Assembly: GCA_004524535.1 (NCBI GenBank)
Contig: SDNY01000065.1
Coordinates: 1 to 20,198 of the forward strand
DNA from: Promethearchaeota archaeon
Lineage (GTDB): Archaea; Asgardarchaeota; Lokiarchaeia; Sigyniarchaeales; SOKP01
Reading direction: 5' to 3'
DNA: 20,198 nucleotides
Below the pieces are notes generated by a model that worked only from the letters and a program-made list of their open reading frames with translations, was not told the DNA's origin and ran no database searches. Positions 1 through 20,198 of the stretch are shown one piece after another. Position numbers and translations under genes: made by a program. Within the stretch, counting starts at the first letter, position 1, and the number at the start of each line of letters is the position of its first letter.

Positions 1-242
1 GATTTGCTGGATTTACGAACAATGAAGTAAACTATAATTCCTATGACTGGAGACAATAAAAGAATTATAATCCAGAGTTCTCCGTTTAAGTCTCTCTTTA
101 CAGCGTCTTTATAGATATATTGAACTAAAAAGATATATACTATAATTAAAGCTATTGCCAAAATAATTAAAATAGCAATTACAAAGAGTGGTAATGTTGT
201 CATCACTTCTCTTTCTAATAATACCATTTTCCTTTCCTCCAT
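1..242 (-). CDS. Small membrane protein with PLDc_N-like domain, running off the window edge
   Basis: Not in the ORF track. Manual translation from ATG 242 (alternative in-frame ATG at 227, preceded by GGAGG): MEERKMVLLEREVMTTLPLFVIAILIILAIALIIVYIFLVQYIYKDAVKRDLNGELWIIILLLSPVIGIIVYFIVRKSSK. The 'YKDAxxR...W.......P..G...Y...R' pattern is typical of PLDc_N. No stop before position 1. Confidence 0.75.
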   Translation of the reverse strand, partial: MEERKMVLLEREVMTTLPLFVIAILIILAIALIIVYIFLVQYIYKDAVKRDLNGELWIIILLLSPVIGIIVYFIVRKSSK

Positions 243-335
243 TTTTTTTTATTCATAAGTTATTTTTTTTACTTATTATTTATAGGAAAATACTAATCAT
301 ATTTAACTCATATTTAGTCCCATTTTTAAAATAAT

Positions 336-437
336 TATATCTCAAAAGAAATCGTGGAATTACATGGTGGAAGGATCTTTGTTGAATCTGAAGGGAGAAA
401 TCAAGGGGCTAAATTTATAGTGCGTCTCCCTATATAA
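336..437 (+). pseudogene. Remnant 3' end of a sensor histidine kinase (HATPase_c C-terminus)
   Basis: Translates YISKEIVELHGGRIFVESEGRNQGAKFIVRLPI*, the characteristic post-G2-box end of histidine kinases. The preceding GxGLGL motif and the rest of the gene are absent, and an in-frame TAA lies just upstream (327-329). Confidence 0.8.
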
Positions 438-547
438 CGGAATATAATAAGACCTGTTTGAATATGAGACATAATATTATTATCCATAAAATTTGAAATT
501 TTAAAAATATTTAATTTAATTAAATAATAATTTAATTGGTTTTATGA

Positions 548-1352
548 ATGAGTCAGAATTTAGAACGATATTGGGAATTTGGGAAAAAATTTGAGCAGTT
601 TTTAAGACCAGCTACTTTTCCACTAGCAATCAAATTGATTAAAACAAAAGATGAGATTCCCCCAAACAGTAGGAGTCCCAAAGAGAATTTAAAGCTTCAA
701 AATTTTTTATGTCAAAATTTTACGGATGGACGATTTCCCGATTGCAGTTACGGAAGAGGATTGTGTGTGTAAATTGGCTAGAAGTATATATGGGTGGGAT
801 GTAATTACTGAAAAAATGGCACAATGGGGAAATAAATTCAATATAGGGCTCTATGCTAAAGATTTAGAAACTTCTAAAAAAATACAAAAACACGTTTATA
901 TATTTACTAATGAATACATAGGCCTTGTAATTTCACCCCTCACGCGAACTAAAGTGGAACCAGATGTTGTTCAAATCTATTGTACACCTGCTCAAGCAAT
1001 GCGGTTAACTCAAGCATATCTTTATATGGAAGGAGGGATTCTTAGATTCACAGACATAGGAAGGATGGGATCTTGTCATATTGGTGTAATAAAAACCTTT
1101 CAAACTAATAAACCTCAATTAGTAATGCTGGGAAATGGAGATCGTGTTTGGGGCGGCGCAGAAGATTATGAAGTCATGTATTCTATTCCACGGAGTAAAT
1201 TAAATATTATTATAGAGGGCTTAGAAGCAACTCATAAAGCAGGATTGAGATATCCAATACCTAAATATATGAATTATAAGCCGGGGTTCCAAACGGCTTT
1301 TGAGAAAAGGACAAAAAAAAGAGCAGGGGGCACAATTCTTAAAGAAAATTAG
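548..1352 (+). pseudogene. DUF169-family protein, frameshifted at about 719-743 (pseudogene or assembly error)
   Basis: ORF 548-772 gives the N-terminus (FPLAIKL...FLCQ). ORF 726-1352 gives the rest (IAVTEEDCVC, PDVVQIYCTPAQAMRL, C...GDR). The expected YGWTI lies in the third frame at 721-735. Confidence 0.75.
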
Positions 1353-1385
1353 TTCAGTTTTTATTTAACCAATCAAGATTGTCTT

Positions 1386-2405
1386 TTAATTGATAATTTT
1401 AAGTTTATATTTTTCCATAAATCCTGCCACGGGGATAAATTCGTTGTCTACCATGCAAAGTTTTATTTTAAGGTTATTCATCAGAGATTCATAGGTTGAT
1501 TGGGTAATCTCACGTATGGGATTACCCCAAATATAAAGTTCTTTAAGTGATTTTAAATCTTCCAAGTTTTCTAGTCTATTAATTTTATTTTCAGAAAGAT
1601 CCAAATGTTCAAGATTCGGTAAATTTTCAAGATTTTCTAATTTAGTGATTTCATTATGATTTAAGTCGAGCCAGTTTAACTTTTCAAGTCCATTAAGATT
1701 CTCTATTTTTGATATTTGGTTATAACCGAGCATAATCCTTTCTAAATTACTTAAATTGCTAAGATTATCAATATCTTTAATTTCGTTATTATACAAAACA
1801 AATTCTCTTAGATTTGTTAGATAATCAAGTCCGGAAATTTTTGTTATTGAATTTGAAGCAAGATTAATATAATTGAGTGATTTAGGTAAGATTAAACTAT
1901 CAATGGCTAGGATATAATTATTATGCAAATCCAAATCCGACAAATTGCCCAAGCTTGATAAATTTGCGTCTTCTTCTATCTGATTTTCAGCTAGATTTAG
2001 TTTTTCAAGATTTTTCAGATTGTCAATCCCTTCAATTCTTTTTATCCGGTTGAAAGAGAGATTTAGTTCAATTAAATTTACGTTTTGATCTAAATTTTCG
2101 ATTTTTTCTATACACGCATTATGAATTCCTAATGTCTTTAGATTTTTCAAAAAATCAAGATTTTCAATTTTCGAAATTTTATTACCAAAAAGAGAGAGAG
2201 ATTCAAGTTGAGGAAAAAGGTGAGTATGCTCAATTTTTTCTATTTGAACATCTAGATCATGTTGTATCAGACTTATACTTTTTAAATTTGGAAAGATTTC
2301 AAATTCTTTTAAATTCTTAACTGGTATATAGGCAAGTCTTAAATATGTGATATCTTTTTCATACTTTTTACCATAAAATGTGATTTGCTCTTTTTCCTCG
2401 CTCAT
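1386..2405 (-). CDS. Leucine-rich repeat protein (SDS22-like 22-aa repeats)
   Basis: About 11-12 tandem LxxLxxLxLxxNxIxxIxxL repeats ending in a 'GNPI' cap. Confidence 0.93.
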   Translation of the reverse strand: MSEEKEQITFYGKKYEKDITYLRLAYIPVKNLKEFEIFPNLKSISLIQHDLDVQIEKIEHTHLFPQLESLSLFGNKISKIENLDFLKNLKTLGIHNACIEKIENLDQNVNLIELNLSFNRIKRIEGIDNLKNLEKLNLAENQIEEDANLSSLGNLSDLDLHNNYILAIDSLILPKSLNYINLASNSITKISGLDYLTNLREFVLYNNEIKDIDNLSNLSNLERIMLGYNQISKIENLNGLEKLNWLDLNHNEITKLENLENLPNLEHLDLSENKINRLENLEDLKSLKELYIWGNPIREITQSTYESLMNNLKIKLCMVDNEFIPVAGFMEKYKLKIIN

Positions 2406-2491
2406 AGTTAATAACTATAATGATTAATTCATTATAATAATTATATAATGCAAGCTGTTATTGCGAAATTTCAAATGATTTTCAAGTATCA

Positions 2492-3523
2492 TTACTTATT
2501 TATTGAATATAAAGCTTCTGCTAAGTCTTTAAATGATTTTATTACATTATCTCCTGTTAAAGCTGAAGTTTCAAAATAGACGAGATTAAGTTCTTTAGCA
2601 AGTTGAGACGCTTCTTCTTCAGAAACGACTCTTTCATTGCGGAGATCAGATTTATTTCCTAAAATGAATCCGATGGGCTTTTCTCGAATATTTACATATT
2701 TGGCGATGTCATTATACCAGCGTTTAATATTATTAAAAGAATCAGCATTAGTTAAATCAAATACCAATATAACTCCTTGTGCGCCATCATAAAAAGCATC
2801 TCGCATGATATCAAATTTCTGTTGTCCAGCAATATCCCATAAGACTAATTGAATTAACTTTAAATCTTTTATGCGTATGACTTTATTACTTACATGAACT
2901 CCCATAGTAGAGATATATGTCCTTTTAAACGCATTTTCAGTAAATCTAAGGACAAGGCTCGTTTTACCTACATGGGGATCTCCGCAAATAATTATTTTAA
3001 ATTGGTAATTTATTACTTCCTGTTTACTTATTTTCTTTTTAGGAAACTGCTCAGTTAATTCTTTTGTACGCAAATCTTCCAAGATATTTAAAATATTTAT
3101 ACGAAGTTGCTCGATTTCTTGATAAATAGATTCTTTATTTGTTTCAAGATCTTTTAATTCAATGATTTTCTGGGCAAAATGATTAAATGGAGATTCAAAA
3201 TATTCCATCCCTTTATAAAAAACAACATCATTGAATTCTTTAAACAATAGGGTAATTATAGTAAATTTTACGCCCCCCCGTTGAGTTTCATCTTTTATCT
3301 GAATATATTTACTAATTGCCTTTAAATTCAATGATGGAAATGGAAGCACTAATAATGATGTTGGAACATTTCCTTTATCGGCTGCCAGAAGAACACTAGT
3401 TTTTATACAGACGTTCATTTTAAGATCTTCAGGAATATCGGAAGGAACCCATAAGATAGGAGCTGGCCCTATTTGGTCATGAATTTCACTAAAAATAATC
3501 CCTGTTATTATATCTTGTTCCAT
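2492..3523 (-). CDS. Rab/Ras-like small GTPase fused to an N-terminal uDENN/longin-like domain
   Basis: C-terminal G1 GDPHVGKT, G2 STMG, G3 WDIAGQ, G4 NKSD, G5 TSAL. The N-terminal 'IIFSEIHDQIGP...W.P' resembles the start of uDENN/NPRL2-type longin domains (by eye). Confidence 0.9.
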   Translation of the reverse strand: MEQDIITGIIFSEIHDQIGPAPILWVPSDIPEDLKMNVCIKTSVLLAADKGNVPTSLLVLPFPSLNLKAISKYIQIKDETQRGGVKFTIITLLFKEFNDVVFYKGMEYFESPFNHFAQKIIELKDLETNKESIYQEIEQLRINILNILEDLRTKELTEQFPKKKISKQEVINYQFKIIICGDPHVGKTSLVLRFTENAFKRTYISTMGVHVSNKVIRIKDLKLIQLVLWDIAGQQKFDIMRDAFYDGAQGVILVFDLTNADSFNNIKRWYNDIAKYVNIREKPIGFILGNKSDLRNERVVSEEEASQLAKELNLVYFETSALTGDNVIKSFKDLAEALYSINK

Positions 3524-3751
3524 GTTAAGTTTGTTTTTTAATTATGATCTATGAAACTTGAGGTTTTCATTTTTAAGAATAATCTTAACCTAAAGAATTA
3601 TCTAAAACAAAAAAATTTATATTTTTAACTTTAACGCTTTTTGAAAAACAATTTTAATTTTTGTTGTGAGAAGAATAATACTCCGATATTACTCTTATTT
3701 TTTTTTTATATATCTTAATAATATTGAATTAATATTAATTTTTTTAAGATT

Positions 3752-4522
3752 ATGGCTATAAGAGATATAATAATTATCAAAGACGGGATTCCATTGTTAT
3801 CTAAGAACTTCTCTAATTCTGAACAGTTATTTTCTAAAACTGACGATCTCATTATGATTTCTGGTTTTTTTTCTGCGTTAAATTCATTTTCTGACCAATT
3901 TGATAATTTAGGTTCAATATGTGAATTAAGGCTTTCCAATAGTGAGTCCAAATTATCTTTTTTAAGAGATCAAAGTATTCCTAACTTGGTTTATTTGGCT
4001 ACATTTGACGAGAAATCGAAAGGTGTAAATGTTCAACGTTATTTGAGAAAGATTTCCAATACTTTTTTAAAAAAATATAATATTGATCAAATAACGAAAT
4101 GGCATGGTAGAGCTAACACGTTTAAATCTTTTGAGGAGATAATTGAACGATTTGTTGATGATGAGAAAAAAGAATCTGAAGTAAAATTTAAAGAAAAAGT
4201 AGTTAAGCTTTTTAATAATGTAAAAGAAAAAATTGAAGATGATAAGATTATTTCTGAGTCAAAGAATTCACTAGATTTAAAAATTGAAAAAGTTAAAGAG
4301 GAAAAAGTTCCTAAATTTTATAAATTTATTCCTATTTTTAAAGTTTCGAAAAATATTAATCCTAAATATTATCTAACGGGAAAAATTTCTCAAAAAGTAT
4401 ACAATCATATCGATGGAAAAAAGTCCATTATACAAATTGCAAAGGAATTAGATGCTAATCCAGAAAATGTGTATAAAATCTGCAAAAACTTAATTAAGCT
4501 TGGGTTTATTTGGGAAAAATAA
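3752..4522 (+). CDS. Longin-like domain protein with C-terminal winged helix-turn-helix
   Basis: N-terminal 'IIIIKDGIPLLSKNF...LISGFFSALNSF'-type longin pattern (here MISGFFSALNSF). C-terminal 'IDGKKSIIQIAKEL....VYKICKNLIKLGFI' wHTH. Confidence 0.75.
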   Translation: MAIRDIIIIKDGIPLLSKNFSNSEQLFSKTDDLIMISGFFSALNSFSDQFDNLGSICELRLSNSESKLSFLRDQSIPNLVYLATFDEKSKGVNVQRYLRKISNTFLKKYNIDQITKWHGRANTFKSFEEIIERFVDDEKKESEVKFKEKVVKLFNNVKEKIEDDKIISESKNSLDLKIEKVKEEKVPKFYKFIPIFKVSKNINPKYYLTGKISQKVYNHIDGKKSIIQIAKELDANPENVYKICKNLIKLGFIWEK

Positions 4523-4603
4523 TCTAAATGAAGAATATTTATAAATTCAAATGATTAATAATAACTAACTCATATAGATTGTTGAATAAAATGTGATTAT
4601 AAA

Positions 4604-5254
4604 TTGTCAAATACTGATGAAAATAAAATTTTAGCTAAATTCGGTTTATTATGCCCAATATTAGCGATATTATATTTTGTTTTTGTTGTCATCAGTATAA
4701 TTGGAGCACTTTCTCTACATCTTCTTCGATTGGTTTTAGATATTAGTTTCGTTTTACAAATGGGAATATTAGCATTTATTATAGTAGGAGCAAGGATAGT
4801 CGGTAAAGCTGGAAGCACTCTAAATAACAAAAATCTACTTAATTTTCGCACTTATATAATTATAGGTTCAGTTTTGATAACTTTTGGCGGACATTGGCTC
4901 GGTATTCTTTATCCCATAGGAATTAATATAATTGAAGATAGAGCAACAAGCGGAGGTGCTGGAACGCCTGAAGCAATAGCAGTATATATTACTTGGGGAA
5001 TAATAATACTGATTGGACTGATAATAATGATTATTGGTAGTGTATTTAATATTATAGCGTGGGGGCGGTTGAAAAATTTTTTCGACGCTAATATGGTAAA
5101 ATTTTCCGGAAATATTGGAGAGAGTGCAAAAAAAGGAGCTTTTGTATGTCAACTTGGTGCAATATTTTCTCTAACATTTTTTCTATCCCTTGTTGGAAAT
5201 CTATTAAATGTAATAGGTTATCTCATGTTATTAAAATTAAAGGATGCGGAATAG
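4604..5254 (+). CDS. Integral membrane protein (about 5 TM, DUF973/DUF996-like)
   Basis: Several long hydrophobic segments and a TTG start. The family assignment is tentative. Confidence 0.7.
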   Translation: MSNTDENKILAKFGLLCPILAILYFVFVVISIIGALSLHLLRLVLDISFVLQMGILAFIIVGARIVGKAGSTLNNKNLLNFRTYIIIGSVLITFGGHWLGILYPIGINIIEDRATSGGAGTPEAIAVYITWGIIILIGLIIMIIGSVFNIIAWGRLKNFFDANMVKFSGNIGESAKKGAFVCQLGAIFSLTFFLSLVGNLLNVIGYLMLLKLKDAE

Positions 5255-5355
5255 TCGATCGGAAATCTCATGCCGATTTTAATTAAATTAGAAGTTTTTA
5301 ATTAATAATTTTTCTTTTTAATTATAAAAAATAGTGAGAAACAACTCTATAGATT

Positions 5356-5661
5356 TTATTTATGTTTTCTTCTCTGTTGTTGCTTCTTTTTTCTTTGTTC
5401 TGCCTCTTGGACTTCTTCTTCTAATTGCATTAATCCAACATCATCCTTTCCTGTAAATTTAAACTCTCCGACTATTTTACTTTCTTCTTTTTCACCGGAT
5501 TTTGAGACTTTTTCAAAAGATAGGATAACTGGTTGATCTTGATTGAGTGCTAGATTTACAAAATTTATAAAACCCAAATGTTTACTTGGGGCAATATTAA
5601 ACTTCATACACACTTCTTTATTTTTCTTCGTTCTTGTTTTTAATACTAACCTCAATTTCAT
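5356..5661 (-). CDS. Hypothetical protein with charged C-terminal tail
   Basis: 101-aa ORF filling the intergenic space, with plausible composition and no recognisable motif. Confidence 0.7.
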   Translation of the reverse strand: MKLRLVLKTRTKKNKEVCMKFNIAPSKHLGFINFVNLALNQDQPVILSFEKVSKSGEKEESKIVGEFKFTGKDDVGLMQLEEEVQEAEQRKKKQQQRRKHK

Positions 5662-5761
5662 CGTAAGTATTCTCAGATATTTGTTTTAATTATTTATTTA
5701 AAAGAATCATCATAATTAAAATTTAAAGTAAATAATAATTTAAATCATAATAGCATACGAA

Positions 5762-6406
5762 ATGCCTTCGAAATTACGTGTAAGATATATATTTCGACCA
5801 TTAGTTAATCTCATAGCGAAAGGTTTAAGCAAAATAGGTGTTGCACCTAATGTTGCAACTATTTTAATGCTTATTTTTGCAGTATTCAGCTTTATTTCCC
5901 TAGTTTTTTTTTATAATCTTCTCTATTTTGCAATTTTCATATTTATTACTGGAATTATGGATGGATGTGATGGTGCTATTGCCCGATTAACAAATAAATC
6001 AACTAAATTTGGTGGTTTTTTCGATTCTATTATGGATCGAGTCTCGGAGTTTATTATTTTTCTTGGACTTTTTATTTTTTGTTGGGATCAGTTACTTTGG
6101 AATCTAATTGACATGAAGCTTATTATTTTTATAAGCTTTTTAGCTAGTATCATGATAAGTTATACTCGCTCAAGAGCAGAGAATTTTTATAAAGGGGATT
6201 TCGATATTGGATTGATGGCTCGTTCAGAAAGATTATTTTATTTAATGATCACCTCGATAATTGCTTTTTTTTACGGATTTTTTAATGAATTTCTATTTAT
6301 ATTTATGTGGCTTGTAATTGGTACAGCAATATTCAGGTATATCAAACTTTCTTTTTTAATAAAAGAAAATGAAAGAGATAAACTAAAAAACATTCAAAAA
6401 AGTTAG
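5762..6406 (+). CDS. pgsA: CDP-alcohol phosphatidyltransferase (probable archaetidylinositol-phosphate synthase type)
   Basis: Signature DGCDGAIAR-x7-GGFFDSIMDR, plus PN..T and SY.R.RAE motifs, and multiple TM segments. Confidence 0.9.
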   Translation: MPSKLRVRYIFRPLVNLIAKGLSKIGVAPNVATILMLIFAVFSFISLVFFYNLLYFAIFIFITGIMDGCDGAIARLTNKSTKFGGFFDSIMDRVSEFIIFLGLFIFCWDQLLWNLIDMKLIIFISFLASIMISYTRSRAENFYKGDFDIGLMARSERLFYLMITSIIAFFYGFFNEFLFIFMWLVIGTAIFRYIKLSFLIKENERDKLKNIQKS

Positions 6407-6497
6407 AGGATCATTGATTCTAAGTAATTAATTCAAAAAATATAGATTAATATAATTCTTATAATAAATATTAAAAAGTAGTAAAAAAGTCAAATAT

Positions 6498-6725
6498 ATG
6501 AAAAAAAAAAGTCTAAAATGTTATCTTTGTGGCGGTAATATTACACACAACGAGATAACGCAAACTTTTATTTGTACTGAATGCAAAACAACTCATAATT
6601 CGGATATGTTTAATTTAGACATAAAAAATAAAAAGAATCGATACCGTTTAACAAAAATAAAAATATTAGTCGCAATTCTCGCTGCGTTATATGCTTTATA
6701 CTTTTTCCTTAGGCGTATTTATTAA
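6498..6725 (+). CDS. Small zinc-ribbon protein with C-terminal transmembrane helix
   Basis: CYLC...CTEC pair, then ILVAILAALYALYFFL followed by RRIY. Confidence 0.7.
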   Translation: MKKKSLKCYLCGGNITHNEITQTFICTECKTTHNSDMFNLDIKNKKNRYRLTKIKILVAILAALYALYFFLRRIY

Positions 6726-6732
6726 AGAAGGT

Positions 6733-7449
6733 TTAATCTTTATTTTTAATTAATTCAATTATTACTTTATCCCCATCTTTTAAACTCAACTCATCGCGCA
6801 AATAGGGTTCAGCTAGTATCTCTATTGTATTTATTTTATGATGTGTTCTTTCGATGTCTAATATAGCAGCTTTGATTTTATTTTTCCTATCGTCTAATCT
6901 TGAAATAAAGCAATTATAACAATGAACATTACCATAACTTCTTTCTGAATTTTCATCTTTAAATCCATCAATTATAATTGGAACACTATTTTCTAAATTT
7001 TCTCTTAAGAGTGAGATATTAAGATCGCTCATCTCTAAATTTAAAGTTCCAAGATAAGGTAAGAAGTCCAGCTTCTCTTGAAATTGATTGTAATATCCTT
7101 TAATTGCAACATAATAACCACCTTCTCCAATACCTTCTGTGACTTCGCCCACTATTAAGATGCTCTCGAGAATTTTTTTTAGAGTTTTATAGACTTTCAG
7201 CATTATATCAGCGCCTTTTTTTGGAATTCTTATAATTTGAGTCTTTCCCTTAATTTTTCTTTCAATCCATCCTAATTTTTCTAAATCTTGAATTCGTCTA
7301 GATGCGGTTTGTTGACTGATTCCGATAATTTCACCAAGTTCAACACTACTAATATGGATAGATTTTTGATTTCCTATTTGTTGACAAAGATGATATAGTG
7401 TAAACCAATTCGCGTAATTATCTGGGATAATATTCCCTTTTTTTGACAT
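6733..7449 (-). CDS. ribK: CTP-dependent riboflavin kinase with N-terminal HTH (RbkR type)
   Basis: HTH 'SSVELG..IGISQQTASRRI..LE..GWI' and kinase motifs G.V..G.GEG.YY, PYLGTLN, RTHH, EILA..YLR..L.LKDGD. Confidence 0.95.
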   Translation of the reverse strand: MSKKGNIIPDNYANWFTLYHLCQQIGNQKSIHISSVELGEIIGISQQTASRRIQDLEKLGWIERKIKGKTQIIRIPKKGADIMLKVYKTLKKILESILIVGEVTEGIGEGGYYVAIKGYYNQFQEKLDFLPYLGTLNLEMSDLNISLLRENLENSVPIIIDGFKDENSERSYGNVHCYNCFISRLDDRKNKIKAAILDIERTHHKINTIEILAEPYLRDELSLKDGDKVIIELIKNKD

Positions 7450-7453
7450 AATA

Positions 7454-7460
7454 TCACCTT
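7454..7460 (-). promoter_or_regulatory. Shine-Dalgarno-like sequence of ribK
   Basis: AAGGTGA, 4 nt upstream of the ribK ATG, within the 15-nt ribL-ribK gap. Confidence 0.6.
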
Positions 7461-7464
7461 ATTA

Positions 7465-7908
7465 TCAATAACTTTTTTTTGAATTTTCAATAATTTTTTT
7501 TTTTATTAAACTAGAACTATGCAATTTGAACTTATCATAAAAATTTTCTAACCTTTTTACTTCAATATGATTCAAGCCTTTCATTTTAAGAGCTGTTTGA
7601 AGCTTTTCAACGCTAAATTTTTGGTCTGGACCTAAAAGAATTATATCAGGCTTTATTTCTGCCACAGTCTTAAGAGTATCGTTATCATGCCTTCCTAGTT
7701 TTACGTCTTTAACGTTTTTAAGTGATTTCATCAATTCTAATCTTTGCTGTTCTGGAACGATTGGAGCTTCTCCTGAATATAATTCTCTATTTTTATCTGT
7801 AGCGACAATAACATAGACATCTCCTAATTTGGCAGCTTCATTTATCAAAAAAATGTGACCTGGATGTAAAATATCAAATGTACCTGCGATTAGAACTTTT
7901 TTAGGTAT
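7465..7908 (-). CDS. ribL: FAD synthase (cytidylyltransferase family); true start lies upstream of the track ORF, probably ATA at 7908
   Basis: The frame extends upstream of 7848 as (I/M)PKKVLIAGTFDILHPGHIFLINEA, containing the HxGH motif. Also KPDIILLGPDQ and SSS.IK. Adjacent to ribK. Confidence 0.9.
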   Translation of the reverse strand: MPKKVLIAGTFDILHPGHIFLINEAAKLGDVYVIVATDKNRELYSGEAPIVPEQQRLELMKSLKNVKDVKLGRHDNDTLKTVAEIKPDIILLGPDQKFSVEKLQTALKMKGLNHIEVKRLENFYDKFKLHSSSLIKKKIIENSKKSY

Positions 7909-7964
7909 TTTATATCAGCTCATATTTAATTTTTTCAATCATTTAATCAAAATTATTATATATT

Positions 7965-8573
7965 TTATTCCTTTTTCAAATTTTGATTTAGCCTGTTAAT
8001 TTGCATAGATAAAGAAACATCTCCTCTCGTTTTTTCTATAATACTTCTTGCTACATCTACTTTATGTCTTAAGTCGTGAATTAATCCCTTAGGATAATCT
8101 AAAGAAAATAAATTTGAATGTATTTCAACCATCCTTTCTAAAATTTTCTCAACATTCTCAATTTCATTGTGTCTAATTTTATCTAAAATATACCGTCGTA
8201 GTTCTCCAATTACATCCGCTAATCCTAAAAGGTAATTTATTTGATTAATACTATAATCGGCTGGATTTGGGAGATTTTGATCATTAATTACTGCAAATAA
8301 GCAAACTGCTTCCATATATTCTTGTTCGGGAGTTTTTAAATACTTATCAAAGATATTGGGATCTTCTTTAACTATATTAATAAGATTTTGGTGTTGTTTT
8401 TTAATTTCGTTAATTTTTTCTTGATAAACTGTAAATTCTTTTCTATGAATTGATTTAATAGCTACGCTACAGTTTCTAATCATAACACGAGATAGCTTTA
8501 AAATATCTTCTCTTTTTTGATCCAACTCATTCAAATTTTTTGTAATTTCTGAAAAAATCTTTTTAAGATTCAT
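7965..8573 (-). CDS. Translin/TRAX family protein (archaeal C3PO-like)
   Basis: RE..LKLSR..IR....AI..IHR, QEYMEA, YLLGLADVIGELRR and LR.KVD motifs. The acidic residues typical of catalytic TRAX-like members are present. Confidence 0.9.
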   Translation of the reverse strand: MNLKKIFSEITKNLNELDQKREDILKLSRVMIRNCSVAIKSIHRKEFTVYQEKINEIKKQHQNLINIVKEDPNIFDKYLKTPEQEYMEAVCLFAVINDQNLPNPADYSINQINYLLGLADVIGELRRYILDKIRHNEIENVEKILERMVEIHSNLFSLDYPKGLIHDLRHKVDVARSIIEKTRGDVSLSMQINRLNQNLKKE

Positions 8574-8664
8574 TCTTTTAGAATAATATATTGAAATGTT
8601 TAAATATCTATATTAAGGATTTTATTAGAATTTTATTGTAGAAGAATCTATAAATGAAAACAAC

Positions 8665-10722
8665 ATGAAAATTTTATTAATTCATACGGAAAATATCGAG
8701 GTTACAAAAAACAAAGAGGCGACATCGAATCCTCAAGATTTTAAAGAAGATATAATTAAAATGGATGGATTAATCTTAGTCGCTTTTGTGTCTGTTGAGG
8801 ATCAAGACACTTATGATACGGATATTATAGCTCAACAAGGAGCACAAGTAATTGAAGAAGCAATTCTTCTAATAACTGGCTTTCCCGAAAAAGTAAGGAA
8901 AAAAAATGAAGAAATAAGACAATACAATAAAAAAATCGAATCAGGAAAAGTTAAAGGTAAGCCGAGGAAAAGTATTGAATTAATTAAAAATAGAGAGATG
9001 TATCAGATAGATAAAGTTCTAGTTTATCCTTGGGCACATTTAAGTAAATTTCTTAGCAATGACGCAAATGCTATGGAAGTATGTCCTAAGATCGCTCGAA
9101 TATTAGAAGAGAAGGGCATTGAAGCTAAATATTCTCCTTTTGGATGGTACAAATCGTTTAAAATAAATTGTATTGGCCACGAAGTAGCTGAAATGTATAG
9201 AGATGTAAAACTTTATATCCAGCCAGAAGAACATATCGAAACAGCTCAGTTTTTTGTTTTAACTCCTGATGGAAAAGAGATTGAAATAAAAAAAGACGGA
9301 GAAAAGAGCATTCTACCAATAAAGGAAATAGATGATGATTTCTATATCTTTTTAAAGTCAGAACTAGGAACAAGAAGAGCTGATACGGGCATCGAACCTG
9401 CTCATATCAAAATAATGAAAGAATTTGAGCTTTTGGATTTTGAAAAAAACTCAGATGCTGGAAACTTGCGTTGGTATACAAAAGGCGTAATTTTAAAGAA
9501 CCTAATAAAAAACTATTTGGATGATAAACTAATCGACTTTGGAGCAATTTTTGTTGATACACCTGTTATGTATACCGTTAAAAATAAAAAATTAACTGCT
9601 CAGACTGCGAGATTCCCCGCTAGAACTTATTGGGTTGAATCAGGAAATAATCGATTTTTACTTAGATTTGCAGGTGATTTTTTGCAGTTTGATATGTTCA
9701 GCGGGATGAATTTGAAACCTTCCTATTTCCCGCTACGCTTATATGAATGGGAACAATATGATTTTAGAAGAGAACAAGAAGGAGAATTAACTGGTTTAAG
9801 GCGATTACGAGGGTTTGTGATGCCAGATTTTCATACTCTTTGCAAGGACTTGGACTCCTCAGTGGAAGAATTCAAGAAACAATATGAGTTAGACCAACGC
9901 GTTGCTGAAGATTTAGGAATTAATGACCATTTAATTTTCAGGACAACTCACGATTTTTACAAAGGGAATAAAAATTGGATCAAGGAATTAATAAAAAAGG
10001 AGAATAAACCTGCCTTGTTGGAACTCTGGGATGACAGATATTATTATTTTGTTTTGAAATTTGAAAGAGGAGTCTTATCTGCTCAAAATAAAAGCGGAAC
10101 ATTAGCGACAATTCAAATTGATGTGGAAAGTACCTTAGAATTTTTAGAAGAAAAAGATGGTAAGAAAAGAGAAAAATACAATATCTCCTTCATTGATAAT
10201 GATGGGACTAAAAAGCATCCAATAATTCTCCACAATTCACCTTCGGGAGGCTTAGAGAGAGTACTATGGGGGCTACTTGAAACTGCAATTAGAGAAAAAG
10301 AAAGAATAGTTCCGGGATTTAAAACATGGTTAGCTCCAATTCAAATTAGAGTTTTGACAGTAAGCGATGACCAAAATGAATATGCAGAAAAAATTATGAA
10401 ATTACTTAATGAACAAGGATATCGAACTGATTTTGATGATCGAGAGGAGAAATTAGGTAAAAAGATACGTCAAGCTGAAATTGAATGGATTCCCTATATC
10501 ATAATCTTAGGAAAAAAGGAACAAGAGAATGAATCGATTTCAATTCGAAAGCGTTTAATCGGCAAACCCTTTGGACCTAAGAAAAATACTGCTGAGCAAA
10601 TAAATAATATTACGTTAGAAAATTTATTAGAAATATTGGAAGCCGATACAAAAGGTTATCCTAAATATAAATTACCCATTCCATTTAGGAAATACTCTAC
10701 TAAAATATTTTTTAGAAAATAA
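8665..10722 (+). CDS. thrS: Threonine--tRNA ligase, archaeal type with N-terminal editing domain
   Basis: MKILLIH, VYPWAHLS and PFGWYK editing domain; SDAGNLRW, FRREQ.GEL.GL.RLR.F.MPD.H, ILH.SPSG..ER; anticodon-binding domain LGKKIR.AE.EWIPY. Confidence 0.97.
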   Translation: MKILLIHTENIEVTKNKEATSNPQDFKEDIIKMDGLILVAFVSVEDQDTYDTDIIAQQGAQVIEEAILLITGFPEKVRKKNEEIRQYNKKIESGKVKGKPRKSIELIKNREMYQIDKVLVYPWAHLSKFLSNDANAMEVCPKIARILEEKGIEAKYSPFGWYKSFKINCIGHEVAEMYRDVKLYIQPEEHIETAQFFVLTPDGKEIEIKKDGEKSILPIKEIDDDFYIFLKSELGTRRADTGIEPAHIKIMKEFELLDFEKNSDAGNLRWYTKGVILKNLIKNYLDDKLIDFGAIFVDTPVMYTVKNKKLTAQTARFPARTYWVESGNNRFLLRFAGDFLQFDMFSGMNLKPSYFPLRLYEWEQYDFRREQEGELTGLRRLRGFVMPDFHTLCKDLDSSVEEFKKQYELDQRVAEDLGINDHLIFRTTHDFYKGNKNWIKELIKKENKPALLELWDDRYYYFVLKFERGVLSAQNKSGTLATIQIDVESTLEFLEEKDGKKREKYNISFIDNDGTKKHPIILHNSPSGGLERVLWGLLETAIREKERIVPGFKTWLAPIQIRVLTVSDDQNEYAEKIMKLLNEQGYRTDFDDREEKLGKKIRQAEIEWIPYIIILGKKEQENESISIRKRLIGKPFGPKKNTAEQINNITLENLLEILEADTKGYPKYKLPIPFRKYSTKIFFRK

Positions 10723-10740
10723 GCTTGTTTTTCATGAAAT

Positions 10741-11367
10741 ATGACGATAAAAGCGTTAATTTTTGATTTAGGAGATGTTCTTGTTGAATTGGATTTTTCA
10801 AATTTTTATAAAAAAGTAGCATCCGTATCGCCACAAGGAGAAAATCTTCTTACTCCCAAGATGTTAGAATTTTTTAGACAATCTGATTTATACCATCAAG
10901 GGAAAATGAACGATAATGAATTTTATAAACTTGCGTGTGATATATTTCAGGTATGCATGTTAGATCAGTCTGAGTTTTATGAAGCTTTTAATAGTATTGT
11001 CTCCCATCCTATAACTGAGGTGGTTGAATTACTTAAAAAATTAAAAGAAATTAAGAAATATAAACTAATAGCTTTATCAAATGTGAATGCTAGCCACTGG
11101 AATTATATATTAACTAAAAATTGGAAATTCTTAGAATATTTCGATGAGCTTATTTTATCATACCAACTTCATATGACTAAACCTGATCCTAAAATCTTCA
11201 AATACGCAGTTAAAAAAGCTAATTGTAAACCCATAGAAATTGTATTCATTGATGATGGATTTAACAACGTGCGTTCAGCTAAAGAATTAGGAATGATAGG
11301 AATTCATTTTACAAATGTGAAAATGTTAATGAAAGAATTTGAAAAATTAAAAATAGTGTTGAATTAA
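10741..11367 (+). CDS. HAD-family phosphatase (YihX-like)
   Basis: Motif I FDLGDVL, motif II LSN, KPDP, and motif IV FIDD...NV. Confidence 0.92.
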   Translation: MTIKALIFDLGDVLVELDFSNFYKKVASVSPQGENLLTPKMLEFFRQSDLYHQGKMNDNEFYKLACDIFQVCMLDQSEFYEAFNSIVSHPITEVVELLKKLKEIKKYKLIALSNVNASHWNYILTKNWKFLEYFDELILSYQLHMTKPDPKIFKYAVKKANCKPIEIVFIDDGFNNVRSAKELGMIGIHFTNVKMLMKEFEKLKIVLN

Positions 11368-11921
11368 ATCTCCAAGGTTTTAAGGCATGATTTTGCTATA
11401 GAGGTAAACGCATTCTCAACATTATCTCCTGTCTTTGCAGATGTTTCTAAATAATCGCACCCTAGCCTTTTTGCTAAATCTATAGCTTCTGCTTTATCTA
11501 CTTGACGTTCCAAATCGCTTTTATTGCCCAACAGAATCATAGGAATGTTTTTTTTAACTGTTTTTTTTATAGATGAGACCCACCCAGGAATCTTCAAAAG
11601 CGATTGGGGACGGGTGAGGTCAAATACTCCTAAAGCGGCATTACTCCCTTTAAAATAGATCGTACGAAGCTTATGGAACTGAGGCTGTCCTCCGATATCC
11701 CAAAGTAAGAGACGCACAAGCTTACCCCCAATATCAACATCTTTAATTAGGAAATTAGAACCGATAGTTTTTTTCAAATCCTCTGAAAAATTATCTTTTA
11801 CGAAACGTAACAGAAGACTGGTCTTACCAACGCCTCCCGGTCCAAATAATTTAGTCCCTTGAGACTAAGAGTCTCGAGATGTGACCTTGAACTTGTATTC
11901 CGATGATGGTTCTTCTGACAT
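11364..11921 (-). CDS. Rab/Ras-like small GTPase interrupted by a 30-nt insertion (exon 1 11921-11881, exon 2 11850-11364; 175 aa when joined)
   Basis: Joined sequence: MSEEPSSEYKFKVTLFGPGGVGKTSLLLRFVKDNFSEDLKKTIG...WDIGGQ...NKSD...TSAK. The track ORF starts at 11777 and misses the P-loop because of the in-frame TAG at 11867-11865. Confidence 0.92.
11851..11880 (-). other. Putative bulge-helix-bulge (archaeal endonuclease-type) mRNA intron, 30 nt
   Basis: Central helix GGUC/GACU, 3-nt bulges ACA and AAA, intron stem UCUCGAGAC/GUCUCAAGG (one C-A mismatch), exon stem AA/UU plus CAAGU/AUUUG. It contains an in-frame UAG, and its removal restores the conserved beta1/P-loop. Confidence 0.85.
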
Positions 11922-12099
11922 TTTTATATTACCACTTAATATAACCTTTTTAAAGTTAATAAAAATTGATCTTGTTTTTCTTCTTTAATTATTATTTGAT
12001 ATTATTCTTTATAGATATTTATATGTTTATAATAATGTTAAACAAAAAATTATTTTTAATCTAATTTGGAAACAAATATAATAATTTTTATTTTTCTAT

Positions 12100-13458
12100 T
12101 TATTCTTTAATTTCCTTCTTTTTTTTAAAAGTTTCCTTAATTTTTTCTTTTGCAGCGGAAACTTCTTTCACTACATATCCCTCAATCTTTTTTGCTTCTT
12201 TTTTCACACTTTCACCTGTCTTTTGTCCTATTCTACCTATTTGTATCATGATCCATTCAGGGGATCCAACACCGTGACCGTATTCATTCCAGATATACAT
12301 TAAGAATCCAAGAAATCCAATATAAGCTAAGCATACAAAAGGGAAGATAACGATATTAAATTGTCCAATGAACAATGTGATAAAAACATACTCAACTAAA
12401 AACAGGCTAAGAGAAATCTTGCCATAGTACTCAATGCAGGATGTAAATTTATTATCATGTTTTTTAATGTCTATGAGATAAAAACAAATAGCAATAATTA
12501 GGAGCGCAGCACCTTGGTTATAAAACATATTCCCAATAGTACCCCTTATTAAAAATTCAGGCATACCCGGAAAATGATAATAATTTTGTTTATTCATAAT
12601 TGTATATAATCTTAAGTGAGGATATTCAGATTCCACCATGGTCTCAGGAGTTTGTAATTGCCAACCTAATATTAATCCAGATATGAGAAATATTAGCCCC
12701 CAAATTAAAAATAATCGAAATAAGCGGAAATAAGCTTCTTCAGTTCCCATCATCATGGCATCGTAAAGATATTCACCAAATATACTTGAAATGAAGCACA
12801 CTGCGAGCCATGGGAAAAGTGTTATTTCGGGAGTTGGTGATGTAACAATAAAATGTGACAGCCATATTAATGGATTAGAATCCTTTTCTAAATAGAGAAA
12901 TTCTCTAAAAAATGGTGAAATAAGAATAATAATAATCCCAATAATAGCACGGGGCCATTTTTTCAGTTTTACAGCGTAATATGTGAAGATCTGAGAAAAA
13001 CCGATAAACATAAGAATGTTCCAACCCCATAGATTTAAAGGAAATGCAATATCAGGACGTACCGCACTCAAACCTATTAGATTAAATAGCATTCCGATTA
13101 CTATTATCGTAAGTCCGCGAGAAAAGATCCTGTTTCGAATAACTTTATCTGGCAATTTCCCTTGTTTTCTCCTAATACTGAATATTACACTAAGAGCTGA
13201 TAAAAAAATGAATAAGGAAGGCCCTAATATATCAAGTGCAGCGTAAACCATACCATGTATATATATCCAATCTGAATCGAACCATACCATCGATGTATGC
13301 GCAATAATTATAAATACAATCGCAAAACCCTTTACGAAATCTATTGAATTAATTCGCTGGGGAGATGCATAATCTCGAATATCTTCAATTGGTATATCCT
13401 CTTTAAGATAGCTTATAAGATCAGACATGGGTTTTTTTTTTTCTTCTTCTGATGACAT
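12100..13458 (-). CDS. Membrane acyltransferase, HGSNAT/DUF1624-like
   Basis: N-terminal RINSIDFVKGFAIVFIIIAH, plus P.LF.FLS, R..RG, W.IL..IG and LFPW motifs, and many TM helices. Confidence 0.8.
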   Translation of the reverse strand: MSSEEEKKKPMSDLISYLKEDIPIEDIRDYASPQRINSIDFVKGFAIVFIIIAHTSMVWFDSDWIYIHGMVYAALDILGPSLFIFLSALSVIFSIRRKQGKLPDKVIRNRIFSRGLTIIVIGMLFNLIGLSAVRPDIAFPLNLWGWNILMFIGFSQIFTYYAVKLKKWPRAIIGIIIILISPFFREFLYLEKDSNPLIWLSHFIVTSPTPEITLFPWLAVCFISSIFGEYLYDAMMMGTEEAYFRLFRLFLIWGLIFLISGLILGWQLQTPETMVESEYPHLRLYTIMNKQNYYHFPGMPEFLIRGTIGNMFYNQGAALLIIAICFYLIDIKKHDNKFTSCIEYYGKISLSLFLVEYVFITLFIGQFNIVIFPFVCLAYIGFLGFLMYIWNEYGHGVGSPEWIMIQIGRIGQKTGESVKKEAKKIEGYVVKEVSAAKEKIKETFKKKKEIKE

Positions 13459-13642
13459 TTTATTATTAAATAATAAAACTTATTTCCTTAAAAATCTAAA
13501 ATTTCTTTTTATATACTTTGAAATTAGTTTATTTTTTTTATGAGTTGAATATCTTCTGTAAAATGCTATTAATAAATATAATCATATTAAGAATGGATTA
13601 TTATTATCATTAGATTACGGTAGTTTTACTTTTGTGTTGTTT

Positions 13643-14947
13643 TTACTGATTTAATAAAGTAAAATTATTCCTTTTTAAGATGTTTATAATTTCAGCCATT
13701 CTTTTTTTTGAAGATTTGGAATCTTTTGTTTTAGTAGCGATAAAACAAGAATATTGATTATTTATATCGTGATTTGAATTTTGAAATTTAATTGGAGGAG
13801 TAACTAGCTCAGGAATTTCTTTCATTAATATAGGGGTTTTATGATCTATTACATCTAGTTCTGTTTCATTATTGAGATAATTTAATTCTATTCTTGAGAA
13901 TTGGGAAAAATTTTTTAAATTTAACTCGGAAGAACTTAAAGAGTTCAATTTAGCATCCCAGATCAGTTCAGCTGGGTTTTTGTCAATGACATTTCGTATC
14001 CCTATGTATGAAGTTGTTAATCTTGGATTTATTTCTATGAAACCAATTGATTTATCTGCTTTTTCTATGAAATCAATTCCATAATAGCCAGAAAATTTTG
14101 AAAGATTTATTTTATCAAAAAGAATATTTAATGTATTTCTTATTTGTTTACAATTTTCTACAGGAGTATGCCCCCCAAAATATTCAGATTCGCTATTTAG
14201 ATTTTTTATTTGGATATTTTGAGCGTTTACGCTTAAAATGAGATGGTTATTTGAACTACCTATTAAAGATACACTTAAATCTCTGCCTTCAACAAATTCT
14301 TGAAGTATAAAATTTCTTCTGATCTCTATGTTATCATCTTGATCATAAAAAAAGTCGATAATCTGTTGTTTACTTTCGAAATAAAAAATATCTTCAGCTC
14401 CTACACCATCTTCTGGTTTTATTACAATAGGCCTTTTTAATTCCTTAAATTTTTGAATAATGAAGTCTTTATCTAATTTACCATTATTATTAGGAATCAA
14501 ATGGGTTCTAGGAGTGTTAAGGTTGTTTGATTTAAGGAACTTATAAGTTTTAAATTTTGATGAGCCGAGTTTAATTCCTTCTAGATCTACACTTAAAAGT
14601 TTTTTATCATTATCTTTAACAATTTTAGTTAAATCGAACAAGATATTGGAGAATTCTGGAGCGATTACATAACAATATTCACTTTCTTTAACAAATTTTT
14701 TAAACTTTTTAAGATAATTGTCATGATATTCTACTTGTTCAATAAAGTCAGCTTTTAAGTACTTAATTAAGGGCTTTTGGATTCTATAATCTAAAAGAGT
14801 TTTTATTTCAAAATCTATCAAGTTAAAATCTGCGATGATTGATCTTAGCATCCCATATCCTTCGCAAAATAGAGAGGCCGGGATGTCAACTTGATTAAAG
14901 CCTCCACCTGAGACAAATTCAAATAAAAAGATAGTACTTTTCTTCAT
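13643..14947 (-). CDS. ATP-grasp ligase, MfnD (tyramine--glutamate ligase)/COG1821-like
   Basis: FEFVSGGG...EG.GML, VIAPE, KPEDGVGA, QEFVEG...SVS, LSVN.Q, GYYGID and IEINPRLTTSY motifs. Confidence 0.85.
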   Translation of the reverse strand: MKKSTIFLFEFVSGGGFNQVDIPASLFCEGYGMLRSIIADFNLIDFEIKTLLDYRIQKPLIKYLKADFIEQVEYHDNYLKKFKKFVKESEYCYVIAPEFSNILFDLTKIVKDNDKKLLSVDLEGIKLGSSKFKTYKFLKSNNLNTPRTHLIPNNNGKLDKDFIIQKFKELKRPIVIKPEDGVGAEDIFYFESKQQIIDFFYDQDDNIEIRRNFILQEFVEGRDLSVSLIGSSNNHLILSVNAQNIQIKNLNSESEYFGGHTPVENCKQIRNTLNILFDKINLSKFSGYYGIDFIEKADKSIGFIEINPRLTTSYIGIRNVIDKNPAELIWDAKLNSLSSSELNLKNFSQFSRIELNYLNNETELDVIDHKTPILMKEIPELVTPPIKFQNSNHDINNQYSCFIATKTKDSKSSKKRMAEIINILKRNNFTLLNQ

Positions 14948-15072
14948 TTTTATGATTGTAATTTCATTTTTATGATTTTTAAAGATAAGTCTTTCATATC
15001 TTTTAATTAAATTTAATAAAAAATAATAAATATCATACTTAACTCAAATTTAAGAAAAAACTTTATTATATT

Positions 15073-16314
15073 ATGTCGTTTTTTTTTCCAGAAAGTAAAA
15101 TGCAGAGAATTAGATTTCTGCATTTCAAGATTAAGCATTTAGAAGAAGCGTTAGAAAAAGAGGATGAGGACTTTACCATAGATGATTTAAACCTAATTTT
15201 AGAATATACAATGTTTTTAAATGTAAACTATAAAGATGGTAATCATAAAAGAATTTTAGAAGATTTAGATATAACCTCTTCATTTCACGATCCCGTAATG
15301 GATAAAGATATAGAAATAAATGATTTAATTTTTGAATGCGCTCGAGCTCTATGGGTTTTGGGAAAAGCTTATACTAAACTTTCAGAAAATTTTGAAGATG
15401 AGGAAGAATGGGAAGATGCTATAATTGCGATGGTAGAATGTAGCAAGATGTATAAAACAGCTGCTTATTTTAGTGCAGCCGCTACTAATCAGCAAGAAAA
15501 AGGTAAAGCTCTACTTCCTGAGAATCTAGAATTGAATTCAGAAGAAGCTCGGGTGTTGGCTCAAAGTATTGCTGCCTCAAAAGAGGAAGAAAATAATAAT
15601 TTATATTTCGCCTCAAAACTATATTCAGGTCTTTCAATACTATCAAAAAGATTGTTTTACTTAAAGAAACACGAAGAGTTAAAAAAACAACAAATAAGAG
15701 CTCAATTTCATTATGATATGGGAAAAGCTTGTCTTTTAAAAGCACAAGCTTCTTTTGAATCTTCAATAACAAATATAAATAAAGAAAAAGTAAAGAAGTT
15801 AAAACAAAAAGCTCAATTTTACTTTATAAAAGCTAAGGATATTTGGAAAAATATGTTAAAGAATATAAAAAGTCTTTCAAAAGAAGAGATTGAAAGTATA
15901 GACATTAATATATCCGTAGTTAAGAATAATCTGAAATCAATTGACGATGAGATTTTAGATTACGAGGAAATAAAAAGAATTCAAGATCCCGAACCTGTTA
16001 TTGTTATTCCTGAAAATCTAGCGCCATTTGTGCCTAAATCAACTATTTATCTCACTAAATTTGTTCCAAAGGATTTAAATATTAAGAGATTTAAAAATTT
16101 TAAGAATAAAAAGCTTCAAAAAAAGATTCCATATAGTAGAAAAGAAAAACTAATAAATAAGAAAGCTGGATTAATTAGAACTCTCGCCGAATTAAAACAA
16201 TTAAAGGAAAATAAAGAAATTGAAGCGGATAAATTCGCTGAGCTCATGGAAAAATATTCCACAAAACTTCAAATGATTGATACAGCCATTGAGAAATTAT
16301 CATCTAAGTCTTAA
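15073..16314 (+). CDS. All-helical protein with probable Bro1-like/TPR-like domain and C-terminal helical hairpin
   Basis: Long clean ORF. Its motif order resembles the Bro1 domain (see findings). The coding call is secure; the domain call is inference. Confidence 0.6.
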   Translation: MSFFFPESKMQRIRFLHFKIKHLEEALEKEDEDFTIDDLNLILEYTMFLNVNYKDGNHKRILEDLDITSSFHDPVMDKDIEINDLIFECARALWVLGKAYTKLSENFEDEEEWEDAIIAMVECSKMYKTAAYFSAAATNQQEKGKALLPENLELNSEEARVLAQSIAASKEEENNNLYFASKLYSGLSILSKRLFYLKKHEELKKQQIRAQFHYDMGKACLLKAQASFESSITNINKEKVKKLKQKAQFYFIKAKDIWKNMLKNIKSLSKEEIESIDINISVVKNNLKSIDDEILDYEEIKRIQDPEPVIVIPENLAPFVPKSTIYLTKFVPKDLNIKRFKNFKNKKLQKKIPYSRKEKLINKKAGLIRTLAELKQLKENKEIEADKFAELMEKYSTKLQMIDTAIEKLSSKS

Positions 16315-16364
16315 TTTTTCTTTTTGATATTCTCATTTTTATTTAAAGAACAATTTATCTAATA

Positions 16365-16625
16365 ATGTCTGAAAAATTAGCATTATTAAAGGATATAAGA
16401 AATATATTATCGGATTTAGTTTATGTGAATGGGATAATCGCAACTGAATGTATAAGAATTACAGAAAATACCGCAGTTTTACGCCATGGAGAAGAATTCT
16501 TAAAGAACAGTTCATGTATCCAAGAACATAATCTATTAAATGAACGGATTGTGGGTATAGTAAAAAAGTACTGTGATGAGACTACTTGCTTAGAAAAACA
16601 TGTTTTAAAACATTTAGAAAGTTAA
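16365..16625 (+). CDS. Hypothetical helical protein
   Basis: 86-aa ORF co-oriented within a run of + strand genes, with several His/Cys/Glu residues. Confidence 0.7.
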   Translation: MSEKLALLKDIRNILSDLVYVNGIIATECIRITENTAVLRHGEEFLKNSSCIQEHNLLNERIVGIVKKYCDETTCLEKHVLKHLES

Positions 16626-16670
16626 TTAATATTAAAATATAGAAGTAATATAAATTGATTTGGTTATATA

Positions 16671-17402
16671 ATGGTTGATATTAAAATAGAAAATATTGAT
16701 ATTCCAATAAAAGATGATAATATTTTTCTTAAGGGCTCTATCTATTTTACTGAAAAAACACCTCCCAAAGCTCCATGGATAATTACTTGTGCTGGTTTTG
16801 GATATCATAGAGGTAGTAAATTCGTTAAATCTTATACTGAAAGATTTGTAAAAGCAGGATATTATGTTTTATCTTTTGATTACCGGGGTCATGGAGAAAC
16901 TGTAAGACAAACAGGTGAACTCCTCTCTAAGAAATTATTTGATATGTTTCCAAAAATTTTTTCAGATATTAATAAAGTAATTAGCTGGATATTGGAAGAA
17001 CAATCTAATAGACTATTAGAAGATAAAATTGCATTATTTGGGAGAAGTTTAGGCGGTGCAATTATATTAACTCATGGTTTTATTGATAAAAGGGCAAAAA
17101 TTCTGATTGCATTATGTTCTCGGTATGATTATGAAATCCATAGAATAAAATTTCCTAAAGAATTAATAAAAAAAATTAGTCCAAAATGGTTTTTAAGAAA
17201 AGATCCTTCAAATAATAATCGAATTCTAATTGCTCATTGTCGAGATGATGAAACAGTTCCGTTTGAGAATTTACTTCATATTAAAAAACACCTTGGATTA
17301 AATAACGAGAATGCTATTGTATTCGATACCGGAGGTCATTCTTTTAAGGAGCATAGAGATGAGATTTTTGAGAAATCCATTGAATTCTTAAAAAAATTAT
17401 AA
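16671..17402 (+). CDS. Alpha/beta-fold hydrolase
   Basis: FDYRGHGET, nucleophile elbow GRSLGG, Asp in DDETVP, His in GGH. Confidence 0.92.
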   Translation: MVDIKIENIDIPIKDDNIFLKGSIYFTEKTPPKAPWIITCAGFGYHRGSKFVKSYTERFVKAGYYVLSFDYRGHGETVRQTGELLSKKLFDMFPKIFSDINKVISWILEEQSNRLLEDKIALFGRSLGGAIILTHGFIDKRAKILIALCSRYDYEIHRIKFPKELIKKISPKWFLRKDPSNNNRILIAHCRDDETVPFENLLHIKKHLGLNNENAIVFDTGGHSFKEHRDEIFEKSIEFLKKL

Positions 17403-17451
17403 GAAAAGAAGTAATAAATTAAATATCAAATTATAAAAAAGTGAACCAAAT

Positions 17452-18354
17452 ATGAAGAGAATTTTAATAATTGGTCCGGCGAGTCAAATTTTAGGGATAA
17501 AAATCGCAAAACAATTAGAAATTGATTATTTCAATACAGAAACTAAAACTTTTCCCGATGGAGAAAATTACCTTAGAATTAATATTGAGGACGAATCCTT
17601 AATAGATGGAAAAGAAGTGATTATCATTCAATCAACTGGACCAAGCTCTAGTGGTAATCAAAATGCTCGTTTATTTGAATTATTAATGATGATTGATGCT
17701 GTTAAACGTATGGGAGCTGTAAAAATTATTGTTGTTGTACCCTATCTGGCATATGCTCGTCAAGATAAGATTTTTAGAGCTGGTGAATGTCAATTTGCAA
17801 ACATTGTTTTAACAATTCTTGATTCCATGAGTATCGATGAACTCTATGTCGTGGATTTACATGCACCTCAAGTTTTACAAGAAATTCAGTGCAAAACAGT
17901 TAATATAGATTCCATGAAATTATTAGCAGATTATATAAAATCCTTAGGAGCTAAAGATATTGTTGTAGTATCTCCAGATAAAGGAGCTGTAGAGAGATCG
18001 AAAGCATTTGCTAAGCATTTTGGAGAGAATGTCCCTGTAGATTATTTTGAAAAAAAGCGAGATGTGAAATCAGGTGATATAACGATGTCTGGAAAACTAA
18101 GTTTAAAGGGTAAAGATGTTGTTGTATCAGATGACATAATTGCTACTGGTGGAACTATGGCAATTGCAATTAAAATCTCAAAGGAAAGTGGTGCCAATAA
18201 AGTATATGCTGTTGCAACCCATGCGCTTTTATTACAAAATGCTAAGTTTAGGATTTTAAGTGCTGGAGCGGATGACATAATTGGAACAGATTCTATTGAT
18301 AATGAGGTTAGTAAAGTTTCACTGGCAGATGCTATTGTGGATTACTTAAAATAA
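17452..18354 (+). CDS. prs: Ribose-phosphate pyrophosphokinase
   Basis: FPDGE, PYLAYARQDK, DLH, SPDKGA, KKR and DDIIATGGT motifs. Confidence 0.97.
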   Translation: MKRILIIGPASQILGIKIAKQLEIDYFNTETKTFPDGENYLRINIEDESLIDGKEVIIIQSTGPSSSGNQNARLFELLMMIDAVKRMGAVKIIVVVPYLAYARQDKIFRAGECQFANIVLTILDSMSIDELYVVDLHAPQVLQEIQCKTVNIDSMKLLADYIKSLGAKDIVVVSPDKGAVERSKAFAKHFGENVPVDYFEKKRDVKSGDITMSGKLSLKGKDVVVSDDIIATGGTMAIAIKISKESGANKVYAVATHALLLQNAKFRILSAGADDIIGTDSIDNEVSKVSLADAIVDYLK

Positions 18355-18357
18355 TTC

Positions 18358-18900
18358 TTAATAATTATCTATTACTTTTTTTACTAATTCTCTCGCTTTT
18401 TCTTTAGTTTCTTCGATGGATATTGCAGTATGTAATGGATAATCAGCATTGGATATCACTTCTTTTGTGCCAAATTTTATTTCACGTTGATCGCGCGCGC
18501 GCATTTCTTCGATAGTTTTTGGATCGTCAGGTCTTGCTCTTCTTAAGAGCCGCTCAAATCTTGTTTTCTCATCTAGAATAGTTGCGATTAAAGGAAATTT
18601 CCAAAATTTTCTAAATTCATTTACTTCGATGATAGATCGCACTCCATCAATAAAAATAATATCGTCTTTAAAATTTTTAATCAACTCAACACATTTTATG
18701 GCAATAATTTCTTGTCCCCATTTGTCTCGTAGCTCGTTGGCAATTTTTCCTAAATTTTCTCCTGTTGGGTCAACTCCCCTTATTTTTGCTTCATTCCGTA
18801 TTACATCTCCCATTGTTATTATTTTTCCCAGATCACTTATTGCTTCTATTGCCGTTGATTTACCAGATCCAGGTAAACCACAAAATCCTATAACTTTCAA
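18358..18900 (-). CDS. P-loop NMP-kinase-fold protein (UPF0200 / archaeal COG0237-like)
   Basis: GLPGSGKST, MGDVIR, IDGVRS..E, RF.RL..R.R.DD and RD.RE..FG motifs. TTG start. Confidence 0.88.
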   Translation of the reverse strand: MKVIGFCGLPGSGKSTAIEAISDLGKIITMGDVIRNEAKIRGVDPTGENLGKIANELRDKWGQEIIAIKCVELIKNFKDDIIFIDGVRSIIEVNEFRKFWKFPLIATILDEKTRFERLLRRARPDDPKTIEEMRARDQREIKFGTKEVISNADYPLHTAISIEETKEKARELVKKVIDNY

Positions 18901-19009
18901 TTTAAAGAAATTAATTTATTAAATATTATTTATATATTAATTTTAGATTTAAATTCTATTTAGTCTTAATGAAAGGATTATTAAAAAAAAACTTATAAAA
19001 AAAATTATT

Positions 19010-20116
19010 ATGGTTGTAGATCCTGCTTCTGCTCCCGTTTGTCTTAAGTATAAAGCATATAAAAGAATGGTTGGATATGCAATTAGATATGCTAACAATC
19101 ATTTAGAGCAGAAAAAATGGAAAGAAGTTTATGGAATTTTAGTTGGCTCTGTTGAAAAAGAAACTAAAGTGATTGTTAAAGATGCTATACCTATGATTGT
19201 CGGTGATAGAGCTGGAGTCAAATATGAAAATAAAACTTATGTAGATATGGCTCAAATTGATGCATCAGTTTATGAACGCTCAATTCAAGACAAAAAAAAT
19301 GATTTTATTATTGGATGGTGGCATACACATCCGGGTTTTGCTTTCTTTTTTTCAGATGTTGATAAAATTACTCATTTAGGTTATCAAAGTCCTAACCCGT
19401 TTGGGGTTGCATTGATTTTTGATCATTGCGAAAAAAACCAAGAATCATTAGGTGTAGCAGCATTAAGATTGAAAAAACCAGAGAGAGGTATTTTTAGTAC
19501 CCATCAAATTGTTAAATTGGATTACGATTTAGATATAAAAACTATAAATCAAAAGATTGAAAAAGCAATTGGAAACATACAAAAAAATATGGGAAAGATC
19601 CTTAAAGAATTAAAGTATATTCAAAATGTTTTATTTGAAGATGGATTTAAAAGCCTCCAGAAAAATTATGGTTTATCATTAATCCCAAAGAAAGATTCAA
19701 CAGTTTTAGACGAAAATGAGCAGGAAATAGAGGATATAGATAATTCCTACATATGGGATCCAGAGTCTTTTAAAAAATCATACCAGATACCTAAATTTAG
19801 AGAAAAAATTGAGATTCAAATAAAAAATTATCAAGAAATTTTAAAGAATTTATTAAAAGCGCAAGAATCAGCGAAATTTAATGCGAATAAAAGCAAATTT
19901 AAAAAAAAATTAAAAAATATGTTAAAAAAACCAAATGAGCTCTATAACAAAATTACAAACGAATTCATTAAAAAAATTGATATTATAAGTCCTTATTTTG
20001 ATTATTTAGACACCGATGAGAGAAAAATTATCGAAAAATATGAAGAAAATATGGAGAAATATCATTCAATTTTAACTAAACTAAATAAAAAAGCAGAATT
20101 AAATTTAAAAGCTTAA
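19010..20116 (+). CDS. JAMM/MPN+ metalloprotease (Rpn11/CSN5-like) with long C-terminal helical region
   Basis: EVYGILVG...IGWWHTHPGFAFFFSDVD...H..YQ is an intact E-xn-HxH-x7-S-x2-D motif. Confidence 0.9.
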   Translation: MVVDPASAPVCLKYKAYKRMVGYAIRYANNHLEQKKWKEVYGILVGSVEKETKVIVKDAIPMIVGDRAGVKYENKTYVDMAQIDASVYERSIQDKKNDFIIGWWHTHPGFAFFFSDVDKITHLGYQSPNPFGVALIFDHCEKNQESLGVAALRLKKPERGIFSTHQIVKLDYDLDIKTINQKIEKAIGNIQKNMGKILKELKYIQNVLFEDGFKSLQKNYGLSLIPKKDSTVLDENEQEIEDIDNSYIWDPESFKKSYQIPKFREKIEIQIKNYQEILKNLLKAQESAKFNANKSKFKKKLKNMLKKPNELYNKITNEFIKKIDIISPYFDYLDTDERKIIEKYEENMEKYHSILTKLNKKAELNLKA

Positions 20117-20198
20117 TAAAGATAAAATACTTCTATTAAAAATAAGTTTTATATAATTAGAAATATACTATTTATTGTATAACTTTTTTTGATTAAGA

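Follow-up and report, generated by a model that had tools for sequence, protein, structure and literature searches.

The window, that is, the whole stretch of DNA analysed (20,198 nucleotides), corresponds to one entire contig (C161) of a 198-contig, 3.66-Mb genome of an Asgard archaeon (Promethearchaeota) with a G+C content of 30%. Its minus strand carries a gene for a small GTPase of the Ras/Rab family, which is interrupted close to its start codon by a 30-nt insert that can be folded together with its flanks into a bulge-helix-bulge (BHB) structure. The features of the locus are the following.

11921-11364, minus strand: gene for a small GTPase of the Ras/Rab family, running from the ATG at 11921-11919 to the stop at 11366-11364 and split by the insert
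11921-11881, minus strand: exon 1 (41 nt), encoding MSEEPSSEYKFKV plus the first two nucleotides of a Thr codon
11886-11883, minus strand: 5' strand of the central 4-bp helix (GGUC), in exon 1
11882-11880, minus strand: 5' bulge (ACA), with a cut predicted at 11881/11880
11880-11851, minus strand: 30-nt insert, the proposed BHB intron, missing at 29 of 29 orthologous loci and unique in the genome
11879-11857, minus strand: hairpin of the inner helix h' (UCUCGAGAC, loop UCUUA, GUCUCAAGG), 8 of 9 positions paired
11867-11865, minus strand: in-frame TAG within the insert, read from the sequence and its translation
11856-11853, minus strand: 3' strand of the central 4-bp helix (GACU), in the proposed intron
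11852-11850, minus strand: 3' bulge (AAA), with a cut predicted at 11851/11850
11850-11364, minus strand: exon 2, comprising the last nucleotide of the Thr codon, LFGPGGVGKT...LEI and the stop
11849-11843, minus strand: 3' strand of the outer helix h (UU, then AUUUG), weak

Translated from 11921 to 11364, the gene reads MSEEPSSEYKFKVTSRDS, an in-frame TAG and then SQGTKLFGPGGVGKT, the frame being otherwise open. Exon 2 holds the G1 (GPGGVGKT), G3 (DIGGQ), G4 (NKSD) and G5 (ETSAK) motifs and matches positions 4-161 of the 162 in the Pfam Ras profile (3.8e-47), an assignment that applies at the level of the Ras family. When the gene is read through with TAG as X, the profile again begins at position 4 of 162, at residue 25. 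A profile search of the host genome gives 32 Ras-type matches, and an uninterrupted paralog, YQFKIIICGDPHVGKT, is located in the window itself at 3541-2492 on the minus strand. The placement of the insert is ambiguous by one nucleotide (A), 11879-11850 being equally possible. A preliminary description of the locus had quoted the sequence of 11895-11843 (minus strand), an insert of 30 nt with an in-frame UAG, the uninterrupted paralog, a gene free of decay elsewhere, the absence of a target-site duplication and a full set of BHB pairings. All of these observations hold: the quoted letters read exactly as given, the translation contains both insert and stop, G1-G5 are intact with no second lesion in 185 codons, and every pairing listed for the central helix, the bulges and the inner and outer stems is present in the sequence. 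Searches of the genome found neither other copies of the insert nor a target-site duplication, and turned up no template for it, either local or genomic.

Among the orthologs compared, no other clearly carries an insert at this site, which falls in strand beta1. An alignment of orthologs, which the preliminary description had proposed as a way to look for intron-less alleles, gave such alleles at all of the 29 best-match loci from 29 other genomes. The nearest of these orthologs (93% amino acid identity) encodes SEYKFKVTLFGPGGVGKT, identical to the peptide that had been predicted for the spliced junction. It has GTG where the host gene has GTC, and the C that pairs with a G of the proposed intron therefore represents a synonymous change. 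The comparison was extended to 51 closer Rab-like orthologs from metagenomes (L113-L163; 18 more distant loci were left out), none of which clearly carries an insert at the beta1 site: 43 are uninterrupted, seven do not cover the site and one is ambiguous, its contig being cut 12 nt upstream of the insert site. One uninterrupted locus (L116) shares the MSEE.SSEYKFK N-terminus, including the ATG. The beta1-site intron is confined to one species, and a second strain shows no difference within it, which leaves this intron itself with no covariation test; to judge from its distribution, it is a recent, lineage-specific gain.

The insert proves to be genomic, a point that the preliminary description had proposed to check, since it is carried by two further contigs. 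One, which has a depth of 52 and stems from the probable source run, matches the window without a difference across 11500-12200, insert included. The other, a 312-nt contig of a second sample, spans 11655-11966 with five differences and no gaps, the insert region being unchanged; two runs of this sample resemble one data set filed twice, and the sample was therefore counted once. Strain SNPs in the coding sequence (11637, 11670, 11676, 11688 and 11709) are third-position and synonymous in five out of five cases, a sign of purifying selection that is suggestive rather than strong because the SNPs derive from a few contigs of low depth (2-3). The dN/dS ratio against the ortholog of genome G008 is 0.149 over exon 2. 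Judged by these sequence comparisons, the GTPase gene is under constraint from purifying selection.

In the proposed structure the central helix GGUC/GACU is paired at four out of four positions (three Watson-Crick pairs and one G-U pair), the inner stem joins 11879-71 to 11865-57 across a loop of 5 nt, and the outer helix finds its partners in exon 1 at 11888-11887 (AA) and 11895-11891 (CAAGU), giving two A-U pairs, a 2-nt asymmetry and then five pairs. Each strand has one 3-nt bulge, placed 3' of the central helix on that strand, and 4 bp of helix lie between the two, which is the arrangement of a BHB motif. Unconstrained minimum free energy folding of 71 nt recovers the central helix, the ACA bulge, the inner hairpin and the CAAGU/AUUUG stem. 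The overall stability of the fold is unexceptional (z = -1.55, equalled by 21 of 200 shuffles) and loosely defined BHB shapes occur 560 times on one strand of the 20-kb window; the fold by itself thus does not exceed chance expectation. The coincidence of the BHB cut sites with the ends of the insert as defined by orthologs does. In each bulge, the cut made by the archaeal splicing endonuclease EndA comes after the second nucleotide, a rule derived from the canonical geometry of tRNA introns at 37/38. When random genomic 30-mers were placed in the insert site (Monte Carlo, 200,000 trials for each setting), a BHB allowing exact excision arose in 0.12% of the trials, while 0.009% yielded one that matched the observed quality. 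The rate of exact excision was 0.24% if the real hairpin was kept while its offset and flanks were random, and 1.9% with the hairpin at its true offset and random flanks.

A genome-wide search for such motifs had also been proposed in the preliminary description. A scan that combined the BHB motif with the joining of open reading frames yielded 8382 true and 8450 mirror joins, thus no excess. Simply counting true against mirror geometry across the genome is uninformative, since any BHB, read as its reverse complement, is a mirror BHB. Controls with shifted cuts equalled the true cut, as short 5' exons weaken the frame test. Ranked by energy, however, the intron of the uL11 gene alone stood out, as a clear top match. 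The GTPase candidate ranks ninth, with 16 true against 14 control matches at <= -6 kcal/mol, and structure and reading frame alone would consequently not have singled it out. Ranking by hairpin energy instead gave 815 matches, among the 70 listed of which the known positives do not appear, and the sole gain was an ABC ATPase. Two candidates were rejected: C55:4956-4984 is probably a 5' leader hairpin, an ATG forming at its 3' end, and the supposed intron at C28:13693 includes the stretch coding for a P-loop. Two others, C123:45957-45918 and C51:34034-33970, are candidates known from the scan alone.

At least four further inserts, 30-34 nt in length, were found in the same genome, in genes for the ribosomal protein uL11, a B12-binding mutase subunit, an Obg-like GTPase and an ABC ATPase. 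They are located as follows.

C188:175-204 (ATG at 92): uL11 gene, 30-nt insert with an in-frame TAA; excision restores GPAV joined to GPTG
C113:6555-6524: gene for the B12-binding mutase subunit, 32-nt insert; excision restores KPGL joined to DGHDRGAKV
C174:2010-1980: Obg-like GTPase gene, 31-nt insert in the P-loop
C138:12740-12707: ABC ATPase gene, 34-nt insert in Walker B; excision restores LDEPT joined to TGVD

In all four, excision by the BHB rule restores the ortholog sequence or conserved motif exactly. The single-copy uL11 gene shows a perfect canonical hBHBh' with a 7-bp outer helix (-19.2 kcal/mol), and in its read-through translation the profile of the N-domain is stretched by about ten residues. 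The insert of the mutase subunit is absent at 23 of 23 other loci, one of them 98% identical, and its outer helix is built by six synonymous changes in flanking exon codons. Six out of six orthologs of the ABC ATPase are uninterrupted. For proteins translated from exon 2, the Pfam matches start at position 12 of 121 (B12-binding), 11 of 113 (MMR_HSR1) and 4 of 162 (Ras). As the inserts of 31, 32 and 34 nt shift the frame and cannot be read through, and as uL11 is no pseudogene, a route for the removal of inserts must operate in the organism. The host genome would accordingly hold at least five mRNA introns, five being a lower bound since the genome-wide scans gave no reliable count. Most of the introns seen here interrupt the coding sequence in its first 40-90 nt, an early position that may let splicing finish ahead of the arrival of the ribosome.

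The comparison with related genomes provides the covariation that the beta1-site intron cannot. An insert at the same site of uL11 was found in five of 30 relatives' loci; other relatives have three further sites occupied within the same 80-nt stretch, so that nine of the 30 loci are interrupted overall. A wider census of 80 species representatives, overlapping the 30-locus set, yielded 75 loci of sufficient length: 37 bear inserts of 28-38 nt, between one and three at each locus, and the other 38 are uninterrupted. Roughly every second related species surveyed thus has one to three putative introns in its uL11 gene. When the ends of the inserts were taken solely from DNA alignment with intact orthologs, a perfect 4-bp centre together with 3-nt bulges placed exactly at these ends was seen in 28 of 49 uL11 inserts, compared to 0 of 49 for the mirror geometry. 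Excision by the BHB rule restores the conserved uL11 peptide at 17 of 37 loci (mirror rule, 0 of 37), a figure that rises from 8 of 37 under the strict canonical definition once an adjacent outer pair is no longer required; the loci that the rule leaves over look like relaxed motifs or slips of the alignment. The cut after the second bulge nucleotide was validated on these inserts. A control cutting after the third nucleotide resolved 18 of 37 loci and does not discriminate, because the third nucleotides of the bulges are often identical.

Pairing in the uL11 intron reaches 98.9% across five species, with two pairs changed on both sides, and the covariation includes an exon-exon pair that went from A-U to U-A via two synonymous changes. 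In the Obg-GTPase intron 97.6% of the cells are paired across four species, and pairs 20-40 and 21-39 are changed on both sides. When the alignments of these two introns are slid, pairing drops to 55% or less, while the shuffle controls (30-35 of 500) are weak with four or five sequences. A further comparison of this kind comes from the Rab-like ortholog group itself. Ten of the 51 metagenome orthologs carry a different, frame-shifting insert of 32 nt in the G3 motif, between LLLWD and IGGQ, and one of these contigs carries two further inserts. Eight of the ten were aligned, two being dropped as seemingly identical in the segment, which left seven distinct rows. The central helix of this G3-site intron is paired throughout (100%), the inner helix at 98.4% and the outer helix at only 71%; one pair takes the forms C-G, A-U, G-C and U-A, and none of 500 shuffles reaches the covariation score. 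By this pairing record, and by the uL11 loci resolved once the outer-pair rule is dropped, weak outer helices appear to be tolerated in sister introns of essential or conserved genes, which eases the main structural worry over the intron in the window, its weak outer helix.

The enzymes needed for such a process, EndA alpha and beta and RtcB, are encoded in the host genome. Two matches to the EndA family (PF01974) lie above the cut-off, at 107.9 and 70.7 bits, in open frames of 203 and 202 aa on contigs C100 and C84, and one match to the ligase RtcB scores 561 bits. ARAGORN identified only nine intron-less tRNA genes in the genome, and at most 20 tRNAs. In the portions available of one study, Asgard EndA is reported to belong to the (alpha-beta)2 type with an L1 loop, which confers broad specificity (PMC5829648).

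Taken together, these data make it likely, and we hold this with good confidence, that the 30-nt insert is a mini BHB intron spliced from the GTPase mRNA by EndA and RtcB. The interpretation offered in the preliminary description thereby gains support from the exact cut sites, the sister inserts and the covarying relatives. In the transcript, the GGUC of exon 1 would pair with the GACU of the insert to form the 4-bp central helix with a 3-nt bulge on either side, the intron hairpin lying inside and the weak exon-exon helix outside of it. A heteromeric EndA, the product of two genes, would cut at 11881/11880 and 11851/11850, and RtcB would join the exons to give ...YKFKV-T-LFGPGGVGKT..., as all orthologs encode it uninterrupted. 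The spliced mRNA would then be translated into the GTPase, while an unspliced mRNA would terminate at the TAG after 18 codons.

The main rival to splicing is a recent pseudogene that mimics a BHB, an explanation we regard as unlikely though worth serious attention. It holds that a replication or repair accident inserted a 30-nt hairpin-former and that a stop was gained, the BHB likeness being coincidental. Such a loss would be tolerable, as the 32 Ras-type matches mark a large paralog family, and the restriction of the insert to one species, the weak outer helix and the ordinary fold energy would all agree with it; moreover, many windows were surveyed, so that a coincidence of 1 in 1,000 to 1 in 10,000 could surface. 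However, the insert-bearing lineage shows synonymous changes at all five strain SNPs, a dN/dS of 0.149 and 185 codons free of a second lesion. The BHB cut sites fit the ends of the insert exactly, an accidental origin finds no template either locally or elsewhere in the genome, and the like inserts in four other genes, including the single-copy uL11, imply a working removal route.

The other explanations leave the mRNA intact or question the DNA itself. Programmed translational bypassing, in which the ribosome skips the 30 nt of an uncut mRNA, is known from gene 60 of phage T4 and from the 'byp' elements of yeast mitochondria, and the present insert, which is short, contains a stop and a hairpin and is followed by a restored frame, would be in keeping with it. 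In the gene 60 type, the take-off and landing codons match and the stop directly follows the take-off codon. Here, codons 30 nt apart do not match (ACA and AAA, GUC and ACU) and the stop, instead of directly adjoining the junction, lies four codons past it. Nor would bypassing account for the exon-intron pairing, the compensatory changes or the geometry found in 28 of 49 uL11 inserts against 0 of 49, and it is considered very improbable. An even smaller chance is given to a UAG that is read through or recoded, for instance as pyrrolysine, and so adds ten residues before the P-loop. The insert is in frame and its length a multiple of three, as such a reading needs, but TAG is an ordinary stop in the host genome, where it terminates 232 of 1819 long open frames, and no PylS was detected there above the cut-off (best TIGR02367 match 26.3 bits, cut-off 178). 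The added residues would, as deduced from the Ras fold, break up strand beta1 at a point three residues ahead of the P-loop glycine, and sister inserts of 31, 32 and 34 nt are not readable through at all. An assembly or sequencing artefact might be suspected in an assembly of 198 contigs. Yet the depth-52 contig of the source run is identical over 11500-12200, the contig from the other sample differs at five SNPs and retains the insert unchanged, and similar inserts occur in many independent assemblies, which renders this explanation hardly credible.

With splicing as the preferred reading, the findings extend beyond a single gene. In this Asgard lineage, comprising the genus of the window and metagenome-assembled genomes of its family, EndA-dependent mini-introns of 28-38 nt have likely proliferated in protein genes, the essential uL11 gene among them; as part of this, some gains would be recent and species-specific, the exons having since become co-adapted. 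Asgard archaea, close relatives of eukaryotes, thus probably splice mRNAs routinely. BHB introns are already known from archaeal mRNA, and what appears to be new here is the Asgard host and the number of genes concerned. In the open-licence literature, supplements excluded, no report of BHB introns in Asgard mRNAs was found, and an earlier report may exist. The splicing of coding mRNAs at BHB motifs has so far been viewed as a curiosity in archaea; if the present reading is true, mRNA splicing would be both routine and obligatory in the prokaryotes closest to eukaryotes, and a eukaryote-signature GTPase of an Asgard archaeon would depend on splicing by protein enzymes. Many Asgard genes would then be mis-called as truncated, split or pseudogenes, and inventories of eukaryote-signature genes would be skewed. 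The system would also offer a natural setting in which to see how introns in mRNAs are dealt with by a cell that couples transcription to translation, a question at the core of the intron-invasion ideas on the origin of the nucleus. As they are absent from relatives that are 93-98% identical in these proteins, the species-specific gains would be very young insertions, the origin of which is open to study, and the helices are reinforced by synonymous changes in the exon sequence close by.

Several known systems invite comparison. T4 gene 60 resembles the present case in that its otherwise intact coding sequence is interrupted by a short insert containing a stop and a hairpin, and differs from it in that no matched take-off and landing codons are found here and that the helices between exon and insert covary. 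HAC1/XBP1 represents a very short, non-spliceosomal coding intron that is cut by IRE1 at stem-loops and ligated in the manner of RtcB. Excision by a protein endonuclease, RtcB-type joining and a splicing event that decides which protein is made would be common to both systems, whereas IRE1 is not a tRNA endonuclease, recognizes another structure and is regulated by stress. The XBP1 intron is named in the available part of PMC12530127. For Asgard tRNA genes, repeated recent and lineage-specific intron gains at BHB-capable sites are described in the accessible portions of two studies (bioRxiv 10.64898/2026.10.13.758758; Kaneta 2018, PMC5829648). The predicted enzyme and the motif are the same, and the host of the window, with nine intron-less tRNA genes, fits this picture. 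The introns in question, however, reside in tRNA genes, and the term 'mRNA' is absent from the main text of bioRxiv 10.64898/2026.10.13.758758 in the form available.

Two archaeal precedents concern mRNA. In Haloferax volcanii, HVO_1309 has a BHB intron in the 5' UTR of its mRNA, the removal of which is needed for efficient expression, according to the sections available of Schwarz 2020 (PMC7714728). This system likewise has an mRNA as the substrate of the archaeal splicing endonuclease, but the intron lies in an untranslated leader, the host is euryarchaeal and splicing was shown both in vivo and in vitro. With the intron of crenarchaeal cbf5, the candidates described here share a BHB-type intron in an archaeal protein gene, a host with a hetero-oligomeric EndA and a lineage-specific gain. 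This intron in the cbf5 pre-mRNA of Crenarchaeota was reportedly described by Watanabe in 2002 and Yoshinari in 2006. Its gain and loss are specific to lineages and it can be confused with frameshifts in annotation, as stated in the accessible text of Yokobori 2009 (PMC2738675), and it is given as the only coding-region example of a BHB reported up to 2020 in the available sections of PMC7714728. Splicing of cbf5 was shown experimentally, whereas that of the Asgard GTPase is predicted from sequence. Finally, cbf5 is a single crenarchaeal gene, in contrast to at least five interrupted genes in one Asgard genome, where the host gene is a eukaryote-signature small GTPase and where relatives carry up to three inserts per gene.

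Two further inserts are present in a metagenomic ortholog of the Rab-like gene (L161), at about positions 130-160 and 270-305:

after RYI: in-frame insert of 30 nt, containing TAA
after GGQ: second insert, 32 nt

These inserts bring to at least four the positions predicted, from sequence, to be occupied by introns in the Rab-like ortholog group. A second metagenome contig (L115), with 88% identity to exon 2 of the window gene, starts 12 nt upstream of the Leu codon with the sequence ...TTATTAAA, followed by TTG, thus placing a Lys codon before LFGPGG, an arrangement shared with the window gene in its unspliced form. This truncated end may represent the beta1-site intron of the window gene in another population, cut off by the contig end.

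Elsewhere in the window's genome, four further mRNA mini-introns are predicted:

C188:175-204, in the uL11 gene
C113:6555-6524, in the gene of a B12-binding mutase subunit
C174:2010-1980, in the gene of an Obg-like GTPase
C138:12740-12707, in the gene of an ABC ATPase

The 5' exon is just 37-83 nt long for the window intron and for three of these four. All five introns are hosted by Gly/Pro-rich and G+C-rich codon runs (P-loop, GPxxGP, KPGLDGH and DEPTTG) in a genome with a G+C content of 30%. In two genome contigs (L255 and L257), the N-terminal region of uL11 carries three separate inserts, of 31-37, 36 and 28 nt, within a span of about 80 coding nucleotides.

A whole-genome ARAGORN search of the window's genome, rated 99% complete, recovered only nine tRNA genes without introns; a search allowing for introns raised the number to no more than 20. 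This low count fits the heavy interruption of tRNA genes reported for some Asgard lineages.

Most Rab-like orthologs (loci L002-L030) lack an in-frame ATG, GTG or TTG upstream of the YKFK motif, and a conserved GAGGT-like Shine-Dalgarno sequence is followed about 8 nt on by ATT or ATC and then TCN ('xIS'). Together, these features suggest AUU/AUC as a conserved start codon, although the window gene (11921) and the ortholog L116 differ from most in having an ATG start (MSEE...). In the uninterrupted Ras-family paralog (window 2492-3541, minus strand), the GTPase domain is preceded by some 170 additional N-terminal residues.

A BHB-like hairpin at C55:4956-4984 (plus strand) of the window's genome was rejected as a coding intron, as its 3' end falls exactly at the ATG of a gene for a Cys-rich Fe-S/CCG-type protein. 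By analogy, it could be a leader element resembling the 5' UTR intron of Haloferax.
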